64,000 nucleotides of DNA from Firmicutes bacterium HGW-Firmicutes-15 (GTDB lineage Bacteria; Bacillota; Syntrophomonadia; Syntrophomonadales; Syntrophomonadaceae). The DNA is taken from NCBI GenBank assembly GCA_002840245.1, contig PHAA01000015.1, positions 28,808 through 92,807 of the forward strand. Direction: 5' to 3'. The notes under the pieces are model-generated. The model did no database searches. It saw only the letters and a list, made by a program, of their open reading frames with translations, and was not told the origin of the DNA. Made by a program: the position numbers and the translations under genes. This document shows positions 1 through 64,000 of the stretch, one piece after another. Every line of letters begins with the position of its first letter. The stretch's first letter is position 1.

Positions 1-468
1 TGCAGAACCACACTATACCATGAGGCGGGGCTTATTATATTTTTGCTGTATCTTACGGGGCTTGCGTCTCAAGCCATAGTACCTCATCCGAAGAGTATTG
101 GTTTTTTCGCTGGATGGGTCAATCTGGTACCATTTCAGATTTTGGTTGATGCATGGAGAGAGGCTGCCGTGAATCACGATTTTGAGCCGCTTATTATCAG
201 CCTTGCGGGTAACATTGGGATATTTATTCCTATGGGCTTTTTCATTCCGTTACTCTGGCGCCGGACCTGGAAACAGACAGTTCTGACTACGTTTCTGGCG
301 TCGCTGACGATTGAGTTGTGCCAGCTTTTTCAGGCTAGGTGCAGCGACATTGATGATCTATGGATGAATACGCTCGGTGGTTTGATCGGCTGGGGCGTTT
401 ATTTGCTCTTACATAGGCCTAAACCAGAGATAACAGAGAGGTTCAAAATTAGAGGGAATAGATTATGA
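1..468 (+). CDS. VanZ-like family membrane protein (probably 5'-partial; the frame is open to the window edge)
   Basis: Several hydrophobic helices and the VanZ-like stretch GNIGIFIPMGFFIPLLWRR...DIDDLWMNTLGGLIGW. No in-frame stop lies upstream of the TTG at 43. Confidence 0.6.
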   Translation, partial: CRTTLYHEAGLIIFLLYLTGLASQAIVPHPKSIGFFAGWVNLVPFQILVDAWREAAVNHDFEPLIISLAGNIGIFIPMGFFIPLLWRRTWKQTVLTTFLASLTIELCQLFQARCSDIDDLWMNTLGGLIGWGVYLLLHRPKPEITERFKIRGNRL

Positions 469-683
469 CCTTACTTCAATGGTACAGCTAACGGGGGGGC
501 CAAACATGTGCGAAGGGCCAAAATAACTACTTTGAAGCAGCGAGTTCATGTTTGCTGACAATATGGTTACGCCTCGCCTCCACCACATATATAGCGAGTT
601 ATTAGCTTAGAATAAGACCTGAAAAAGGGTCTCTTTTGTATTTAGTCGATCGGAGAGGTTAAGCAGTGAAGTAGTATGGGCCA

Positions 684-1217
684 CTAATTAGCCACATCTA
701 AATCAATAGAATGCAATAAACCCCAATCCTCCAAGTCATTGTAAGCTTGTTGAATTTCAATGATTTCAAATTTAGTGCCTTTAAGATTTTTAACTGCTTG
801 AACAATTTCTTCCTTATCATAATTGTTATAAAGATGTTTTTGAATATTATCTACATAGTGAGTAGTAGCATATAACTCTAGTTTAGACGGTGACATATCT
901 CCGAATAATTCAATGAGCTTCGATAACAAGTCAATATTATCTGAAATCATAGAATGATATTGAGAGCGGATTGATTCTGCTTGTGATCCGGGATAGTATA
1001 CATACGACCCGGTACAATTAATAATATCAGCTTTTTCGGCATCCAATATTTCTTGTGCGACTGTCTCACTGTACGGTCCAAAGTAATGCATTTTATAGGA
1101 ATTATCAAATGGGATTCCCAGAACCTTGCTAAAGTAAACTAGCTTCTGAATTGCCTTTTTACCACGGATTGAACCCATAACATCTGTCCAGAATGCAACA
1201 AACGCTTTAACCTCCAC
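684..1217 (-). CDS. YwgA-like small protein, partner of the HD phosphohydrolase
   Basis: N-terminal GKKAIQKLVYFSKVLGIPF...YKMHYFGPYSETV resembles B. subtilis YwgA as I recall it (KLQK..Y....FHFYGPYSEEL). It lies 20 nt downstream of the HD ORF on the same strand and is AT-rich. Confidence 0.55.
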   Translation of the reverse strand: MEVKAFVAFWTDVMGSIRGKKAIQKLVYFSKVLGIPFDNSYKMHYFGPYSETVAQEILDAEKADIINCTGSYVYYPGSQAESIRSQYHSMISDNIDLLSKLIELFGDMSPSKLELYATTHYVDNIQKHLYNNYDKEEIVQAVKNLKGTKFEIIEIQQAYNDLEDWGLLHSIDLDVAN

Positions 1218-1237
1218 ATAAATTCCCCCTATAGACT

Positions 1238-2314
1238 TTACTTTCTATATTTATCAAGAACTTCCTTCTTAATTCTATCATTCTCATCCAAATTTTTTCG
1301 CTGTTGTTCATTTACAAGAGCAAGTTCTCGAATTTTTCTTTCACGTTCTTCAATTTCATTTTGGGTTTTGGCCTTTTCCAATTTTTCATTTGCAATGTTT
1401 TCAGCAACTTCAACTTCTTTTTCACATATATATTTTTTCATATCTGGGACTAGATTATTATAAGCATAAATTCTAAACAAGTTAATCTTTAAATCTGACA
1501 TATTGCGTATTGGTAGTGAATAATGCTGGATGGGGTATATGTCATTAGTATGTTTATCCTTAACCGGAATAGCAGGCAATTTACGTTTTGGCGCATTTTC
1601 ATCGCTTCCAGATTCGGAATCGATTTCAGATTTAAATTCTATTAATGATTTAACTGAAGATGTATCGGCCTGGTCGATGTAGCATTTATGAGAGGCAATT
1701 TGCTCCCTGTAATCATTTTCAAATGTTTCGATTAGTCTGGCAACAACTAAAAGATCATCATCCTTTTCGTGATGTGGTAGAGAAATGTAAACTTCTTGCA
1801 TATGATTTCGTTCATATAAATGTTTTGCCCACTCATTTGTAATATGAGAGTTTCTGATTTTATCTAATATGATAATATCGGTTATTTTAAGATATTCATC
1901 CAAGTCAGTAGGATAAGGACTATAAATGGTTTTTAAGAAATGGCTTAAATAGTAGTCGTAGATTCTCCGTGTCTTATGGAAATATACCTGAAGGAACATC
2001 CAATAACGGGCAAAGATAAATTCTTCCGCAGCGTGTACGCCATTGGAATCAATGCCCAATTGCCACTCATCATATTCCGTAGGGCAAATACAGATTACAT
2101 CCAGCATTCTTTCTAGATCATAATTACCATATTTAACTCCGCAGTAATGTGAATCTCTCAAAAGGTAATCCATTTTATCTACGTCTAATTGACCGTCTAA
2201 AAGATCACATAAAAAAGTCTGTTTTGCATCATACGGGGTTCCCAGAAGTAAACTTAATACGTCTGCCGTCCTGTATAATACGCAAAATACACTAATAATT
2301 AACAGTATACTCAT
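1238..2314 (-). CDS. SAMHD1/YwfO-like HD-superfamily phosphohydrolase, N-terminally truncated, with a C-terminal coiled coil
   Basis: It carries the family motif LDGQLDVDKMDYLLRDSHYCGVKYG about 40 aa from the start, whereas this motif normally lies over 120 aa in. There is no HD dipeptide anywhere in the ORF. A GGTGG RBS precedes the ATG. The C-terminal 60 aa are rich in E, K and R and look like a coiled coil. Confidence 0.6.
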   Translation of the reverse strand: MSILLIISVFCVLYRTADVLSLLLGTPYDAKQTFLCDLLDGQLDVDKMDYLLRDSHYCGVKYGNYDLERMLDVICICPTEYDEWQLGIDSNGVHAAEEFIFARYWMFLQVYFHKTRRIYDYYLSHFLKTIYSPYPTDLDEYLKITDIIILDKIRNSHITNEWAKHLYERNHMQEVYISLPHHEKDDDLLVVARLIETFENDYREQIASHKCYIDQADTSSVKSLIEFKSEIDSESGSDENAPKRKLPAIPVKDKHTNDIYPIQHYSLPIRNMSDLKINLFRIYAYNNLVPDMKKYICEKEVEVAENIANEKLEKAKTQNEIEERERKIRELALVNEQQRKNLDENDRIKKEVLDKYRK

Positions 2315-2466
2315 TTAATACCACCCAGTAAATAAATACCTTCTTGAGGTGTTTATTTACACAATTAAGATATCTCTTCTTTATACGGTAAACTCCTCGA
2401 TTTAAAGGTAAAATAAAAAATAAGTAGAATTATTGATATTGCATGTTAGCAGTAAGGAGAGCAGTA

Positions 2467-3945
2467 ATGATTATTGGTGAAATAAGAAATAAAGTTGATA
2501 AGATTTGGACAGACATATGGGCAGGAGGAATAACTAACCCTTTAACAGTTATAGAACAGCTTACATATATGATGTTTATTAAGACCCTGGACGACAAGGA
2601 ACTAGCCAATGAGAGCTTTGAAGCGGTTAGCGGAACCTCAATGCCTAAGCTCTTTGATGAGAACACCCAGGAATTACGCTGGAGCAAATTTAAGGACAAA
2701 CACCCCAAAGAGATATATGAGATAGTGGGAAACAGGGTATTTCCCTTTATAAAGAAGCTTAATGGCAATACAAATTCAGCATTTGCCCGTTATATGGATG
2801 ACGCCATGTTCTTAATCCCCACCCCGCAGTTATTGCAAAAGATAGTTACCGGGCTGGATGATCTATATGAACACGACATCAAAGACCTGGATATGAAGGG
2901 CGACTTATTCGAATATATGCTCGGCAAGATTTCCACAGCTGGGCAAAACGGGCAGTTTAGGACGCCCAAACACATCAGGGATATGATGGTAGCACTAGTA
3001 GCTCCATATCCAAAGGACAGAATATGCGACCCGGCCTGCGGTACAGCTGGTTTTCTGGTTTCAGCCGCAGAGTATGTAAGAGCTCACCACGAAAGCACCA
3101 TGAAAGACAAAGACTGGAAGCGATTCAGCAGTTCAATGATTACCGGCTACGACATGGACCGGACCATGCTGAGGATTTCTGCTATGAATCTTATGCTTCA
3201 TTCTATCGATAACCCTAATATTACTTACAAAGACAGCGTTTCCAAAGAGAATAAAGACATCGCGGAGTTTGATGTTATACTAGCTAATCCCCCGTTTACA
3301 GGGAATGTTGATCAGGAAAGCATTGCCGATAATCTTAAAACGATATGTGATACCAAAAAGACCGAGCTTCTGTTTGTGGCATTATTCCTGCGTATGCTTA
3401 AAAAAGGCGGGCGCTGTTCCTGTATTGTACCGGACGGTGTTTTGTTTGGAAGCTCCAAGGCCCATAAGTCCTTGAGAAATGAACTGGTGGAAAAGCATAA
3501 TCTGCAAGCGGTTATATCTATGCCCAGCGGCGTATTCAAACCGTATGCAGGAGTATCGACAGCGGTGCTGGTATTTACCAAGACTGGAGCCGGGGGAACC
3601 GATAAGGTCTGGTTTTATGATATGAAATCTGATGGTTTTTCCCTGGATGATAAACGCAACGATCTGGGACATAATGGTGATATTGATGATATTATAAGAC
3701 GCTATCACAATCTTAAATGTGAAGCCAACAGAAAACGCACAGATCAAAGCTTTTTGGTAAGCAAAGAGGAGATTGCCGGGAATAACTACGATCTTTCCAT
3801 AAACCGATATAAAGAAGTGGAACACGAGAAGGTTTGCTATGATGCTCCAGGTGTAATTATTGATAGGATAGATAAACTTCAGGTGGAGATAAGCAGGGTG
3901 ACGAGTGATCTCAGGGGGTTAATAACTAATGTTGAAAATGGTTAG
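2467..3945 (+). CDS. hsdM: Type I restriction-modification system, N6-adenine DNA methyltransferase subunit M
   Basis: SAM motif DPACGTAGFL and catalytic motif NPPF (ILANPPFTG). The N-terminal HsdM_N-like region reads IWAGGITNPLTVIEQLTYMMFIK. An AGGAGA RBS sits 7 nt before the ATG at 2467; the ORF-track start is 2443. Confidence 0.93.
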   Translation: MIIGEIRNKVDKIWTDIWAGGITNPLTVIEQLTYMMFIKTLDDKELANESFEAVSGTSMPKLFDENTQELRWSKFKDKHPKEIYEIVGNRVFPFIKKLNGNTNSAFARYMDDAMFLIPTPQLLQKIVTGLDDLYEHDIKDLDMKGDLFEYMLGKISTAGQNGQFRTPKHIRDMMVALVAPYPKDRICDPACGTAGFLVSAAEYVRAHHESTMKDKDWKRFSSSMITGYDMDRTMLRISAMNLMLHSIDNPNITYKDSVSKENKDIAEFDVILANPPFTGNVDQESIADNLKTICDTKKTELLFVALFLRMLKKGGRCSCIVPDGVLFGSSKAHKSLRNELVEKHNLQAVISMPSGVFKPYAGVSTAVLVFTKTGAGGTDKVWFYDMKSDGFSLDDKRNDLGHNGDIDDIIRRYHNLKCEANRKRTDQSFLVSKEEIAGNNYDLSINRYKEVEHEKVCYDAPGVIIDRIDKLQVEISRVTSDLRGLITNVENG

Positions 3946-5071
3946 ATTTGGCGATGCTTTTATGATGCGAAAGGGTATAAAAGCTGAAGAAACAGAGCGA
4001 ACATCGACGTCAATACGATATATACAAATAGATGACTTGCGTAACGATAACCATATTAAATATTGTGGCAATAATCCCAGATATGTAAAGGCTACTGAAA
4101 GAGATATTGTAATAGCATGGGATGGTGCTAATGCAGGAACCAGTAATTTTGGGTTAGTAGGGGCAATTGGAAGTACTTTGGCTGTACTAAAAACTGAAGT
4201 CAAGGAAATTTATACTCCGTATGTTGGATTGCTTATAAAGTCAAAATTTAGGTTTTTAAGAGGAAATTGCACGGGTGCAACAATTCCGCATCTAAACAGA
4301 GCAGTAGTAGAAGAAATACAAATACCTATCCATCCAATGGAAGTTCAGCAGCAGATTGCCCAAACCTTAGAAAAAGCAAGTCAATTAATATCCTTACGAA
4401 AAAAGCAACTAGAAGAACTAGATAATCTTATGAAATCTATCTTTTGCAATATGTTTGGTGACCTAGTTACTAACGAAAAGGGATGGGAATCCCATCTTCT
4501 TGGTGATATTAGTGAGATTGTATCGGGAATTACAAAAGGAAGGAAACTCAGTACAACCAATACAATTAGCATGCCTTATATGAGAGTTGCAAATGTTAAG
4601 GATGGATATTTAGATTTAGGCGTTATTAAATACATAGATATTAGTGAACGTGAGTTAAAACAATTTGCATTAGAAATAGGGGATGTATTATTAACTGAGG
4701 GTGGAGATCCAGATAAATTAGGACGTGGGGCTGTTTGGAAGGGCCAAATTGAAAAATGTATTCATCAAAATCACATTTTTAGAGTAAGGATTAAGAACGC
4801 AAATATTAATTCAGTATATCTATCGATGATAATCGGTTCAAATTATGGAAAGAAATATTTTTTTAGAGCAGCCAAACAAACAACAGGCATTGCATCAATT
4901 AACATGACTCAGTTAAAAAAATTCCCAGTATTAATTCCTCCTTTTGACCTCCAAACCCAATTTGCAGCAATTGTGGAAAAAATAGAGGAACAAAAGTTGC
5001 TTGTGCAGAAAGCTATGGATGAAAGCCAGCATCTGTTTGACGGCTTGATGGATAAATTCTTTGGGGAGTAA
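3929..5071 (+). CDS. hsdS: Type I R-M specificity subunit S (two target-recognition domains)
   Basis: It overlaps the hsdM stop by 17 nt. It has two half-repeats separated by the conserved helix ...LISLRKKQLEELDNLMKSIF... and ends ...QKLLVQKAMDESQHLFDGLMDKFF. It is AT-rich, as is usual for hsdS. Confidence 0.85.
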   Translation: MLKMVRFGDAFMMRKGIKAEETERTSTSIRYIQIDDLRNDNHIKYCGNNPRYVKATERDIVIAWDGANAGTSNFGLVGAIGSTLAVLKTEVKEIYTPYVGLLIKSKFRFLRGNCTGATIPHLNRAVVEEIQIPIHPMEVQQQIAQTLEKASQLISLRKKQLEELDNLMKSIFCNMFGDLVTNEKGWESHLLGDISEIVSGITKGRKLSTTNTISMPYMRVANVKDGYLDLGVIKYIDISERELKQFALEIGDVLLTEGGDPDKLGRGAVWKGQIEKCIHQNHIFRVRIKNANINSVYLSMIIGSNYGKKYFFRAAKQTTGIASINMTQLKKFPVLIPPFDLQTQFAAIVEKIEEQKLLVQKAMDESQHLFDGLMDKFFGE

Positions 5072-5094
5072 TTGATATAAGGAGAATTATTAAA

Positions 5095-8000
5095 ATGCCC
5101 TCCAATTTCGATTTCTTGCAGCAGATTGAACAATACCAGTTATTTGCCAGGGCTTGTAGCGATGCTGAAAAGGCCTTGACCGCTTCGCCTGAACTCTGCG
5201 CCATTGCATCCCGCAAAGCTATGGAACTGGCCGTAAAATGGGTGTACAGTGCCGATGGTATACCTATGCCCTATAAAACCACTTTGCAAGCCCTGATCCA
5301 TGAGCCTTCCTTTCGCTTTGCCCTGGACAATCTTACATGGTCAAAGCTGCCCTATATCATAAAGCTGGGAAATCTGGCAGTACATACGGAAAAGAAAACA
5401 GATAGAGGAAATGCCCTGCTTTCCTTGCAGGCTCTGTTCGATTTTATCATGTGGATCGATTATTCGTATGGTGATGATTATATAGAACGTGCCTTTGATG
5501 AGAGCTTGCTGGCTGCGCTGGCTCCTCCTGATCATGATGTCCTCAAGCAAAAGGATGAAGAAATTCAGCGGTTACTGGCTAAAATAGCTAAACTCAAAGA
5601 TGAATTTGCCCAGAAAAAAGAACATAACCGGGAAACCCGTCAATATACTCCTACAGATATTTCAGAATTCATGACCCGCAAAAAATATATAGATGTAGAC
5701 ATCAAGCTTATGGGCTGGACCTTTGGTGATGACTGTATTGAGGAAGTACCGGTTATAGGTATGCCCAACGATAATGAAAGCGGTGCTGCCGACTATGTCC
5801 TCTATGGGAAAAACAGTCTGCCATTAGCGGTGGTAGAAGCGAAGAGGACTTCGATTGATCCCAAAATAGGTATGCATCAGGCTAAATTATATGCTGACTG
5901 CTTGGAGAAAGAAAAAGGGCAGAGACCGATTATTTTTACAACTAACGGCTTTGATACTTTTATTTGGGATGATACTAATTCCCCGGAGAGGAAGGTCAGC
6001 GGGGTCTTCTCCAAGGAGGATTTGCTGAGACTGGTAAACCGGCGTGATGAAAAAAAGCCGCTCAGTTTATTGGAAATAGATGATAGGATTACCGATCGCT
6101 ATTACCAGAAGGAAGCAGTAAGAGCGGTATGTGAGCATTTCGAGGGCGGGTACCGTAAAACCCTTCTAGTTATGGCGACGGGCACCGGAAAAACCAGAAC
6201 CGCAGCCTCCATTACAGATATATTGTCCCGAGGCGGATGGGTCACTAATATTCTATTTTTAGCTGATAGGACACCTTTGGTTGGCCAGGCAAAAGACCAT
6301 TTTCAAAAATATCTGCCCGATTTCTCGCTATGCAATCTGGTATTAAATAAAGAGGAAAAAGAGGCCAGAATCGTATTTTCAACCTACCCAACTATCCTGA
6401 ATGCCATTGACGAGTTTAAGACGGAGGATGGCAATAAGCTCTTTACTCCGGCGCATTTCGATTTAATAATTGTGGATGAAGCGCACCGGAGCATATTCAA
6501 AAAGTACAGGGCTATATTTGAATACTTTGATGCTTTCCTGGTAGGTCTTACAGCTACTCCTAAACTAGATGTTGATCACAATACATATGACTTTTTTGAG
6601 ATACAAAGCGGTGTGCCGACCTATGCCTATGATCTGGAAACAGCAGTTCATAAGGATAAGGTATTGGTGGATTACCATAACATTGAAGTCTTTCTCAAAT
6701 TCTTGGAACAGGGAATAACCTATGACGAGCTGTCTGAGGAAGACAAGCAAAGATACGAAGAAGATTTTGCTGAAGATGACGGGGAAATTCCTGATCATAT
6801 CAGTTCAGCAGCTTTAAATGACTTTATATTTAACCAGCATACAGTAGATATCGTCCTGCAAAATCTGATGGAAAAGGGCATAAAAGTGGCCGGAGGAGAC
6901 ATAATCGGCAAAACCATTGTCTTTGCCCAGAAACACGACCATGCCATGTATATTATAGAACGGTTTAACGCTTTGTATCCCCAGTATAAAGGTAAATTGG
7001 CCCAGGTAATTGATAACAGAATAAAATATGCTCATGACCTGATCAATACTTTCAAAGTGGCCGACAAGGAACCGCAGGTTGCAATATCAGTGGATATGCT
7101 GGATACGGGTATAGATGTACCAGAGATAGTAAACCTGGTATTTTTTAAACGGATACGTTCCAAAACCAAGTTCTGGCAGATGATAGGCAGGGGCACACGG
7201 TTGTGTGAGGATTTATTTGGACCGGATCAGGACAAAGAGCACTTTTACATTTTTGACTATTTAGGCAATTTCGAATTTTTTCGTGCAAACGCCAAAGGTA
7301 TTGAGGGTAATGAAACCAAAACCTTAACCGAAAATATCTTTGCCAAACGAGTACGGCTTATATATAACCTGCAAGGGGTCGTTTTTACTGATGAAGATTA
7401 TCAAGCTTTAAGAAGTGAACTGGTGGATATCGTATATAGTCAGATTATTGTTTTTAATACCGAACTCGTAGCAGTAAGGCTGCGTCGTGAGTTTGTGGAG
7501 AAATATAAGATTAAGGATAGTTTTGTAGCCTTGTCTGAGGGTGATGTGGGTAAATTAGTAAGAAATCTGGCTCTGCTGGTGTTTATGGACGAAGCCGATG
7601 AGTATGCCAAGCGTTTTGACAACCTGATATATTCAATAATGCTTGAAACTATAGAACCCAGCAGGATGTATAAGAAGTATCAGGGGAATGTATTGGCCAT
7701 TATGAAAGCCTTATCCACCAAAATGACTATTCCCCAGGTTAAAGCCAGGGCCCAATTAATAAGCGATATTCAGACCGAGGAATTTTGGCTGGATATAGAT
7801 ATATTAACTCTGGAAAAGATGAGAAAAGAGCTCAGGGATTTGGTTCAGTTTATTGTAGAAACCGGAAACAAATATATAGTCAAAACTGCGCTTACAGATG
7901 AAGTGCTCATGGTCAAAGAAGGTGAAAAGCTGGATAGTTTCTATAATTTTGAAGACTACCGGCTCAAGGTTAACCGTTACATAGAGGAAAACAGAGACAG

Positions 8001-8412
8001 TCTGGTGATTCGCAAACTACGGACCAACCAGCCTTTAACTCAACTTGATTATAAACACCTGGAGAAAATATTAATCGGTGATTTAGGAACCCAGGAGGAT
8101 TATAAGCGCGAATTTGGCGATACCCCGTTTGGCCTTTTGGTAAGAAAGATAGCCAAGCTTGATCGGGAGGCGGCCAATAAGGTATTTTCCAAGTATATCA
8201 ATGAAGAGCAATTGACCCAGAATCAGATGGTCTTCGTGAGGAAGATCATTGACTACATAGTGGAAAATGGATACATGGACAGCCCCGCACAGTTGATGCA
8301 AACACCTTTTGATAAACCGATGAAAATCACCCAGCTATTTGATACTGAAACGATGACGAAGATCCTGGCTGCTGTCAAGGAAATAAGGGAGAATGCAGTA
8401 AAAGTTGTTTAG
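5095..8412 (+). CDS. hsdR: Type I restriction endonuclease subunit R (N-terminal DUF4145-like domain, SF2 helicase core, EcoEI-R-like C-terminus)
   Basis: Walker A MATGTGKT, DEAH box VDEAHRS and motif VI QMIGRGTR. An AAGGAG RBS precedes the start. Gene order is M-S-R. Confidence 0.93.
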   Translation: MPSNFDFLQQIEQYQLFARACSDAEKALTASPELCAIASRKAMELAVKWVYSADGIPMPYKTTLQALIHEPSFRFALDNLTWSKLPYIIKLGNLAVHTEKKTDRGNALLSLQALFDFIMWIDYSYGDDYIERAFDESLLAALAPPDHDVLKQKDEEIQRLLAKIAKLKDEFAQKKEHNRETRQYTPTDISEFMTRKKYIDVDIKLMGWTFGDDCIEEVPVIGMPNDNESGAADYVLYGKNSLPLAVVEAKRTSIDPKIGMHQAKLYADCLEKEKGQRPIIFTTNGFDTFIWDDTNSPERKVSGVFSKEDLLRLVNRRDEKKPLSLLEIDDRITDRYYQKEAVRAVCEHFEGGYRKTLLVMATGTGKTRTAASITDILSRGGWVTNILFLADRTPLVGQAKDHFQKYLPDFSLCNLVLNKEEKEARIVFSTYPTILNAIDEFKTEDGNKLFTPAHFDLIIVDEAHRSIFKKYRAIFEYFDAFLVGLTATPKLDVDHNTYDFFEIQSGVPTYAYDLETAVHKDKVLVDYHNIEVFLKFLEQGITYDELSEEDKQRYEEDFAEDDGEIPDHISSAALNDFIFNQHTVDIVLQNLMEKGIKVAGGDIIGKTIVFAQKHDHAMYIIERFNALYPQYKGKLAQVIDNRIKYAHDLINTFKVADKEPQVAISVDMLDTGIDVPEIVNLVFFKRIRSKTKFWQMIGRGTRLCEDLFGPDQDKEHFYIFDYLGNFEFFRANAKGIEGNETKTLTENIFAKRVRLIYNLQGVVFTDEDYQALRSELVDIVYSQIIVFNTELVAVRLRREFVEKYKIKDSFVALSEGDVGKLVRNLALLVFMDEADEYAKRFDNLIYSIMLETIEPSRMYKKYQGNVLAIMKALSTKMTIPQVKARAQLISDIQTEEFWLDIDILTLEKMRKELRDLVQFIVETGNKYIVKTALTDEVLMVKEGEKLDSFYNFEDYRLKVNRYIEENRDSLVIRKLRTNQPLTQLDYKHLEKILIGDLGTQEDYKREFGDTPFGLLVRKIAKLDREAANKVFSKYINEEQLTQNQMVFVRKIIDYIVENGYMDSPAQLMQTPFDKPMKITQLFDTETMTKILAAVKEIRENAVKVV

Positions 8413-8486
8413 TACTTTTCAAGAAAGAATGTACTTCCATATCCGTTCCTAAAATATTTCGATGAAGTCACCCCTTATACCAGCAT

Positions 8487-8512
8487 GAACCCTTCCCGGA
8501 TGGGAAGGGTTC
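8487..8512. terminator. 11-bp-stem hairpin between convergent hsdR and the NlpC/P60 gene
   Basis: gaacccttccc-ggat-gggaagggttc. There is no clear U-tract on either strand. Confidence 0.5.
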
Positions 8513-8552
8513 AATGTAAGGAGACGCAAATGTCATTGTGATTTACAAAGCA

Positions 8553-9278
8553 TTAGAAACCGGCTGGAAGGTTTTTGGGCATTATAATGGGCTTGCTCGG
8601 TTTTATCTGATATTTTGCTGGAATAACTGGTCCCTTGTCTGTAATTTTACCGCCGGCTACATATGCGCTAGCTGGCAATACCCGCCGAACATCATGGAAT
8701 TGTGTTCCATACCAATTCTTAAAACCACTCACTATGCCTATCGCAGTTGGGTACCCGGTAGTAGTACCGATAAAGCAGGGCTTGCCGTTAACATTCCCTA
8801 TGTACATCGCTACATGACTAATATAAGAAGTACGTTGGAAGGTTAATATATCTCCAGGTTTTAACTTGTCCGCTCCTATCAGAGTACCGTTCTTTACAGA
8901 TACTCCAGCAACTTTAACCCCAACCTGACCATAGTTTCTCGCAGCCGAGGTAATTGAATAGCCGAAATCTTTGTAAACCAATGATACAAAGTTTGAACAA
9001 TCAATATATCCAGTAGTGGGATATTTCGAATGTCCATAGACCATATAACCATATTCCATATACCAAATGGCACGTCCAGCAATAGTCTGGGCAAGGCTGC
9101 CGTTGAAGCTAGTGCGTAAGGAATCTGCAATGGGTTTCCCAGTATTGTTATAAAGACTGGTACTGCTGGAACTTGCAGCCATCGCTGCGGGAGACCAGAT
9201 TATTCCCATTCCTAAAACCAAGCTTAGGGATAAAACAAATGCTATTATTCTATTTTTTACTTTCGTGCTAATTTTCAT
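8553..9278 (-). CDS. Secreted NlpC/P60 (C40) peptidoglycan hydrolase
   Basis: Signal peptide ending AMAAS. Catalytic Cys context YIDCSNFVSLVY and His context ISHVAMYIG. A GGAGGT RBS precedes the ATG at 9278. Confidence 0.85.
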   Translation of the reverse strand: MKISTKVKNRIIAFVLSLSLVLGMGIIWSPAAMAASSSSTSLYNNTGKPIADSLRTSFNGSLAQTIAGRAIWYMEYGYMVYGHSKYPTTGYIDCSNFVSLVYKDFGYSITSAARNYGQVGVKVAGVSVKNGTLIGADKLKPGDILTFQRTSYISHVAMYIGNVNGKPCFIGTTTGYPTAIGIVSGFKNWYGTQFHDVRRVLPASAYVAGGKITDKGPVIPAKYQIKPSKPIIMPKNLPAGF

Positions 9279-9496
9279 ATTTACCTCCATAAAATTCTAT
9301 TCGCGCCTCCTTATGCCTATAATTCGACCCGTATAGAATACTACCTTTTGGTAAATATGGACATTAGCATCATATTTAGTTTTTGAAAGGGGCTAATGGG
9401 CGGCGTATCCTATGTTTGCAGCTATAGGGAAATGGATGGTGGAAAATGATGGGCAAAGCTCTAGATTAACTAATTGTATTGAATAAACATACAAAA

Positions 9497-9955
9497 TTAC
9501 GAAAGGTTTTCATTGGCTGGAAGTAATTTGATTAGGAGGGCTCCAAACTGTTTTTCCAGCCAGTCTCGAATTTCGTCTCGAACTCTAATAAAAGAGGCTT
9601 GTATCTCCTCTTCACTGCCTTCACTCAACGCACTGGTAAAACTATGGTGGATGATATTGTGTCCAGGGAAATAAGGGCAGGATTCTCTAGCTTTATCGCA
9701 CACAGTTACTACATAGTCAAACACAGTATCTTTGAATTCATCGATACTCTTGGACCGGTGGCTGGACATATCAACCCCTAGCTGTTCCATTACTTTTATC
9801 GCATAGGGATTGACCTGAGATGGAATCACCCCAGCGCTGTATGATTCGTAACGATCTGGGTAAAGCATCCGTAAGAGAGCCTCAGCTAGTTGGGAGCGTC
9901 CCGAGTTATGATGACAGATAAAAAGAACCTTTTCTGTAGAAGTGATTTCATTCAT
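9497..9955 (-). CDS. arsC: Arsenate reductase, thioredoxin-coupled LMW-PTP family
   Basis: CX5R(S) P-loop FICHHNSGRSQ, plus the C-x6-C pair VVTVCDKARESCPYFPG that matches the S. aureus pI258 ArsC Cys82/Cys89 spacing. Confidence 0.7.
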   Translation of the reverse strand: MNEITSTEKVLFICHHNSGRSQLAEALLRMLYPDRYESYSAGVIPSQVNPYAIKVMEQLGVDMSSHRSKSIDEFKDTVFDYVVTVCDKARESCPYFPGHNIIHHSFTSALSEGSEEEIQASFIRVRDEIRDWLEKQFGALLIKLLPANENLS

Positions 9956-9958
9956 ATA

Positions 9959-10186
9959 TTAATCCCCTTTGTTCTTTGAATATCGCAGATCAATTACTTT
10001 CTCTTTTAATTCAACATCTTTTCGCAAGATCTCTTGGCCTTCAATTAAATATTTATTATCATGATGATTCTTATTCGTTTTGATTTCATCTTGAACTATC
10101 TTTATATAAGCAATATCATCTGATATTTTAGAATCTAAAGCTAACTGAAGCCGGTATAACTCTTCTTGATTAAACAAACTACTCAT
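9959..10186 (-). CDS. Hypothetical 75-aa charged, helical protein
   Basis: ORF lying 3 nt upstream of arsC on the same strand. The RBS is weak and I recognise no motif. Confidence 0.4.
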   Translation of the reverse strand: MSSLFNQEELYRLQLALDSKISDDIAYIKIVQDEIKTNKNHHDNKYLIEGQEILRKDVELKEKVIDLRYSKNKGD

Positions 10187-10274
10187 CCTTTTTCAGCTTA
10201 TTGGGAGATTTAGTCCAATCTCATGGGAGCAACAAGAACCCGGAGATTTTTCAGGTTATCATATGCTTATGTCA

Positions 10275-10943
10275 CTATGACCTTGACATAACGTTTATGT
10301 CTACCCTTCGGCCTTCTACTACATAGATTACCATTTCCCCCAAATTAGTGGCATGATCTGCTATCCTTTCCAGATGACCGGCTACCAAAAGCAGGGAGGT
10401 TGCTTGGGGGATATTGCCCTGGTCTCGCATCATGTACGATAATAGTTCCCGGAATACTTCGTTATAGAGAGCTTCTACCTGTTTTTCCATGGCCACCAGA
10501 TTCATGGCTAGAGCTACATCGCCATCGATGAAAGCTTTCATAGCTGTCACCACCATATCTTCCGCAATCTGAGCCATCTTGGGTATGTCTATCAAAGGTT
10601 TCATGTAGGTCTGTTCGTACAGGTCTATGGCTATTTTGGCGATGTCCTCGGCGTGATCTCCCATACGTTCAATATCCACGATAATACGCAAAGCCGTGCC
10701 AATAAACCGCAGATCCCTGGCAAGGGGTTGTTTTAAAGCGATTAGGTAGAGGCATTTTTTTTCAATGTCCAGTTCCATCTGGTCAAGGATATCGTCTTTT
10801 TCTATCACTTCCCGGGCCAGTTCCATATTTTTTTCCGTCAAAGAACGATTGGACTTATATACCTGCTCCTGCAGCAGACTACCCATTTTCAGAATGTCTT
10901 CTTTTAATATTTCCAATTGATTGTCCAGAGAATCAATTGCCAT
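10275..10943 (-). CDS. phoU: Phosphate signalling regulator PhoU
   Basis: Two PhoU repeats with E(R)xGDHAxxIA motifs (DIERMGDHAEDIAK and HLERIADHATNLGE). A GGAGGT RBS lies 7 nt before the ATG at 10943. Confidence 0.92.
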   Translation of the reverse strand: MAIDSLDNQLEILKEDILKMGSLLQEQVYKSNRSLTEKNMELAREVIEKDDILDQMELDIEKKCLYLIALKQPLARDLRFIGTALRIIVDIERMGDHAEDIAKIAIDLYEQTYMKPLIDIPKMAQIAEDMVVTAMKAFIDGDVALAMNLVAMEKQVEALYNEVFRELLSYMMRDQGNIPQATSLLLVAGHLERIADHATNLGEMVIYVVEGRRVDINVMSRS

Positions 10944-10979
10944 AGAAAGTACCTCCAAAATTTATTTATGTTGATTATT

Positions 10980-11741
10980 TTATCCGAATCTCCCGGTAAT
11001 ATAATCTTCGGTTTTTTTATTGGCTGGATTAACAAACAATTCACTGGTACGATTAAACTCAATCAGATAGCCGTTCAGGAAAAATCCGGTAAAGTCGGAT
11101 ACTCGGGCCGCCTGCTGCATGTTGTGGGTTACAATAACAATAGTATAATTCTTTTTAAGTTCACCAATCAATTCTTCCAATTTGGAAGTAGATATAGGAT
11201 CAAGGGCTGAGGCCGGTTCGTCCATCAAGATTACTTCTGGATCTACTGCCAGAACCCGGGCGATAACCAGGCGCTGTTGCTGTCCGCCAGACATGCGGGC
11301 CGCCGGTGAGTTTAAACGGTTGCCCATTTCATTCCACAGGTTGGCAGCTCGCAGGCTTTTCTCAACAATTTCGTCCAGTTGGTTCTTTTTTTTGATACCA
11401 TGAATTCTTGGTCCATAGGCAACATTTTCGTATATTGACATAGGAAAGACAGATGGCTTTTGAAACACCATTCCCACCCTTTTTCTTAATCCTACTACAT
11501 CAACATCTTTTTCATAGATTGAAATATCGTCCAAGTAGACCTGACCTTTTATAGATGTACCTTCGATTAATTCATTTAGGCGGTTGAGCGTACGCAGGTA
11601 AGTTGATTTCCCACAGCCACTGGGACCGATAAGGGCAGTCACATGGTTCTCCTTCACTTCTAAGTTGATTCCATGCAGGGCTTGAAAATCCTGATAAAAT
11701 ACTTCCAGATCAACGCTTCTCATTTTTATGCTGTTATCCAT
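10980..11741 (-). CDS. pstB: Phosphate ABC transporter ATP-binding protein
   Basis: Walker [10 protein letters not shown], signature MSGGQQQR and Walker B ILMDEP. Confidence 0.95.
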
Positions 11742-11757
11742 TAATTTTATCCTCCTG

Positions 11758-12618
11758 TTACCGCATTGCTTGGGTAAGTTTCTGTAGACTGAGATTGGCC
11801 AGATAGTTGATGATTATGATTAAGACTACAATTAAGAACGCAGTCCCAAAAGCACGCTCGGTTGATATTCCCTCCATAGCCAGTATATAAAGGTGTACCG
11901 ACATGGTGCGAGCTGGATCTGCTGGTGATATTGGCATACCCAGAGAACTTCCGGCGGTGAGGATAATGGCCGCGGTTTCACCCACCGTCCGACCTATGGA
12001 TAGGATGATCCCGGTCACAATTCCCGGCAAAGCTGAAGGCAGAATAACCTTCCTAATAGTCTGCCACTTGCTGGCTCCCAAGGCCAGACTGTTTTCCCGG
12101 TATTCGTGAGAAACGGTCAATATGGCTTCCTGAGCAGTGCGAGTAATAGTGGGAAGAATCATTATGGCCATGGTCAGACTTCCCGATAGAATGGACCAGC
12201 CCATACCCAGAAAAATTACAAAGAAGACAAAACCAAACAATCCAAATATGATAGATGGGATTCCCGCCAGGGTTTCTGAAGTGAGGTTTACCAAGCGGGC
12301 AAATTTGCTCCTGCTGCTCGCATATTCCTCCAGATAAATGGAACTGCCTACCCCAATAGGTACAGCTATAAGCAGCGACATCAATGTCAAATATAAGGTG
12401 CTGACGATAGTTGTAGATATACCTCCGGCCCGCCCCGCCTTGCTAGGGGGCTGAAGGATAAAATCCAGACTAATGCTGGATATTCCTTTTATCATCACAT
12501 AGCCGATTATCCCAGCTAATATAGCTATAATAACCAACCCTGACAACCAGAATCCAGCTGTTATTAATTTATCTTTCCAATTAATTTTTCCCATTCGCTG
12601 TACCTGCCTTGGCTGCAA
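11758..12618 (-). CDS. pstA: Phosphate ABC transporter permease PstA
   Basis: Six-TM permease with the EAA-loop-like motif [16 protein letters not shown]. The start is uncertain (TTG at 12618 or ATG at 12594) and overlaps the end of pstC. Confidence 0.9.
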
Positions 12619-13468
12619 ATTTTACCATCAAGTTTAAAAACACTATGAAAACAAACAAGACCATTCCCGTCGCAAAGAGGGCGGCTTGGTGATCTCCGGA
12701 TGCATAGCCCATTTCCAAAACGATGTTGCTGGTCATGGTCCTCACTGGTGCCAATATATTGCTGGGAATAACCGTGGAATTACCAGTTACCATGACCACT
12801 GCCATGGTTTCCCCTATAGCCCGACCCATTCCCAATACAACTGCAGTAATTATGCCGGAACGTGCTGCAGGGATTATAACCCTGCGGATGGTTTGATAGT
12901 GGGTGGCACCTAGAGCCAACGAGCCCTCTTTGTATTCCTTAGGGACGGCCAAGATGGAATCACGAGAAATACTAATGACTGTAGGAAGAATCATAATTCC
13001 TAATATAATCCCACCTGCTAATACGCTCAGACCGTTACCGCCGAAGAAGTCACGGATAAATGGAACGACCACAATTAGTCCCACAAATCCATATACAACC
13101 GAAGGAATACCAGCTAGCAATTCCACCAAATTACCCAGCATTCTTCCCACCCGGAAGGGAGCAATCTCTGCCATGAAAATGGCGGTTATAATACCTAGAG
13201 GCACGGCCCATAACATGGAAACCGAGGTCACCGCCATGGAACCCACAAACATCGGCCAGATTCCAAACATGCCTTTGGTGGGTCGCCAATCAGAACTGAA
13301 TAAAAAGTCCCATATACCAACCTTTAGCAACAGGGGTAGACCCCTGGCAAAAATAAACACGGTGATCAAAGCAATTATGATAATGAAAAGGGCGGCACAT
13401 AACACCAGGGCATTTTCTATTAATTTTTCTCCCCTGCGGTTAAGTCCACTGTTCTTCGTTTGGTTCAT
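12581..13468 (-). CDS. pstC: Phosphate ABC transporter permease PstC
   Basis: Permease with ALGATHYQTIRRVIIPAA, lying upstream of pstA. Confidence 0.9.
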   Translation of the reverse strand: MNQTKNSGLNRRGEKLIENALVLCAALFIIIIALITVFIFARGLPLLLKVGIWDFLFSSDWRPTKGMFGIWPMFVGSMAVTSVSMLWAVPLGIITAIFMAEIAPFRVGRMLGNLVELLAGIPSVVYGFVGLIVVVPFIRDFFGGNGLSVLAGGIILGIMILPTVISISRDSILAVPKEYKEGSLALGATHYQTIRRVIIPAARSGIITAVVLGMGRAIGETMAVVMVTGNSTVIPSNILAPVRTMTSNIVLEMGYASGDHQAALFATGMVLFVFIVFLNLMVKFAAKAGTANGKN

Positions 13469-13620
13469 TTTGCTTCCCTTCCCTCAATCGTTTGAGATAT
13501 TTATTATCAAATCCATCTCAGTCTGTCTTTGTGTACAGATTATCACTAGTTTATTAAGCCGGTAGGGGATATTTATTAAATTTGCCTTTAAGGATTGTAA
13601 AAGAATTGTAAATGAAGAAA

Positions 13621-13890
13621 TCGACAAGCTGCCAGCGCGAGCAAAAAAGGCGAAGAGCAAGGCTTGCAAAAATACCGTGCAACCTTATTATGTGAACGAA
13701 GTGAACACCGGGAGTACCCGTAGGGTGATTGAGGCGATTAAGGTATAGGGACGGACCGTCTGCTTCAAATTAAGGTCACGTCCCCGGCATAATGTATGGC
13801 GACACACCCCTTAAGGGGAATGTCCCCGTATGAAGTACGTCGATTGAACGGAATTTTTGCATAACGCAGCTATTCGCTTTTTTTGACGGT
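13621..13890 (+). repeat. Mosaic palindromic intergenic repeat, copy A (long form), in the pstS-pstC intercistronic gap
   Basis: It shares the blocks tcgacaag, gtgattgaggcg, gtacgtcgattgaacgg, ataacgcagc and attcgcttttttt-gacgg with copy B (49538-49688), and agtacccgtagggtga with copy C. It carries an extra segment of about 100 nt with small GC hairpins such as ccccttaagggg. Confidence 0.65.
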
Positions 13891-13896
13891 CTGTGG

Positions 13897-14760
13897 TTAT
13901 TTACTGATACTGACCGCACCTTCATCTACGATTATCTTTTGTCCTTCCGGGCTTAGGACAAAGTCGATGAATGCTTTGGATAGGCCGGTCGGAGCACCTT
14001 TGGTTACATAGGTGAAAGGCCTTTGCAGCTTGTAGCTGCCTGCTTTTACATTCGCTTCAGTTGGGGCTGTTCCATCGATGTACACAGCTTTGACCTTCTG
14101 GCTTATACTCGATAAGGAAACATAGCCAATGGCATTATTATCCCCGGCCACAGTAGTTGCCACCGCTCCGGTGGAATTCTGAATAATTGCGGTCTTGATG
14201 ATATCCTTTTTGTTCATTACCAGGCTGGTGAAGGCTTCTCTGGTACCCGAACCATCTTCTCTGGATACAACAGTTATGAGAGAATCTGGACCGCCAACAT
14301 CTTTCCAATTCTTGACGTTGCCCAGATAAATGTTCATAATATCTTCTGTTTTTAATGCTTTTACAGTATTGGAGGGGTGAACCACAATCGCGATTCCATC
14401 TAAAGCAATGATGGTATCTACCAGACCCTTGGACTTCTCATCCGCTGTCAGGGCCCGCGAAACTGAGCCCAGACCGGCTGCTCCTGAAATAGCGGCCTCA
14501 ACCCCAACACTGGAACCTCCACCCTGGACGTTGATCTGTAAGCCTTTGTTGCTGGCCATTAACTTCTCGGCCAATACTTCACTAAATGGCTGCACCGATG
14601 TTGATCCCGCAATGGTCAAAGTGCCGGTTAGTCCGGACGTATTGTTCTTGGCGGTATCCGAGGCATCTTTTTTACTACACCCAGATACTAGTGCTGCTCC
14701 TAATAGCAATAACCCCACTAAAAGAAAACTGGTGATTTTTCTAACTCTACATGATTTCAT
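13897..14760 (-). CDS. pstS: Phosphate-binding lipoprotein PstS
   Basis: Lipobox LVSGC and PBP-like fold motifs (AGSTSVQP, GSGTREAF). An AAGGGAGGG RBS precedes the ATG at 14760. Confidence 0.9.
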   Translation of the reverse strand: MKSCRVRKITSFLLVGLLLLGAALVSGCSKKDASDTAKNNTSGLTGTLTIAGSTSVQPFSEVLAEKLMASNKGLQINVQGGGSSVGVEAAISGAAGLGSVSRALTADEKSKGLVDTIIALDGIAIVVHPSNTVKALKTEDIMNIYLGNVKNWKDVGGPDSLITVVSREDGSGTREAFTSLVMNKKDIIKTAIIQNSTGAVATTVAGDNNAIGYVSLSSISQKVKAVYIDGTAPTEANVKAGSYKLQRPFTYVTKGAPTGLSKAFIDFVLSPEGQKIIVDEGAVSISK

Positions 14761-14846
14761 TAAGTTAAACCCTCCCTTTACGCTAATATTCACATCTATA
14801 GAATACGCCGGGTTTGTAAAATATAAACATTCTGCATATTAAAAGG

Positions 14847-14874
14847 GTGTATTTTTAGTGTAAATTTACTGTAA
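14847..14874 (-). promoter_or_regulatory. Pho boxes: three direct hexamers at 11-bp spacing upstream of pstS
   Basis: The minus strand reads TTACAG-taaat-TTACAC-taaaa-ATACAC. This matches the Bacillus-type PhoP box TT(A/T/C)ACA repeated every 11 bp. A tatatt -10-like hexamer lies downstream. Confidence 0.6.
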
Positions 14875-14913
14875 GTTTGGTTTAAGTCTTTGCTCATGGC
14901 AACTCAAAAGAGT

Positions 14914-16674
14914 TTATTTGGGGAGGATAATGGAAAAAGTCGAACCCTTACCTGCTGTACTATCAACCGTTACCTGCCCCTTTAGGTTTTCCACCAGGTG
15001 TTTTACTATCGCCAGCCCTAAGCCAGTTCCCCCTGTTTTTCTGGACCGGGCTTTGTCCACCCGATAAAATCTTTCGAATATCCTGACTATCTCCTTCTCG
15101 GGAATACCGATACCGTTATCCTTTACAACAAGCTTCACCTCATCGCCCAGGTCTTCTAACTCTATATCCACCTGATCCCCGTCTGCACTGTACTTTATGG
15201 CGTTATCTAATATGTTCATTAGGATCTGGTCAATTAGTTTCGGATCGCTAGTCAATTCCAGGATATTTTCCATCTCAGCATAATTGATAAGAATACTTCT
15301 AAGCCCGGCTAGCTTCGACATCCTCTCCACAGTAGCACTAACCAACTTGTTTATATTCACTGTCTGGAGGTTCAAGTTGAATTCATCTGACTCTAGTTTG
15401 GATAATTCTAACAATTCATCAATTAAGTGCGCCAGGCGTTGGGCTTCATCGTAGATAATGGTGGTAAACTCCATAACGTTATCCGGGTTCCTTCCACCCT
15501 CATCCAGCAGGGTTTCAGCGAAACCACTGATGCTGGTCACAGGTGTCTTTAATTCATGGGATACATTGGTAGCAAAATCTTTACGCACTTGTTCCAGACG
15601 CTTTAATTCAGTAATATCATTAAGAACCACGAGAATATCCTGCATGGCTAGGGCCTCATTTTTTATGGGCACGACATTGGCTTCGATAATCCTGGCCCCC
15701 AAAGTATGTAAAACAATGCTGCGTTTAACAGGTCTCAGGCTGATTTTCGCCTCATCAATCATTGCCAAAAGTTCATAAGTAGTTATAAGCTCTACATGTT
15801 TCCTGCCCGCAAAATGGGTTCCTAGCCCTAGCAGAGATATCGCGGCCGGGTTAGCATACACAACTTTGCCTTCGTTGCCAATCATAACGATACCATTTAC
15901 CGTATTATTTAAAAGGGCCTCCAGACGGTTTTTGACTTCGGATACTTCATACATACTCTGTTCAATGTGTTGGCCCATATCATTAAAGGCCTGCGCTAAT
16001 AATCCCATTTCATCCGCAGAGTTAAAGGAGGTACGCCTTTTCAAATTTCCTCTGGCCATATCCTGGACGGCTTCGGTGATATCCCTGAGGGGGTACGAAA
16101 AATATTGGGCTAGCACAAAACTAAGCAGGAAAGCCAATAATCCACACAGCAAAGCAGCCATCAACATGCCAGCAAACACATTATTATATATAGTCTGTAG
16201 TTCCGCCAGCGGCATTGCTATTCTCACTGCTCCCTTTATATCCCCAGCATTAAATGGAACAGCAACATAAAGCATGTTCATATCCAACGTATCGCTATAT
16301 CGCATTCCTACGCCAATTCCCCCATGTAAGGCCGCATATACTTCGGGACGGTTGCTGTGGATATCCATTTTGTCCGGCTCAGCCGCGGAATCGCCCAATA
16401 CAATCCCATCGGCATTTATGATGGTTACTCTGGCCGCGCTGTCTTGGGCAGCTGTTTCGCATATATCCTGATAACTGCGGGTAGAATCTTTATCCATAGA
16501 ACGGTATTTGCTCATGTCCGCTACTAGAAAAGCCTCCTTGGTGAGTCGTTCCTCCATGTTGTTCAAATAATAGTTTCTAAAATTGATATAGCCAATCCCT
16601 CCCATCAAAACAAGGAGGAGGGAGATAACGAGCAGGTAGGCGGCAACCAGTTTCCCGCGATAGCTTTTAATCAT
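14914..16674 (-). CDS. phoR: Phosphate-regulon sensor histidine kinase (TM-sensor-HAMP-PAS-HisKA-HATPase)
   Basis: H-box SHELKTPVTSI, N box NILDNAIKY and G boxes DNGIGIP/GGTGLGLAIV. The ATG at 16674 overlaps the phoP stop (gATGATTAA). Confidence 0.9.
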   Translation of the reverse strand: MIKSYRGKLVAAYLLVISLLLVLMGGIGYINFRNYYLNNMEERLTKEAFLVADMSKYRSMDKDSTRSYQDICETAAQDSAARVTIINADGIVLGDSAAEPDKMDIHSNRPEVYAALHGGIGVGMRYSDTLDMNMLYVAVPFNAGDIKGAVRIAMPLAELQTIYNNVFAGMLMAALLCGLLAFLLSFVLAQYFSYPLRDITEAVQDMARGNLKRRTSFNSADEMGLLAQAFNDMGQHIEQSMYEVSEVKNRLEALLNNTVNGIVMIGNEGKVVYANPAAISLLGLGTHFAGRKHVELITTYELLAMIDEAKISLRPVKRSIVLHTLGARIIEANVVPIKNEALAMQDILVVLNDITELKRLEQVRKDFATNVSHELKTPVTSISGFAETLLDEGGRNPDNVMEFTTIIYDEAQRLAHLIDELLELSKLESDEFNLNLQTVNINKLVSATVERMSKLAGLRSILINYAEMENILELTSDPKLIDQILMNILDNAIKYSADGDQVDIELEDLGDEVKLVVKDNGIGIPEKEIVRIFERFYRVDKARSRKTGGTGLGLAIVKHLVENLKGQVTVDSTAGKGSTFSIILPK

Positions 16675-17371
16675 CGGCTTTTTCCTCAAACTTATAACCT
16701 AGCCCCCGTACGGTTTTAATATGTTTAGGATCCCGACTGTCCTTTTCGATTTTATCGCGCAGTTTACTGATATGTACATCCAAGACGCGAGAGCCAACAC
16801 TATCAGCATAATCCCACAGAACCTGCAAGAGGTAATCGCGTTTCAAAACCCTGCCTTTATTTCTGATCAGCAGTTCCAGCAGTTCATACTCCTTGAGAGT
16901 TAAAGTCAGCAGATCCCCATTTTTAAATATTTCGTACTTGTCCGGCTTAACCATAAAATTGCCGGCGACCAGCTGGTTATCATCCTTACCGGATTCTGCA
17001 TTGTAGTTCTTTCTCCTCAAAACCGCCTTCACTCGAGCGGTTAATTCACGAACGCTAAAAGGTTTGGTAACGTAATCATCCGCACCCAGTTCCAAGCCCA
17101 GAACCCGATCAATTTCATCATCCCGGGCAGTCAGCATTATTATAGGGGTCATAATATTTTCCCTATGCAAATCGCGACATATTTCCAAGCCATCTTTTCC
17201 GGGCAGCATAAGATCCAGAATTATAAGATCAGGATGTTCCTGCTCTACCAATAGCCAAGCTTCATTCCCGTCATAAGCAGCTACAGTAGAAAACCCTTCT
17301 TTATTCAGGTTATAGGTTATTAATCTTACCAGAGCTTCTTCGTCATCCACGACCAGGATTTTACCGTTCAT
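16667..17371 (-). CDS. phoP: OmpR-family response regulator PhoP
   Basis: Receiver domain (VVDDEE...ILDLMLPGKDG...KPF) plus a winged-helix C-terminus (IKTVRGLGYKF). It lies immediately upstream of phoR and the pst genes. Confidence 0.9.
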   Translation of the reverse strand: MNGKILVVDDEEALVRLITYNLNKEGFSTVAAYDGNEAWLLVEQEHPDLIILDLMLPGKDGLEICRDLHRENIMTPIIMLTARDDEIDRVLGLELGADDYVTKPFSVRELTARVKAVLRRKNYNAESGKDDNQLVAGNFMVKPDKYEIFKNGDLLTLTLKEYELLELLIRNKGRVLKRDYLLQVLWDYADSVGSRVLDVHISKLRDKIEKDSRDPKHIKTVRGLGYKFEEKADD

Positions 17372-17860
17372 TGTTTCACCCCTATATTTCGAAGTTTAAT
17401 CGCCGTTAGTCTCTAGAATTAATTAGAAATGAACAAGACCTTTCTTGGTGAGTATACTGCTTAGGGCAATAGTACTCAATGCTATTATATAACATCGATG
17501 GTGTTAGAATCATTTATGCCCATACAATTTAGAAAATAGGAGGAGGTATACACAAGGCCAGCGGTCAAGGGTTTTGTGGAACCAGGGGAGTTGATCATTA
17601 TAACGACTCGCCAACAGAGGTCGAGGAACACATAAATTTAAAGAACTTATCAGGTAAGACTAATAAAAGTTTATTAAAAGTTTATTAATAATTTATAAGT
17701 ACTTAATAGTTGGCTGTTATCATTTTATATATGGTTAACATTTAAAATGCAATTCATAGCATAATAGGCATGGTAGATGAAGAGGGCGATAGGTGTGATG
17801 CCCCATCAATATATAGTGATACTAATTAGTATTAGATATTGCAGGGGGTGAAAGACCAGT

Positions 17861-18376
17861 ATGAGCACATTAGTTAACTTTATGAAGTGCCAAGACTACC
17901 GAGTTCTTTACCTGTTTAATCGGAGTATGAAGTGCCGACCTCTGGATATTTTAATGTATATGGTTACTCAACTTGGGTCATTGTCGGTAGTTGTTTCTTT
18001 AGTATTAATATGTCTTTTTTCCTCAAGCCCAACAATAGTAAGTGTCGGACACAGCCTGGCTATAGTCTTAATGTTTAGCCAAGTTATTGTACACTTTTTA
18101 AAGTTGCTGACTAATCGCCCACGTCCCTTTACAGCCATGGATAATATTATCGGTAGACGAATTTCTGCCCCAGGATTCTCATTTCCCTCCGGACATAGTT
18201 GTGCGGCCTTAGCGGTGGCAATTACCCTAGGTTCTTTCGTACCCGTTGCGGCGGCACTGTTAATATCTTTGGCCATACTGGTAGGCATTTCCAGAATTTA
18301 TCTGGGGGCTCATTACCCTAGTGATGTTCTAGTAGGATTTTTGATCGCATTTATTGTTTATGGGGTTTGTATATAG
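17861..18376 (+). CDS. PAP2-family lipid phosphatase
   Basis: All three PAP2 motifs are present: KLLTNRPRP, FPSGHS and SRIYLGAHYPSD. Confidence 0.85.
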   Translation: MSTLVNFMKCQDYRVLYLFNRSMKCRPLDILMYMVTQLGSLSVVVSLVLICLFSSSPTIVSVGHSLAIVLMFSQVIVHFLKLLTNRPRPFTAMDNIIGRRISAPGFSFPSGHSCAALAVAITLGSFVPVAAALLISLAILVGISRIYLGAHYPSDVLVGFLIAFIVYGVCI

Positions 18377-18478
18377 TAGTATAGCTTCAAAAGCTCGCAT
18401 AACTTTTAAGCCCTAAATTCAGCACTATGAGCCTTAGCAGCAGTTAGCCATTGGACAAATGTCTATACTAAGGAATAC

Positions 18479-19156
18479 TTGGATTTTCGATTGAATGAGG
18501 TTGAACAATTGAAACGTGAAAAGATAAAAGAAAATAATTACGTCGGGTTAACCTTAATCCTTATCTTATCCCTCGGATTGATTACCCTCTTTTTTTATTT
18601 CGATCGCCAGAATCAACTCTCCACTCTAATCCAAACATGGGGGTTGGGCGGTATTTTGTTCTCCATCCTTCTGATGGCTGCACTGTGTATGACCCCCATT
18701 CCTTCCGAAGGGCTCCTCATTCTCATACTCAAAATCTTCGGGATCTATGAAGGTACTCTTTTTGCGTGGCTGGGTTCAATCTTAAGTTCCTTGGCCATTT
18801 TCTATTTAGCCCGCTATTTTGGGCAAGGTTTCTTTAAAAAAATGATTACTCCCGATCGTTTTGAAACGGTTGATCATTGGATTCGAAAGAAGGGCTCCTT
18901 GGGGTTGTTAATTGCTCGCCTTCTCCCGATTCCTGCTTTTGCTGTCAACTATATTGCTGGGGTCATGCCTTCGGTTAAACTTTGGCCTTATGTGTGGACT
19001 GCTGCTCTATCGATCATCCCATACTATGTAGGAACTGCACTCGTTTATGTCGGGGTAGCCAAATCAATCTGGATATGGTTAGCGGTCGGAGGATTTATAA
19101 TTCTCGCCTTTTGGGGAATCAGCTACATTTTGAGCAAAAAAGCAAATAACTCCTGA
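18479..19156 (+). CDS. TVP38/TMEM64 (DedA-related) membrane protein
   Basis: Polytopic membrane protein with ...GSLGLLIARLLPIPAFAVNYIAGV..., typical of the SNARE-associated/TVP38 family. TTG start. Confidence 0.8.
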   Translation: MDFRLNEVEQLKREKIKENNYVGLTLILILSLGLITLFFYFDRQNQLSTLIQTWGLGGILFSILLMAALCMTPIPSEGLLILILKIFGIYEGTLFAWLGSILSSLAIFYLARYFGQGFFKKMITPDRFETVDHWIRKKGSLGLLIARLLPIPAFAVNYIAGVMPSVKLWPYVWTAALSIIPYYVGTALVYVGVAKSIWIWLAVGGFIILAFWGISYILSKKANNS

Positions 19157-19227
19157 AATAGTATTAAATATACATATTCAGGGTGTTTAACTTACTTATG
19201 ATTTTTACTTAAGAAAGGACAAATACT

Positions 19228-20367
19228 GTGAGAATTATACTCTTAACTAGCATAGATCATGCCATTTCTTTGAACACATTGAAATGCCTTCATCATTCTG
19301 GCAACTCCACAATAGTAATCGGTACCCATTTGTCACGAAGTATTGCTCTTTCATCCTACTGTACAAAATTTTATGAACTACAAGGGGACATGTTTAATAG
19401 TGACAATAAATTGCTTGAAATAATTTATAGAATAAATCTCGAGTATAAGTGTGATGTCCTGCTTGCTCAAGGATTAGAAGATATGTGCTACATTAGCAAT
19501 AATATGGCACATATTAAAAAAATCATTCCAACTATGTTAGTTTCTCCAGCGGACCTTATCCACCAATTACATAACAAGTGGGAATTTTACTTGCTTCTGA
19601 GCAGTTTAAATATGCCAACTCCCAGAACTTTTTTACTGGATCGTGTTCCTTTAAGCTATGACTCCTTTCCGTTAGAATTTCCGGTTCTCACCAAGCCCCT
19701 GAACGGTAAAGGCGGTGAGGGAATTCAATATTTTAAAACAAAAAAACACTTCGATGAGGCTATACGCGATTTAGCATTACCGCTTATTGTTCAGGAATAT
19801 ATACCCGGTCAGGATATAGATTTAAGTGCCTTCTGCATAAATGGCAGTTTAATTGCATGGACTATACAGGAACAGACCCTTGGGATTCTAAAATTTGTAG
19901 AGAATGAAGAAGTCTTAGAAATATGCACAAATGTTTTAAATATGACTAATTACTCAGGAGTAGTCCACTTTGATTTGCGAATCGATGCAAGAGATAACTC
20001 GATTAAATTTCTGGAATGTAATCCCAGATTCTGGGGCTCTATTTATGAGTCCGCTAAAGCAGGAGTCAACTTCCCTGAACGGGTAGCAAAAGTAGTTATA
20101 AGTGGAGAAATGCCCTCACCCCAGAGTTTCCCAGTAATAGCCTGGGTTCCATTTAAGAAAAAAGAATTGTTATTTCATCCAGTATTCTTAATAAAACAAC
20201 TTCATACCACCGGGCCATTCTTTTTTGACTACCTGCGCTTTCTTAAAGATAATGCTGCGGCTGAATTATACCGGATTATTTATGCCAGAAATAAATCTAT
20301 AGGTGAAAAATGGCTGAATTTTTGTATAAAAAATCTGTCTGATAATAAAATCGAATACCTCACTTGA
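19228..20367 (+). CDS. ATP-grasp domain enzyme of unknown substrate
   Basis: The stretch VLTKPLNGKGGEGIQYF...LIVQEYIPGQDIDLSAF...HFDLRID...FLECNPRFWGS matches the ATP-grasp fold pattern. GTG start. Confidence 0.75.
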   Translation: MRIILLTSIDHAISLNTLKCLHHSGNSTIVIGTHLSRSIALSSYCTKFYELQGDMFNSDNKLLEIIYRINLEYKCDVLLAQGLEDMCYISNNMAHIKKIIPTMLVSPADLIHQLHNKWEFYLLLSSLNMPTPRTFLLDRVPLSYDSFPLEFPVLTKPLNGKGGEGIQYFKTKKHFDEAIRDLALPLIVQEYIPGQDIDLSAFCINGSLIAWTIQEQTLGILKFVENEEVLEICTNVLNMTNYSGVVHFDLRIDARDNSIKFLECNPRFWGSIYESAKAGVNFPERVAKVVISGEMPSPQSFPVIAWVPFKKKELLFHPVFLIKQLHTTGPFFFDYLRFLKDNAAAELYRIIYARNKSIGEKWLNFCIKNLSDNKIEYLT

Positions 20368-20558
20368 ATATGATTATATATATCCTTTAGTTAAACTGAA
20401 ATTTGATAATCCGCGAATGATATTGAATGTATATGAAAATGATAAGCTCCTGGGAATAGGTGCAGCAAAAAGACAAAAGAAGGGGAAATACATCGGTTTC
20501 TTGAAACGCAACATTATTGGGGAGCAACTTTAGGAAACGTTGGAAAACTCGACTCTTG

Positions 20559-21203
20559 TCATTTCACTTCATACCTTTTCAAGGTGGAAGTAACAGTGGT
20601 ATTCCCAGATATAAACTCCTGTTTTACCATCCCGACCCCTTTTTTGAAGTATTGGTATATGGTATCGTTTTGGCCGGCAAATTTCACTTTTATACAGTTA
20701 TCAAATTTACCTGCGGGAGTATCGACTAGGGCATCTATAGCAATTATTGATTTGTTAGCATCTTTGCCTGCCCAGGAGGTGCTTACTTTTAGCGGGGCCT
20801 GCAAAATGATGTCATTGTCATTGGTCGTAAAGTTAGTGTCCAGCAAATTTTTCGGCTGGTAGTCCTCGCCTGCAAAGAACACTATTTTCACGGCATTATC
20901 AGTGGTTTCGATTATTCGTGTAGCCACAGTGCCTCCGTTATCCTCCGTAGTCTGTGTCATATTGCCTTTACTGAACAAAACCTTTCTTGTAAAACTGGCG
21001 AATTCATTACCGGCTCCTTCATATTCCCAGGAACTTCCCACGGTTAATGGATAGTAATCAGCGGGCAGATTTACAACCACCGGATTAGGGGCAGGTTGGT
21101 TAGTGTCAGTGGGGTTGTTCGACTGGTTATTGGTAGCGGTCTGGCAGCCACCAATTAAGTTTAATCCTAAAATAAACAGCATTATAATGCTAATTCGTTT
21201 CAT
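20559..21203 (-). CDS. Lipoprotein of unknown function
   Basis: Signal peptide plus lipobox (MKRISIIMLFILGLNLIGGC). An AAGGAGAG RBS lies 7 nt before the ATG at 21203. Confidence 0.65.
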   Translation of the reverse strand: MKRISIIMLFILGLNLIGGCQTATNNQSNNPTDTNQPAPNPVVVNLPADYYPLTVGSSWEYEGAGNEFASFTRKVLFSKGNMTQTTEDNGGTVATRIIETTDNAVKIVFFAGEDYQPKNLLDTNFTTNDNDIILQAPLKVSTSWAGKDANKSIIAIDALVDTPAGKFDNCIKVKFAGQNDTIYQYFKKGVGMVKQEFISGNTTVTSTLKRYEVK

Positions 21204-21559
21204 TTGGCATCTCTCCTTCATTGCACAGGCAGTTTTGCTAGTATTATGAGCGTTAAGTGGTTTATTTAGTCGGGAGTGGACCAATCGATTAAGAGGTGGT
21301 TATGGAAATTGCATAAGATTCAGGATGATAATACGTTTAGCTGTATGTAACAATAAATTACTTTATTTTAAAGGAAAGGCTTTAACAGTAGTGCAAATTA
21401 TGATGGGATATTATATGCCAATTCACAAGCCACCACAAATAAACCTCCAAACGATACTCTTATATCATATATGTCTGGAGGATTATTCGGAATGAAATGA
21501 TTTAATAATTCTGGTATCATATCTAAAATTGTTTGATAGGATTATTATCTGGTTGAGTC

Positions 21560-21727
21560 CTAATAAATTGGAAAACCATCTTTATCAATCACATCTATAT
21601 TTCTTGATTTGTCTCCTTTTACCATCGTAATAGCTAGGTGGTAATCCAATTCTTGACCACTGTTGAGTTTAAAACTAGGTGACTTAGCTCCCGTATATAA
21701 TGCGGCTTCAATCTCAGATTGTTCCAT
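21560..21727 (-). CDS. Hypothetical 55-aa protein, absent from the ORF track because it is under 60 aa
   Basis: A GGAGGTG RBS lies 6 nt before the ATG. My translation is MEQSEIEAALYTGAKSPSFKLNSGQELDYHLAITMVKGDKSRNIDVIDKDGFPIY. I recognise no motif. Confidence 0.35.
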   Translation of the reverse strand: MEQSEIEAALYTGAKSPSFKLNSGQELDYHLAITMVKGDKSRNIDVIDKDGFPIY

Positions 21728-22097
21728 TATTAACACCTCCTTATACTTTAGTTTGATGCAAAAAGCAAAATATTATTAGTTTGAAAGCATGGCGATAATG
21801 TCAGAACAGTTATGTATTGCCAAGGATCAAAATGTCCTGCATAAATATGTGAACGCCCCAAAATCGGATGAAAAAGCTCAATGTGAATTTGGCGAAAACT
21901 CAATAATTATCATAGAATTAGCATTTTATGAGAAGCAACAAAGGAATGGTTAATAGCTCAGGGACTTTTTGGCGAAAAAGAAGGGATTTTAGTGAAAATT
22001 GAAGAATAAGGAAGGGAGGCGACTTATATACATATTTGAAAAGAGTTCGGAAAAAAACCTAACGATTAATATGGAAAGAAAGTAGCTGATAGAAGAA

Positions 22098-23954
22098 TTG
22101 AAGAAAGAAAAGCGTGATCAAATTAAACATCTCGGATCTATCCAATCATTTCTTGATGTTACTTATCAACAGACACTGGAAGCTTTACATGATAGTGAAG
22201 CCAAATTCCAAGGTCTGGCTGAATCTTCTCCTGTTTCAATATTTGTTTTTCAGAACAATAAGCTGCGCTATGTTAATCCCGAGTTTGTTACAATTACCGG
22301 CTATAGTGAGGCAGATTGTCTGAATATGAATTTCTGGGAGTTTATTCATCCTGATTGCCAGTCCCTGGTTAAAGATAGAGGAATTGCGCGTCAGAGAGGA
22401 GATTCTGCATCTGCTGGAAGGTACGAGACCAAACTTCTTTCCCGAAGCGGCAAAATAATTTGGGTGGATCTATATGCCAACCGCATAAACTATAAAGGGC
22501 AATCAGCTGTTATAGGATTGCTATATAACATCAGCGAGCGTAAAAGTTTTGAAGAAGCTCTTCACCAGTCAGAAGCAATGTACCGGACCATTTTTGAAAC
22601 TACTGGAACAGCAATGATAATTTTTGATGAAAATAAGTTGATTACGCTAGTAAACACAGAATTTGAAAGGCTTTCAGGTTATTCCAAAGACGAGATACAG
22701 AATAAGAAACACTGGCCAGAAGTTGTTGCCAAAGAGGATATTGAAAGAATGGAAGAGTATCACCGGCTTAGAAGAATCAAGTCTGAAGTTACTCCGTCGT
22801 CGTATGAGTTTAAATTGGTAGATAGGAAGGGTAGTCTGAAGGATATTTTTATTACAGTTAATATTATTCCGGGTACTACGGATTCAGTATGTTCCTTTAT
22901 GAATATAACCGAGCGTAAAAAAGCTGAAGAACAGGTAAGATATCTGAGTTTTCACGATAAAATGACTCGTCTATACAACCGGGCCTTCTTCGAGGAAGAA
23001 TTAAACCGGCTCGATACTTCTCGTCAGCTGCCAATAAGTCTGATTATCGGTGATGTTAATGGTTTAAAACTGATCAATGATGCTTTTGGCCATGCGAATG
23101 GGGATAGGTTGCTTATAAGAGTTGCGGAGATACTCACGCAATCTTGTCGTGCGGATGATATAGTAGCCCGCTGGGGCGGGGATGAGTTTATTATACTCTT
23201 GCCAAAAACTGATGAAAAAACAGCCCTCAAAATTTGCGAGAGGATAAAAGAAATCACCGGAAATGCTAGCAATTTTCCTATACCAATCAGCATTTCTCTG
23301 GGACAGTCGCTTAAAACTAGCAGCGACCAGAATATGGGACAGATCATTATACAAGCTGAGGATAAAATGTACCGCAATAAACTTTTGGAGAATAAAAGTG
23401 CCCGTAGCACCTTTGTTACTTCTCTGGAAAGAACTCTATGGGAGAAGAGCCATGAAACCAATGAACACTGCCAGCGCCTGATAAAAATGGCAGAACAAGT
23501 TGGGAAGGAAATCGATCTACCTGCTGGAGACTTGGACAACTTAAAGCTCCTTGCCACCTTGCATGATTTAGGTAAAATTGCCATACCTAACAGCATTCTT
23601 GATAAAATCGATACCTTATCCTTGAATGAATGGGAAATTATTAAAAAGCATCCTGAAACGGGGTACCGTATTGCTCTTACCTTGCCAGAACTTGCGCCTA
23701 TAGCTGAAGCTATACTTGCGCATCATGAACGCTGGGATGGATGTGGTTATCCATTAGGGCTAAAAGAAAAGGATATACCTCAAATATCTCGTATTTTGGC
23801 AATCGTTGATGCTTATGATGTTATGATTCAAGGGCGCATTTATAAAAAGGCGCTTAATAAAGAGGAAGCGATAGCTGAAATCCAAAAATGTGCAGGTACA
23901 CAGTTTGAACCGGAATTAGTTAAGGTATTTGTAGATTTTATACGGGAGAGGTGA
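22098..23954 (+). CDS. PAS-PAS-GGDEF-HD-GYP c-di-GMP turnover protein
   Basis: Two PAS/PAC modules, GGDEF (RWGGDEFIILL) preceded by an RADD I-site, and HD-GYP (HDLGKIAIP...HHERWDGCGYPLG). Confidence 0.9.
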   Translation: MKKEKRDQIKHLGSIQSFLDVTYQQTLEALHDSEAKFQGLAESSPVSIFVFQNNKLRYVNPEFVTITGYSEADCLNMNFWEFIHPDCQSLVKDRGIARQRGDSASAGRYETKLLSRSGKIIWVDLYANRINYKGQSAVIGLLYNISERKSFEEALHQSEAMYRTIFETTGTAMIIFDENKLITLVNTEFERLSGYSKDEIQNKKHWPEVVAKEDIERMEEYHRLRRIKSEVTPSSYEFKLVDRKGSLKDIFITVNIIPGTTDSVCSFMNITERKKAEEQVRYLSFHDKMTRLYNRAFFEEELNRLDTSRQLPISLIIGDVNGLKLINDAFGHANGDRLLIRVAEILTQSCRADDIVARWGGDEFIILLPKTDEKTALKICERIKEITGNASNFPIPISISLGQSLKTSSDQNMGQIIIQAEDKMYRNKLLENKSARSTFVTSLERTLWEKSHETNEHCQRLIKMAEQVGKEIDLPAGDLDNLKLLATLHDLGKIAIPNSILDKIDTLSLNEWEIIKKHPETGYRIALTLPELAPIAEAILAHHERWDGCGYPLGLKEKDIPQISRILAIVDAYDVMIQGRIYKKALNKEEAIAEIQKCAGTQFEPELVKVFVDFIRER

Positions 23955-23973
23955 AGGGGTGTCTCCATCCATC

Positions 23974-24144
23974 CTACTTCAGGAAAAGCTCCAGGCGGTC
24001 TAGGCCTTCTTTTATATTGCTTATGGAATTGGTATAGGAAAAATGAATATAGCCTTCGCAGTTGACTCCCAAATATATGCCTAGTATTTCTTGCACTTCC
24101 TGGTTACAGTCGCGCAGGGCAGCAATGCCGCCCTCGTGGTTTCG
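23974..24144 (-). pseudogene. Possible C-terminal remnant of a class I/II PLP aminotransferase
   Basis: The frame has no start codon and reads ...GGIAALRDCNQEVQEILGIYLGVNCEGYIHFSYTNSISNIKEGLDRLELFLK*. The ending resembles the R(I/L)SYA...EGL.RL..FL tail of aminotransferases. GC content is locally high. Confidence 0.3.
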
Positions 24145-24543
24145 CCACGGTACGGTTCACCTCCACCAATAGTGTCCAAAATGAGGTTTAAGGAAACTTA
24201 ATAAAGGAAGCATAACTTTTCCCTTTTAGAAAGCTTATTAACCAATTATTGTTATAATCCTTTAAATATTTCAGTGGGGCGGAGCCACGCTGTTAATTAT
24301 TGACTGAGCCATGCTGTAATAATAAAACATCAGAAGACAGTCAAGCCAGGTATTTGATCGCAATTCGATGGAAACTACTATAGCATCTTCAAAGCAGTGT
24401 TACTCGGACACAAATAAAAGCGTTTTCTGTTCTGGTATAATAATATCAACAAAATTAAGAATAATAGGTGGGTTATCTATCTTACCTGTATAAATACAGT
24501 GGGGTAATGAGAGGTCTGGCTTTGATATGCTTGGGAACTTCCG

Positions 24544-25260
24544 GTGCGGTTAGGTATTGAGAGGATGGTTTTATTGGACAATAATAAAATTCTAATCGTT
24601 GATGATGAAGAATTAATCAGGGATATGATTAAGGAGTACATAAGCCTGGAAAAATTAATTGCCGATGAGGCTGCGGATGGTAAGGAAGCAATAGAACTTA
24701 TTAAACAAAACAGCTATGCTCTGATTATTTTGGATGTTATGATGCCTAAAATGGATGGTTGGAGTGTGTGTAGGGAAATACGCAAGACCTCTCAGGTGCC
24801 TATAATAATGTTAACGGCTCGAGGAGAAGAATATGACAAACTTCTAGGGTTTGAGTTGGGGATTGATGATTATATTGTCAAACCATTCAGTCCCAAAGAA
24901 CTACTGGCTCGCGTGAAAGCCATTATACGGAGAAGCGCAGTGCGGGGTGAAACCCATGATCGGGTCAGCTTTGAAGGCTTGTCTGTTGTTTTCGACTCCC
25001 GAAATGTCTATGTGGATGATAGTTTGGTAAGTCTTACTCCCAAAGAATATGAGCTGCTCAATTTTTTTACCCACAATACCAACCGGGTATTTTCCAGGGA
25101 ACAATTACTTGATTCTGTGTGGGGATATGATTTCACAGGTGACACCAGAACCGTGGATACTCATGTAAAAATGCTGCGAGAAAGCTTGGGGATATACAGA
25201 AAGTTTATAGTAACCGTTTGGGGCACAGGCTATAAATTTGAAACTGGGGGCCAAAAATGA
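24544..25260 (+). CDS. OmpR-family response regulator
   Basis: Receiver domain (ILIVDDEE...ILDVMMPKMDG...KPF) plus a winged helix (TVWGTGYKF). The start is uncertain (GTG 24544, ATG 24565 or TTG 24574). Confidence 0.9.
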   Translation: MRLGIERMVLLDNNKILIVDDEELIRDMIKEYISLEKLIADEAADGKEAIELIKQNSYALIILDVMMPKMDGWSVCREIRKTSQVPIIMLTARGEEYDKLLGFELGIDDYIVKPFSPKELLARVKAIIRRSAVRGETHDRVSFEGLSVVFDSRNVYVDDSLVSLTPKEYELLNFFTHNTNRVFSREQLLDSVWGYDFTGDTRTVDTHVKMLRESLGIYRKFIVTVWGTGYKFETGGQK

Positions 25261-26660
25261 AAAGTATACGTTTTAAGTTATGGGCGGGAATGATGTCTCT
25301 GGTTCTGGTAGTATTAATTCTTCTGTGGCTCTTTCAAATAGTATTTATGGAAAGCTTCTATACCCAGATGAGAATAGCGGATATAAAAGACAAAGCCATT
25401 TCCATTACGAAATTGCTGGATGAAGGTAAGCGACAAGATTTCCAGGACCAAATGGATGCTCTGGCTTATGAAAATAACATGAGTATTGAATTGCTGGATA
25501 AGGCCGGAAAATCCTCCTATCTAACGGGTCCTTCGGGTGTGGGGGGACAATTACCTATGATTAAGAATAGTGCTCGAGTTCAAGTATATGATGAGGCCTT
25601 AGCCGGACACGAGGTTACTGTGCCTTTAACTCATCCCCGCTTTGGCAATAAATTTATGTTAATAGGCTTACCGGTAAATATTGCTGGGGAACTATCCGCG
25701 GTTTTAATAATAAGCTTTCCTTTAGCACCGGTGGAGGATACCGCTACTATATTGAAATGGCAACTTTTTTATATATCGCTGATTCTCCTGGCTGCTGCTC
25801 TGCTCATTTCTTTTCTCCTGGCTCGCAGTTTTACCCGTCCGATAGTAGATATAAAAAAGGCCGCGGAGAAGATGGCTGGCGGAGACTTTTCAGCTCGGAT
25901 TAACTCTAAGCAAGAGGATGAAATCGGGCAGCTGGCCCAAACTGTAAATTACTTAGGACAGCAACTGTCTCAAATAGACCAGATTCGCAAAGACTTAATT
26001 GCTAATGTATCCCATGAACTGCGAACTCCCTTAACCTTGATCAGAGGATATGCCGAAACCCTGAGGGATGTAACCGGTAGTGCACCTGACAAACGGGAAA
26101 AGCAATTGGGAATTATCATTGAGGAAACAGAACGCTTAAGCGGGATGGTGGATGATATTCTAAACCTATCCAGGCTGCAATCGGGATATTTCGAATTAAA
26201 TAAAAGCTGCTTTGGGATAAAGCATTTAGTTGACAGAGTGGCTAAAAGGTACGATTTGTTGAGCAAGAAGACAGGTGTGTCAATTATATTGCAGCTATCG
26301 GATGATGCTATGGTAGAAGCTGATGAAGCCAGAGTAGAACAGGTTTTATATAACTTGGTTAATAATGCTTTTAATCATACGCCTGCTGGAGGAAGGATCA
26401 CAATCAGGGATGTTGATCTTAGCCAAAAAGTAAGGATTGAAGTTGCGGATACCGGGAGTGGCATACCGGAGGAGGACATAACCCACATATGGGATAGATA
26501 CTATAAAGCTGAAACAACAGCTGCTAATACGGTGGGCATCGGCCTGGGACTGGCTATCGTTAAAGCGGTACTGGAAGCTCATGGGGCTGATTTTGGGGTG
26601 GATAGTCAAAAAGATGTGATGACCACCTTCTGGTTTGAACTTAAGAAGGGTACCATTTAA
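25257..26660 (+). CDS. Membrane sensor histidine kinase (2 TM, HAMP, HisKA, HATPase)
   Basis: H-box SHELRTPLTLI, N box NLVNNAFNH and G box DTGSGIP...GIGLGLAIV. Its start overlaps the response regulator stop (ATGA). Confidence 0.9.
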   Translation: MKSIRFKLWAGMMSLVLVVLILLWLFQIVFMESFYTQMRIADIKDKAISITKLLDEGKRQDFQDQMDALAYENNMSIELLDKAGKSSYLTGPSGVGGQLPMIKNSARVQVYDEALAGHEVTVPLTHPRFGNKFMLIGLPVNIAGELSAVLIISFPLAPVEDTATILKWQLFYISLILLAAALLISFLLARSFTRPIVDIKKAAEKMAGGDFSARINSKQEDEIGQLAQTVNYLGQQLSQIDQIRKDLIANVSHELRTPLTLIRGYAETLRDVTGSAPDKREKQLGIIIEETERLSGMVDDILNLSRLQSGYFELNKSCFGIKHLVDRVAKRYDLLSKKTGVSIILQLSDDAMVEADEARVEQVLYNLVNNAFNHTPAGGRITIRDVDLSQKVRIEVADTGSGIPEEDITHIWDRYYKAETTAANTVGIGLGLAIVKAVLEAHGADFGVDSQKDVMTTFWFELKKGTI

Positions 26661-26766
26661 AGATTTTTCACCAATCTTTTTGGTTTTCGTCATACTTCTA
26701 TCACAATTGCTCCGTATAATCAAAGCATAACCTGAACAAAGCAAAAAATTATAAGGAGTGGATAGT

Positions 26767-27240
26767 ATGAAAAGGTTCAAGAAATTAGTGATGGCGTTCA
26801 CCGTAATAGCTGTATTGGGAGCAGGCAGTGCGGCTTATGCCGCGACCGCCATGACACCTGCAGAAATCGCAGCAGGTTTGACAGGTAAAAGTGTGGAAAC
26901 ATTATATCAGGAAAGAGCAGCGGGCAAGACCTATGGCACGATTGCCAATGAAGCGGGTAAAATTGAAGAATTCAAGAGCCAAATGTTAGAACAGAAAAAA
27001 ATAGTCCTCGACCAACGGGTAGCTGATGGTAATCTTACTCAAGAACAAGCTGATACACGTTATAATTCCATCAAGGATAATCAGGCTAACTGCGACGGAA
27101 CTGGAAATGCTAAAATGGGGAAAAATTCTGGTTTAGGTTTGGGACAAGGAAATGGTATGGGTAACGGACGTGGAGCCGGTGGTGGAGCAGGAATCTGCAA
27201 CGGCACTGGAGCGGGACTAGGTCAGGGCAGGAACAAATAA
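26767..27240 (+). CDS. Secreted DUF2680/YckD-like protein with a Gly-rich tail
   Basis: Signal peptide MKRFKKLVMAFTVIAVLGAGSAAYA. The helical core LEQKKIVLDQRVADGNLTQEQADTRYNSIKDN resembles YckD. The C-terminus has GLGQGNGMGNGRGAGGG repeats. An AAGGAG RBS is present. Confidence 0.6.
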   Translation: MKRFKKLVMAFTVIAVLGAGSAAYAATAMTPAEIAAGLTGKSVETLYQERAAGKTYGTIANEAGKIEEFKSQMLEQKKIVLDQRVADGNLTQEQADTRYNSIKDNQANCDGTGNAKMGKNSGLGLGQGNGMGNGRGAGGGAGICNGTGAGLGQGRNK

Positions 27241-27261
27241 AACCCTTATGCAGATTAAATG

Positions 27262-27297
27262 TTATCAGGAGAGCTTTCGCTCTCCTGATAATTGTTT
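27262..27297 (+). terminator. Rho-independent terminator
   Basis: 13-bp stem ttatcaggagagc-tttc-gctctcctgataa, followed by ttgtttt. Confidence 0.8.
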
Positions 27298-27369
27298 TAA
27301 ATACCGTGTAGGATAGACTGGTCACAGAATCTATCGCTCTAAATTATAAATTCTGTAAAAGGGGGGCTA

Positions 27370-28740
27370 TTGGTGAAACGGAATCAAATTTCGAAATGGT
27401 TAAGACTTTCAGTCTTATTCGGATTATTGGCTTATGTAACCTATGAATCATATATGCATCAGGTTCTGGGGGGAGGAAAGGCTGCTTCAGTACACGCTCT
27501 CTGTCCTTTGGGAGCTTTAGAAAGTTTATATACCTTATTGTTTATGGGTAGTTTCATACAGAAGATCTACTCAGGTACGGTGGTCTTACTGGTATTGACG
27601 ATAGTATTGGCACTGCTATTCAGAAGAAGCTTTTGTGGCATGCTTTGCCCTTTCGGTGCTTTGCAGGAGTTGTTTGCCATGCTGGGCCGGAAAATTTTTC
27701 GCAAGCGGCTGGTAGTTCCTGAACTAATTGATAAACCCGGGCGCTATCTAAAATATGTTGCGCTAATACTTACGGTTGGAATGGCCTGGTATCTTGGAAA
27801 ACTGTGGATGTCTCCTTATGATCCCTACGTAGCCTACTCACACTTATCGACGGCATCGGGGTACATTGCCGAAGAGCCTTTGGCGGTAATAGGATTTATA
27901 CTATTGGCGCTTACTATTATTGGCTCCATCTTATATGATCGTTTTTTCTGTAAATACCTATGTCCAGCGGGAGCTTTCTATGCAATTATCGGTAAAATCA
28001 GTCCCACTAGGGTAGAACGCAATGACGATCTGTGCATTCACTGCCACGCTTGTAACAAGGCCTGCCCGGTCAATATTGAAGTTGAAAAAGCAGTGCAAGT
28101 TAATAGTGCAGAATGTATAAACTGTAATGATTGTGTGCTGGTTTGCCCTAAAGAGGGGGCGCTGGAGATAAAATCTTTTAAGAAAATAATTCATCCGATA
28201 GCCATTTTGCTGATGGTAGTAGGTCTCTTTTTTGGCACCATATTTATAGCGGATGTGACGGGTTATTATCAAACCATGCCCTCAGCACTAAAGGAAGGGC
28301 AAATTATTTCCCTATCGGAGATTAAAGGATATTTTACAATAGAGGATGCAGCTATAGCTACTGGTTTATCCTTGGAAGAAGTCTATCAGAAAATGGATAT
28401 TCCTAAGAGCGTATCCAAGAGCACACAGATGAAAGAAATATCGCAGCAAGTCTCAGGCTACGATTTTGATGCAGCTAAAGTAAAAGCTGGGGGTACTGAT
28501 GTTCCTGCGCAGGAAACAATAAACCCTAATCCAGCTAACAATAGCGTGAAAGTAGATCTCAGCGGCATTAAAGGTTCAATGACAATCAGGGAGGCAGCTG
28601 AATCTCTAAATATGGATCAGAAGGAGTTTTACACTTTGTTCAAGATTCCCGGGGATGTCCCGGCTCAGACCCAAATGAAAAATATAGGAGAGCTTGTCTC
28701 AGGATATAATCTTGACCAAGTAAAAGAGATGTTAAAATAA
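27370..28740 (+). CDS. NapH/MauN-like membrane polyferredoxin with a duplicated C-terminal domain
   Basis: CX3CP motifs (CPLGAL, CGMLCPFGAL, CKYLCPAGAF) and two 4Fe-4S motifs (CIHCHACNKACP, CINCNDCVLVCP). After an extra TM helix come two domains of about 57 aa, at 28321-28500 and 28567-28737. Confidence 0.8.
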   Translation: MVKRNQISKWLRLSVLFGLLAYVTYESYMHQVLGGGKAASVHALCPLGALESLYTLLFMGSFIQKIYSGTVVLLVLTIVLALLFRRSFCGMLCPFGALQELFAMLGRKIFRKRLVVPELIDKPGRYLKYVALILTVGMAWYLGKLWMSPYDPYVAYSHLSTASGYIAEEPLAVIGFILLALTIIGSILYDRFFCKYLCPAGAFYAIIGKISPTRVERNDDLCIHCHACNKACPVNIEVEKAVQVNSAECINCNDCVLVCPKEGALEIKSFKKIIHPIAILLMVVGLFFGTIFIADVTGYYQTMPSALKEGQIISLSEIKGYFTIEDAAIATGLSLEEVYQKMDIPKSVSKSTQMKEISQQVSGYDFDAAKVKAGGTDVPAQETINPNPANNSVKVDLSGIKGSMTIREAAESLNMDQKEFYTLFKIPGDVPAQTQMKNIGELVSGYNLDQVKEMLK

Positions 28741-28953
28741 AATAATTTTCATTTAGAGCCTACTTTAATTGCTTCCGCGATGCGTGCATCATTAATGTGG
28801 AAGTTTAACCGGTTTGAATCTTAATGTTTTGCAATATATTGGAGCCATACGTACTGATGAAGGAACGTGTGGCTTCTTTAAATCACGGGTATTTTTTCAC
28901 TTATAGGGTTCGGTGAGATCGGAGAGTGGTGTAAAGAATTAGGGCTCCAAATT

Positions 28954-29481
28954 CTAAAGCCCGTACTTACCGGTGCTACTGTCAAGAAAGATTGACCAAT
29001 GGGGTGGGTTACACGTTAAGACTGCAAAAATTATAAACAGTATTAATATTGCTATGAGAGAAATATTTCGCCATTCATTGGGGAAAGGAGCTTTAAGCAT
29101 GAGGTAATAACTTATCAATTGACCTATACTAATTGAAAGGCCAAAAATTAAAATATCCAGCCAAAGAACGGGATGGCCAAGGATATTTCGATATGAATAG
29201 TGCAATGTTACAATTATAATAGGTATAACGTATAGAGCCGCTGTACGGGCAGGAACAAAATTATCATTAAATCTGCCTATATAAAAGAATTGCAGTATGG
29301 AGAATAATAAAAAAGGAAATTGGGCTAATTTTAAATGTTCCCATACACTCTCATTTACAGGAGCTATCAAGGCTATAAACCAGAGATTTCCTGATAAAGA
29401 ATATATAAAATGCCATAAAAAGCCAAGAAAGAAGATAATGAAGATTCCTGCTATTTGCCACAATAATATTTGTTTTTTCAA
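28954..29481 (-). CDS. Integral membrane protein of unknown function
   Basis: Five or six hydrophobic helices. TTG start with an AAGGAG 11 nt upstream. I cannot assign a family with confidence. Confidence 0.55.
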   Translation of the reverse strand: MKKQILLWQIAGIFIIFFLGFLWHFIYSLSGNLWFIALIAPVNESVWEHLKLAQFPFLLFSILQFFYIGRFNDNFVPARTAALYVIPIIIVTLHYSYRNILGHPVLWLDILIFGLSISIGQLISYYLMLKAPFPNEWRNISLIAILILFIIFAVLTCNPPHWSIFLDSSTGKYGL

Positions 29482-29594
29482 TTCATAAACAACTCCTTAG
29501 TAAAAAAATATGGAAAATATTACTATTGTATTATAACTTAAATTATTAAATAGGGCATGGTTAAAACGATTTATATATTAACCAGAAAGTATGA

Positions 29595-30374
29595 ATGAAT
29601 ATGAATGATTACCTGATAAAATTAGCTCAAAATGAAGATGAAAAACGCCTTATTGCTCGGCTGAATGAACTTGTACAAAAAGGTGTACATGGGATAGGTG
29701 GGAACAGTGATTTTTTGGATCTGCGCCAACAGGAACTGGCGCGAGCCGTGGCAGTCAATGAGTTAGCTATTGCTTGGCAGCTGAACGGGGGGTATGAGGA
29801 AGCCGAACGCAAACGATTGCTCGTACATCCTGAGTGGGAAGCGGAGCCCAATGCCAGATTAGTTTATCTGCGGATTAGCCATAAAGAATTTAAAGAGCAG
29901 TCTATAGGTCACCGTGATTATCTGGGGGCAGTTCTGAACCTGGGTATCAAAAGGGAAAAACTGGGCGATATTGTGGTTCAACATGGGGCAGCGTTTTTAA
30001 TCGCGGATATTGAACTGGCGGATTTTATTTGTCAGCAGTTAACGCGAGTCAAACATAGTAATGTAGTAGTAGATATAATGCCAGATGAAGCGTTTATTTT
30101 TGAGCCTCCTGAACCAAGAGCATTACAGTTAAACCTGGCTTCTTTGAGGTTGGATGCTGCTATTGCCGCTGTCTTTAATTTATCCAGATCGGACGTTAAT
30201 AGCTTTATCGAGGGTGGAAAAGCAAGGATTAACCAGATGGAGATTTACAAATGCTCCGCCCCGGTTAAGGCCGGCGATCTTATCTCGGTACGTGGTTTAG
30301 GCCGCTTTCGATTGGATGAGGTTGGGGGAATAACCCGTAAAGGGCGCTTCCGTGTGCTGGTTTATCGTAGTTAA
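29595..30374 (+). CDS. ylmH: YlmH-like RNA-binding protein with an S4 domain
   Basis: Colinear with B. subtilis YlmH as I recall it: DFLD.R.Q, GGYEEAERKR, HRDYLGAVLNLGIKREKLGDI, and the S4 domain LRLDAAIAAVFNLSRS...GDLISVRGLGRF. Confidence 0.8.
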   Translation: MNMNDYLIKLAQNEDEKRLIARLNELVQKGVHGIGGNSDFLDLRQQELARAVAVNELAIAWQLNGGYEEAERKRLLVHPEWEAEPNARLVYLRISHKEFKEQSIGHRDYLGAVLNLGIKREKLGDIVVQHGAAFLIADIELADFICQQLTRVKHSNVVVDIMPDEAFIFEPPEPRALQLNLASLRLDAAIAAVFNLSRSDVNSFIEGGKARINQMEIYKCSAPVKAGDLISVRGLGRFRLDEVGGITRKGRFRVLVYRS

Positions 30375-30565
30375 TCTCCTATAATTATATAGGGATAATA
30401 GAATTGCCCCGTTGACCTAAATGACAATGCTTACCCAGAGTCATTGCCAGGACTGTATTTTCAATACTGATAGCTATGTATTTATGAAAATATTTTGCAC
30501 CTACCCCCAAAAATGAACTTCCCTCTGCGCATATATAAGCAAGTAATAGAAAAGGAGGAAAGTTT

Positions 30566-32191
30566 ATGAAGAAAAGCCTGTTATTTATACTAGCTTTGTT
30601 GCTGGCAATGATGTTATCAACTGGTATCGTCTTGGCTAAATCTGATAATGGTAATGGAAACAGCAACAAAGACAAAACACTAACTAACACCGTGAAGCTG
30701 CAAATCAATAATCAGCTAAGTGAGCAGGTACAATCGCGTAGCGAAGGAAAAAACACAGAAAAGATTCGTATTCAAGAAAGAGTGAAAAAATCAGTTCAGG
30801 AGGCATTTAAGGCCTATCGTATTGAAAAGACCAGCCAGAATATCAGCCCTTTTTCTGATATTAACCAGCACTGGGCAACCCGATCTATTACGGATATGGC
30901 TGCTGTAGGACTTTTCAAGGGCTATCCTGATGGCACATTTAAGCCCAACCAAGAGTTAACCCAGGCTGAAGCTATGGCCCTTGTGATGCGTATTTACGAG
31001 GAGGACCCAGCTAAGCCATCTACCGACGATGAGGCCGCGCTTAATGAAGAAGATAATTTGGCTGATGTACCAGCATGGGCACGTGAAGATGCTGGTAAAG
31101 CCGCTAAAAAAGGCATCATCAAGTTAAATCGTTTTCATTCAGGAGTGCAGGCATCTCGGGCCCAAACTGCGGTCATGATTGCGAAAGCACTGGGCTTGGA
31201 GCCCGTTGACACTAGTAATATGCCCTTCAAAGATGGATTATTGATTTCCAAAGAAGATCTCGGTTACATTATGGCCTTATATCAGGAGGGAATTCTGACC
31301 GGCAGCCCCAATGGTAATTTCAACCCCAATAGTGCTATTACCCGGGCAGAGATGGCCAGCATGCTGCAAAATCTGCTCAATAAGTCAGAGGTAGAATCGG
31401 TAAGCCTGCCGGAAACAGCAACAGTGGAACAGGGTAAAACCATAACTCTAGAAGCTATTGTTAAATACGCCGACGGTAGTACTGATAAACAAGTAAGCTG
31501 GTTAAGCAGTGACATTACTTTAGCAACTGTGGAAAATGGTGTGATTACGGCGGCAGCTGATAAGACCGGTACCGTCACTATTACCGCCACTGCCACCCGT
31601 GGTGAATCCAGCAAGTCGGCAAGTTGCACAGTGACGATTGTCGAACAACAGCAGGTGATTACGGGCATACTAAAAGCTACAGGCAATGTGGGCAGTAATG
31701 ATGGTAAAGTATATGAGGAATATATTCTAGAGGTAGATGCCTCACCAATCAGTTTAGCTCAGGATAAGGTGAAATCTATAACTTTGCAGAAAGAGGGCTC
31801 TGATCTTATCCAGCTTAGTGCCAATACGGACAGTAGTTTGTGGTTTAACGTACAACGTGAATCTGGAAAGTACACCTTAAGCGTGATAGACACCAACGAC
31901 ATAAGCTATGTGGCTACTCTTGATTGGACCGCTCCTACTTCGGTAACTGCTGTTGCCACAGGTAATAGTAGAGTACAAGATGGCAATAGCTATGTTGAAT
32001 ATAAGTTGGGTGATCTTGACCTGTCTAGCTTTACCTGCATGCATCAGATAAAGCCTGATGCTCAGGTGGTCGGGCTTACCGTCAGCACCGATACCAACCT
32101 GTGGTTCCAGACGAATAGTCAGATTTCCGGAGAACATATCTTCCTGATCCAGAAAAGCGATGTCTGGTATTCCAGCATAATTAGCATTTAA
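30566..32191 (+). CDS. SLH-domain cell-wall protein with a Big_2 Ig-like domain
   Basis: Signal peptide, SLH repeats (FSDINQHWATRSI...GYPDGTFKPNQELTQAEA) and Big_2 (KQVSWLSSDITLATVENGVITAAADKTGTVTITATA). Confidence 0.85.
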   Translation: MKKSLLFILALLLAMMLSTGIVLAKSDNGNGNSNKDKTLTNTVKLQINNQLSEQVQSRSEGKNTEKIRIQERVKKSVQEAFKAYRIEKTSQNISPFSDINQHWATRSITDMAAVGLFKGYPDGTFKPNQELTQAEAMALVMRIYEEDPAKPSTDDEAALNEEDNLADVPAWAREDAGKAAKKGIIKLNRFHSGVQASRAQTAVMIAKALGLEPVDTSNMPFKDGLLISKEDLGYIMALYQEGILTGSPNGNFNPNSAITRAEMASMLQNLLNKSEVESVSLPETATVEQGKTITLEAIVKYADGSTDKQVSWLSSDITLATVENGVITAAADKTGTVTITATATRGESSKSASCTVTIVEQQQVITGILKATGNVGSNDGKVYEEYILEVDASPISLAQDKVKSITLQKEGSDLIQLSANTDSSLWFNVQRESGKYTLSVIDTNDISYVATLDWTAPTSVTAVATGNSRVQDGNSYVEYKLGDLDLSSFTCMHQIKPDAQVVGLTVSTDTNLWFQTNSQISGEHIFLIQKSDVWYSSIISI

Positions 32192-32200
32192 TCTTTCTTC

Positions 32201-32285
32201 CAGGCTGATGACAGGAGTGAAGATCAAGACATGAGAAGGCCCGTTCAATTGAACGGGCCTTTTGATATAACGCTGAGCGACGTCC
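32201..32285 (+). repeat. Mosaic repeat, copy D (short, collapsed form), containing a perfect 22-nt palindrome terminator
   Basis: aggctgatgacaggagtgaagatcaagacatgagaa almost matches copy B at 49567-49602. The core has collapsed to ggcccgttcaattgaacgggcc (32238-32259) followed by tttt. It lies between convergent genes. Confidence 0.65.
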
Positions 32286-32312
32286 AGGGATGGGCCATTT
32301 CCATTTAGACTT

Positions 32313-33254
32313 CTATTTCAAATTCTTATCGAGAAAATCCAGTACCTTATTTACATTTTCAGGACTGTTAAAGCGTTTACCACCATGCCCTGCTCCTTGT
32401 ATCACTTCAATTTCCACCTTATCCTTACCGAGTACTGCTTGAAGTTTTGCTGCAAATTCTGTTGATTGTTGCATAGGAATCCATTTATCTTCCGATCCCT
32501 GCTGAATAAAGAAAGGCGGGTCGTCTCGAGTAATATAGGTCTCCGGGTTTGCCATCGTCACCAGATCTGGGACCTGGGTGATTTGTTTTCCCATGAGCTT
32601 GGAGCCGAAGGAATCAGGATTATCCTGAAGATGTCCTGCGATTCCGCTTTGTTTAAACTGCTCATCCATAGTTAGAAAGTTAATGGGGCCGCACCAATCA
32701 ACTACTGCCTGCACCCTATCAGATTGAAACATATACCCTAAGCTTGGATCCTGTAATTCTATAATCTTTCCGGAAGTTCCGGCTAAAGCTGCCAGGCCGC
32801 CCCCGGCTGAGCTTCCCCATACGGCGATTTTTTCGGGGTTTAAGTCGTAATTGCGTGCATTGGCCCTGATGAAACGTATAGCCGCTTTTATGTCATTAAT
32901 TTGAGCAGGAAAGATCGCTTCTGAACTTAATCGATAGTTGACAGAGACAACAGCGTAACCCCGCTTAAGTCCCTCCCAGGCAGTTAGCACGTCGGGACCA
33001 ACTTTGTCACCTGCCTCATAGCCGCCCCCGTGAATCGATACTATTACCGGAAAGGGTCCCTTTACATCATTATGTGAATAAATATTAGGTAAATAAATGT
33101 CTAGCTTTTGGGCTGCTGAAGCATAAGCATATGGTACATCCAGCCATTTATATTGGTTGGGTGTTGTGCTCGTTTCATCCGATTCTGAGAGTGCTCCGGT
33201 TACAAGCACCAAGACTAGAATTAGTGCAATCATCGCTGCGAGCTGCTTCTTCAT
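32313..33254 (-). CDS. Secreted alpha/beta-hydrolase (esterase/lipase, HGGG type), paralog 1
   Basis: Signal/TM N-terminus, oxyanion motif SIHGGGY, nucleophile elbow GSSAGG, and a C-terminal GAGHGG. Confidence 0.8.
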   Translation of the reverse strand: MKKQLAAMIALILVLVLVTGALSESDETSTTPNQYKWLDVPYAYASAAQKLDIYLPNIYSHNDVKGPFPVIVSIHGGGYEAGDKVGPDVLTAWEGLKRGYAVVSVNYRLSSEAIFPAQINDIKAAIRFIRANARNYDLNPEKIAVWGSSAGGGLAALAGTSGKIIELQDPSLGYMFQSDRVQAVVDWCGPINFLTMDEQFKQSGIAGHLQDNPDSFGSKLMGKQITQVPDLVTMANPETYITRDDPPFFIQQGSEDKWIPMQQSTEFAAKLQAVLGKDKVEIEVIQGAGHGGKRFNSPENVNKVLDFLDKNLK

Positions 33255-33561
33255 AAAACGACCTCCAGTAATAGACCACGGTTTATATCACGTTAACTAT
33301 ATATGCACGACTTATTTATTTTAACATAGCAGGTGGGAAATAGGGTGACACATTTTTTATTTCATCCTGTGGTGCAATAAGATGTTGACAACCTATCTCA
33401 TTGAGCCACCACAATATATCATTTCGCTTAGATGGCCTCATTATTGGCTGTAATTCCATTAATTATTGGATTAGCACCGGTTAGGGGAATATAAAGGAAT
33501 ACACAACTATATGTCGAAAAACTGTACACATAATCTTATTCTGTGGGGAGTGGAAGTTATA

Positions 33562-35043
33562 ATGAATATTGCAATTATCGGCGGAGGTAATGGCGGTACA
33601 ACAATCTTAGGAGCATTTAATATAATTGAGGAGTTCAAGGTCATTGGCATATGTGATGTAAATCATGATGCTCCTGGTATGCAATTAGCCAGACAACTAG
33701 GAGTACCTGCCTTTCAGGATCTGGGTGAAATTATGCGGCAGCCAGGACTAGATCTAATTATAGAGGCTACTGGGAGTGAGCGGGTACGTGAGCAAGTTGC
33801 TAAGCTTAAGCCGGAAGCTGCTCTAATGGTGGATTCCCAGATAGCCAATGTGATGATGACTAGTATGGAGGGGCACCAAAAGGTACTTAATAGTGCACGC
33901 AGCAAGAAGGAAGCCTTCCGCACATCAGCCCCCTTCCTTACTCAGACCTACGGAATGGATGGGGTTTTGTATTTTACAACAAACACCGAATGCTATGATT
34001 TCGTGGAAAATAATAGATTAAGTATTGCTGGGATTCGGTTAGGAGAGCCCTTAGTGAAAGGTGGGATTATCGCCCGTTGCATAAGTACCCGTAAGGAGAT
34101 TTCGGAGACTGTGGATGCTAGTGTCTATGGAACTCGGCTCCAACTATGGGTGTTACCAATATTTGAAGATGACGATAAAAACAAGCCGGTGGTAGGAACC
34201 TACGGTGTGTACAAGCCGAAGCTACACCCTGTTGCTAAGGCATTTGATATCTTTGCTCCAATAATAATCGAGTCCCAACCTGAAGGGGCCTGGGTGGGGG
34301 TAACTGACCTTAAGACTATTCGCTACCGCATGGGGTCCGATAAGTTCGACTTGAAAGATGTTCAGGTAGGGTCACCATTGGCAGAGCGTGACACCGGGGC
34401 TCAATCGATTAGGGCAAAAAAGAAAGTGCAGAATGACATTACTACTAAGAAACATGGTAAAATCCGCATGATAGGCATTCCGCTGTTTGATGAGGAAACT
34501 GGTGACTTGGTAGGCAGCTTTGGCATTGCAGTGCCACGCAATCTGGCCAGCGACCTTCAGGATATGGCAGCCAGATTAAATACCAGTACCGGGGAGATGG
34601 CTAGCGTGATGCAGGAAATTGCTGCATCGGCAGGGGAAATCAATCTGACGGGAGAGAAATTGGCAGACCATATTAAGGCAGTACAAGAAAACGCAGCAAG
34701 CATTAATCAGATATTATCCTTCACCAGAAATGTGGCAGATCAAACGAAGATGTTGGGATTAAATGCAGCCATTGAGGCTGCTAGGGCAGGAGAGCATGGA
34801 CGTGGTTTTGGGGTGGTGGCAGAGGAGATAAGGAAGCTATCTGACGAATCGAAGCAGACAGCAGATCAGATAGGAAAACAAATACGGGAAATCGAACTCA
34901 AGGTGCGTGAGGCAGTTGTAGCTTCGGAGACTACTCTGAAGCAAAGTGAGGAGCAAGCAGCAGCGACTCAGCAAGTAACAGCTTCGGTGATGGATTTAGC
35001 ACAATTGGCAGATAAGTTGATAGAATTGGCACAAACTCTTTAG
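33562..35043 (+). CDS. Soluble methyl-accepting chemotaxis protein with an N-terminal Rossmann-like domain
   Basis: [14 protein letters not shown] dinucleotide-binding-like motif at the N-terminus. There is no TM segment. The C-terminal MCP signalling hairpin reads [30 protein letters not shown]. Confidence 0.8.
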
Positions 35044-35120
35044 AATCTAATATGCGCTATAGCTGCTTGCATATCTCCGTTCAAAGAACAGGTTACCTGA
35101 GCGAAGGCTTCGAAGTAAGC

Positions 35121-36434
35121 TTATTTCGAAGCCTTTAAAAGGGCCAGCAGATCTGTCTTTTTATTCAGTGCTGGGTTGTCTACCACTTTATCCAGCAGGT
35201 ATTCTAAGGCTTCACCAATTTCTTTACCTGATTCGTAAAGGGCCATCAGGTCATAACCGTTAATATCCAGGTCATGAGTGGTAAGAGGCTCTCTGCGTGA
35301 CATTACTTCCCAGCACCTATTTCTGATTGCACTGATCCAGTTGATATCCCTGCCGGAACGTGCAGAACCTTTAATGTCAGCTAATTGTAACTCAAAGAGG
35401 TTGCAAATGTTATCAGGACCTACTCTGCGAATAAGCCTTTTTATACTTAGTTCGCTAGCATTCTCATATTGGTTCATATGTTCTTTTATGAGGGCACATA
35501 CTGCATTTAGGGTTTTCCTGTCAAAATTAAGTCTCGCTAGGACTTCTCTAGCAATCTGGCTGCTGCTGCTGGCATGGCCATAGCAGTGCCCTTCTCCCAA
35601 CTCATCGATAGTATGACAATTGGGTTTGTCAATATCATGAAACAGGGCGGCTAGTCTAAGACTCAGGTTAGGTTTGGTATGGTCCAGAACCATCATGGTA
35701 TGTGCAAAAACATCCTTGTCATGGAAGGAACTGCGAGTATCAAAACCAATGGTGGGAATGAGTTCGGGTATTATGTGCTTTAGCAGGCCCAATTCCAGAA
35801 GCCTCCTGATACTAATCGAGGGCTTATCAGTCAGCAGGATTTGAGTCAATTCATTACAGACTTTTTCGGAATTATTGAATGTGACTGTATCCTTCAAGGC
35901 TAGGATAACCTCCAGAAGGGAGTCATCAATTAAGAATCCCAGCTGAGCTTCGAACCGGATTGCCCTGAGGATTCTTACGCTGTCCTCGTTTAGCTTATCC
36001 ATCGTATTACCAGCACATTTTATTATTCGCTTATCGATATCGCCAACACCATCAAACGGGTCAATTATACCATCGCTTTCGTTGTACGCAATGGAGTTCA
36101 TGGTAAAATCGTTGTGTTTCAGTTCTTCGTTTATATTTTCGGAAAAGCGGTTTTCCCCGCCGGTTCGGAAAGTGCCTAATCGATAGCTTTCACCCTGGTA
36201 AATAAGTGATACGGTGCTGTAATCATGCACTGCCGGGATAGCAGAGAAGCCGTTCCGGTCATCGAACAGCAGGATATTTTCAGAAGGGAGAGCGTTAGTG
36301 GTTATTTCCCAGTTTATAGGTTTCAATCCCAGGAGGGAATCTCTAATACAGGCTCCGTATACGAAAGATTGGTACCCTTCGGTGTTTAGTATATCCAGTA
36401 TTAGCTTGACATTAGCCGGTATTTCTATTTTCAT
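35121..36434 (-). CDS. CCA-adding enzyme / poly(A) polymerase-family protein with an HD domain and degenerate nucleotidyltransferase motifs
   Basis: Family layout GACIRDSLLGLKPINWEITT...DFTMNSIAY...EDSVRILRAIRFEAQLGF...HTMMVLDH...LAALFHDIDKP. The canonical DxD after the GGxVRD motif reads N-W-E here. A GGAGGG RBS precedes the ATG at 36434. Confidence 0.75.
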   Translation of the reverse strand: MKIEIPANVKLILDILNTEGYQSFVYGACIRDSLLGLKPINWEITTNALPSENILLFDDRNGFSAIPAVHDYSTVSLIYQGESYRLGTFRTGGENRFSENINEELKHNDFTMNSIAYNESDGIIDPFDGVGDIDKRIIKCAGNTMDKLNEDSVRILRAIRFEAQLGFLIDDSLLEVILALKDTVTFNNSEKVCNELTQILLTDKPSISIRRLLELGLLKHIIPELIPTIGFDTRSSFHDKDVFAHTMMVLDHTKPNLSLRLAALFHDIDKPNCHTIDELGEGHCYGHASSSSQIAREVLARLNFDRKTLNAVCALIKEHMNQYENASELSIKRLIRRVGPDNICNLFELQLADIKGSARSGRDINWISAIRNRCWEVMSRREPLTTHDLDINGYDLMALYESGKEIGEALEYLLDKVVDNPALNKKTDLLALLKASK

Positions 36435-36493
36435 CTGTTTACCCTCCATCAGCTTCAATACTTCTTTGAGAGTATAATTTCGATAAAAATTTA

Positions 36494-37435
36494 TTATATC
36501 CTGCCGCTGTAGTTTAATTTTAAGGTCTTGTCCAGAAAGTCTAACACCTTATTAAGATTTCCAGGGTTGTTGAACGGTTGACCGCCATGTCCTACCCCGG
36601 GCATTATTTCAAGTTCCACCTTATCCTTACCAAGTACTGCCTCAAGTTTAGCTGCAAATTCTATGGATTGCTGCACCGGGACCCAGATATCTGTCGTTCC
36701 ATGTTGAATGAAAACAGGCGGGTCATCTGGGCTAATATAAGTTTCCGGGTTGGCCTTTCTCGCTAGATCGGGAACCTCGTTGACTTGTTTGCCTAAATAT
36801 TTGGAACCGTAGGAAGTAGGGGTATTGGTAGGATATCCTGCAACTCCGCTTGCTTTATACTGTTCATCCATAGTAAGTAAGTTCATAGGTCCGCACCAGT
36901 CAACCACTGCCTGCACTCGATCAGACTGATCCGAATTGCCCAGGGTTAAATCTTGCAGTTCCTTAACATCCCCGGAGGTACCGGCCAGAGCTGCCAGTGT
37001 TCCTCCGGCTGAGCTTCCCCATACGGCAATTTTATCAGGGTTTAGGTTATATTTGCTGGCATTGGCCTTGATAAAACGTATGGCAGCTTTTACATCAGCA
37101 ATCTGAGCTGGAAAAAGCGCTTCACCGCTTAATCTATAGTTAACAGAGACAACAGCGTATCCCCTCTCACGTCCTGCCCAAGCTGCCAGCGCGTCTGGAC
37201 CAACTTTATCTCCCGTACAATAACCTCCCCCGTGGATCGACACGATAACCGGATAAGGCCCTTTTATTTTATCTGGCAGATAGATATCTAGCTTTTGTGA
37301 TGCGGAAACATTTGCATAGGGGATATCGGTCCATTTATATAGGCTGGAATACACACTTCTATATGCTGGAGGTGCTATGGTTACAAGCACCACTAATACT
37401 AAAATGGCTATAATCCCTATAAGTGCCTTTTTCAC
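36494..37435 (-). CDS. Secreted alpha/beta-hydrolase (esterase/lipase), paralog 2
   Basis: Same length (313 aa) and colinear with 32313-33254. It shares SIHGGGY, GSSAGG and GVGHGG, and long stretches are identical. Confidence 0.8.
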   Translation of the reverse strand: MKKALIGIIAILVLVVLVTIAPPAYRSVYSSLYKWTDIPYANVSASQKLDIYLPDKIKGPYPVIVSIHGGGYCTGDKVGPDALAAWAGRERGYAVVSVNYRLSGEALFPAQIADVKAAIRFIKANASKYNLNPDKIAVWGSSAGGTLAALAGTSGDVKELQDLTLGNSDQSDRVQAVVDWCGPMNLLTMDEQYKASGVAGYPTNTPTSYGSKYLGKQVNEVPDLARKANPETYISPDDPPVFIQHGTTDIWVPVQQSIEFAAKLEAVLGKDKVELEIMPGVGHGGQPFNNPGNLNKVLDFLDKTLKLNYSGRI

Positions 37436-37545
37436 GAAAATACCTCCCTGATGTTGTGCACTATCTCCTTTGGTGAAAAAATGCCTCAGTTGTTACACCC
37501 GATTAATTAATTTTACAACAAATCTGTTCTAGAATCTCAAAAGGA

Positions 37546-38763
37546 TTACCCGGCTAGATTTTTATATTCTAAGCTTGAAGGTTCAGTTTGTTCGTCATTA
37601 AAAAGTGGTATTCCTGGAGAATGATCATAGGGATCATGACCTGTGAATAAATTTCCTAAAGGAATTCGTATTTTGCTTATTGCATAACAAGCCAACAAGC
37701 TTAATGCCGAGCAAGCTACAAATGATATCGTAATTTGACCAATTATACCCAGCCAATTCAAATACATTTTAGCAAATGCATCTATATATAACAGAGCAAA
37801 AGCGTGGATGAAATAACATCCAAAAGAATAACGTCCAAAGGTTTTTAATACTGTCATAATCGTTTGATTTTTCATAAATAACGTCTGCGATAAATAATAA
37901 ACCATTAATAATGAGGAAGTTATGAAAAATACCATAAAGTAATTCAAGGGTCCAGTAAACTGGTTATTTAGAATATAACTACCCGATGGATTAATATGGC
38001 TGGTTTTCATTAGCTGATAGAAGATAAAGCCAAAAGATAAAAGATATACAAAAATATTGGTTTTTAGTGAAGCTTTAAGAATAAACCGCAGTTTATCCAC
38101 ATATAACCCGGCGAAACCGCCCAGAATAAAGTAGAAAAACCAACTTATAAAAATTCTATCACGGTAAGCCAATAATGTCTTGAATATGGGTGACTGAATA
38201 CTATCCCATATTACAGGGACCTGATACCAGTATAAACCCAATAAGCAAATATGAAAAATAAAGCAAATGGATAAAGTGAATATATTCCGCATTTTATTTT
38301 TTGAAACTAGGATCTTAAATAGTGGAAACAACAAATAAAACTGTAAAATTGCTACCATAAACCATAGATGGTAGTAGCCTTCGCCCGATACAGTCAGTTT
38401 GGCTATTTTACCCGTGACGGAACCTAAATTGCTTGCCGGTACTCCACATATAAAGCTCACCCACACAAAGTATATGATAGTCCATATAAAATATGGGAGG
38501 AATATCTGCGTAAATCTTTTCTTGATAAAATCCCAATAATCCAAATCACCATCGCCATAATTATAGAATAATACTAGCCCGGTAATGAATATAAACATTG
38601 GTACGGCATATCTGACCAGTGTTAATAGAAAAGCTGCCAAGAGAGCAGGCCCCTTCGTGATACCGGGGCTATACATGAAGCTGGCTAGCGTATGTTGCAT
38701 AACTATTGCCAAAAAGGTTAGACCTCTTAAGATGTCAATTTCATCTATTCGTTTTTTAAGCAT
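37546..38763 (-). CDS. Acyltransferase-3 family membrane O-acyltransferase
   Basis: About ten TM helices and the N-terminal motif IDILRGLTFLAIVMQHT. A GGGGAGAGG RBS precedes the ATG at 38763. Confidence 0.8.
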   Translation of the reverse strand: MLKKRIDEIDILRGLTFLAIVMQHTLASFMYSPGITKGPALLAAFLLTLVRYAVPMFIFITGLVLFYNYGDGDLDYWDFIKKRFTQIFLPYFIWTIIYFVWVSFICGVPASNLGSVTGKIAKLTVSGEGYYHLWFMVAILQFYLLFPLFKILVSKNKMRNIFTLSICFIFHICLLGLYWYQVPVIWDSIQSPIFKTLLAYRDRIFISWFFYFILGGFAGLYVDKLRFILKASLKTNIFVYLLSFGFIFYQLMKTSHINPSGSYILNNQFTGPLNYFMVFFITSSLLMVYYLSQTLFMKNQTIMTVLKTFGRYSFGCYFIHAFALLYIDAFAKMYLNWLGIIGQITISFVACSALSLLACYAISKIRIPLGNLFTGHDPYDHSPGIPLFNDEQTEPSSLEYKNLAG

Positions 38764-38987
38764 TTTAACCTCTCCCCCGTAGACCATCCAAAACATAAAG
38801 ATACCTTTTTTTACATAAAAAATCAATATTCAGCATTTTATGATTTTAGATTATAATTAACATAATATTGCATTTCTTAACAGTTCATTCGACTTGGTTT
38901 GGATTGAAAGGGAGGTGCATCAGGAGATAATTGGCATTATCGAAGGTGCAATTCGAACGTCAAAGCAATTGGACGGGGGTTTAAGGA

Positions 38988-41180
38988 ATGAGTTCTAATC
39001 ATATCGGAAAATATACTTCAGATGACATTTTCCTTCAAGACCTGGAAGAAATGGTATGCCGTTTCACTCCCGATGGCACGATCACTTATGTCAACGCTTG
39101 TGAGGCACATTTATTGAACCATAAGCCTTCCGAATTGCTGGGGCAAAAAATATCGCAGTTTATCCCGGAAAAATCTGCTTTGATCCTTAATTATTTACTA
39201 AGCACTTTGAGTTCCAAATATCCGACCATGGAATACGAATATCAGTACATCTCATCCGATGGAAAGCTTCAGTGGCAGCTATGGAAAATCAGAGGGCGTT
39301 TCAATTCAGATGGCCAGCTTGATGAGGTTCAGGCAGTTGGTCGGGATAATAGTCTTAAAAAACAATACCAGGAGCTATTAGATAACAATCAACAGAAAGC
39401 TTGGCAGAAGAGTGAGGATACCTTCCGCCAGTTGACCGATACAGCTCCAGCTTTGATATTTATTATCCAAAAATACCGATATTGCTATGTAAATGCCTTC
39501 TTTCAAACAGTGCTGGAGTATACGGAGGAAGAGCTATTAAATATGGACTCCCTAAAGCTGGTGCACCCTGATGATAGAGTTCAGGTGATGGATGGGTTAC
39601 TGGAACTGCAAAAAGGAAATGGCCGACTGTTTCGCCAGGACATTAAAATTATTCCCAAGAGCGGTCGGGTTTGCTGGATCGATTTCTCTGCCAGTATCAT
39701 AGAATGGGAGGGTAAGCTGGCAGTTATTGGTGTAAGTTATGACCTTACTCAGCACAAGCAAATCCAGGCGGCTCTGATTCAGAGTGAGAATAATTTTCGT
39801 AGTTTGGCTTATACTGCCCCGGCACTTATATATGTACTGCGAGGCAGCCGGCTAATTTATTTGAATAGGGCTTATGAGGAGATCACCGGCTACAGTCGGG
39901 AGGAATGTCTGGAGATGGATGCCTGGGATTTCATTCATCCCCAATACCAGGATTGGGTGCGAGGAATGGCATTGGCCCGTCAGCGGGGAGAAGAGGTTCC
40001 CAGCCGTTATCAAACCCGCATGCAGACTAAGGACGGCCGCGAAATATGGGCCGAGTTTTCGGTCAGCCATATAATTCTTAACGGCGAGCCAGCTATATTA
40101 GGTGTGGCAATAGATATTACCGAGCAAAAAAGAGCCCAGGATCAAATTCGGTATTTAAGCTATCACGATAAGCTTACCGGTCTTCATAACCGTGCTTATG
40201 GGGAGGAAAAGCTAAAGGAATTAGATGATGACAAAAACCTGCCTTTGAGTCTGATTCTGGGTGACGTTAACGGTTTGAAAATGGTAAATGATGCATTTGG
40301 TCACCAGAGTGGAGATATATTATTACAGACCGCTGCTAAAACCCTTATTACCTGTTGTCATAAAAAAGACTTGATTGTTCGCTGGGGAGGAGATGAATTT
40401 GTAATTATTCTTCCTGGGAGTGATGAGGAACAAGCCCGACAGGTTTGTCAGAAGATTTACCAATCTTGTGCTCAATTAAAGAATGTTCCTATTCAGCTAA
40501 GCATTGCCTTGGGTGTAGCCTGCAAAAATGCTGCGGGTAAAAGTATGGAGACAGTCTATAAAGAGGCTGAGGATCTTATGTATCGAAACAAAATGCTGGA
40601 AAACCGCAGCAACCGCAGCGCCTTCTTGAATTCACTGGAACAAACCCTTTGGGTTCGAAGTCATGAAACCCAGGAGCACACTCTGCGACTGCGGCGCTTA
40701 GTAGTAAATATCAGTCAAGCCTTGCATTTACCAGCAGATGAATTGAATAACCTGAGCCTTTTGGCCGCTTTGCACGATATTGGTAAAATAGCGATCCCCA
40801 ATAGCATTCTGGATAAGGCGGGAAAACTATCTTGTGAAGAGTGGGAGCTAATGAAGCGACATCCAGAAACAGGTTATCGTATTGCTCTTGCAAGTCCGGA
40901 ATTATCCCCCATTGCTGAAGCCATTTTGGCTCACCACGAGCGCTGGGATGGCAGTGGGTATCCACTAGGGCTGAAAGATAATGACATCCCCCTGATATCA
41001 CGAATCCTATCCTTAGCCGATGCTTATGATGTCATGATCAGCGGTCGGCCTTACCAAAAAGAAATAGGAAGCGAAGAAGCATTGCAGGAAATTTTGCATT
41101 GCGCTGGTTCGCAGTTTGATCCTCATCTGGCTAGCTTATTCGTCAATGTGGTTAGCTCCATGCAGTCAAACCTGGCCTAA
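38988..41180 (+). CDS. PAS x3-GGDEF-HD-GYP c-di-GMP turnover protein, paralog of 22098-23954
   Basis: GGDEF (RWGGDEFVIIL) and HD-GYP (HDIGKIAIP...HHERWDGSGYPLG). The linker NKMLENRSNRSAFLNSLEQTLW is shared with the paralog. Confidence 0.9.
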   Translation: MSSNHIGKYTSDDIFLQDLEEMVCRFTPDGTITYVNACEAHLLNHKPSELLGQKISQFIPEKSALILNYLLSTLSSKYPTMEYEYQYISSDGKLQWQLWKIRGRFNSDGQLDEVQAVGRDNSLKKQYQELLDNNQQKAWQKSEDTFRQLTDTAPALIFIIQKYRYCYVNAFFQTVLEYTEEELLNMDSLKLVHPDDRVQVMDGLLELQKGNGRLFRQDIKIIPKSGRVCWIDFSASIIEWEGKLAVIGVSYDLTQHKQIQAALIQSENNFRSLAYTAPALIYVLRGSRLIYLNRAYEEITGYSREECLEMDAWDFIHPQYQDWVRGMALARQRGEEVPSRYQTRMQTKDGREIWAEFSVSHIILNGEPAILGVAIDITEQKRAQDQIRYLSYHDKLTGLHNRAYGEEKLKELDDDKNLPLSLILGDVNGLKMVNDAFGHQSGDILLQTAAKTLITCCHKKDLIVRWGGDEFVIILPGSDEEQARQVCQKIYQSCAQLKNVPIQLSIALGVACKNAAGKSMETVYKEAEDLMYRNKMLENRSNRSAFLNSLEQTLWVRSHETQEHTLRLRRLVVNISQALHLPADELNNLSLLAALHDIGKIAIPNSILDKAGKLSCEEWELMKRHPETGYRIALASPELSPIAEAILAHHERWDGSGYPLGLKDNDIPLISRILSLADAYDVMISGRPYQKEIGSEEALQEILHCAGSQFDPHLASLFVNVVSSMQSNLA

Positions 41181-41201
41181 GATGGTCGAATACGATAGGG
41201 A

Positions 41202-41864
41202 GTGGTAATCGTAAAGATAACTGATCTAACTCATTACATTTCCCCGGACATGCCTGTCTTTCCCGGAACTGAACCACCCGTGTTTGAGAAGGCCAACACT
41301 TTAGAAGAAAATGGATTCGTTGAAGCGAAAATTACGATGTATTCACACACCGGGACTCATATTGACGCTCCCGCCCATATGTTGAAAGATGGGCGTACAT
41401 TGGATGAATTCCCGATAGAACACTTTGTGGGTAATGCAGCCGTGTTGGACTTTTCCAGTCGAGAGATAAAGCAAATCGAAGTGAGTGATCTTCAGCCATT
41501 CGAAATGCTGCTCACATATAACGTGGAATTCTTTATTCTCCGAACAGGTTGGAGCCAGTATTGGGGTAGCCCTCAGTATTTTTATGGATTTCCGTATCTG
41601 ACTGATGAAGCAGCGACATGGCTAACCCAATTCCATTTAAAAGGAATAGGCATTGATGCAATCTCAATTGACGCCATGGATTCGACGGCATTCTCGGTGC
41701 ACCAGATATTTATGCAACGCAATATCCTAATCGTTGAAAACCTGGCGAATCTAGCTTCCCTTAATTCCCAGCAGTTTCTATTTTCGGTCATGCCCTTAAA
41801 GACCAAACACGCTGATGGTTCACCGGCCCGAGCCATTGCAATGACTGCGCTAGAAACATTGTAA
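41202..41864 (+). CDS. Cyclase-family protein (kynurenine formamidase-like metal hydrolase)
   Basis: HTGTHIDAPAH motif. GTG start 21 nt after the upstream stop. Confidence 0.75.
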   Translation: MVIVKITDLTHYISPDMPVFPGTEPPVFEKANTLEENGFVEAKITMYSHTGTHIDAPAHMLKDGRTLDEFPIEHFVGNAAVLDFSSREIKQIEVSDLQPFEMLLTYNVEFFILRTGWSQYWGSPQYFYGFPYLTDEAATWLTQFHLKGIGIDAISIDAMDSTAFSVHQIFMQRNILIVENLANLASLNSQQFLFSVMPLKTKHADGSPARAIAMTALETL

Positions 41865-42004
41865 CTCAACGATTCTAGCTGCTTCCACCTAGTGTATTCT
41901 ACCCGTTGCCTTCTCCCCACAGAAAATCACCTCCCGCTACTAATTGTAACAGGAGGTGATCTCAATCTCGATTGTAACTTAACAATTTAAGTGCCTGGCA
42001 CCAT

Positions 42005-45000
42005 TTAGGGCTGTGGTATTAATACGTCAGTCCAGGGAAATGTAGTAGGGCCACCTTGTTGGGTGGTGATTGTAAAAGTGTTAGCGTTAGTATCCATGCT
42101 AAAGCCAGTAATATAGCGACATCCAGTCTTTACCCACTGCTGTTTAAACGAATCGTCACTATTGAAAGCTACAATGTAAACAGGATAAGGGTAAGGATTA
42201 TTGGAATCATCATATAGGAAGTATTTGTACTTGCCCCAAGTAAATCCGTAGTTGGCACCGTACAAATTACTGCTGGGTGGAGGAGGCTGACTGCCTCCTC
42301 CCAGAACCGGATCACCAAGTACTACCGTGATGGTATAGACATTGATGGTTCCATCTTCCGCTTTGACAGCTAACTTATCGCCAAATAGCATGGTGTCCGT
42401 TGAGCTTTTGGCGGTGGCAGTGTCAAATCCGGTTTGATCATCTATGGTCGTTCCTGTTATGACTACCTTCCACGAGGCCTGGGCATGCTTGGTCAGATTC
42501 GCCAGGAAGGTTGTCACGGTGACATTGGTGTTAATCACAGTTGAAGCAGCGACTATGGTGTTGCCGGTATCATCTACTGTATAATGACTTGCTGCAGTAG
42601 TTACTGTAGCATCATTGCTTAGCCGCCTTATCGTCAAGTTGTAGTTGCCTTGAGTAGTTCCGTCCTGAGCTGTTACCTGGATGTAACTAAGGTTGTCTCC
42701 TACCACCAAGTTTATTAGTTGGGCTATCTCGGTAGTATAGCCGCTATCGCTATACAACTTCCAATTGGCATCAGGACTAACACTTACGTCTACAGTTAGG
42801 CTGCTTATGTTATTGGCTACGCTTGCGGTTATATTGTTCCCGCTTATGCTGCCTCCTGCCGGGCTGTTTACTCCTGTTACTACACAGGTTGATGAGGTTG
42901 CTCGGGTAACTATCAGGTTGTATAATCCTTGAGTAGTTCCATCCTGGGCTATTACCTTGATATAACTCTGGTTGCTCCCTACGATCAGATTCATCTGTTT
43001 ACTTGTTATCTCGACTAGATAGGCATCATCGCTGAACAGCTTCCAAGTGGCATCAGGGCTTACACTTACGTCTACGGTCAGGTTGCTGATGTTATTGGCT
43101 ACGCTTGCGGTTATATTGTTCCCGGTTATGCTGCCTCCCGCCGGACTAGTTACTCCTGTTACTACACATTCTGATGAGCCTGCTACTGCTGCTGTTGCTG
43201 CACTAGTTACAGTACCAGAGTAGCTGCCCGTACCTATTGCGGCTACTTTAATAAACTTAGTTGCATCGCCTGCAACTGGTGTGTATTTGTTTGTTGTTGC
43301 TCCCACAATGTCAGCATAGGTGCCAGATTCTGTAGCGCATATCATCCATTGATAACTTACTGTAGCATTTGCTGGGGTCAATGCACCGGCTGTTAATTCA
43401 GCGCCAACTTTTGCTGTACCGCTTGTAGTGGTAATAGCACTTACCCCTATAGTTGCATTGGTTTCACTATCATTACTATTAGGGGCTGGATCTGGCTGAA
43501 GGGCTTCCTGTGCCGCTTGGCTCAGTTCCTGCTGTAAATCTTGCAGTTGCTGCTGTAGGTCTTGTTTAACTTGTTCAGTAAGCTGTATGCCACTGGATTC
43601 CAAGCCCATTAGCACTACATCCAGCATGTTCTGTACTTGTTCTTCCTGTTTTTCTTCGACCGGTTGGTCAGGTATTTCCAATATCATTTCCACTAGCGGA
43701 GGTGGTGCAGCTTCCTTATTCTTATCTATTTGCAAGGCAGTATTAATCACCCAGCCCTGCACATTACCAAAGGCCTGTTTATCCTGCTCACTCATCTTGG
43801 TATCTGGTCCGGCGGTTCCTCCCTGGCCAATTCCGCTGCTCGTACCTCCAACCAGAGGCACTGCATCTCCAATCATGCCTCTTACATCAACATTTCCGGT
43901 AAGACAGCTTACATTACAAGTCCCGTCCTTATTTACGCTTACTAATATAAAGGTTCCTCTTACAGCAGCCACGCCCCAGGGCATGTCCACTGTCATTCTT
44001 ACCTTTTTTGTCTGTGCAGTCTGATACCAGGGGGCCTGGTTGTCAGCAATAAATTGCTTGCTGTCAAGTGATGCCAGCAAGGGGGAGTTAGCTCTAGCCT
44101 GCTGTTTTTTTGTGGATTCATGTTTAGTAGCCAGGGCTCCAAATACTGTCCCTTTTTTCAGGTCTATGTCGACATTCTCTACTGAGGTTCCGCTGAAACC
44201 GTCATTTTTTATGTAGGCTCTGCCGATAGATTCTTTTATGTTAATCTCGGTATTTTCTTTTATGAGGACACTACTGCCATCAGGATAGAATATGCTGGCA
44301 CTGGCGTTGGCTCCTGTTATTATGGTATCTCCCAAATATACGGAGCTATCATTCTGAAGTGGGGTAGTAGCTCCATTGCGTGTAAGTTTAATGTCTCCTT
44401 TAACGTCTTTTATGGTTCCTTTCAGGCTGACTGTATAGAGTCCAGGGTCCTTGGTCAACAGGGTTCCTAATGCCCGGGCGAGGCTTCCCCGCTTCATCAC
44501 TGCATCGGGGTATATTTGCTTGCCATCCGCAGACAAGCCTATCATCTCTGCTGCCAGGGCAACTGCCATTTCTCCTGCCGCCCAGTGGTTTTGCTCCATG
44601 TCATTAAGTACGGGAAGGGGGACTCGATCTTTTTGGGTTGATAATCTCATTATTAGGGCTATTCCCTGAGCCCGGGTTAGTTTATCTTCGGGTTTATAGG
44701 TTCCATCGGGGAATCCTTTTAGATAGCCGACTTTGGTTGCTGCTGCTATGTTGGCTGCTGCCCAGTGATCAGCTTGTACGTCGGGAAATCCGGTCTCGGT
44801 TACTGCGGGTGTCTCAAGTCCGGTAGCCTTTACTAGTACTACTGCGGCCTGAGCCCGGGTTAATCCTTCTTCAGGGTGAAAATTACCGTCCGGAAAACCG
44901 CTTAATATCTTCCGGTTGCTTAGGTAGTTTATAAAAACTGAGTTGTTGTTCGTGGATGTTACGTCTGGGAAAATCTGTTTTAGCTGCTCGGTTTTTGTTG

Positions 45001-45109
45001 CAGCAGATGTATCCACTTGCTTATCAGTAGCGGATGCTAAGGTGCTAAAGCTCAGTAGCAATAATATAACCAAAGCAGTCAGCAGCAATGGCTTCTTCTT
45101 TTGATTCAT
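42005..45109 (-). CDS. Large SLH-anchored surface protein (3 SLH, a FecR-like region, tandem cadherin-like beta-sandwich repeats)
   Basis: Signal peptide, three SLH repeats (GFPDGNFHPEEGLTRAQAA, GFPDGTYKPEDKLTRAQG, NHWAAGEM) and a Q/E-rich linker. Two near-identical 94-aa repeats follow. Confidence 0.85.
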   Translation of the reverse strand: MNQKKKPLLLTALVILLLLSFSTLASATDKQVDTSAATKTEQLKQIFPDVTSTNNNSVFINYLSNRKILSGFPDGNFHPEEGLTRAQAAVVLVKATGLETPAVTETGFPDVQADHWAAANIAAATKVGYLKGFPDGTYKPEDKLTRAQGIALIMRLSTQKDRVPLPVLNDMEQNHWAAGEMAVALAAEMIGLSADGKQIYPDAVMKRGSLARALGTLLTKDPGLYTVSLKGTIKDVKGDIKLTRNGATTPLQNDSSVYLGDTIITGANASASIFYPDGSSVLIKENTEINIKESIGRAYIKNDGFSGTSVENVDIDLKKGTVFGALATKHESTKKQQARANSPLLASLDSKQFIADNQAPWYQTAQTKKVRMTVDMPWGVAAVRGTFILVSVNKDGTCNVSCLTGNVDVRGMIGDAVPLVGGTSSGIGQGGTAGPDTKMSEQDKQAFGNVQGWVINTALQIDKNKEAAPPPLVEMILEIPDQPVEEKQEEQVQNMLDVVLMGLESSGIQLTEQVKQDLQQQLQDLQQELSQAAQEALQPDPAPNSNDSETNATIGVSAITTTSGTAKVGAELTAGALTPANATVSYQWMICATESGTYADIVGATTNKYTPVAGDATKFIKVAAIGTGSYSGTVTSAATAAVAGSSECVVTGVTSPAGGSITGNNITASVANNISNLTVDVSVSPDATWKLFSDDAYLVEITSKQMNLIVGSNQSYIKVIAQDGTTQGLYNLIVTRATSSTCVVTGVNSPAGGSISGNNITASVANNISSLTVDVSVSPDANWKLYSDSGYTTEIAQLINLVVGDNLSYIQVTAQDGTTQGNYNLTIRRLSNDATVTTAASHYTVDDTGNTIVAASTVINTNVTVTTFLANLTKHAQASWKVVITGTTIDDQTGFDTATAKSSTDTMLFGDKLAVKAEDGTINVYTITVVLGDPVLGGGSQPPPPSSNLYGANYGFTWGKYKYFLYDDSNNPYPYPVYIVAFNSDDSFKQQWVKTGCRYITGFSMDTNANTFTITTQQGGPTTFPWTDVLIPQP
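42605..43168 (-). repeat. Tandem duplication, 2 x 282 bp, inside the SLH surface-protein gene
   Basis: The Cys codons that open each unit lie at 43166-43168 and 42884-42886, exactly 282 bp apart. The units share long identical runs such as tattggctacgcttgcggttatattgttccc. Confidence 0.85.
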
Positions 45110-45549
45110 GTTAGTTCCCCCTCTTTTCCCGTTCCTAAATAAGCAATATGTTTATAAGCATCCTTATTAACTAAAATGTAATGGAATATGATGATTATGA
45201 CAATAGGAAGGAAGTCCTTATAGACTTGGGATAACCTGTTCATTTATTCCATTTCTACAAGCTTTTTCACCCCAAATGGTACTATTGCATATAATGTCTA
45301 AATATTACCATGAATGTTGATTTCTATAAAAATATTTCATTTTTAATGCTTGCGCAGATGATATTTTATGGGTATATGGGGCTAATGTCCCGTTAATTTA
45401 GAACCGAAAGGGTCTCTTTTTTTGGCGGGTAGATGGGTGTATAATTGCACAAAATAGGTTAAAAATGTGAGAAAAAGAATAGTATGCCTATATACCCAAG
45501 ATTATAAACAATAAGCAAAAATTAGTTTGGATTGAATTGGGGTGAAGTT

Positions 45550-46974
45550 ATGAGCGAAAGAATTCATCAAATCACAAACGAAATGTTAGAGGAAACAGTT
45601 GATATTCCAGAGGAACTTATAAATAGCACCGCAAAAATTCTAAATTACGCTGATATATCTAAAGAAGATGCTTTTATGTTCAAGATTAATCTTGAAAAAT
45701 TTAGAATGTTGGCAGATAAGTCTTTGGTTGACAAAGATGCCTTGAAAATCAGAGATGCAATCAGTTCGACCTTTTTTGACATTTACAGTTCGGTATTAAA
45801 AAAAGTATCGGTTGAAAATAACCCTAGTCGACTTTATCAAATGTTTCTTAAATATGCATATATAGACGAAAAACTGTTAGAACCTAATCAAACCAGGGTA
45901 CTTTATGAGATGGTCGCGAAACCAAATACCCAGGCGCAATGTTCGTTTTATAATCTTAAAGACTGGCTTGAAAAGATTTTTAGTAAAGAAGAAGAACCTT
46001 CTGTTAATGAATTTGGCTTGGATTATTATGAAGTATTCAGGGAAAAGAAGAAGCGCGGAGAATTTCTTGATAAGGATAAACATGGATATGATAATAACGC
46101 AGATGCTAGACTTAGCCACGAGATAAACAATCTTTTCAATATCGGACAGAAGCTTTGTTGTGGTCAAATGAGCCGATATTTTCCAATACTTCATAGTGGA
46201 ATGATAAGCAATGATTTGTCGAAAGCCTTGGTTACATCGGAGATGATTGAAGAAAGCTTAAATAGAATTTTACAGGTAGATTTCTCTGCTTTTCATCGGG
46301 AAATTGTCTGTAACATGCCGGAAAAAGGAATAAAAAAAGAGCTGATAATGAAATCCGTTCTGCCTGATTTGATTTTGATGCCTATATTCGGTTCTCGGGC
46401 AGTAATGTGGCAGGAACTAACGGGTAGAGTAAAAAGCTCCCCGGGTCGCTTTATCCTCCCAATTTTTACTGATGAGGATTTGGATAATCTGATGATAGAG
46501 GTAATAGCAAGATTTCGATGGGATTTATCAAAAAATATGTTCAGTTATATTAGGAATGACGGAAACCAAAGCTCATTAACGGCTGATTATTCTAATTACT
46601 TGCAGTTTTACAGGAAAAATGGAGATTTATCGAACGATGCCAAGGAGAAAATAAAGACGCAAATCGCAAAATACCGGAATAATGTTAGAGAAATATTTGC
46701 GTCAGATTACTATACCTGGATTAATTATGAATCCCAAGGCATAGTTCGCCTGAATAAAGTGGTTAGAGAGATATTTTTCAAATATTGTCCTTTTTCGAAA
46801 ACAATACGGGCCGACTTGGAAAAACATCCTCTATATAATCAATACATTATTCAATATGAGAAATGGCGAATTAAACACCATAAAGTAATTCAGGCTCATT
46901 ATTCTCAACTGGTTAAGCCCAATGTTCCGCTTGATGCCGAATTAGAAGGTAATCTTGCATTTTATAATATGTAA
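45550..46974 (+). CDS. Hypothetical protein, about 474 aa, no recognisable motif
   Basis: Long intact ORF with a GGGGTGAAG RBS before the ATG at 45550. It is AT-rich compared with its neighbours and is followed by a good terminator. Confidence 0.7.
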   Translation: MSERIHQITNEMLEETVDIPEELINSTAKILNYADISKEDAFMFKINLEKFRMLADKSLVDKDALKIRDAISSTFFDIYSSVLKKVSVENNPSRLYQMFLKYAYIDEKLLEPNQTRVLYEMVAKPNTQAQCSFYNLKDWLEKIFSKEEEPSVNEFGLDYYEVFREKKKRGEFLDKDKHGYDNNADARLSHEINNLFNIGQKLCCGQMSRYFPILHSGMISNDLSKALVTSEMIEESLNRILQVDFSAFHREIVCNMPEKGIKKELIMKSVLPDLILMPIFGSRAVMWQELTGRVKSSPGRFILPIFTDEDLDNLMIEVIARFRWDLSKNMFSYIRNDGNQSSLTADYSNYLQFYRKNGDLSNDAKEKIKTQIAKYRNNVREIFASDYYTWINYESQGIVRLNKVVREIFFKYCPFSKTIRADLEKHPLYNQYIIQYEKWRIKHHKVIQAHYSQLVKPNVPLDAELEGNLAFYNM

Positions 46975-47061
46975 ATATTTAGATTGATACCGTCGCAATA
47001 ATTAGTTTCAATAATAGCAGGCAATCCTATAAGAGACACCGGTTAGGCTATAAAAAGATAA

Positions 47062-47097
47062 AGGGAAGTGGTATTTTTTATTACCACCTCCCTTTTG
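47062..47097 (+). terminator. Rho-independent terminator
   Basis: agggaagtggta-ttttttat-taccacctccct (one mismatch), followed by tttg. Confidence 0.7.
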
Positions 47098-47185
47098 CTT
47101 ATAAATTCAAGATTAAGGAGTAATATAGTCCTTTATTTAGGGTGAAAATTATGGATTAGCTTCTTGGAATTATTAATATGCCAAA

Positions 47186-47428
47186 TTATAGAGCCTCCCT
47201 TTTCCTAGTTTTGCCTTGTTTGGTGAGCTTTTGTGGTTTTGCTTTTGATTTTAAATACTCTGCCCAATCATACAGCGGAGAATACCAAAGAACGGCAGTA
47301 GCAAATTCTATGGTTCCTAGAACTCCACTTATGGTAGCTGGCCATCCCGTAATTAATTCGCTACCAGAAAGGAAGAAAAAACAAAAAGCAAAAATATAAC
47401 GAGCAATAACGCCATCTCTGCTTAACAA
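47186..47428 (-). CDS. Small two-TM membrane protein with a basic tail (hypothetical)
   Basis: Two hydrophobic helices and a K/R-rich C-terminus. TTG start with an AAGAGGGA RBS. I prefer it to the overlapping plus-strand ORF 47178-47399, which has no RBS. Confidence 0.4.
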   Translation of the reverse strand: MLSRDGVIARYIFAFCFFFLSGSELITGWPATISGVLGTIEFATAVLWYSPLYDWAEYLKSKAKPQKLTKQGKTRKREAL

Positions 47429-47650
47429 TAGTATCCCTCTTTCTTAATGTTTTCCTAAGGCAAAAACAAAATATTTAGCCGCTTTAAAGATGAAAGATCT
47501 TATTGCTTTTAGTATCATTAAGCAGATGGATAATATGCGTTGAATGAAGTGTTAACATATGGAATACTAAGATAAGTCATTAGTTTGAGTAAAATACAGT
47601 TCTTGAAGCATGGATTTTGTAAAACTGAGAGTTAATAGGAGGAGAAAGTT

Positions 47651-48370
47651 ATGCACGACAACAATGAAGAATCGAGGAATGATTCAAGCCAGAATACTAA
47701 AATTAAAGTGACAAAAGATGGGCCCTATATTGTTACTGGCAACATTCCATTGGCCAAACAGAAAATAATTACTGATAATAAAGGGTTTTCCCTTAGATGG
47801 GAAGAGGGTGTTGATTATCCTGACAAGGAGAAATATGCGCTTTGCCGCTGTGGTCAATCTAGTAAGAAGCCTTACTGCGATGGGACTCATATAGAGATGG
47901 AATTCGATGGTACTGAAACAGCTAGCAGAGAAAAATATATTGATCAGGCCAAAAGACTTCAAGGACCTGATTTGGTTTTGACTGATACCCAAAGGCTGTG
48001 TGCTTCTGGTCAGTTTTGTGACCGGGCAAGTGGAGCTTGGAAACTTACGAAAGATTCCAATAATCCGAACTCGCGAGAGATCGCCATCCAAGAGGCTTGT
48101 GACTGTCCTTCCGGAAGACTTGTGGCTTGGGACAAAAAGACTGGCCAAGAGATAGAACTAGAGTTTGCACCCTCAATTGGATTAGTCCAAGGCCCCAAAG
48201 CACGCTTTAGCGGCCCAATTTGGGTAAGAGGTGGTATTACCGTTGAAGCTTGTGACGGTACTCAATACGAGGTTCGTAATAGGGTAACGCTTTGCCGTTG
48301 TGGAAGATCAGAAAACAAACCATTTTGTGACTCTACCCACGTTTTAGTAGGCTTTTCCGACGAGGATTAA
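47651..48370 (+). CDS. CDGSH iron-sulfur domain protein with two CDGSH motifs and a central Cys cluster
   Basis: CRCGQSSKKPYCDGTH and CRCGRSENKPFCDSTH. The central Cys residues are CASGQFCD...CDCPSG. An AGGAGGAG RBS is present. Confidence 0.85.
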   Translation: MHDNNEESRNDSSQNTKIKVTKDGPYIVTGNIPLAKQKIITDNKGFSLRWEEGVDYPDKEKYALCRCGQSSKKPYCDGTHIEMEFDGTETASREKYIDQAKRLQGPDLVLTDTQRLCASGQFCDRASGAWKLTKDSNNPNSREIAIQEACDCPSGRLVAWDKKTGQEIELEFAPSIGLVQGPKARFSGPIWVRGGITVEACDGTQYEVRNRVTLCRCGRSENKPFCDSTHVLVGFSDED

Positions 48371-48384
48371 GGCGAGGATGAGCC

Positions 48385-49170
48385 CTATAGGGTACTCACA
48401 ATATAATAAGAAGAGAAATCGCCTCCTGTCATTTGAGAAATGCTATCAGGCCCGGGAAAAAGCTGACCATCAATTTCTTTATCAGTAAATCCTTTTATTC
48501 TTAAGGTTTTTATCTCCTGTTGTAACTGCAACAGATAGTTTAGTTTCCGGGTCAATAATTCCCTGCCATTTGGAAGAATACCTGTATGGGGACATAATAC
48601 CGTATTGAAATTAAGGCATAATATTTTCCTGATCGATAAAATACTCTCGCTTAAATTTTCCTCGAAGAAAATGCTTCTGGGTGTAAGATTGTTTAAGAGG
48701 TCACCTAAAAATAACCAGCCTTTATTTTCTTCATATAGTGAATTATGCTTCCGGCAGTGGCCGGGTGAATCAATCACCTTGAAAACATAGCTATCAGTCC
48801 TAATTGTGTTGCTTACTGGCTCAGCTTTGAATGCCTGGCGTCTTCCCCATATATCCAGCCGGTACTGGCTCAGGTCTGGCTCTATTAAAGCTTCTTCCAC
48901 AGAATCTGGATGTATGTAAATGGGCAATTGTTTGTTTTCCTGTAGCCAGTAAGCCATTCCGGCATGATCTTCGTGAATATGGGTTAAAAATACCTGTTTT
49001 ATAGTATGAGAATCAAAAAAGGCTATGCCTTCCGCAGCCATTGAAAAAGGCCCGGTATCTATTAGTAGTCCATCAATCAGATAATAGTAAACCTTCATCC
49101 TAAATGGAGGGTTCCAGGGCATTTCTCTGCTGCCGTAAGTACCTACAATATTCTCGAACTTGAAAAGCAT
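48385..49170 (-). CDS. MBL-fold metallo-hydrolase
   Basis: HxHxDH motif THIHEDHAG, with a downstream His (GHCRKH) and Asp. Confidence 0.8.
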   Translation of the reverse strand: MLFKFENIVGTYGSREMPWNPPFRMKVYYYLIDGLLIDTGPFSMAAEGIAFFDSHTIKQVFLTHIHEDHAGMAYWLQENKQLPIYIHPDSVEEALIEPDLSQYRLDIWGRRQAFKAEPVSNTIRTDSYVFKVIDSPGHCRKHNSLYEENKGWLFLGDLLNNLTPRSIFFEENLSESILSIRKILCLNFNTVLCPHTGILPNGRELLTRKLNYLLQLQQEIKTLRIKGFTDKEIDGQLFPGPDSISQMTGGDFSSYYIVSTL

Positions 49171-49357
49171 GACAACATTCCTCCGCCTCGGTAATATTAG
49201 CCTAGGCTGTTATTCCTGAGTATATTTATATATTTTTATTATGTAAAGATAAATAAGTGCTATTGCTTAGCAGGGCATTCGTTGCCAGTTGCGAGGTTAT
49301 TTGCTGTTGCCTGTGATATAATAATTAATGGTAATAAGATCTAGGAGGATAAAAATT

Positions 49358-49522
49358 ATGGAAGAGAATAACAAGGGCTTGGAAATAATGCGCCAACTTA
49401 TTGAGAAGAAAAAGGAAAAGAGCGCATCCCAGGGTAGCATGAAGCGTGGCCCGGAAGATAGGTTCGGTACTAGTAGCCCCGGCAATAAGAAGAATAAAAA
49501 AGGTGGTCTTCCGCCCAAATAA
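49358..49522 (+). CDS. Small basic 54-aa protein (hypothetical)
   Basis: An AGGAGG RBS lies 8 nt before the ATG at 49358. The C-terminus is K/G-rich (GNKKNKKGGLPPK). Confidence 0.45.
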   Translation: MEENNKGLEIMRQLIEKKKEKSASQGSMKRGPEDRFGTSSPGNKKNKKGGLPPK

Positions 49523-49705
49523 ACGAAGTATTCGTTTCAGCTTGTCGACAAAGTCGGCAAGCTGCTAGGCTGATGACAGGAGTGAAGATTAAGGCATGAG
49601 AAAAGCTCGTGATTGAGGCGTACAAAGGTACGTTGATTGAGCGGGGTTTTTGAAATAACGCCGAGATTCGCTTTTGTCAACGGCCTGAAAACGAAGGATT
49701 CGTTT
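49521..49705 (+). repeat. Mosaic repeat, copy B: 151-nt core flanked by a duplicated 17-nt hairpin
   Basis: The flanks are aaacgaagtattcgttt (49521-49537) and aaacgaaggattcgttt (49689-49705). The core shares blocks with copies A, C (inverted) and D. Confidence 0.75.
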
Positions 49706-49817
49706 GGTGTTTTCTTAGACGTCACACAGGGGGAGGTTTCTACCGTCCCCTGTGTGTGCTAGTTTATAAAAAAGCTGAAAATATGGATATAGGCTAATGC
49801 TAAACTGAAAGGGAGTA

Positions 49818-51990
49818 GTGTCTCTGGAACAGATATTTAACCGTATATTTGCAGAAGCACATATATCAATCAAACAAATAAAGGCGGTAGCCCAATTATT
49901 AGATGATAGTAATACCGTACCGTTTATCGCTCGTTATCGTAAAGAGATGACCGGAGGTCTTGACGAAAACGAGCTTCGTTTAATTGAAGATAGGCTAAAA
50001 TTTCACCGTAACCTGGAGCAAAGGAAAGAAGAAGTAATCCGTCTTATAGATGGACAGGGCAAGCTCACCGATGATTTGGTGACGCAAATTAGCAAGGCTA
50101 CAAAAACTGTCGAGATCGATGACATCTATCTTCCATTTAGGCAGAAACGAAAAACTCGGGCATCGATGGCTCGTGATAAAGGACTTCAAGCTTTAGCGGA
50201 CTACCTGCTTAATTTCCCTTCCGAAGGGAATCTTGAGGAGGAAGCACTACGGTATCTCTCCGATCAGGTTCTAACAATTGAAGCCGCTTTGCAGGGAGCT
50301 AAGGACATCATTGCTGAGCAAGTGTCTGAGGACGCAACAGCCCGGCGTTGGATACGAGAATATAGCCGCAAACATGGAGTAATAGTGGTTAGCACCAAAG
50401 ATGTAAAGACTGAATCACCATACCGTATGTATTATGACTACCAGGAAGCAGTTGCTAAGATTCCTCCCCATAGAATATTAGCTATCAACCGGGGCGAAAG
50501 AGAGGAAATACTCAGGGTCTCGATCTCCGTTGGGGTAGAAAAAATTATCGACTTTTTAAATAAACTCTATGTGAAACCTGATATCACCGCTTCTTATGTC
50601 ACTGGAGCCATAGAAGACAGTTACTCCAGGCTCATTAAGCCATCTATTGAACGGGATCTGAGGAATGAACTAAGTGAAAAAGCGGAAGAACATGCTATAA
50701 ATATCTTTGCGAAAAACCTGGGTAATCTTCTCCTACAGCCTCCAATTAAAGGGCAGGTCATTCTAGGCCTGGATCCAGCTTACCGTACTGGCTGCAAATG
50801 GACTGTAGTGGATGAAACTGGAAAAATGCTGGAGGTGGGAGTGGTATACCCAACACCACCCCAAAAGAAAGTGGCTGAGGCAGAGGCGGTTCTTCTAAAA
50901 CGCATGCATTGTAGCAAATATGATTAAGAGTCAGAATCTACAAATTCCCTATACTATCGTTAGCGAAGCCGGTGCCAGTGTATATTCAGCATCCAAGCTA
51001 GCCGGCCTTGAATTTCCTAACCTGGATGTGTCGGAACGGAGCGCCATATCTATAGCCCGGCGGGTACAAGATCCTTTGGCAGAACTGGTGAAAATAGAGC
51101 CTAAGGCAATTGGTGTAGGACAGTATCAGCACGACCTTCCTCAGAAAAAATTGGACGATAACCTGACTGCAGTTGTAGAATCAGCTGTAAACCAAGTGGG
51201 TGTAGACCTTAACACCGCTTCAGCATCGCTGTTATCCTATGTTTCAGGGCTTTCTTCTACTGTGGCCAACAACATTGTAGAATACCGCGATATCAACGGC
51301 AAATTTAAGAACCGAAAACAGTTACTGAAGGTAACGAAGTTAGGCCCCAAGTCATTTCAGCAAGCTGCCGGGTTCCTGCGTATATATGATGGATGCAGCA
51401 TTATTGGCGACCACAAAGGAGCAACAGCAGCCTTAATTGTACCGCTTGCGGTACATCAGGAGTCCCCCAAGGGGGAAGTGCCCGGAGGGTTTAACCCGCT
51501 TGATGCCACAGCCATTCACCCGGAATCCTATGATCTGGCGATGAAGGTACTTGAAGTTACTGCAGCAATACCTGCGGAAATAGGGCAAGCTTCATTGGCA
51601 GCAAAACTAGAAGCGCTGGACATTAAAATCCTGGCTCCAAGCCTAGGGGCAGGGGAGCCAACCTTAAGAGATGTGATTGATTGTTTGCTAAAGCCACATC
51701 GTGATCCACGGGAGGATTTACCTCTGCCCATTTTCAGGACTGACGTACTAAGCATCGAAGACCTGGCTACAGGCATGTCCATGACTGGGACTGTAAGAAA
51801 CGTAGTTGACTTCGGAGCGTTTGTGGATATCGGGGTGAAGAGCGATGGATTAGTTCATCTGTCCGAGCTGGCTGACCGTTATATTCGTCATCCTATGGAA
51901 ATTGTCTCGGTTGGGGATGTGGTAACAGTACGGGTCTTGTCGATTGACCGGGAACGGGGAAAAGTATCCCTATCCATGAAATCTATCTAA
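49818..51990 (+). pseudogene. tex: Tex (S1-domain transcription accessory protein), split into two frames, with an internal deletion and an in-frame insertion
   Basis: The Tex_N motif TVPFIARYRKEMTGGLDE, the YqgF region LGLDPAYRTGCKWTVVDETG, then VSEAGASVYSAS, GVGQYQHD, HhH regions and the C-terminal S1 (GTVRNVVDFGAFVDIG) are all present. ORF 1 stops at 50927 and ORF 2 continues in the +1 frame from 50920. The canonical IAIGNGTASRE segment is missing. Confidence 0.8.
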
Positions 51991-51993
51991 GGG

Positions 51994-52039
51994 CAGACAG
52001 GGGCAGATAGAAGAACCGTCTTCTGTCTGCCCCTGTCTG
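51994..52039. terminator. 20-bp-stem hairpin between convergent tex and the DUF1540 gene
   Basis: cagacaggggcagatagaag-aaccgt-cttctgtctgcccctgtctg, with one mismatch (A opposite G). There is no clear U-tract. Confidence 0.6.
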
Positions 52040-52061
52040 AAAGAACCTGCCGAATACCAGT

Positions 52062-52235
52062 CTAGTCCTTCCGTCTATCATAACTCATGCATAGAGTCTC
52101 ATCTTCTGCTATGCCATTAGACGCGTTGGTACAGGCGCCCACCTGGATACTGGCAAGAGTACATTTACTGTCATTAAAATGCTTGCAGCTGCTGACATTA
52201 CAACCAATGGCCTGAATCCCATCTATTTCACTCAT
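52062..52235 (-). CDS. DUF1540-like small Cys-rich protein (57 aa), absent from the ORF track
   Basis: A GGGAGG RBS lies 7 nt before the ATG. My translation is MSEIDGIQAIGCNVSSCKHFNDSKCTLASIQVGACTNASNGIAEDETLCMSYDRRKD. It shows the C.V..C.....C.A..I.V pattern of DUF1540. Confidence 0.6.
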   Translation of the reverse strand: MSEIDGIQAIGCNVSSCKHFNDSKCTLASIQVGACTNASNGIAEDETLCMSYDRRKD

Positions 52236-52313
52236 TCAGAAACCTCCCTATATTTTTTATAGTTTGTGAGCTTTTCTGAAATTTATTCTGCCTGGTTTAT
52301 TTCATGACAGTCC

Positions 52314-52874
52314 CTAACTACCGGCAACTCCCCCGGAGACAATAAATGTCATCATATCAGCACTGTTAGAATCTAGGGGCTGAACATGACCGCTGGGAAA
52401 AATAAGCAGCTGTCCAGCAAAATTATAGGACTGAGGAACATAGACGGCCACATAATCATCCAGGCCGAAGTTGCTGAGGGATTCGCAGGTGATAAAACCC
52501 ATGACATGAGCGTGGCTCTCAGCGGAGAGTTTTACCAGTACAGGTTTGTTAAAGCTTTTCTTATCACCTACGAAGGCATTCAGTAAATCCTTCACTGATC
52601 CGTAGAGAAGCTTAACTAGAGGAAGTCGGTTGATCAGACTATCTAATAGTATAAAAAGCTTCTTGGTAAGGAAGTTGGATACCAGAAAACCTACCAGGAT
52701 CAACAGAAGAATGGTGGCAATAAAGCCCACACCTGGTACCACGCCCAGTCCAGGCAGGGGTATTTTTAAAAGCCCATCGATTTTTACAAATAGAATGTAG
52801 AAGATGTAAAGGGTCAGGACGATGGGGACCATGAAGAGTAATCCCCCAGAGAAATAATTGATTAGTTTTTTCAT
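52314..52874 (-). CDS. DUF502-family membrane protein
   Basis: Two N-terminal TM helices followed by the conserved ...LPLVKLLYGSVKDLLNAF...PVLV...G...GFIT core. Confidence 0.75.
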   Translation of the reverse strand: MKKLINYFSGGLLFMVPIVLTLYIFYILFVKIDGLLKIPLPGLGVVPGVGFIATILLLILVGFLVSNFLTKKLFILLDSLINRLPLVKLLYGSVKDLLNAFVGDKKSFNKPVLVKLSAESHAHVMGFITCESLSNFGLDDYVAVYVPQSYNFAGQLLIFPSGHVQPLDSNSADMMTFIVSGGVAGS

Positions 52875-52916
52875 GAAAAGCCTCCGTTCAATTTATTCGG
52901 TTTATAAAATTCAAAT

Positions 52917-52965
52917 AGATATTGTAGGATATAATTGCTTATACCAATTATATCCTACAATATCT
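52917..52965. promoter_or_regulatory. Perfect 21-bp inverted repeat with a 7-nt loop, in the divergent DUF502 / DEAD-box helicase intergenic region
   Basis: agatattgtaggatataattg-cttatac-caattatatcctacaatatct. Confidence 0.5.
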
Positions 52966-53086
52966 GTCGGGAGACAAAAAAGGAATGGCATGGGGACAAT
53001 ATTTTTTATCGATTCATGTATACAATTATTTGCCAATATGAAATAATAGATAAGTATGTTTGCAATAAGCTATAAAATTAGCAATA

Positions 53087-54565
53087 TTGGGTAAATATAA
53101 AATCAAGAAATCTAATAATAAAGGAGAAATTGAAGTATTGAAAACATTTGATGAACTGAACATTGAACCTCTTATCCTGCAGGCAATAAGCAATATGGGA
53201 TTTGAGGAACCCACTCCTATACAGGAAATGACCATCCCCATAGCCATGATGGGCCGCGACCTGATTGGAAGGGCCCAAACTGGAACAGGGAAAACGGCAG
53301 CCTATGGTATACCCCTAGTGGATAAATGCGAACTTGATTATGAGCAAATCCAGGGAATTGTGATTACACCCACTCGTGAGCTGGCTATGCAGGTAGCTGA
53401 AGAGCTCAATAAGATTGGGCAGTATAAAAGGATCCGGTCTATACCTATCTATGGTGGGCAGGATATAGATCGGCAGATAAGAGCACTAAAAAACAGACCC
53501 CATATTATTGTTGGGACCCCAGGCCGACTGATGGATCACATGCGCAGAAGAACCATCAAGCTGCAGCAGATAAAGATGGTGGTTCTGGATGAGGCTGATG
53601 AAATGCTCAATATGGGCTTTAAAGAAGATATTGAGGAAATACTTAAACAAGCTCCACAGGCACGGCAAAATCTACTTTTCTCGGCTACCATGCCTCCACA
53701 CATTCAGACTCTAGCTCGGGAGTTTATGAACAACCCGGAAATAATTCATATTGATCCTCGAGAGGTAACGGTAGCCAATACTGAACAACAATACATCGAA
53801 ACACCAGAGAATCAGAAATTGGATGTTTTATGCCGTTTGCTCGATATTCAGAATCCAGATCTGGCAATAGTATTTGGCCGCACCAAGCGCCGGGTGGATG
53901 AAATTGCTGAAGCTTTAAGCAAACGTGGGTATTCATCTGAGGGCATTCACGGTGATTTGAGCCAAAACATGCGGGATACGGTAATGCGCAAGTTTAAGAC
54001 CGGAACTATTGATATTCTAGTGGCAACCGATGTAGCCGCTCGAGGACTGGATATCACTGGAGTCACGCATATCTATAACTTTGATGTGCCCCAGGATCCG
54101 GAGGGTTATGTGCACCGCATTGGCAGAACTGGGCGTGCTGGAGAAACGGGCTTAGCTACCACTTTTGTTACTTCACGCGAAATAAACCATTTGAAATATA
54201 TAGAATCGCTTATCAAACATAAGATAACCCGTAAACCTATGCCTACTGCAAACGATGCTTTGGCTGGTTTACAGCGGGTAGTTGTTGATAGTCTACTTGG
54301 AACTGCAGCAAAGGAAGATATTGGGCAATATAAAGGACTAGCTGAAAGTTTATTAGAAGAACATGATTCGATTACCCTGCTAGCTGCAGCCCTGAAAATG
54401 TTGACCCGGGAACCTGTAGATAATCCATTGCAGATGTTGTCCAGTGCTCCCCCAATCCCATTAAAAAGTCTAGATAATTATAAAGATCCGAAAAAAGGCT
54501 TCCGGAGGAAGTCTAGCCCTCCGAGAAACTCTAGCGGCCCCAGAAATCCTAGAAAAACCTATTAG
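53087..54565 (+). CDS. DEAD-box ATP-dependent RNA helicase (CshA/DeaD-like)
   Basis: Q motif region FEEPTPIQ, Walker [13 protein letters not shown] (VLDEADEM), SAT and [10 protein letters not shown]. The C-terminal tail is basic. The true start may be the TTG at 53138, after an AAGGAG. Confidence 0.92.
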
Positions 54566-54573
54566 AGTAAAAG

Positions 54574-54815
54574 GACCCGCCGAATTATTCAGCGGGTCTC
54601 AGATCGTCAAAAAAGCCCAATAGCGGCGTTATTAATAAAAGCCCGTTCAATCAACGTACCTATGTACGCCTCAATCACGGGCTTTTATTAATGCCTTGCT
54701 CTTGCGACATCAATTGTACCGCACGCGGTACATCAGTAGTACCCGTAGGGTGAACTTTTTTGCTCGGCCTGACTTTATCGGCACCCTGTGACCCGCCGAA
54801 TTCATTTAGCGGGTC
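54574..54815 (-). repeat. Mosaic repeat, copy C (inverted relative to B): 191-nt core flanked by a duplicated 25/26-nt terminator hairpin
   Basis: The flanks are gacccgccgaattattcagcgggtc (54574-54598) and gacccgccgaattcatttagcgggtc (54790-54815). The reverse complement of the core aligns block by block with copy B. Confidence 0.75.
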
Positions 54816-54820
54816 TTTTT
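54790..54820 (+). terminator. Rho-independent terminator of the DEAD-box helicase gene (the distal copy of the duplicated hairpin)
   Basis: gacccgc-loop-gcgggtc followed by ttttt. The proximal copy at 54574-54598 has no T-run. Confidence 0.7.
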
Positions 54821-54999
54821 GTATGTTGTTTAATTAGTAGTCTGATCTAAAGAGTAGAGATTGTGGATTAACCAGTTATGACTCCGGAGTAGATAATATT
54901 GCGAGTGAAAGATAGAAGATAATGTCGTATAATAATTAAACATTTAATAATAATTTCCATCATTGATTTAAATAAAAAGGTTGGTTTGGGGGAAAGTCA

Positions 55000-56124
55000 A
55001 TGATTCGGCTTCCGGTAAGTGAGTTGTTTAGCGGTATGGTGGTTGGGCGGGCCATCATTGATGCTGAACAGCGGGTACTTCTATCTAGCGGGCAGGTTCT
55101 GACCGAATATTTCATAAAGCGGATTGGTGACCTGGGCGTTGCCGCGGTTTTTATAAATGACCAGTTGGGTTTGGAAGAGTCACCTCCACCGGTAAGTGAT
55201 TCTATAATCTTGCAAGCAACTCATACTCTAAAAAGCAGCTATCAAAAGTGTTTGAAAACTGGTCGCCTACAGATAGGAGCAGTAAAGAAGCAAGTGGACT
55301 GCATGATAGATGAGTTAATTACTCATGGTAATGCTATGGTAGGAATGGCTGATATTAAAAACTATGATGACTACACCTATCAGCATAGTGTTAATGTTTG
55401 TGTTCTGGCCCTCATGTTAGGCATTAGTAAGGGATACAACCGCGCTCAACTGCAAAAACTGGGGTTAGGTGCTTTGTTACACGATATCGGCAAGGTTACA
55501 ATCCCTATCGAGATTCTGAATAAGCCAAGTGTTTTGAATAGCGAAGAGAGAACAATAATCATGAGCCATACATGGGAAGGCTTTAATATGATTAAAAGCT
55601 CTGGACAGGTTTCACTGCTCTCGGCTCATGTTGCTTTGCAGCACCATGAACATATAGACGGAAATGGCTATCCTCGGAAGATAAGGGGAGATTCTATTCA
55701 TGAATTTGCTCAAATAACAACAGTTGCTGACATATACGATGCTCTGGTGTCGGATCGCCCCTACCGGACTGGCTTTAGCAACCATGAGGCTCTGGATATA
55801 ATTGAAAAGGGTGAAGGTACGCAAATATCAGCTTCCTTAGTCGAATTGCTTCGCGTCCATGTTAAAATATGCCCGGTAGGTACTGTGGTACTCCTTTCTA
55901 CAGGAGATACTGCGCTGGTTACAGGAGAAAACACTGCTGACCCCAAAAAACCACGGGTCAAATTGCTGTTTGACCAAAATCAAAAGGCCAATACGTTGCA
56001 TCATATGGTGGATCTGGCTTCATATGAGACGGTCTCCATTTGTAGAATGTTTTCGACTGAAGATGCAGCTCTTGTTATATCCCGCTATCTAGCTATCCGC
56101 AACCTGAAGACCTCTACCGCGTAA
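55000..56124 (+). CDS. HD-GYP domain c-di-GMP phosphodiesterase
   Basis: HSVNVCVLAL...LLHDIGKVTIP...HHEHIDGNGYPRK...DIYDALVSDRPYR. Confidence 0.85.
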   Translation: MIRLPVSELFSGMVVGRAIIDAEQRVLLSSGQVLTEYFIKRIGDLGVAAVFINDQLGLEESPPPVSDSIILQATHTLKSSYQKCLKTGRLQIGAVKKQVDCMIDELITHGNAMVGMADIKNYDDYTYQHSVNVCVLALMLGISKGYNRAQLQKLGLGALLHDIGKVTIPIEILNKPSVLNSEERTIIMSHTWEGFNMIKSSGQVSLLSAHVALQHHEHIDGNGYPRKIRGDSIHEFAQITTVADIYDALVSDRPYRTGFSNHEALDIIEKGEGTQISASLVELLRVHVKICPVGTVVLLSTGDTALVTGENTADPKKPRVKLLFDQNQKANTLHHMVDLASYETVSICRMFSTEDAALVISRYLAIRNLKTSTA

Positions 56125-56361
56125 ATTATTACTGGCATTAGCTGTCTAATAACCGAGGGGACATTTCAGGTTTCCCTCTAATAAGGCCCTGAGGGGTATT
56201 GTTGCATTCAAAGGGTTTGATAAGTATTTCAGACCGTGCTTGCTGAAAGGGGTAAATCATAATATTATCTAGTTATGAGGATCAAAATCATCATCATCGC
56301 TGGTGATAGGTGAGATATTTGATACTTATTTGTGGTTATTATAGTTGGAAAGGATTAATAA

Positions 56362-56964
56362 GTGCATCATCTACATAATTTAAAGTTTTTTGTTGAATAC
56401 GTGAGATCGTTTGGGTATTTAGCCCCGGCGGTTGCCCTGATCTTCTTTACGGTTCAAGCTGCTGTTCCTGTTTTTCCTTATGCGGCTTTGGTAGCAATGG
56501 CTGTTATACTATTCGGTTTTAAAATAGGATTTTTGATCTCCATAGTAGGTGCGACACTAGGATCGGTAGTATGTTACTGGTTTTGCCGCAAATTCGGATC
56601 TGAATGGTTTAACCGCAAAATCCTAAGGCGTTGGGGCTATAATACCAACCAAATAAATTCCGGGATCGCTTTTTGGGGCATCGTTTTAGCCCATCAGGTT
56701 CCGGTCTTCCCTAGCGCAGTGATAGCTGCCACAGCCGCTCTAAGCCAGGTTTCCTTGTGGAGCTTTGTGGTTTCAACAGCTCTTGGATTGATTCCCGCTA
56801 CCATGGTCTACGGTGGGGTAGGCTTTTATATATTTAGAATACATGACATTTATAAAATTATGATTATTCTAGGTATTATACTACTGGTTATGTTCCTGAG
56901 CAAAGGCATAATAAAGAAAAAGTTAGCTCCAACAAAAACGTCTTCTGCAAACGAAGAAGTCTAA
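56362..56964 (+). CDS. TVP38/TMEM64 (DedA-related) membrane protein, second copy in the window
   Basis: Polytopic membrane protein with the same family pattern as 18479-19156. GTG start. Confidence 0.7.
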   Translation: MHHLHNLKFFVEYVRSFGYLAPAVALIFFTVQAAVPVFPYAALVAMAVILFGFKIGFLISIVGATLGSVVCYWFCRKFGSEWFNRKILRRWGYNTNQINSGIAFWGIVLAHQVPVFPSAVIAATAALSQVSLWSFVVSTALGLIPATMVYGGVGFYIFRIHDIYKIMIILGIILLVMFLSKGIIKKKLAPTKTSSANEEV

Positions 56965-57103
56965 TAGAGACAGGTTGATATGGGCTGGGTTTTTGCCAGT
57001 CTGCGCCACATTATGAATCTTATGATAATAAAAGCATATAATAAATAAATATGCTTGTCCGACCGAACGAGTAAAGTTGGCAGAAAAGGGAGGTTTTACA
57101 GGC

Positions 57104-57520
57104 ATGGAGTTGGAACAATGCCTTAATTTCGTGCTTACCAAAGCACAACATAATGTACATCAACTTTTTAAGGCAGAGCTGGCACCGTATGGAGTTACGC
57201 CTGGGCAATACGCGGTCTTACGCTGCCTTTGGGATGAAAATGGTCTAACCGCCCGAAAGCTGGCAGACCGACTCTACCTGGATGGTTCTACAATTACTGG
57301 CATCCTGGATAGGATGGAACAGAGGGGGCTGGTTGAAAAACTAGTAGATCCCAAAGACAGACGTGCTTTGCAGGTGATGTTAACCGAAACCGGCCGAATG
57401 CTAGAAAAACCTCTATCCCAGGCAATTATTAACGCCAATCGGAAGGCCCTGCTTAGTATAGACGAAAAACAGGCCGAGGTTTTAAAACAGATGCTGCAAA
57501 ATATTGGGACGGCTGAATGA
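57104..57520 (+). CDS. MarR-family transcriptional regulator
   Basis: Winged HTH LTPGQYAVLRCLWDENGLTARKLADRLYLDGSTITGILDRMEQRGLVEK..DPKDRR. An AAGGGAGG RBS precedes the ATG at 57104. Confidence 0.85.
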   Translation: MELEQCLNFVLTKAQHNVHQLFKAELAPYGVTPGQYAVLRCLWDENGLTARKLADRLYLDGSTITGILDRMEQRGLVEKLVDPKDRRALQVMLTETGRMLEKPLSQAIINANRKALLSIDEKQAEVLKQMLQNIGTAE

Positions 57521-57631
57521 GAAAATAATACTTGGCATACAAATTAATTGTTGACAAACTAAATGCTTCACCCTAGAATTTAGATGCAGGAAGGTTTCCT
57601 TGACCCCTAAAATAATAATAGGAGGTAGTGA

Positions 57632-58402
57632 ATGATGCTTCGAATCATAACCTGCTTTAAATGGGTCATCGATCAAGCGGACATTAAGACGTCCCCCGGT
57701 TCCCGAGAACTTCTACTGGATAGGGCATCTTACCGGATCAGCGATTATGATCGCTTTGCCATTGAAGAGGCGGTAAGCCTGCAGGAACAGCACGGCGGCA
57801 GCACAGCGGCCATAACGGTAGGCTCTCCCGCGGCCCGAAAAAGCTTGAAAGATGTCCTGTCCCGCGGTCCAGAAAAAGCCTACTTCGTCAATGATCCTTC
57901 TTTTGACACCCTTGAGCCATCGCAAACCGCATCTATCCTAGCCAGTGCCATCCGTTCACAACTGGAGTACGACCTCATTATTTGCGGTGAAGGCTCTGGC
58001 GATCTTTACGCGCAGCAGGTAGGCCCACGCTTAGCAGAGGCTCTGAATATACCAATGACCACTTGTGTTAGTAAGCTGACTGTTTATGGAACACAGATTA
58101 TTGCCGAACGCAAATTGGATGACGGAATCGAAGTGGTAGCCATACCTCTCCCTGCACTGGTGACGGTTCTACCCGAAATAAATACCCCTCGGATTCCTGG
58201 GCTGAAAGATACTCTGGCAGCCTCAAAGAAACCGGTGGTTGATATTAAGGCAACTGACCTGGGACAAAGTTTTGAACCCTGCTTACAGACGATCACCATC
58301 CTAGCTAGCTCTATGGAAAGAAACGGTGTGAAATTCAGTGCTGATGGAGCTGATATCCGAAAATTTGTGGAAGTCATATTGAAAACCGGTAACATTAGTT
58401 AG
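57632..58402 (+). CDS. etfB: Electron transfer flavoprotein beta subunit (FixA/EtfB)
   Basis: EtfB-like layout (IITCFKWV.D......, DLIICGEGSGD), directly upstream of etfA. AGGAGG RBS. Confidence 0.85.
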   Translation: MMLRIITCFKWVIDQADIKTSPGSRELLLDRASYRISDYDRFAIEEAVSLQEQHGGSTAAITVGSPAARKSLKDVLSRGPEKAYFVNDPSFDTLEPSQTASILASAIRSQLEYDLIICGEGSGDLYAQQVGPRLAEALNIPMTTCVSKLTVYGTQIIAERKLDDGIEVVAIPLPALVTVLPEINTPRIPGLKDTLAASKKPVVDIKATDLGQSFEPCLQTITILASSMERNGVKFSADGADIRKFVEVILKTGNIS

Positions 58403-58416
58403 AGGGAGTGATATGA

Positions 58417-59385
58417 ATGGCTGGGGTTTGGATTTTAGCTGATAATCGCGATCGAACGCTGGAACTTTTAAATGTCGCTGCTGGCCTGGCTGAAAAGCTA
58501 GACACGAAAGTAGCCGCCTTTCTCTGGAATGACTCACAACTGGCAGAGGATTATATCGCTCACGGAGCAGACGAGGTTCTGATCTTACCTTCCCTGGAGG
58601 AAGATCAGCCTCTGGAAGCTTATATTCCCACCATTGTTGAAGAGGCACTTCGGCAAGACCCTGATATATTTTTAGTAGCAGCCACAGCCCGTGGCAAAGA
58701 AATGGCGGCTCGCATTGCAGGTCGCCTTAACACAGGATTATGCAGCGGGTGTACCGCGTTGCAGTTTGATGAAACTGGGAAGAAGCTAATTATGGAACGA
58801 TTAGTCTTCGGGGGAGCAGCGGTGCAAACTGTCACCTGTCTAACTCGTCCCCAGATGGCGACTATTGCCCCACGTACCTTTGCACCGGCTGTCCCTTTGG
58901 GAGATAGAACTGGGCAGGTAAGGGAACTTGCAGCGGGCCTGCCAGGTCTGGTACGAATTGTTGATCGCAAGCCCAAGGCCAAACAATCGGGAGATGTAAG
59001 CGATGCAAAAGTGTTGATATGTGTGGGGCGAGGTCTGGAGAAAGAAGAAGACCTGGCTTTAGTCCGAGAGCTGGCTAATGTTTTGGGTGGGGAACTGGCC
59101 TGCACCCGGCCTATTGCTGAGGAACTGCACTGGTTACCTGAGGAGACCTATATAGGCCTGTCCGGGCAAAAGGTAAAACCCGATATTTACATCGGCGTAG
59201 GGATATCTGGTCAGATACAGCATGTTACAGGCATCCGTGACGCCCGTCTTATTTGCGCTATTAACCGTGATGAAAATGCAGCTATCTTCGAAGTGTCCGA
59301 TTACGGTATAGTAGGAGATTTATATTCTGTCCTGCCTGAACTTACCAGGGAATTTAAACGAGCATTAGGGGCTGGCAAGGAATAA
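58417..59385 (+). CDS. etfA: Electron transfer flavoprotein alpha subunit (FixB/EtfA)
   Basis: C-terminal FAD-binding signature PDIYIGVGISGQIQHVTG...INRDENAAIF. Confidence 0.88.
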   Translation: MAGVWILADNRDRTLELLNVAAGLAEKLDTKVAAFLWNDSQLAEDYIAHGADEVLILPSLEEDQPLEAYIPTIVEEALRQDPDIFLVAATARGKEMAARIAGRLNTGLCSGCTALQFDETGKKLIMERLVFGGAAVQTVTCLTRPQMATIAPRTFAPAVPLGDRTGQVRELAAGLPGLVRIVDRKPKAKQSGDVSDAKVLICVGRGLEKEEDLALVRELANVLGGELACTRPIAEELHWLPEETYIGLSGQKVKPDIYIGVGISGQIQHVTGIRDARLICAINRDENAAIFEVSDYGIVGDLYSVLPELTREFKRALGAGKE

Positions 59386-59434
59386 CCAGTTTATTCTTTG
59401 ATAGTCCCTCATATAAATAGAGTGGGGTGTTGTT

Positions 59435-60730
59435 ATGGCGGAAGAGAAGTTTACAGCCATTATCGTTGGCGCTGGACCGGCCGGCAGTACAGCGGCCTAC
59501 TTACTAGCACAGGAAGGACTGGACGTACTCCTAATTGAGAGGGGAGAGACACCCGGCAGTAAAAACATGTTTGGCGGCCGGATGTACAGCTATGCTTTAA
59601 ATCAGGTTATCCCCGGGTTCTGGGAAGAAGCCCCTTTACAGAGACCAGTAGTCAAGGAAACCGTAAGTTTTATGAGCGGTAAGCGCAGCGTATCCATGAC
59701 CTGCCAGGATCAAAACTGGCTGCAAACTCCGGTCCATTCTTTTACCCTCCTGCGTGCCGAATTCGATGCCTGGCTGGCCAATAAGGCCGAAGAAGCCGGA
59801 GCGATGCTGGCCTGTGGGATTCGGGTTGATGACGTGCTGATTGAAAGTGGCCGGGTGACGGGAGTGCGTGCCGGTGAAGACGAAATTCACGCCGATGTGG
59901 TGATTGCGGCTGATGGTGCTAACTCACTCCTGACTGAAAGAGCCGGTCTACGTAAAGCGCTTTTGCCTGGGCAGGTGGCTACCGGGGCTAAACAGCTTAT
60001 AGAACTATCCGCAGATACGATCAGTCAACGCTTCCAGTTGGAGGATAAGCAAGGCGCGGCCTATCTTTACGTGGGAAGCTGCAGTTCAGGGATGCAGGGC
60101 GGTGGCTTTCTATATACCAACCTGGACAGTATATCGCTGGGATTGGTGGTTAACGTAGCCGATTTACAGCGGAATCAATATAAAATTAACGAACTCTTGG
60201 AAGACTTTAAATCCCAGCCCCAGATTGCTCCATTAATTGCAGGCGGGCAGGTGGCTGAGTATTCAGCTCATCTAGTACCGGAGGCGGGATTTAACATGCG
60301 GCCAGAGCTTTTCGGGGATGGAATCTTAGTGGTCGGAGATGCGGCCGGTTTTGTAATTAATCTGGGTTATCAGGTACGAGGCATGGATCTGGCCATCGCA
60401 TCCGGTGCTGCGGCAGCTCGAACAGTAATGCAGGCCCGGGCCGGTAATGATTTTTCCGAGCAAGGTCTGAGCCAATATCCTGATTTTCTAAAGCAGAACG
60501 GGGTTTGGGACACCATGGAAGCCTATCGCCACACTCCCCTGTTTTTAGACACTCGTCGTCTCTACGAAGCCTACCCACAGGTTGTCACCGACTTAGCAGC
60601 AGATGCCTTTACAGTCGATGGCAGCCCCCCGGAGCACCTGCTAGGTAAAATGATGCGCGGGGTAAAATCCAGCTCCATCAAATGGTCTCAATTGGCCGGC
60701 GATGCATGGAAAGGGGGACGCTCACTATGA
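59435..60730 (+). CDS. fixC: FAD-dependent ETF:quinone oxidoreductase-like protein FixC
   Basis: N-terminal dinucleotide fold IIVGAGPAGSTAAYLLA, later GDAAGF, and a position between etfA and fixX. Confidence 0.85.
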   Translation: MAEEKFTAIIVGAGPAGSTAAYLLAQEGLDVLLIERGETPGSKNMFGGRMYSYALNQVIPGFWEEAPLQRPVVKETVSFMSGKRSVSMTCQDQNWLQTPVHSFTLLRAEFDAWLANKAEEAGAMLACGIRVDDVLIESGRVTGVRAGEDEIHADVVIAADGANSLLTERAGLRKALLPGQVATGAKQLIELSADTISQRFQLEDKQGAAYLYVGSCSSGMQGGGFLYTNLDSISLGLVVNVADLQRNQYKINELLEDFKSQPQIAPLIAGGQVAEYSAHLVPEAGFNMRPELFGDGILVVGDAAGFVINLGYQVRGMDLAIASGAAAARTVMQARAGNDFSEQGLSQYPDFLKQNGVWDTMEAYRHTPLFLDTRRLYEAYPQVVTDLAADAFTVDGSPPEHLLGKMMRGVKSSSIKWSQLAGDAWKGGRSL

Positions 60731-61050
60731 AGCGCTTGAACATCCAGCAATTATTAGCGGGAAATAAATTCCTCGTCGATGATGAAGAACATCATATAAC
60801 CCTGCATCAAGAAATTTGTGCTACTTGTTCGACCAAACCCTGCATCTTTGCCTGCCCAGCCGGTCTTTATACCCTGAAGGGAAAGCACGGGGACGCTCTT
60901 ATTGCTTCCGATCTTAAGGAGGGAGAGATAAGCTTTGACGACGCGGGATGTCTGGAATGCGGCACCTGCCGGGTGGTCTGTCCCCATTCCGGTGCCATCG
61001 AGTGGCAGTATCCCCGGGGATCCTTTGGTATCATTTATAGGTACGGATAA
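60727..61050 (+). CDS. fixX: Ferredoxin-like protein FixX
   Basis: Its ATG overlaps the fixC TGA (ATGA). Motifs are C..C..KPC...CPAGLY, CLECGTCRVVCP and the C-terminal W.YPRG..GI.YRYG. Confidence 0.85.
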   Translation: MKRLNIQQLLAGNKFLVDDEEHHITLHQEICATCSTKPCIFACPAGLYTLKGKHGDALIASDLKEGEISFDDAGCLECGTCRVVCPHSGAIEWQYPRGSFGIIYRYG

Positions 61051-61077
61051 CAGGGTATTAAAATAATAAAGGTTTTC

Positions 61078-61121
61078 AAGAGGCTATCCCAATATTGAAA
61101 TGGCTATTGGGATAGCCTCTT
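61078..61121 (+). terminator. 17-bp-stem hairpin after fixX
   Basis: aagaggctatcccaata-ttgaaatggc-tattgggatagcctctt. Confidence 0.65.
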
Positions 61122-61286
61122 CTATAAATTAGATTAAGAAACTAAATTAGTATTAAAAACCATTTCCCATATCTAAATATCCATGTTTCATCAAGAAAAA
61201 GGCCATCCCTATTGGTTTGGCTGGGGACCCAAGGCAGGAATAAGACAATATACAGCGAAATAGTACTATATGAGGAGGTGCGCTGT

Positions 61287-62957
61287 TTGGGTTATAGTAG
61301 TAAAATGCGTCATTGGAAGCATTTCAAGCGATATAGGAAAATTATCCGGGTTTTCATGAAATACGGACTGGGTTACTTGGTCAAGCTGATGGGCCTAGAC
61401 TCACTTTTGCCCCGGCAGAAACGCCAGGCGGCAAAAGACAACGGGCGGGAATCTGAGCGCATCCTGGCGGAGCGGCTCTGCCAAGCGCTAAGCGAACTCG
61501 GACCAACCTTTATTAAGCTAGGGCAGATATTCAGCACCCGACCTGATATGTTTGCACCTGCATACATTGAAGAGCTGGAAAAACTACAGGACAAGGTACA
61601 CCCCTTTTCCTATCAGGAAGTAGTGGAACAGCTGGTAAAGGAAATTGGCCATCCTGACGAAATATTTGCCGAATTTGACCCTGAACCGCTGGCAGCCGCC
61701 TCTATAGGACAAGTTCACATGGGAAGGCTGAAAAGCGGGGAAAGAGTCATTGTTAAGATTCAACGTCCTAATATCGAGGAAACGGTGGAAAGTGACCTGG
61801 AAATCCTGCTAGAGCTAGCTCAGTTATCTGAGAAAAAATCCGCTGAAGCTCAACGACTGGGAGTAGTAGCTATGCTGGAGGATTATGCCAGGCTTTTGCT
61901 GCGAGAACTTGATTATGATCGGGAAGCCCGTAATACTGACCGGATATACCAAAACTTTGCCGATGATGAACGGGTTATAATCCCGCGAGTCTATTGGAAA
62001 TACACCACTCGCCGGGTACTCACGGAAGACTATATTGATGGGGTCAAATTAAGCGACCTGGATCAAATTACGGCGCGTGGCTGGGATCGTGGCAAAACTT
62101 CGAGGCTGGGAACCGAAGCATTCTTAGCACAGATTGTGCTGCATGGTTTTTTTCAAGCTGACCCTCACCCTGGCAATATTTTAGTTGTAGATGAAGATCA
62201 TATCGCTTTTATCGATTTCGGTGAAGTCAGTGCCCTGAGCGAGAGAAGACTAAATAGCTTGGGTGAATTGCTGTTGAGTATAGATCGCAAAGACATGGAT
62301 AAGACAGTAGCCACCCTGGAGAATATGGGTATTATTACTGATTCCGTGGAGATGGACGCATTCCAGGAAGACTTTTCAGATCTGGTGGAACTAGTCTCTG
62401 CTTCCCGCATTGGCAACCTGGATATGAATCGCATTCGTAAGGATCTCCTGGATATTACCTACCGCTACCAACTGAAGATGCCATCCTATCTAACCTCTTT
62501 GATGAAAGCTTTGATTACTGTCGAAGGTGTCGGTAAGAAGCTGGACCCAAACTTTAACTTCCTGGAAGTGGCCGGACCTATGGCTCAAAAAGTGGTACAG
62601 GAAAAAATGAAACCTGGAAATATTTATGGATATATGCGCCGTAAATATTATTCGGACTTGAGACCACTGATTTCTCTGCCCTCTAATTTTAATAAATTAC
62701 TCAAGACTACCGACCAAGGCAAGCTGAATATGAACATACAAATCAGCTTTAGCGGCGGAGCCAAAAGGAGTATGACCAAACTCATAAATCGTTTGAGCGC
62801 CAGCCTGATAATTGCTGGTGGGTTGGTTAGCTCAGCCCTGGTTATTCAGTCTAGCCATTCCGAGGTAATAATTAGTCATGCCACCATCGGTGTAATTGGT
62901 TTCGCTGTATCCCTATTTGCTCTCATCGTTTTTATTGTTTCATTTTTCCGCTCGTAG
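61287..62957 (+). CDS. ubiB: ABC1/UbiB-family atypical kinase with two C-terminal TM helices
   Basis: ABC1 motifs LGPTFIKLGQIFSTRPD, PLAAASIGQVH, VKIQRP and FFQADPHPGNIL. A GAGGAGG RBS lies 9 nt before the TTG at 61287; the ORF-track start is 61212. Confidence 0.85.
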   Translation: MGYSSKMRHWKHFKRYRKIIRVFMKYGLGYLVKLMGLDSLLPRQKRQAAKDNGRESERILAERLCQALSELGPTFIKLGQIFSTRPDMFAPAYIEELEKLQDKVHPFSYQEVVEQLVKEIGHPDEIFAEFDPEPLAAASIGQVHMGRLKSGERVIVKIQRPNIEETVESDLEILLELAQLSEKKSAEAQRLGVVAMLEDYARLLLRELDYDREARNTDRIYQNFADDERVIIPRVYWKYTTRRVLTEDYIDGVKLSDLDQITARGWDRGKTSRLGTEAFLAQIVLHGFFQADPHPGNILVVDEDHIAFIDFGEVSALSERRLNSLGELLLSIDRKDMDKTVATLENMGIITDSVEMDAFQEDFSDLVELVSASRIGNLDMNRIRKDLLDITYRYQLKMPSYLTSLMKALITVEGVGKKLDPNFNFLEVAGPMAQKVVQEKMKPGNIYGYMRRKYYSDLRPLISLPSNFNKLLKTTDQGKLNMNIQISFSGGAKRSMTKLINRLSASLIIAGGLVSSALVIQSSHSEVIISHATIGVIGFAVSLFALIVFIVSFFRS

Positions 62958-63034
62958 TTAAAAAACTTCTACTTATTTCAACGCCATCTACAAAAATTAC
63001 TTGGTACAATCGTCTTCTATTCAGATATAGCCGG

Positions 63035-63070
63035 CCGTCTCTGACCTTTTGCAAAATCAGGGACGGTTTT
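63035..63070 (+). terminator. Rho-independent terminator after ubiB
   Basis: ccgtctctga-loop-tcagggacgg (one G-U pair), followed by tttt. Confidence 0.6.
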
Positions 63071-63230
63071 ACTTTACCCATTATATATGGCCTGACCATT
63101 TAACCACTAGACCTTATTACCAATAATTTGCGTTGCAAAAAAATTAACAAGTTGAAAGTAACCCTTATAGATATATGAATTTTAGTTACTTGAATAGGAT
63201 AGCTTCCCTTATTTTCAAGAAGATCATATT

Positions 63231-63252
63231 ATATTTATTTGCAAATAAATAT
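63231..63252. promoter_or_regulatory. Perfect 22-bp AT-rich palindrome upstream of the SLH gene
   Basis: atatttatttg|caaataaatat, about 160 bp upstream of the start at 63411. Confidence 0.35.
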
Positions 63253-63410
63253 GAGGAAAGCTCCTTTGTGAAAAAATAAAACCTTGCAGGAAATATACTA
63301 CTTTATGGAGAATGCTGTAATTATATCTAATAAGAAACGACGGCTGGAGGAATTTCCAGCTTTAGCTCAGGCATAGAAATGTTATTAGGAAAGGTAGGGT
63401 GAATAGACAA

Positions 63411-64000
63411 ATGATAAGGAGAAAAATGGGACAGCTGGGAGCGATAATGCTATTTATGTTCAGCATAACCTTAATCCTGGCCAATCCCGCCAAAGCTGCA
63501 GATGCGGTGATCAAGGCCGAATCCGTCCCAACACTGGTATCCCAGTTTAAAGATGTCCAATCCACTGATTCTAACGCCATATTTATTAGCTATTTAGCAG
63601 GAAAAGGCATTATAAATGGCTTTCCCGACGGAGGTTTTCATCCAGGTGAAGGACTAACCCGGGCCCAGGCCGCCGTAGTTTTGGTAAAGGCCGTCGGGCT
63701 AAACACCCCCACAGTAACTGAGACCGGATTTCCCGACGTACAAACTGATCACTGGGCAGCAGCCAACATAGCAGCGGCAACCAAAGCCGGCTACCTAAAG
63801 GGATTCCCCGACGGAACCTATAAACCAGAAGATAAAATAACTCGGGCTCAAGGAATAGCCCTAATAATGAGATTATCTGCCCAAAAGGACCGGACTCCCC
63901 TTCCCGTACTTAATGACATGGAGCAAAGCCACTGGGCGGCAGGAGAAATGGCAGTTGCTCTGGCAGCAGAAATGATAGGCTTGTCTGCGGATGGCAAGCA
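63411..64000 (+). CDS. SLH-domain surface protein, 3'-partial (runs off the window); paralog of 42005-45109
   Basis: Absent from the ORF track because no stop is reached. It starts MIRRKMGQLGAIMLFMFSITLILANPAKA, then has SLH repeats nearly identical to those of the 1034-aa protein (GFPDVQTDHWAAANIAAATKAGYLKGFPDGTYKPEDKITRAQGIALIMRL...). Confidence 0.85.
   Translation, partial: MIRRKMGQLGAIMLFMFSITLILANPAKAADAVIKAESVPTLVSQFKDVQSTDSNAIFISYLAGKGIINGFPDGGFHPGEGLTRAQAAVVLVKAVGLNTPTVTETGFPDVQTDHWAAANIAAATKAGYLKGFPDGTYKPEDKITRAQGIALIMRLSAQKDRTPLPVLNDMEQSHWAAGEMAVALAAEMIGLSADGK

Follow-up and report, generated by a model that had tools for sequence, protein, structure and literature searches.

IS1272 and TnSha1, IS1182-family elements of staphylococci, target terminator hairpins without any sequence consensus and in both orientations (PMC4923244, PMC5678879), and the insertion sites of ISCbo5 and ISBma2, which belong to the same family, are hairpins at the ends of genes (PMC3098183). 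Wan et al. have drawn the target as a cruciform (Fig. 13 of PMC5678879). MITEs of 160–169 bp that derive from the IS1182 family and are related to ISMac2 are described from Methanosarcina acetivorans (PMC3852290). Outside the family, IS1630 (IS30 family) of Mycoplasma fermentans is credited with variable-length duplication of terminator-like inverted repeats in the title of Calcutt et al. 1999 (cited in PMC3317919 and PMC2853133), and duplications of 16–26 bp are reported from M. fermentans M64.

We analysed a window (the whole stretch of DNA under study) of 64,000 nt from Firmicutes bacterium HGW-Firmicutes-15 (GCA_002840245.1, contig PHAA01000015.1, positions 28,808–92,807, forward strand), in which a structured 150-nt core is flanked on both sides by the same hairpin. 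We put at about 0.85 the probability that this core is a MITE, namely a non-autonomous derivative, arisen by deletion, of a clade of IS1182-family insertion sequences whose targets are terminator-like stem-loops, duplicated whole. Its likeness to IS1272 and TnSha1 lies in a hairpin target chosen by structure; IS1272, the closest published member of the family, replaces or partly deletes the stem-loop and makes no duplication, whereas the MITE of the window duplicates it whole, the outcome of 'pathway b' and not of pathway a in the model of Wan et al. The M. acetivorans MITEs are elements of the same kind, of ~150–170 bp with 25–26-bp inverted repeats, but they come from an archaeon, their direct repeats are of 0 or 4 bp, and no hairpin duplication is reported for them (PMC3852290). 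The likeness to IS1630 lies in the variable duplications, of 16–26 bp as reported, of inverted repeats presumed to be terminators; the transposase family and the ends differ, and the similarity appears convergent. REP/BIME, ERIC, Correia, RUP and bcr1 repeats are also short, abundant and hairpin-forming, lie at gene 3′ ends and may be co-transcribed in 3′-UTRs, but they have other enzymes (RAYT or others), other ends and other duplications (none or 2–5 bp), and none of them duplicates a locus-specific terminator hairpin. A literature search returned nothing useful on Syntrophomonas MITEs or on target-site duplication of terminator hairpins.

Element copies in the window and their flanking hairpins

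A family profile finds the element in exactly four places, which we call copies B, D, A and C, in agreement with an earlier note on this DNA that had seen blocks of the core at 49538–49688 recur at three other places. The features are as follows (IR, inverted repeat).

49521–49537, plus strand: proximal target hairpin of copy B, AAACGAAGTATTCGTTT, overlapping the stop of the ORF at 49328–49522; a T-run no longer stands behind it
49538–49687, plus strand: MITE copy B, full length (150 nt), from left IR CAGCTTGTCGACAAAGTC to right IR TTTTGTCAACGGCCTG; nhmmer E = 1.8e-40
49538–49564, plus strand: left terminal IR with the small hairpin hp1 (CAGCTTGTCGACAAAGTCGGCAAGCTG), matching the left end of a Geobacillus IS1182-family insertion sequence (IS) at 26 of 27 positions
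49609–49644, plus strand: apical motif GTGATTGAGGCGTAC-loop-GTACGTTGATTGAGCGG, invariant; its 7 base pairs form a stem beneath a 6x6 internal loop (GAUUGA/GAUUGA)
49689–49705, plus strand: distal target hairpin of copy B, AAACGAAGGATTCGTTT, followed by ggtgTTTTc
54600–54788, minus strand: MITE copy D, 189 nt including a nested mini-module of 48 nt at ~54705–54752
54790–54815, minus strand: target hairpin of copy D, 5′ side (GACCCGCTAAATGAATTCGGCGGGTC), followed by TTTTT when read on the plus strand
54574–54598, minus strand: target hairpin of copy D, 3′ side (GACCCGCTGAATAATTCGGCGGGTC), directly behind the stop of a DEAD-box helicase gene and orthologous to a single hairpin in a relative (L240)
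13614–13893, plus strand: MITE copy A, 5′-truncated, without the left IR and without an upstream hairpin
32193–32276, plus strand: MITE fragment C, both ends missing, apical motif deleted, no upstream hairpin

Copy B is laid out as cccaaat / AAACGAAGTATTCGTTT / CAGCTTGTCGAC...CAACGGCCTG / a single a (49688) / AAACGAAGGATTCGTTT / ggtgttttc. The earlier note had described its core as bracketed by a duplicated 17-nt hairpin, the upstream copy of which overlaps the stop codon of a small ORF and the distal copy of which alone is followed by a T-run, and each part of this description holds: the two 17-mers are one loop base apart, the proximal one overlaps the TAA at 49520–49522 that ends a 64-aa ORF (49328–49522), and a T-rich run stands behind the distal hairpin only. 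The hairpin itself is weak, with two G-C pairs, and a consensus scan does not call it as a terminator. Blocks of the core recur in the window far more often than chance would allow, GGCTGATGACAGGAGTGAAGAT occurring twice, where none is expected, and GTGATTGAGGCG exactly three times.

Copy D, whose hairpins were not named in the earlier note and are an addition to it, is bracketed by a duplicated 25/26-nt hairpin (GACCCGC...GCGGGTC) whose outer flanks, AAAAA- and -CTTTT, are those of what was once a bidirectional terminator. The profile matches copy D in two segments (54600–54704 and 54753–54788, minus strand) and copy A likewise (13614–13679 and 13830–13893), copy A carrying a reversed mini-module (~13677–13724) and a ~98-nt insert in its apical loop (13737–13834); the match to C is a single segment (32193–32276). 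Copies A and C are 5′-truncated or decayed. The four copies amount to a density of about one per 16–20 kb.

An allele with a single hairpin is available for the site of copy D. In the closest relative recovered (L240, JGI sample 3300037045; loci recovered in this work carry L numbers), in which the helicase is 95% identical at the amino acid level, a single hairpin, GACCCGCCGAATATTCAGCGGGTC, stands directly behind the helicase stop and has TTTTTT after it. This locus aligns with the window up to 54599, a single base beyond the hairpin at 54574–54598, and again from 56239; the comparison is not a clean one, as L240 is also without the HD-domain gene at 55000–56124 (Pfam HD_5) in addition to copy D and the second hairpin. 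The variable segment (54600–56238) thus measures 1.64 kb and has the duplicated hairpin as one of its borders, and in the window the HD-domain gene is placed between the DEAD-box helicase gene and a VTT-domain gene. A look-up of the exact helicase protein returned the same strain, with a contig break inside the element. For copy B we found no empty site: synteny in L243 is lost upstream of tex, and in L244 the small ORF abuts tex with no hairpin and no MITE. The case for copy B therefore rests on the pattern seen across the family. BLAST with reconstructed flanks recovered, among the loci, only orthologous filled sites (L003/L112 and L005/L025) or intergenic DNA that could not be aligned.

The genes around these copies have features of their own. 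The lysine-rich ORF of 64 aa ahead of copy B (MEENNKGLEIMRQLIEKKKEKSASQGS...) has no Pfam match; it is found with its frame intact and 79% nucleotide identity in a Syntrophomonas MAG (window 49283–49522 against L244 1616–1859) and is probably a real small gene. Downstream of copy B, tex is split into two ORFs (49818–50927 and 50920–51990, junction at ~50908); relative to L243 and L244, 62–63 nt that encode ...NVTAIAIGNGTASRETEQFVA..., a conserved YqgF-domain motif, are gone and the frame is shifted, so that this copy of tex is either a pseudogene or an assembly error. Elsewhere, the window holds a 388-nt inverted repeat, 88% complementary (44517–44904 and 63613–64000), which appears to consist of the 5′ parts of two paralogous genes and is not a mobile element. 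The first of these genes, when checked, proved to encode a 1034-aa SLH-domain surface protein (42005–45109, minus strand; Pfam SLH and Cadherin-like) and contains tandem repeats of 279–282 nt (42634–43184).

The family and its probable parent insertion sequences

A search of GTDB genomes with a 17-nt core pattern matched more than 118 genome loci. Among the matches listed, the loci belong overwhelmingly to Syntrophomonas/Syntrophomonadaceae MAGs and 80 are true copies; the whole collection should yield about 280 matches to the 17-nt core by chance, and this explains the stray ones in cyanobacteria, Bacteroidales and elsewhere. Copies measure 141–152 nt. A hairpin whose stem has 5 bp or more (mostly 8–12 bp as observed) lies within 0–3 nt of the 3′ end in 55 of the 66 listed copies with a recognisable 3′ end, and in 35 of these 55 it is followed by a T-rich run. 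As to the duplicated flanking hairpins that the earlier note had proposed to score, the same locus-specific hairpin also abuts the 5′ CAG in 29 of the listed copies. These pairs are 24 direct, three with an inverted loop (L079, L108, L111) and two ambiguous; the duplication is 14–30 nt long (median 24), eight pairs are identical over 23–30 nt, and the boundaries of the duplication coincide with the feet of the stem-loop. Copies without an upstream hairpin are typically 5′-truncated or old, as at the orthologous sites L003 and L112, whose flanks are ~81% identical.

Some loci depart from the simple arrangement. One (L022, 6783–7105) is a tandem array of the form hairpin-MITE-hairpin-MITE-hairpin, which probably arose by unequal exchange between duplicated hairpins. 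The orthologous sites L003 and L112 carry different MITE subfamilies ahead of the same terminator, which suggests re-insertion or replacement at the same hairpin. In three genome loci (L079, L108, L111) and one metagenome locus (L150) the two stems are alike and one loop is the reverse complement of the other, and in L090 and L091 the hairpin copies differ by compensatory changes on both arms of the stem; these loop flips and compensatory changes point to hairpin-templated correction or to loop inversion during or after insertion. One locus that had been considered as a copy with cargo (L101) was rejected, being a truncated copy beside a TetR gene, and no paired inverted repeats 1–3 kb apart were found in the 118 genome loci listed, where further matches to the motif arose by chance or are solo fragments. 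Many copies of this Syntrophomonadaceae-specific MITE lie on contigs labelled 'Acidobacteriota bacterium MAG166' or 'Deltaproteobacteria bacterium MAG206' (L008, L011, L018, L023, L028 and others, JBLNAX01...; L026 and L037, JBLMZJ01...), and these two bins are probably mislabelled or contaminated.

The ends of the element lead to its parents. A scan of metagenome contigs with the 5′ end motif revealed many elements of the layout 'hairpin|CAGnnTGTCGAyAAAGTC...' with unrelated interiors, including MITEs (L120, L135, L150, L192) that have the ends in common and a hairpin repeated 190–270 nt downstream. The inverted repeats that end the window element, CAGnnTGTCGACAAAGTC ... TTTGTCnACnnTCTG, also bound full-length ISs of 1.5–1.6 kb. 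One of them, a 1,632-bp IS on a metagenome contig (L137, 3505–5136), encodes a 459-aa protein that scores 454 bits against the NCBIfam model 'IS1182 family transposase' (cut-off 270) and matches Pfam DUF772, DDE_Tnp_1 and DDE_Tnp_1_6; this IS is bracketed by a perfect 27-nt hairpin duplication. Searches by tblastn added about four to five transposase-bearing elements with the same left end, and the ends CAGnnTGTCGACAAAGTC/TTTGTCnACnnTCTG are common to L137, L147, L189, L204 and L245. The transposase of L189 is 99% identical to a Geobacillus IS1182-family transposase, and L245 (331–1867), in the complete genome of a Geobacillus sp. (CP150187.1), is a 1,537-bp IS that encodes a 514-aa IS1182 transposase, is bracketed by a perfect 31-nt hairpin duplication and starts with CAGCTTGTCGACAAAGTCGACAAGCTG, identical at 26 of 27 positions to window 49538–49564. 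Every transposase-bearing element found with these ends belongs to the IS1182 family, and the target-site duplication is a whole stem-loop both in the 29 MITE copies (14–30 nt) and in the autonomous ISs (27 and 31 nt).

Because its ends are those of transposase-bearing IS1182-family ISs, we assign the window element to that clade as a MITE, and the hairpin duplication is the normal target-site duplication of the clade with CAGnnTGTCGACAAAGTC...TTTGTCnACnnTCTG ends. ISBma2/ISCbo5 (Clostridium novyi and C. botulinum group III) and the Geobacillus IS are like it in inserting at stem-loops behind genes, and the Geobacillus IS has the terminal IRs of copy B (26 of 27 nt identical at the 5′ end). 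The Geobacillus IS and L137 have duplicated a whole hairpin, whereas ISCbo5 is described only as lying within hairpin-forming inverted repeats at gene ends (PMC3098183). The window element differs from the autonomous ISs in being 150 nt long and without a transposase gene, and the autonomous elements examined are without its long covarying hairpin interior and invariant apical motif. The view that a non-autonomous element had duplicated a terminator-type hairpin is thus supported by the 29 locus-specific duplications, the single hairpin in L240 and the autonomous IS1182 relatives. The earlier note had recognised no named family; the element belongs to the IS1182 superfamily and, with its blocks matching an IS/MITE family that is already known, does not count as an element of a new kind.

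The same note had seen no transposase gene in the window, and for the IS1182 type this was confirmed by tblastn with an IS1182 transposase, which found none in the window and none in ~0.9 Mb of Syntrophomonadaceae loci. The best 120 homologues of the Geobacillus transposase include many Bacillota and none named Syntrophomonas. The MITEs of the Syntrophomonadaceae may be fossils there.

Smaller modules are nested in these elements. One family of ~46–48 nt, CACCCnnnGGGyACTACTGATGT-small hairpin-AyTATTAAGGTTG, is nested in MITEs in both orientations and occurs in the window at ~51431–51478, 54705–54752 and ~13677–13724; the first of these sits within the tex-like ORF at 50920–51990 as an in-frame insert of 48 nt (16 aa) that is missing from the orthologue in L243. 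Modules of this family are also found outside MITEs (L029, L056, L099, L110), and they are reminiscent of Rickettsia palindromic elements and of cyanobacterial small dispersed repeats. A further type of ~50 nt, GGTATrGGGACGGACCGTCTGCTTC...GGTCACGTCCCCGTA, is present in copy A as two related tandem units (13737–13834) exactly in the apical loop between the GATTGA motifs, and at the identical apical-loop position in L006, L017, L041, L110 and L112. Of the mosaic family proposed earlier, then, the recurring blocks are real; the mosaic look is due to nested mini-modules of 45–100 nt and not to a shuffling of blocks.

Conserved fold of the interior and other explanations

In an alignment of 27 clean copies (A1) the terminal inverted repeats are CAGnnTGTCGACAAAG at the 5′ end and CTTTTGTCGACnGTCTG at the 3′ end. 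The interior comprises an optional small 5′ hairpin, hp1 (CAGnnTGTCGA-yAAAG-TCGACAnnCTG, with covarying nn positions), and a long hairpin, hp2, with the invariant tip GYGAUUGAGGCGUAC-loop-GUACGUYGAUUGARCGG, in which two GAUUGA strands are opposed in a 6x6 internal loop and could form G.A/A.G/U.U/U.U/G.A/A.G pairs. The octamer tgattgag, noticed earlier as a direct repeat around a CGTAC/GTACG stem, is real and invariant across the family. The long hairpin proposed for the core also holds: the region 49521–49712 folds to -82.4 kcal/mol on the plus strand (z = -9.1) as against -49 on the minus strand. Across the alignment, 92.7% of cells are paired, compared to 82.6% in shuffles and ~40% in slid controls, compensatory changes occur at 26 of 53 pairs, and the observed values were reached by 0 of 500 shuffles. 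Cells with G.U outnumber those with A.C by 141:24, an excess that indicates constraint on the folding of one strand.

These properties, together with the retention of the element at both of the orthologous sites L003 and L112, are what would be expected of a structured non-coding RNA, either a 3′-UTR element or an sRNA family, kept by selection for its RNA function and mobile only secondarily or historically. We consider this explanation unlikely. The whole window gave no Rfam match at the gathering threshold, and a relaxed search of 49300–49900 (E up to 10) returned nothing relevant, only chance-level matches outside the element; a consensus promoter scan found no promoter-like site in or before copy B. 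Copies adjoin gene 3′ ends and lie between divergent genes in only 3 of 59 scorable contexts, but they point either way with respect to the gene beside them (21 sense, 16 antisense and 19 convergent, no bias), so that the host gene would often not make the sense-strand RNA. Furthermore, the ends are transposon inverted repeats common to transposase-bearing ISs, many copies are truncated or interrupted by modules, even in the apical loop (copy A, L015, L017, L018), and a conserved structure is also expected if an element this short is helped in its transposition by single-strand folding.

An intergenic, highly structured, strand-asymmetric and mosaic-looking repeat at gene 3′ ends also recalls REP/BIME elements, as the earlier note had remarked, and might be moved on single-stranded hairpins by a RAYT enzyme (HUH, IS200/IS605-like). 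This resemblance is superficial, and we regard such an origin as very improbable. True terminal inverted repeats and target duplications are foreign to HUH transposition, identical ends are found on elements encoding IS1182-family DDE transposases, and no conserved GTAG-type tetranucleotide stands beside a 20–40-nt palindromic unit. A lagging-strand single-stranded mechanism predicts a bias with respect to GC skew, whereas the observed orientations are 39:38. The lack of bias relative both to flanking genes and to local GC skew speaks against a single-stranded mechanism tied to one replication strand, and likewise against a role in the 3′-UTR for which the sense strand is obligatory.

Derivation from the IS30 family, suggested by the like target behaviour of IS1630 as it is reported (variable-length duplication of terminator-like inverted repeats), is just as improbable and was dropped: a motif scan found no IS30 signature in any locus, and the transposases found on elements with these ends are all of the IS1182 family. 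Least credible of all is that the two hairpins were there beforehand as tandem terminators, or are inverted repeats by chance, and that the core simply lies between them, for although the 17-mer of copy B is short and A+T-rich and its site has no clean empty counterpart, each of 29 loci has its own hairpin duplicated exactly at the ends of the element, many of them identical over 23–30 nt, the tandem array in L022 alternates hairpin and element, and the copy D site in L240 has a single hairpin.

Proposed mechanism and significance

The data for the IS1182-derived MITE fit 'pathway b' of the model of Wan et al., and we propose the following course of insertion. A DDE transposase of the IS1182-family clade, supplied in trans, would bind both terminal inverted repeats and would select inverted-repeat DNA able to form a stem-loop, with little preference for sequence; in practice the targets would be the intrinsic-terminator hairpins behind genes. 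Two strand transfers would then take place, one on each strand and each at an outer foot of the stem-loop, for which an extruded cruciform would be the simplest target. Gap repair would copy the entire stem-loop, so that the duplication equals the hairpin, whether of 17 nt (copy B), 25/26 nt (copy D) or 14–30 nt (the family as a whole). Transcripts of the upstream gene would read through the element and stop at the distal hairpin, leaving the coding sequence untouched; since the proximal hairpin is without a T-run and the distal one has it, read-through to the distal copy is to be expected.

Much of this has precedent, in the stem-loop-choosing ISs of the IS1182 family, the pathway of whole-stem-loop duplication already drawn for them, the MITEs derived from them and the behaviour of IS1630. 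What is new here is modest: an abundant and apparently undescribed MITE family restricted to the Syntrophomonadaceae, a large natural set of hairpin duplications precise to the feet, and a conserved structured core. Structure-directed targeting by IS1182-family transposases has been documented in only a few cases, from staphylococci and clostridia, and its mechanism so far exists as a drawn model. In the present family, dozens of independent insertions have duplication boundaries at the feet of hairpins that differ in length and sequence, just as one would predict if strand transfer took place at the outer feet of a cruciform. They also illustrate how a transposon can spread densely without breaking genes, by landing in terminators and regenerating the terminator on its far side. 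For annotation, the MITE accounts for a 'structured repeat' that is widespread in the genomes of Syntrophomonas and might, without this identification, be taken for a family of sRNAs, and it accounts as well for contig breaks at element sites.

The interior holds a further question. The invariant apical motif and the 141:24 excess are left unexplained by a plain double-stranded cut-and-paste or copy-and-paste model. Folding of one strand may help to unite the two ends where the element, as a duplex, is too short to bend; the fold and motif may mark a protein-binding site, or the fold may have a role at the level of RNA. Tentatively, and with the odds against it, we suggest that the apical hairpin and the strand-specific covariation mark a single-stranded form of one strand, DNA or RNA, for a dimeric protein, either as a requirement for mobilisation or as a domesticated 3′-UTR RNA. 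If the former is true, very short IS1182 derivatives would have a new requirement, namely hairpin folding that unites both ends; if the latter, a domesticated 3′-UTR RNA element would have been spread by a transposon. In either case, more than 50 natural insertions, with duplications precise to the feet, occasional loop inversions and compensatory stem changes, would constitute a data set on how a DDE transposase reads the structure of DNA and not its sequence.

What the first reader, a model, noticed from the sequence alone, without database searches (positions are those of the whole stretch)
51394..51489. Module of the palindromic repeat inserted in-frame inside tex
Tex proteins normally read ...AAGFLRI..G.NPLD..VHPE... 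Here about 32 extra residues (CSIIGDHKGATAALIVPLAVHQESPKGEVPGG) sit between LRIYDG and FNPLD.

The inserted DNA contains taattgtaccgcttgcggtacatcaggagtccccc (51434-51468). By my count this matches 29 of 35 positions of caattgtaccgcacgcggtacatcagtagtacccg in repeat copy C (54711-54745). It also carries two small palindromes, gtaccgc..gcggtac and tccccc-aa-ggggga.

An insertion of 96 nt keeps the reading frame. This recalls the Rickettsia palindromic elements, which insert in-frame into genes.
Basis: partly seen in the sequence, partly recalled or inferred. Interest (0 to 1): 0.62.

Follow-up and report, generated by a model that had tools for sequence, protein, structure and literature searches.

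The report
Hairpin-repeat cassette inserted in-frame in tex
A 96-base block of four small hairpins, normally an optional internal part of a mobile intergenic repeat in Syntrophomonas-like bacteria, sits alone and in frame inside the conserved tex gene, where it adds a 32-residue, probably floppy, loop; this kind of event is known, but here it is seen in a new bacterial group and with an apparently undescribed repeat family.

Summary
Window 51394-51489 is a 96-nt, 32-codon, stop-free insertion in tex. It is absent from all close orthologues (94%, 92% and 80% identity), from 102 of 103 homologues checked, and from Pseudomonas Tex. An independent assembly of the source reads contains it.

The whole insert, not just the 35 nt noted, aligns end to end with a discrete cassette (TGCAAC...GGG). 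This cassette occurs in 0, ~48 or ~96-nt forms inside a 190-310-nt repeat family. The family has terminal inverted repeats and was found in Syntrophomonas and related metagenome-assembled genomes (MAGs). Alignment score is 96 against 25±3.4 for shuffles.

Full elements insert next to terminator hairpins and duplicate the whole hairpin. An empty site in a 96%-identical orthologue shows this. The tex copy has neither inverted repeats nor a duplication, so it arrived by a non-canonical route.

It lies in the linker between two helix-hairpin-helix (HhH) type domains, Pfam HHH_3 and HHH_9, and is predicted disordered. Flanking codons show dN/dS of about 0.05.

The apparent frameshift that splits tex in the window is an assembly artefact. 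The Rickettsia palindromic element (RPE) analogy holds for the outcome, not for family membership. No function is indicated; it is most likely a tolerated passenger.

The parts
49818..50927 (+). tex, 5' part as it stands in the window (ORF1, 369 aa): Tex_N, Tex central region, first 51 positions of Tex_YqgF
50895..50909 (.). Mis-join in the window's assembly. About 62 nt (YqgF core, ...IAIGNGTASRETEQ...) are missing here, which shifts the frame. The real gene is continuous.
   Evidence: Alignment with L001. Pfam profile positions 52-76 are missing. The Logan contig has 63 extra letters before 50909, which read GTASRETEQFVANMIK in frame with ORF2.
50920..51990 (+). tex, 3' part (ORF2, 356 aa): end of YqgF, HHH_3, HHH_9, S1
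51394..51489 (+). The insert: a solitary four-hairpin cassette of the repeat family, 96 nt = 32 codons, with no stop in the tex frame
51394..51407 (+). Cassette start linker TGCAGCATTATTGG (family: TGCAACATTAATCG / GCAACATTATTGG)
51408..51423 (+). Decayed first hairpin (CGACCACAAAGGAGCA; family GTACCGCAAGCGGTAC type), no longer a palindrome
51424..51438 (+). Second linker ACAGCAGCCTTAATT (family: TCAGCAACCTTAATA)
51439..51454 (+). Hairpin 2, perfect 7-bp stem GTACCGC-TT-GCGGTAC
51455..51462 (+). Spacer ATCAGGAG. The usual family form ATCAGTAG would give an in-frame TAG; this copy has the GAG variant, also seen in L006, L008, L012 and L024.
51463..51476 (+). Hairpin 3, perfect 6-bp stem TCCCCC-AA-GGGGGA
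51481..51489 (+). Hairpin 4, CCC-GGA-GGG, the last module of the cassette (family: ACCC-TTG-GGGT type)
54600..54789 (+). Full family copy ('copy C') with terminal inverted repeats. Its two-hairpin cassette is 54703-54750.
54574..54599 (+). Terminator hairpin of the DEAD-box helicase gene, left copy of the target duplication
   Evidence: empty site in L039
54790..54816 (+). Same hairpin, right copy, followed by the T-run
13600..13893 (-). Another family copy. It carries a 48-nt cassette (13678-13725, + strand, TGCAAC...GGG) inverted at a third position; its right arm is empty.
49586..49686 (-). Degenerate family copy just upstream of tex

Best explanation
Shown:
- The 96 nt at 51394-51489 are one complete copy of a discrete four-hairpin cassette: linker, hairpin, linker, hairpin, spacer, hairpin, spacer, hairpin, running TGCAAC...GGG.
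- Elsewhere this cassette is an optional internal module of a 190-310-nt repeat family with terminal inverted repeats, found in Syntrophomonas-like genomes.
- Here the cassette stands alone inside an otherwise intact tex gene, in frame and without stop codons.
- It sits exactly in the linker between two Pfam domains, HHH_3 and HHH_9.

Inferred:
- It arrived after the split from the nearest sampled relatives.
- It did not arrive by the family's normal route. That route leaves terminal inverted repeats and a duplicated terminator hairpin, and both are missing here.
- The likelier routes are a cassette-level copy event or a copy-choice/repair event at hairpin DNA.
- It persists as a tolerated passenger for three reasons. 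Its length is a multiple of three. This variant has no stop codon in the frame used. The site is an interdomain linker, where 32 disordered residues do little harm.
- No function of its own is indicated.
For: Insertion and its absence from orthologues.

Reality in reads.

Gene intact despite the window's frameshift.

Homology of the whole insert to the cassette:
- Local alignment score is 96, against shuffles of 25.1 ± 3.4 with a maximum of 35. The alignment to L031 covers insert bases 1-96.
- Identity is 74/93, 73/94 and 71/92 to the four-hairpin cassettes of L017, L031 and L024. The cassettes are 73-90% identical to each other.
- Profile hit at E = 2.8e-8.

The cassette is a discrete unit:
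- Between fixed anchors, right arms hold 2 nt (4 copies), 49-50 nt (19 copies), 96-98 nt (4 copies) or more.
- Left arms hold 3 nt (17 copies), 49-50 nt (5) or 97 nt (1), inverted.
- A third, inverted position occurs at window 13678-13725.
- The termini are the same in every case.

Canonical insertion signature of the family:
- Terminal inverted repeats CAGACCGTCAAAAAAG / CTTTTTTGCTCGGTCTG.
- Hairpin-sized flank duplication in 7-8 of 19 copies, scores 13-23 against a control maximum of 10.
- An empty site with a single hairpin in L039.

Placement in the protein: between HHH_3 (residues 90-154) and HHH_9 (192-264). In the AlphaFold2 model, residues 159-190 have pLDDT of about 27-34 and no secondary structure, while flanks are above 90.

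Purifying selection on both sides: dN/dS 0.051 and 0.055 against L001.

No terminator-like site in the insert.
Against: - The route of arrival was not observed, and no donor copy identical to the insert was found.
- Only 64 kb of the host genome is available.
- Low model confidence for a segment absent from the alignment is expected and does not prove disorder.
- dN/dS is averaged over the whole divergence from L001 and cannot show that tex stayed functional after the insertion.
- Hairpins 2 and 3 are still perfect palindromes while hairpin 1 has decayed. This could mean recent arrival, or some constraint that I cannot test.
- Read support comes from assembled contigs at about 10x depth, not from raw reads, so a minority allele without the insert cannot be excluded.
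Confidence: 0.8

Rival explanations
1. A whole element first inserted into tex by the normal route. Later deletions trimmed it to exactly the cassette and restored the reading frame.
For: The family does transpose as whole elements. The native site holds a small GC hairpin (GGGGTTACCCC in L001, GGGTTTAACCC in the window), which faintly resembles the family's hairpin targets.
Against: - It needs at least two separate deletions, one for the left arm plus centre and one for the right inverted repeat.
- Both deletions would have to end exactly at the cassette termini.
- It also needs a null intermediate, because 25 of 28 whole elements have stops in all frames.
- No trace of a duplicated target is left.
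Confidence: 0.12
2. The insert has been taken over for a function. It could act as a new peptide loop that changes Tex's nucleic-acid binding, or as RNA hairpins that affect translation or mRNA stability.
For: Two perfect hairpins are retained inside coding sequence. The site adjoins the HhH nucleic-acid-binding domain.
Against: - The insert is present in one lineage only. No protein in 5.8 billion clusters shares it, and the exhaustive search gave only a chance repeat-protein match.
- It is predicted unstructured.
- The insert as a whole folds no better than shuffles, z = -0.02.
- No terminator-like signal.
Confidence: 0.06
3. The insert is an assembly chimera: repeat-containing reads wrongly joined into tex.
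For: The same window does contain one assembly error, in the same gene, 500 nt upstream. Low-coverage contigs of two other runs break at 51399 and 51434.
Against: - An independent assembly of the main run crosses both junctions in one contig with no differences.
- A chimera would not be expected to give an exact 96-nt, stop-free segment flanked on both sides by collinear tex sequence.
Confidence: 0.02

Closest known systems
Rickettsia palindromic elements (RPE)
   Same: A small palindromic interspersed repeat lies inside a conserved protein-coding gene, keeps the reading frame, adds a few dozen residues, and sits where the fold can tolerate it. RPE behaviour is as summarised in PMC10969869, read.
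   Different: - RPEs insert as whole ~150-bp elements that carry an ORF for a conserved peptide, and a large share of copies are intragenic (PMC10969869).
- Here only an internal module is inserted.
- Whole elements of this family are closed in all frames in 25 of 28 copies.
- About 1 copy in 35 is intragenic.
- The host is a Syntrophomonas-like Firmicute, not Rickettsia.
- Sequence relatedness to RPEs was not tested.
Intragenic copies of other bacterial MITEs (e.g. ERIC; Delihas 2007, as cited in PMC10969869)
   Same: Occasional in-frame fusion of a normally intergenic small repeat with a host ORF. The rarity fits this case better than the RPE pattern does.
   Different: Those are whole or near-whole elements. 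Here a discrete internal cassette stands alone, without terminal inverted repeats or a target duplication.
Pneumococcal BOX elements (boxA-(boxB)n-boxC; modular structure from my own knowledge; family described in PMC3049150, seen)
   Same: A modular interspersed repeat whose internal hairpin-forming module varies in copy number between copies. Here that is 0, ~48, ~96 or ~143 nt.
   Different: - No sequence relation was tested.
- This family's module also occurs in either arm, in either orientation, and alone in a gene.
- This family duplicates a whole terminator hairpin on insertion.
REP/BIME mosaic palindromic units of enterobacteria (own knowledge)
   Same: Mosaics of short GC-rich palindromes placed at the 3' ends of genes next to terminators.
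   Different: REPs are mobilised by RAYT transposases and lack the 16-nt terminal inverted repeats and hairpin-sized duplications seen here. No RAYT gene was looked for.

Membership tests
Rickettsia palindromic elements (RPE) | Palindromic repeat lying inside an ORF with the reading frame kept | tested here: met
   96 nt, 32 codons, no stop; palindromes at 51439-51454 and 51463-51476
Rickettsia palindromic elements (RPE) | The whole element is inserted and encodes a conserved peptide; a large fraction of copies are intragenic | tested here: not met
   Only the internal cassette is present. 25 of 28 full elements have no open frame. 1 of about 35 copies is intragenic in about 300 kb.
Rickettsia palindromic elements (RPE) | Sequence similarity to an RPE family; host in Rickettsia | not tested
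   No RPE library was at hand. Best relatives of the window's proteins and all repeat copies are Syntrophomonas/Syntrophomonadaceae.
Rickettsia palindromic elements (RPE) | Insert lies at a site compatible with the protein fold (surface loop) | tested here: inconclusive
   It lies between Pfam HHH_3 and HHH_9. The AlphaFold2 model gives pLDDT 27-34 for residues 159-190, with confident flanks. Low confidence is expected for a segment absent from the alignment.
Bacterial MITE (the parent repeat family) | Terminal inverted repeats | tested here: met
   CAGACCGTCAAAAAAG ... CTTTTTTGCTCGGTCTG in nearly all full copies. They pair as the closing stem of copy C, fold z = -4.06.
Bacterial MITE (the parent repeat family) | Target-site duplication | tested here: met
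   Flanking direct repeats of a whole host hairpin, 16-26 nt, in 7-8 of 19 copies; control maximum score 10 vs observed 13-23. Empty site with one hairpin in L039. The length is unusual for a MITE.
Bacterial MITE (the parent repeat family) | Small, non-coding, many copies per genome | tested here: met
   190-310 nt; at least 4 copies in this 64-kb window; several per metagenome contig
Bacterial MITE (the parent repeat family) | A cognate autonomous insertion sequence with the same ends | not tested
   No such element turned up among inverted-repeat matches in about 300 kb, but no transposase search was run.
Bacterial MITE (the tex copy itself, as a canonical insertion) | Terminal inverted repeats and target duplication at the insertion | tested here: not met
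   The insert begins TGCAGC and ends GGAGGG. It has no inverted repeats, and no flank repeat beyond an ambiguous GG.
BOX-type modular repeat | Internal module present in variable copy number between conserved ends | tested here: met
   Right arm 2 / 49-50 / 96-98 / 113 / 143 nt. Left arm 3 / 49-50 / 97 nt.
BOX-type modular repeat | Sequence homology to boxA/B/C | not tested
   No BOX model available. Rfam gave no hit for the elements.
Tex / Spt6-like protein (host gene) | Tex_N, central region, YqgF, HhH, S1 domain order | tested here: met
   Pfam hits on both ORFs. E = 1e-93 to P. aeruginosa Tex structures. The missing YqgF core is present in reads.

The most novel reading that the evidence does not exclude
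The ~48/96-nt hairpin cassette may itself be an insertable unit that moves independently of its parent element. It is seen with identical termini (TGCAAC...GGG) in either arm, in either orientation, at a third internal site, and alone in tex. If so, it can add 16 or 32 codons to coding DNA.

Separately, the parent family integrates by a structure-directed step that duplicates an entire terminator hairpin (16-26 bp, with the length set by the hairpin). I could not find this kind of target duplication described for bacterial small repeats.
Probability: 0.3. Interest if true: 0.7.

Novelty: new variant of a known kind. Interest (0 to 1): 0.5.

Why it matters
- It is a clean, read-supported case, outside Rickettsia, of a hairpin repeat adding a peptide segment to a widely conserved RNA-binding protein. 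It marks the HhH/HHH_9 linker of Tex as a site that tolerates 32 extra residues.
- It shows that what moved was a discrete internal module rather than a whole element. This raises the question of how such modules are copied.
- The parent family appears undescribed: no Rfam match, and no paper found. Its duplication of whole terminator hairpins, proven here by an empty site, is an unusual insertion signature that could be tested in the laboratory.
- Practically, the work flags a 62-nt assembly error. Left uncorrected, it would lead annotators to call tex a pseudogene in this metagenome-assembled genome.

Tried and rejected
- Rfam at gathering thresholds on the whole window, and at permissive E-values on two element copies: nothing meaningful.
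- Reading tex as a pseudogene because of the frameshift: rejected after laying contigs of the source runs on it.
- A second apparently intragenic fragment (L016/L038, same model positions 145-202): it lies in a spurious 198-aa ORF and is really intergenic, downstream of a histidine-kinase gene.
- Peptide searches for other proteins carrying the insert:
  - The 40-aa query found nothing.
  - The exhaustive search returned one protein with a GDHKGGTA repeat, which I judge to be chance.
- The left 40 nt of the insert looked only weakly related by blastn-short, with 3 of 200 shuffles as good. Gapped alignment to four-hairpin cassettes resolved this.
- Literature searches for Syntrophomonas repeats or MITEs, and for hairpin-sized target duplications, found nothing relevant.
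- The host genome is not in the genome collection: no locus carried both window matches. Genome-wide copy counts and the donor copy could therefore not be obtained.

Full report
**1. The observation.**

Window 51394-51489 is 96 nt. In the tex frame it reads CSIIGDHKGATAALIVPLAVHQESPKGEVPGG.

The segment is absent from every relative checked:
- Against P. aeruginosa Tex (PDB 3bzc/2oce), the alignment breaks exactly here. Query residue 158 meets chain residue 563, and query residue 189 meets chain residue 562.
- The nearest orthologues lack it. P0001 (94% identical) reads FLRIYA-GVTPLD and P0002 (92%) reads FLRIYE-GGTLPLD.
- At the DNA level, L001 and L002 are collinear with the window on both sides, with 4 nt where the window has 100.
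- A syntenic contig, L040, has a 712-aa Tex that is 80% identical and reads FLRIYQGASNPLD.
- Of 103 homologues with the GFLR...HPE landmarks, 102 have the same 20-residue spacing and one has 21.

**2. Is it real DNA?**

The window comes from a groundwater metagenome. Logan's independent contig of the main run is 1959 nt at depth 9.9. It covers 50909-51700 with no difference. A contig from a second run spans the right junction.

The same contig shows something else. Before 50909 it carries 63 letters that the window lacks. The last 30 of them, joined to the window, read GTASRETEQFVANMIKSQNLQIPYTIVSEA.

In the window tex is split into ORF1 (49818-50927) and ORF2 (50920-51990). About 62 nt, Pfam Tex_YqgF positions 52-76, are missing. 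Sixty-two extra bases put the two ORFs back in one frame.

The split is therefore a mis-join in the window's assembly. The organism has an intact tex with an in-frame insert.

**3. What the insert is.**

A scan of genomes and metagenomes for GTACCGCNNGCGGTACATCAG gave 5 family copies in Syntrophomonas/Syntrophomonadaceae MAGs, plus 6 chance hits in high-GC genes. It also gave 25 of 25 family copies in metagenome contigs.

Aligned, these define an element with the following features:
- Length of 190-310 nt.
- Terminal inverted repeats CAGACCGTCAAAAAAG / CTTTTTTGCTCGGTCTG.
- A conserved central hairpin.
- Arms that hold short GC hairpins joined by GCAACATTAAT and CATCAG linkers.

Copy C folds with z = -4.06, with the inverted repeats pairing.

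Between fixed anchors, the arms hold discrete length classes:
- The right arm holds 2 nt in 4 copies, 49-50 nt in 19, 96-98 nt in 4, and 113 or 143 nt in one each.
- The left arm holds 3 nt in 17 copies, 49-50 nt in 5 and 97 nt in one, all inverted.
- Window 13678-13725 is a 48-nt unit, inverted, at a third position.

Every unit starts TGCAAC and ends GGG.

The tex insert starts TGCAGC, ends GGAGGG and is 96 nt long. It aligns over its whole length with the four-hairpin units:
- Identity is 74/93 to L017, 73/94 to L031 and 71/92 to L024. The units are 73-90% identical to each other.
- The local score is 96, against 25.1 ± 3.4 for 100 shuffles, with a maximum of 35.
- A profile built without the insert finds it at E = 2.8e-8.

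The insert is therefore one complete cassette, not an arbitrary fragment.

**4. How the family normally inserts, and why the tex copy differs.**

Nearly every full copy follows a GC-rich host hairpin. In 7-8 of 19 copies with definable ends, the same hairpin recurs right after the element, now followed by the T-run. Flank-to-flank scores are 13-23, against a control maximum of 10.

For copy C the proof is direct. L039, whose helicase is 96% identical, has a single gacccgccgaatattcagcgggtc followed by tttttt. At that place the window has hairpin, element, hairpin and ttttt. Whole elements thus integrate beside a terminator hairpin and duplicate all of it.

The tex copy has no inverted repeats, and no duplication beyond an ambiguous GG. 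It did not arrive that way.

The coincidence of both its ends with the cassette termini argues for a cassette-level event. That could be mobility of the cassette itself, or copy-choice or repair at hairpin boundaries. It argues against a random capture, and against a whole-element insertion trimmed by two deletions. This step is inference.

**5. Why it is tolerated.**

- Ninety-six is 32 codons.
- The usual cassette has CAG TAG in this frame. The L031 unit reads CNINRTASGTSATLIVSECEHQ*SP*GEVPVG.
- The tex copy has the GAG variant and an AA loop. The same tail, CATCAGGAGTCCCCGAAGGGGGAAGTGCCC, exists in the L024 cassette.
- The site is the linker between Pfam HHH_3 (ORF2 residues 90-154) and HHH_9 (192-264).
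- The AlphaFold2 model gives pLDDT of about 27-34 and no secondary structure for residues 159-190, with flanks above 90. Low confidence for a segment missing from the alignment is expected.
- dN/dS against L001 is 0.051 upstream and 0.055 downstream of the insert.
- No terminator-like site lies in the insert.
- As a whole the insert folds no better than shuffles, z = -0.02.
- No other protein in the searched collections carries the peptide.

I read it as a tolerated passenger.

**6. Comparison with known systems.**

The outcome matches what is described for Rickettsia palindromic elements and for rare intragenic ERIC copies (PMC10969869). Membership in the RPEs is not supported:
- Only a module is inserted.
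- Whole elements are closed in all frames in 25 of 28 copies.
- About 1 copy in 35 is intragenic.
- The host is Syntrophomonas-like.

The parent family meets the MITE criteria of terminal inverted repeats, target duplication, small size and many copies. Like pneumococcal BOX elements, it has a module of variable copy number. The BOX comparison rests on my own knowledge.

I found no Rfam family and no paper that describes it.

**7. Verdict.**

It is a new variant of a known kind of event. Interest is moderate, raised somewhat by two features: the discreteness of the cassette and the family's hairpin-sized target duplication.

Noticed in passing
window 50895-50909: The window's assembly lacks about 62 nt of tex (the IAIGNGTASRETE core of the YqgF domain). 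This splits the gene into two overlapping ORFs. A contig assembled independently from the source run carries the missing stretch in frame, so this is a mis-join and not a pseudogene.
   Followed up: yes
window 54574-54816; L039 1757-1795; also L021, L022, L023, L028, L035, L007, L015: Whole elements of the repeat family sit between two copies of a host terminator hairpin (16-26 nt, differing by 0-3 nt), with the T-run after the second copy. An orthologous empty site in L039 has one hairpin. A target duplication whose length is set by the hairpin is unusual.
   Followed up: partly
window 13600-13893 (-), with 13678-13725 (+): A family copy whose left and right arms are both empty carries a 48-nt cassette, inverted, between the central hairpin and the right arm. 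This is a third position for the same unit.
   Followed up: partly
window 49540-49720 (-) and 32197-32280: Degenerate relatives of the family. They share a 36-nt block at 94% identity (32202-32237 / 49567-49602) that the canonical copies lack, which suggests a second subfamily. The first lies just upstream of tex.
   Followed up: no
L026 7240-7400: An element with the same left end (CCAGACCGTCAAAAAAGGCTAATAGCTGAG) but a different interior: three tandem GTGACAAGGGGACGA units followed by a long perfect palindrome. The ends may be shared by several repeat families.
   Followed up: no
L016 4340-4500 and L038 (same sequence): A cassette-like hairpin array (AGTGAGCGAAGCGAAC, GTACCGCTTGCGGTAC, ACCCTTAGGGT) lies downstream of a histidine-kinase gene and next to a VanZ-like gene, on a contig of only 36% G+C. 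The family or its cassette may reach beyond Syntrophomonadaceae.
   Followed up: partly
window 44517-44904 and 63613-64000: A 388-nt inverted repeat, 88% complementary, with 18.7 kb between the arms. The second arm runs to the end of the window.
   Followed up: no
window 32315-33212 and 36517-37393: Several direct repeats of 30-300 nt at about 75% identity with constant spacing of about 4.19 kb. This looks like a duplicated gene or gene pair.
   Followed up: no
window 52917-52965: A perfect 21-nt inverted repeat with a 7-nt spacer lies between the DUF502-like gene and the DEAD-box helicase gene. It may be an operator or a bidirectional signal.
   Followed up: no
window 49328-49522 (+): A 64-aa lysine-rich ORF (MVIRSRRIKIMEENNKGLEIMRQLIEKKKEK...) lies between the metallo-beta-lactamase-fold gene and the repeat copy upstream of tex. 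Whether it is a real gene was not examined.
   Followed up: no

Follow-up and report, generated by a model that had tools for sequence, protein, structure and literature searches.

The window, i.e. the whole stretch of 64,000 nucleotides that was analyzed, contains a DEAD-box RNA helicase gene behind which two copies of one terminator hairpin enclose a non-coding element. This element was designated copy C, and further copies (A, B and D) are found elsewhere in the window. The features of the helicase site are the following:

53087-54565, plus strand: DEAD-box RNA helicase gene (from the ORF list); homologues carry PF00270/PF00271 and are named DeaD/CshA; its terminator is the target
54574-54599, plus strand: proximal copy of the terminator hairpin, 26 nt, abutting the 3' end (CTG) of the element; T-tract lost; -18.1 kcal/mol
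54600-54789, minus strand: copy C of the element (putative MITE), 190 nt, non-coding, with the ends CAGGGTGCCGATAAAG ... CTTTTTTGACGATCTG; covariance-model hit of 91.5 bits
54600-54632, minus strand: right end of copy C, ATAACGCCGCTATTGGGCTTTTTTGACGATCTG, including the right inverted repeat; found by pattern match, the most conserved block of the family
54637-54686, minus strand: apical hairpin P2 of copy C with the conserved symmetric internal loop GATTGA/GATTGA
54703-54750, minus strand: optional internal 'module 1' of copy C, 48 nt, missing from the canonical copies of 140-151 nt according to alignment comparison
54751-54789, minus strand: left end of copy C, with the outer inverted repeat CAGGGTGCCGATAAAG followed by an inner copy, CAGGCCGAGCAAAAAAG
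54790-54816, plus strand: distal copy of the terminator hairpin, 27 nt; T-tract (54816-54820) retained; -13.1 kcal/mol

A first-pass annotation had described two hairpins at 54574-54598 (gacccgccgaattattcagcgggtc) and 54790-54815 (gacccgccgaattcatttagcgggtc), and both are present at these positions. They share 92.6% identity over 27 nt (E = 9e-5, blastn within the window) and differ, as had been observed, by the insertion of a single c and a c/t substitution, both at loop positions. The interval of 191 nt given between them (54599-54789) is also correct; the element proper measures 190 nt when the closing A:T pair is assigned to the repeats. A U-tract had been claimed for the distal hairpin only, which agrees with the sequence: the distal hairpin is followed by TTTTTG and the proximal one joins the element end tcagatcg directly. 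The inner left repeat of copy C pairs with the right end, and no ORF of ≥ 50 AA was found in 54600-54789.

It follows for the helicase mRNA that it would have to read into copy C and end either within the element or at the distal hairpin. The distal hairpin is less stable than the proximal one by the energies given above, and a simple terminator scan misses it because its loop comprises 12 nt. Since the proximal hairpin lacks a U-tract and the distal one folds less well and was not called by the scan, termination may take place inside the element. The 3' end may be formed at P2 together with TTTTATT, at a small hairpin together with TTTTTTG (54740-54762) or at the distal hairpin.

Copies, anatomy and genomic location of the element

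The other copies in the window are:

49538-49687, plus strand: copy B, canonical element of 150 nt, with the repeats aaacgaagKattcgttt at 49521-49537 and 49689-49705; covariance model 139.5 bits
13620-13893, plus strand: copy D, 274 nt; two apical inserts, no flanking hairpins
32197-32290, plus strand: copy A, truncated and degenerate, just after ORF 30566-32191; covariance model 21 bits

The reverse complement of copy C had been reported to resemble copy B, and blastn aligned the two at 82.8% over 93 nt (E = 1.7e-20; 49585-49675 of the window). Copy B is flanked on both sides by its own repeat, so the second hairpin-element-hairpin arrangement with an unrelated hairpin, which had also been proposed, is real. 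Copy D begins 3 nt past the stop codon of the gene 13897-14793. The covariance model used to score copy C was built from other copies. A hammerhead ribozyme, to which a CTGATGA motif in copies A and B had pointed, was dropped, the GAAA/stem II arrangement being absent.

For the family scan, one genome per species was searched with the pattern ATAACGCNGNNATT..TTTT..ACGNNCTG from the conserved right end. The scan yielded 83 stretches, nearly all from Syntrophomonas or Syntrophomonadaceae genomes. Canonical copies have a length of 140-151 nt, start with CAGRSTGTCRAYAAAG and end with CTTTTTTGACGSYCTG. A further, inner copy of the left repeat comes after the outer one and pairs with the right end, and optional internal modules are present in some copies; module 1 of copy C was also found in L013, L017, L034 and L061, as well as inside the Tex gene of the window. 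The 27 copies flanked by a direct repeat (see below) are mostly located shortly behind the stop codon of a gene, on either side. With respect to the neighboring gene, the orientations recorded were sense (13), antisense (6) or between convergent genes (3), and an ordinary gene precedes every copy that was checked. Ten ORFs upstream of copies without flanking repeats were all housekeeping genes according to Pfam. Thus, the family is short and non-coding, has termini in common with an autonomous IS and occurs in many dispersed copies with target-site duplications, as is characteristic of MITEs.

The site of copy D is shared with L049 (7722-7870) at about 90% nucleotide identity. The L049 copy is a plain element of 150 nt and the copy in the window has gained two GGGGAC...GTCCCC inserts in the apical loop, which indicates that internal modules turn over faster than their host element.

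Duplication of the target hairpin

The 30 nt following each 3' end were compared with the upstream sequence and a direct repeat was accepted when starting within 2 nt of CTG. Evaluable for this test were 78 copies from the window and the 83 Syntrophomonadaceae loci. An abutting direct repeat was present for 28 of these 78 copies vs 18 of 1007 random positions. One of the 28 turned out to be a tandem copy of the element, which leaves 27 genuine cases. Their repeats, which measure 17-27 bp, are GC-rich hairpins that differ from case to case and mostly have an A...T closing pair. On the upstream side the repeat extends precisely up to CAG, and the element ends abut the feet of the hairpin. Beyond the tendency to A...T closure the targets have no primary sequence in common, and insertion was seen in both orientations. 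Of the copies, 51% have a stable hairpin after the 3' end, compared with 10% of random positions. About two thirds of the MITE copies, including copy D, have no recognizable duplication, and the duplication in L065 covers only part of the hairpin.

The two members of the 27 repeat pairs (window and L014-L083) differ at 20% of the loop positions and 3.6% of the stem positions (p = 2e-8). This excess in the loops could possibly be caused by selection for pairing acting on both copies, by mutation hot spots in loops or by error-prone repair across a folded template.

In L030 (7192-7421) and L039 (6831-7023), elements are found beside a homologous flank (about 77% identical). The hairpins of the two loci differ, the hairpin pair is identical within each genome and the element subtypes differ as judged by reading the sequences. 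The same terminator seems to have been hit independently in the two genomes. Two further combinations, L062/L070 and L033/window, were considered as orthologous pairs and rejected, since they do not represent the same site.

Empty site at the helicase locus

Helicase orthologues lacking the element were available in L084 (96% protein identity) and L087 (95%), and the comparison with an empty site suggested earlier could thereby be carried out. Both have a single hairpin with a T-tract after the stop codon, gacccgccgaatattcagcgggtc + tttttt. The target consequently shows what is expected of an intrinsic terminator, i.e. a GC-rich stem-loop and a T-tract directly after the stop codon. Neither tandem hairpins in the element-free relatives nor a longer local tandem duplication, each of which had been named as an observation speaking against insertion, was found at the locus.

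Directly after the distal hairpin, the window contains an extra segment of 1.4 kb (54816-56238), which is missing from L084 and L087 and includes an HD-domain (HD_5) gene at 55000-56124. In L084 and L087, the two closest helicase loci, the terminator is followed by a VTT-domain gene. Because of this extra segment, the empty-site comparison is not a clean difference by a single event. For copy B no empty site was obtained; L086 and L096 differ in the neighboring genes or in the terminator.

Autonomous elements with the same termini

To find a partner, metagenome contigs were scanned for the hairpin at the left terminus of copy B, excluding the MITE's own continuation. The scan retrieved an IS of 1537 bp at ≥ 10 sites, whose ends match the MITE termini CAGnnTGTCGACAAAG ... 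TTTTGTCAACGGYCTG. Its left end, CAGCTTGTCGACAAAGTCGACAAGCTG, is identical to the first 27 nt of copy B at 26 of 27 positions, and its right end is TTTTGTCAACAGTCTG compared with TTTTGTCAACGGCCTG in the MITE. Similarity is found only in the outermost nucleotides, 27 nt and about 16 nt, respectively, and the internal sequences are unrelated. Two ORFs of the IS match NF033551 (NCBIfam, IS1182 family; 1e-61 and 1.4e-80) as well as Pfam DUF772 and DDE_Tnp_1_6, and the reading frame extends as far as the final base of the IS with no internal stop codon.

The protein of this IS is identical to one from Geobacillus thermodenitrificans, in whose finished genome (CP020030) the IS lies between perfect 36-bp hairpin copies. 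A relative in the finished genome of Caloramator sp. E03 (CP040093) has a duplication of 24 bp, which is a complete hairpin, and another in the finished genome of Brevibacillus sp. TJ4 (CP185865) has a duplication of 17 bp comprising the loop and the 3' arm of a longer hairpin. In all three genomes the duplications abut the CAG and CTG ends; the elements have the termini CAGnnTGnnGACAAAG / CAGnnnGTnGACAAAA, with a terminal hairpin at the left end. The targets are hairpins without sequence specificity, as reported for some IS1182 elements, and the repeats measure 17-36 bp (17-27 bp for the MITE). In contrast to the MITE, these elements are autonomous with a transposase in two ORFs or in a single ORF, and they belong to other genera of Bacillota. 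From the shared termini and hairpin duplications, we infer that duplication of the whole hairpin is a property of this IS1182 clade and that the MITE is its non-autonomous relative.

Tblastn with the transposases of ISKpn6, ISKpn31, ISClbu1 and Geobacillus detected no IS1182-family transposase in the window or across Syntrophomonadaceae loci totalling about 0.7 Mb, nor did Pfam among ten ORFs of the window and the ten upstream ORFs. Within the Syntrophomonadaceae loci, searches for paired inverted repeats 0.8-3 kb apart and for multi-copy ORF clusters gave no partner IS. Comparison with the ends of ISKpn6 (IS1182) and ISKpn31 (ISAs1) in pKpQIL revealed nothing of use apart from CAGGG, and no IS1182 copy was present in the first 50 kb of pBtoxis. 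Two contigs in which the IS lies between two unlike hairpins (L101 and L113) were judged unreliable as evidence, because the IS copies are 100% identical and most contigs break inside the IS. In the finished genome the duplication is perfect.

The terminal palindrome of 27 nt (CAG..GTCGAAAAAGTCGAC..CTG) was also observed on its own beside terminators in the metagenome contigs L118, L106, L124, L126 and L129. In L129 it is part of a mini-element of 85 nt with a hairpin duplication, and in L118 (142-1247) it is followed by an ORF which, inspected by eye, may resemble an IS30-type transposase.

Proposed insertion mechanism

Copy C is interpreted as a non-autonomous inverted-repeat element (MITE) which uses the ends of an IS1182-family IS and has inserted into a terminator hairpin; we assign a probability of roughly 0.85 to this reading. 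That the duplication is made by the insertion, as had been argued from copies B and C, is now supported by the family-wide repeats, the empty sites and the autonomous IS1182-family elements in finished genomes.

The insertion would proceed as follows. A DDE transposase supplied in trans would bind the CAG...CTG ends of the element. The target would be recognized by its shape, i.e. a palindrome extruded as hairpin or cruciform. In a cruciform the two feet, separated by 17-36 bp in linear DNA, would be adjacent. Each strand would then be joined, at the 5' foot of its stem-loop, to a 3'-OH end of the element, whereupon the hairpin of each strand would be left as a single-stranded gap. Filling of these gaps by repair synthesis would give hairpin-element-hairpin. 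The main argument for recognition by shape is that repeats of 17-36 bp whose length tracks that of the hairpin cannot arise from a constant stagger in linear DNA.

Several observations count against this account. No IS1182-family transposase was detected in the Syntrophomonadaceae DNA searched, the similarity to the Geobacillus IS is restricted to the ends, and about two thirds of the MITE copies show no recognizable duplication. Published members of the IS1182 family delete the hairpin, and the ISClbu1 sites (see below), the Brevibacillus insertion and L065 fit imperfectly. Furthermore, a mechanism acting purely on double-stranded DNA by a DDE enzyme does not predict the strand-specific fold described in the following.

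Strand-specific fold of the element

The long hairpin of the element was evaluated in 22 copies. Standard pairs occupy 93% of the cells vs 85% in shuffles, and none of 500 shuffles reached the observed value; sliding the partners by 1 to 3 columns reduced standard pairs to about 40%. Compensatory changes were found at 20 of 46 pairs. Two internal loops are nearly invariant, namely AAGAGCAAGGC / ATAACGCAGCTATT and the symmetric GATTGA/GATTGA. Within the fold, G·T was counted 97 times vs 7 times for A·C, and from this excess it is concluded that only the sense strand keeps the fold.

The fold may be required in a single-stranded donor form, or the insert may have a function at the RNA level. It is conceivable, if unlikely, that the fold is part of transposition itself, with this IS1182 clade acting on folded single strands or cruciforms at the donor as well as at the target. 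In that case, 'hairpin feet' bounded by CAG...CTG would be recognized and the MITE would be mobile only while one particular strand folds. This would amount to a structure-to-structure DDE transposition with a target programmable by shape, in the course of which tandem terminators would be created, and optional modules would give in-frame gene insertions.

The same observations could be taken to mean that the element is in the first place a gene for a structured RNA or a 3'-UTR element acting in mRNA stabilization, processing or termination, its mobility being secondary or its fold being needed in a single-stranded (RNA/ssDNA) transposition intermediate. Pairing above that of shuffles, 20 compensatory pairs, a fold of the sense strand only and near-invariant internal loops would all suit such an RNA, as would the bias of 13:6 toward the sense of the upstream gene and the retention of the orthologous copy D across about 10% nucleotide divergence. 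We nevertheless consider this explanation rather improbable. Rfam 15 gave no match at gathering scores for the whole window and none of relevance at E up to 5 for 49300-55000, both orientations occur, and terminal repeats together with target duplications are of the IS1182-family transposon type. A structured RNA would moreover add a function to the transposon account and leave the duplicated hairpins unexplained.

Comparison with known mobile elements

Two members of the IS1182 family, IS1272 and TnSha1, insert into terminator hairpins in either orientation and without a consensus in the target sequence. They are often found immediately downstream of genes, and their transposase ORF has no stop codon inside the IS (PMC4923244; PMC5678879). 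Targeting of palindromes by some IS1182 members is reported via PMC4923244. The variant IS1272L contains a tandem duplication of the left end including the left repeat (PMC5678879; PMC4923244). The MITE is alike in targeting hairpins without consensus, in both orientations and downstream of genes; its left end is doubled as in IS1272L, and the internal stop codon is missing from the Geobacillus partner IS as from IS1272. The difference lies in the fate of the target. IS1272 and TnSha1 remove the stem-loop wholly or partly without a target duplication (PMC4923244; PMC5678879), whereas it is duplicated here, and the MITE is in addition non-coding. Replacement of the stem-loop as by IS1272 does not apply to the MITE, because copy C and 26 other copies each have a hairpin on either side. 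In a published cruciform model, the whole stem-loop becomes duplicated if the joining takes place at the 5' feet (pathway b in Fig 13 of PMC5678879). For ISClbu1 (IS1182 family), three independent sites in Clostridium butyricum megaplasmids (L093-L095) had no target duplication and the T-tract follows directly after the IS, which suggests that ISClbu1 may replace terminator hairpins as IS1272 does. The hairpins flanking ISClbu1 had been considered as target duplications; this was rejected, since the three sites show that they belong to the IS.

The duplications made by the Correia, ERIC, RUP and BOX families are short and of fixed length, e.g. TA, and to our knowledge duplication of a whole terminator hairpin has not been reported for any of them. 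These families are bacterial MITEs with long hairpins (review PMC10969869). They resemble the family described here in being short and non-coding, with terminal inverted repeats, many intergenic copies and the possibility of a long hairpin in the transcript. No hairpin-duplicating MITE was found in the literature searched.

The strand-specific hairpin fold also brings to mind movement by an HUH enzyme (IS200/IS605-type PATE, REP/RAYT), and hairpin-insert-hairpin is formally like the repeat-spacer-repeat (discussed in PMC4940900) that would result from integration by a Cas1-type integrase (CRISPR adaptation, casposons), which likewise leaves a copy of a palindromic unit on either side of the inserted DNA via staggered attack at the two borders of that unit. 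Either origin is very improbable. IS200/IS605 and REP elements have neither target duplications nor terminal inverted repeats of this kind, both of which are present here, and no conserved flanking tetranucleotide was found. The unit duplicated by Cas1, an enzyme of another family, is fixed in length and bound to a specific locus, whereas the length here tracks each hairpin (17-36 bp) and no Cas1 takes part. The partner with identical termini encodes an IS1182-family DDE transposase.

Finally, an origin of the hairpin pair by local tandem duplication or replication slippage, with the element merely lying within the interval, is hardly credible and already contradicted by the data: palindromes are slippage-prone and another indel of 1.4 kb relative to the relatives lies at the same place, but the repeat borders are the CAG/CTG termini in 27 independent loci with unrelated hairpins, the same borders are seen for autonomous ISs in three finished genomes, and element-free relatives have one hairpin.

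Significance

If copy C is such a MITE, an element between two copies of a terminator would be the footprint of shape-directed transposition. According to the literature searched, targeting of hairpins by the IS1182 family and deletion of the hairpin are already published, and its duplication has been offered only as a model. New are the 27 MITE insertions and three IS insertions with duplication of a whole hairpin, and the strand-specific fold. The set of insertions places the strand joining at A...T-closed stem feet, with terminators as natural landing pads. An insertion turns one terminator into a hairpin without a U-tract, a long structured insert and a second terminator, and 3'-end formation of the affected genes should change. 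In annotation, the element is to be treated as a Syntrophomonadaceae repeat family, not to be confused with small RNA genes or CRISPR-like repeats.

Further observations in the window

The Tex-like ORF 50920-51990 contains an in-frame insertion of about 93 nt (31 AA) within 51387-51492, between FLRIY and NPLDATAIHPESY, which the L085 and L088 orthologues lack. Module 1 (43 nt, 84% identity with copy C) is found in the reverse complement of this insertion. The module therefore seems to be independently mobile and to be tolerated in a coding sequence without breaking the frame. Tex is a single ORF of 711 AA in L085 and is split into two overlapping ORFs in the window (49818-50927 and 50920-51990). 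At the split, about 95 nt of L085 (1108-1202) are opposed to only about 33 nt in the window (50887-50919), a mismatch in length which points either to a deletion that shifts the frame or to an error in the assembly.

After the Tex stop codon, a hairpin at 51994-52040 (CAGACAGGGGCAGA...TCTGCCCCTGTCTG) starts with CAGAC and ends with GTCTG, similar to the element ends, and scores 23.7 bits with the covariance model of the element. It is probably only a terminator. An inverted repeat of 388 nt connects 44517-44904 and 63613-64000, the arms being 88% complementary, and the surroundings of both arms match an SLH-domain ORF in L086.
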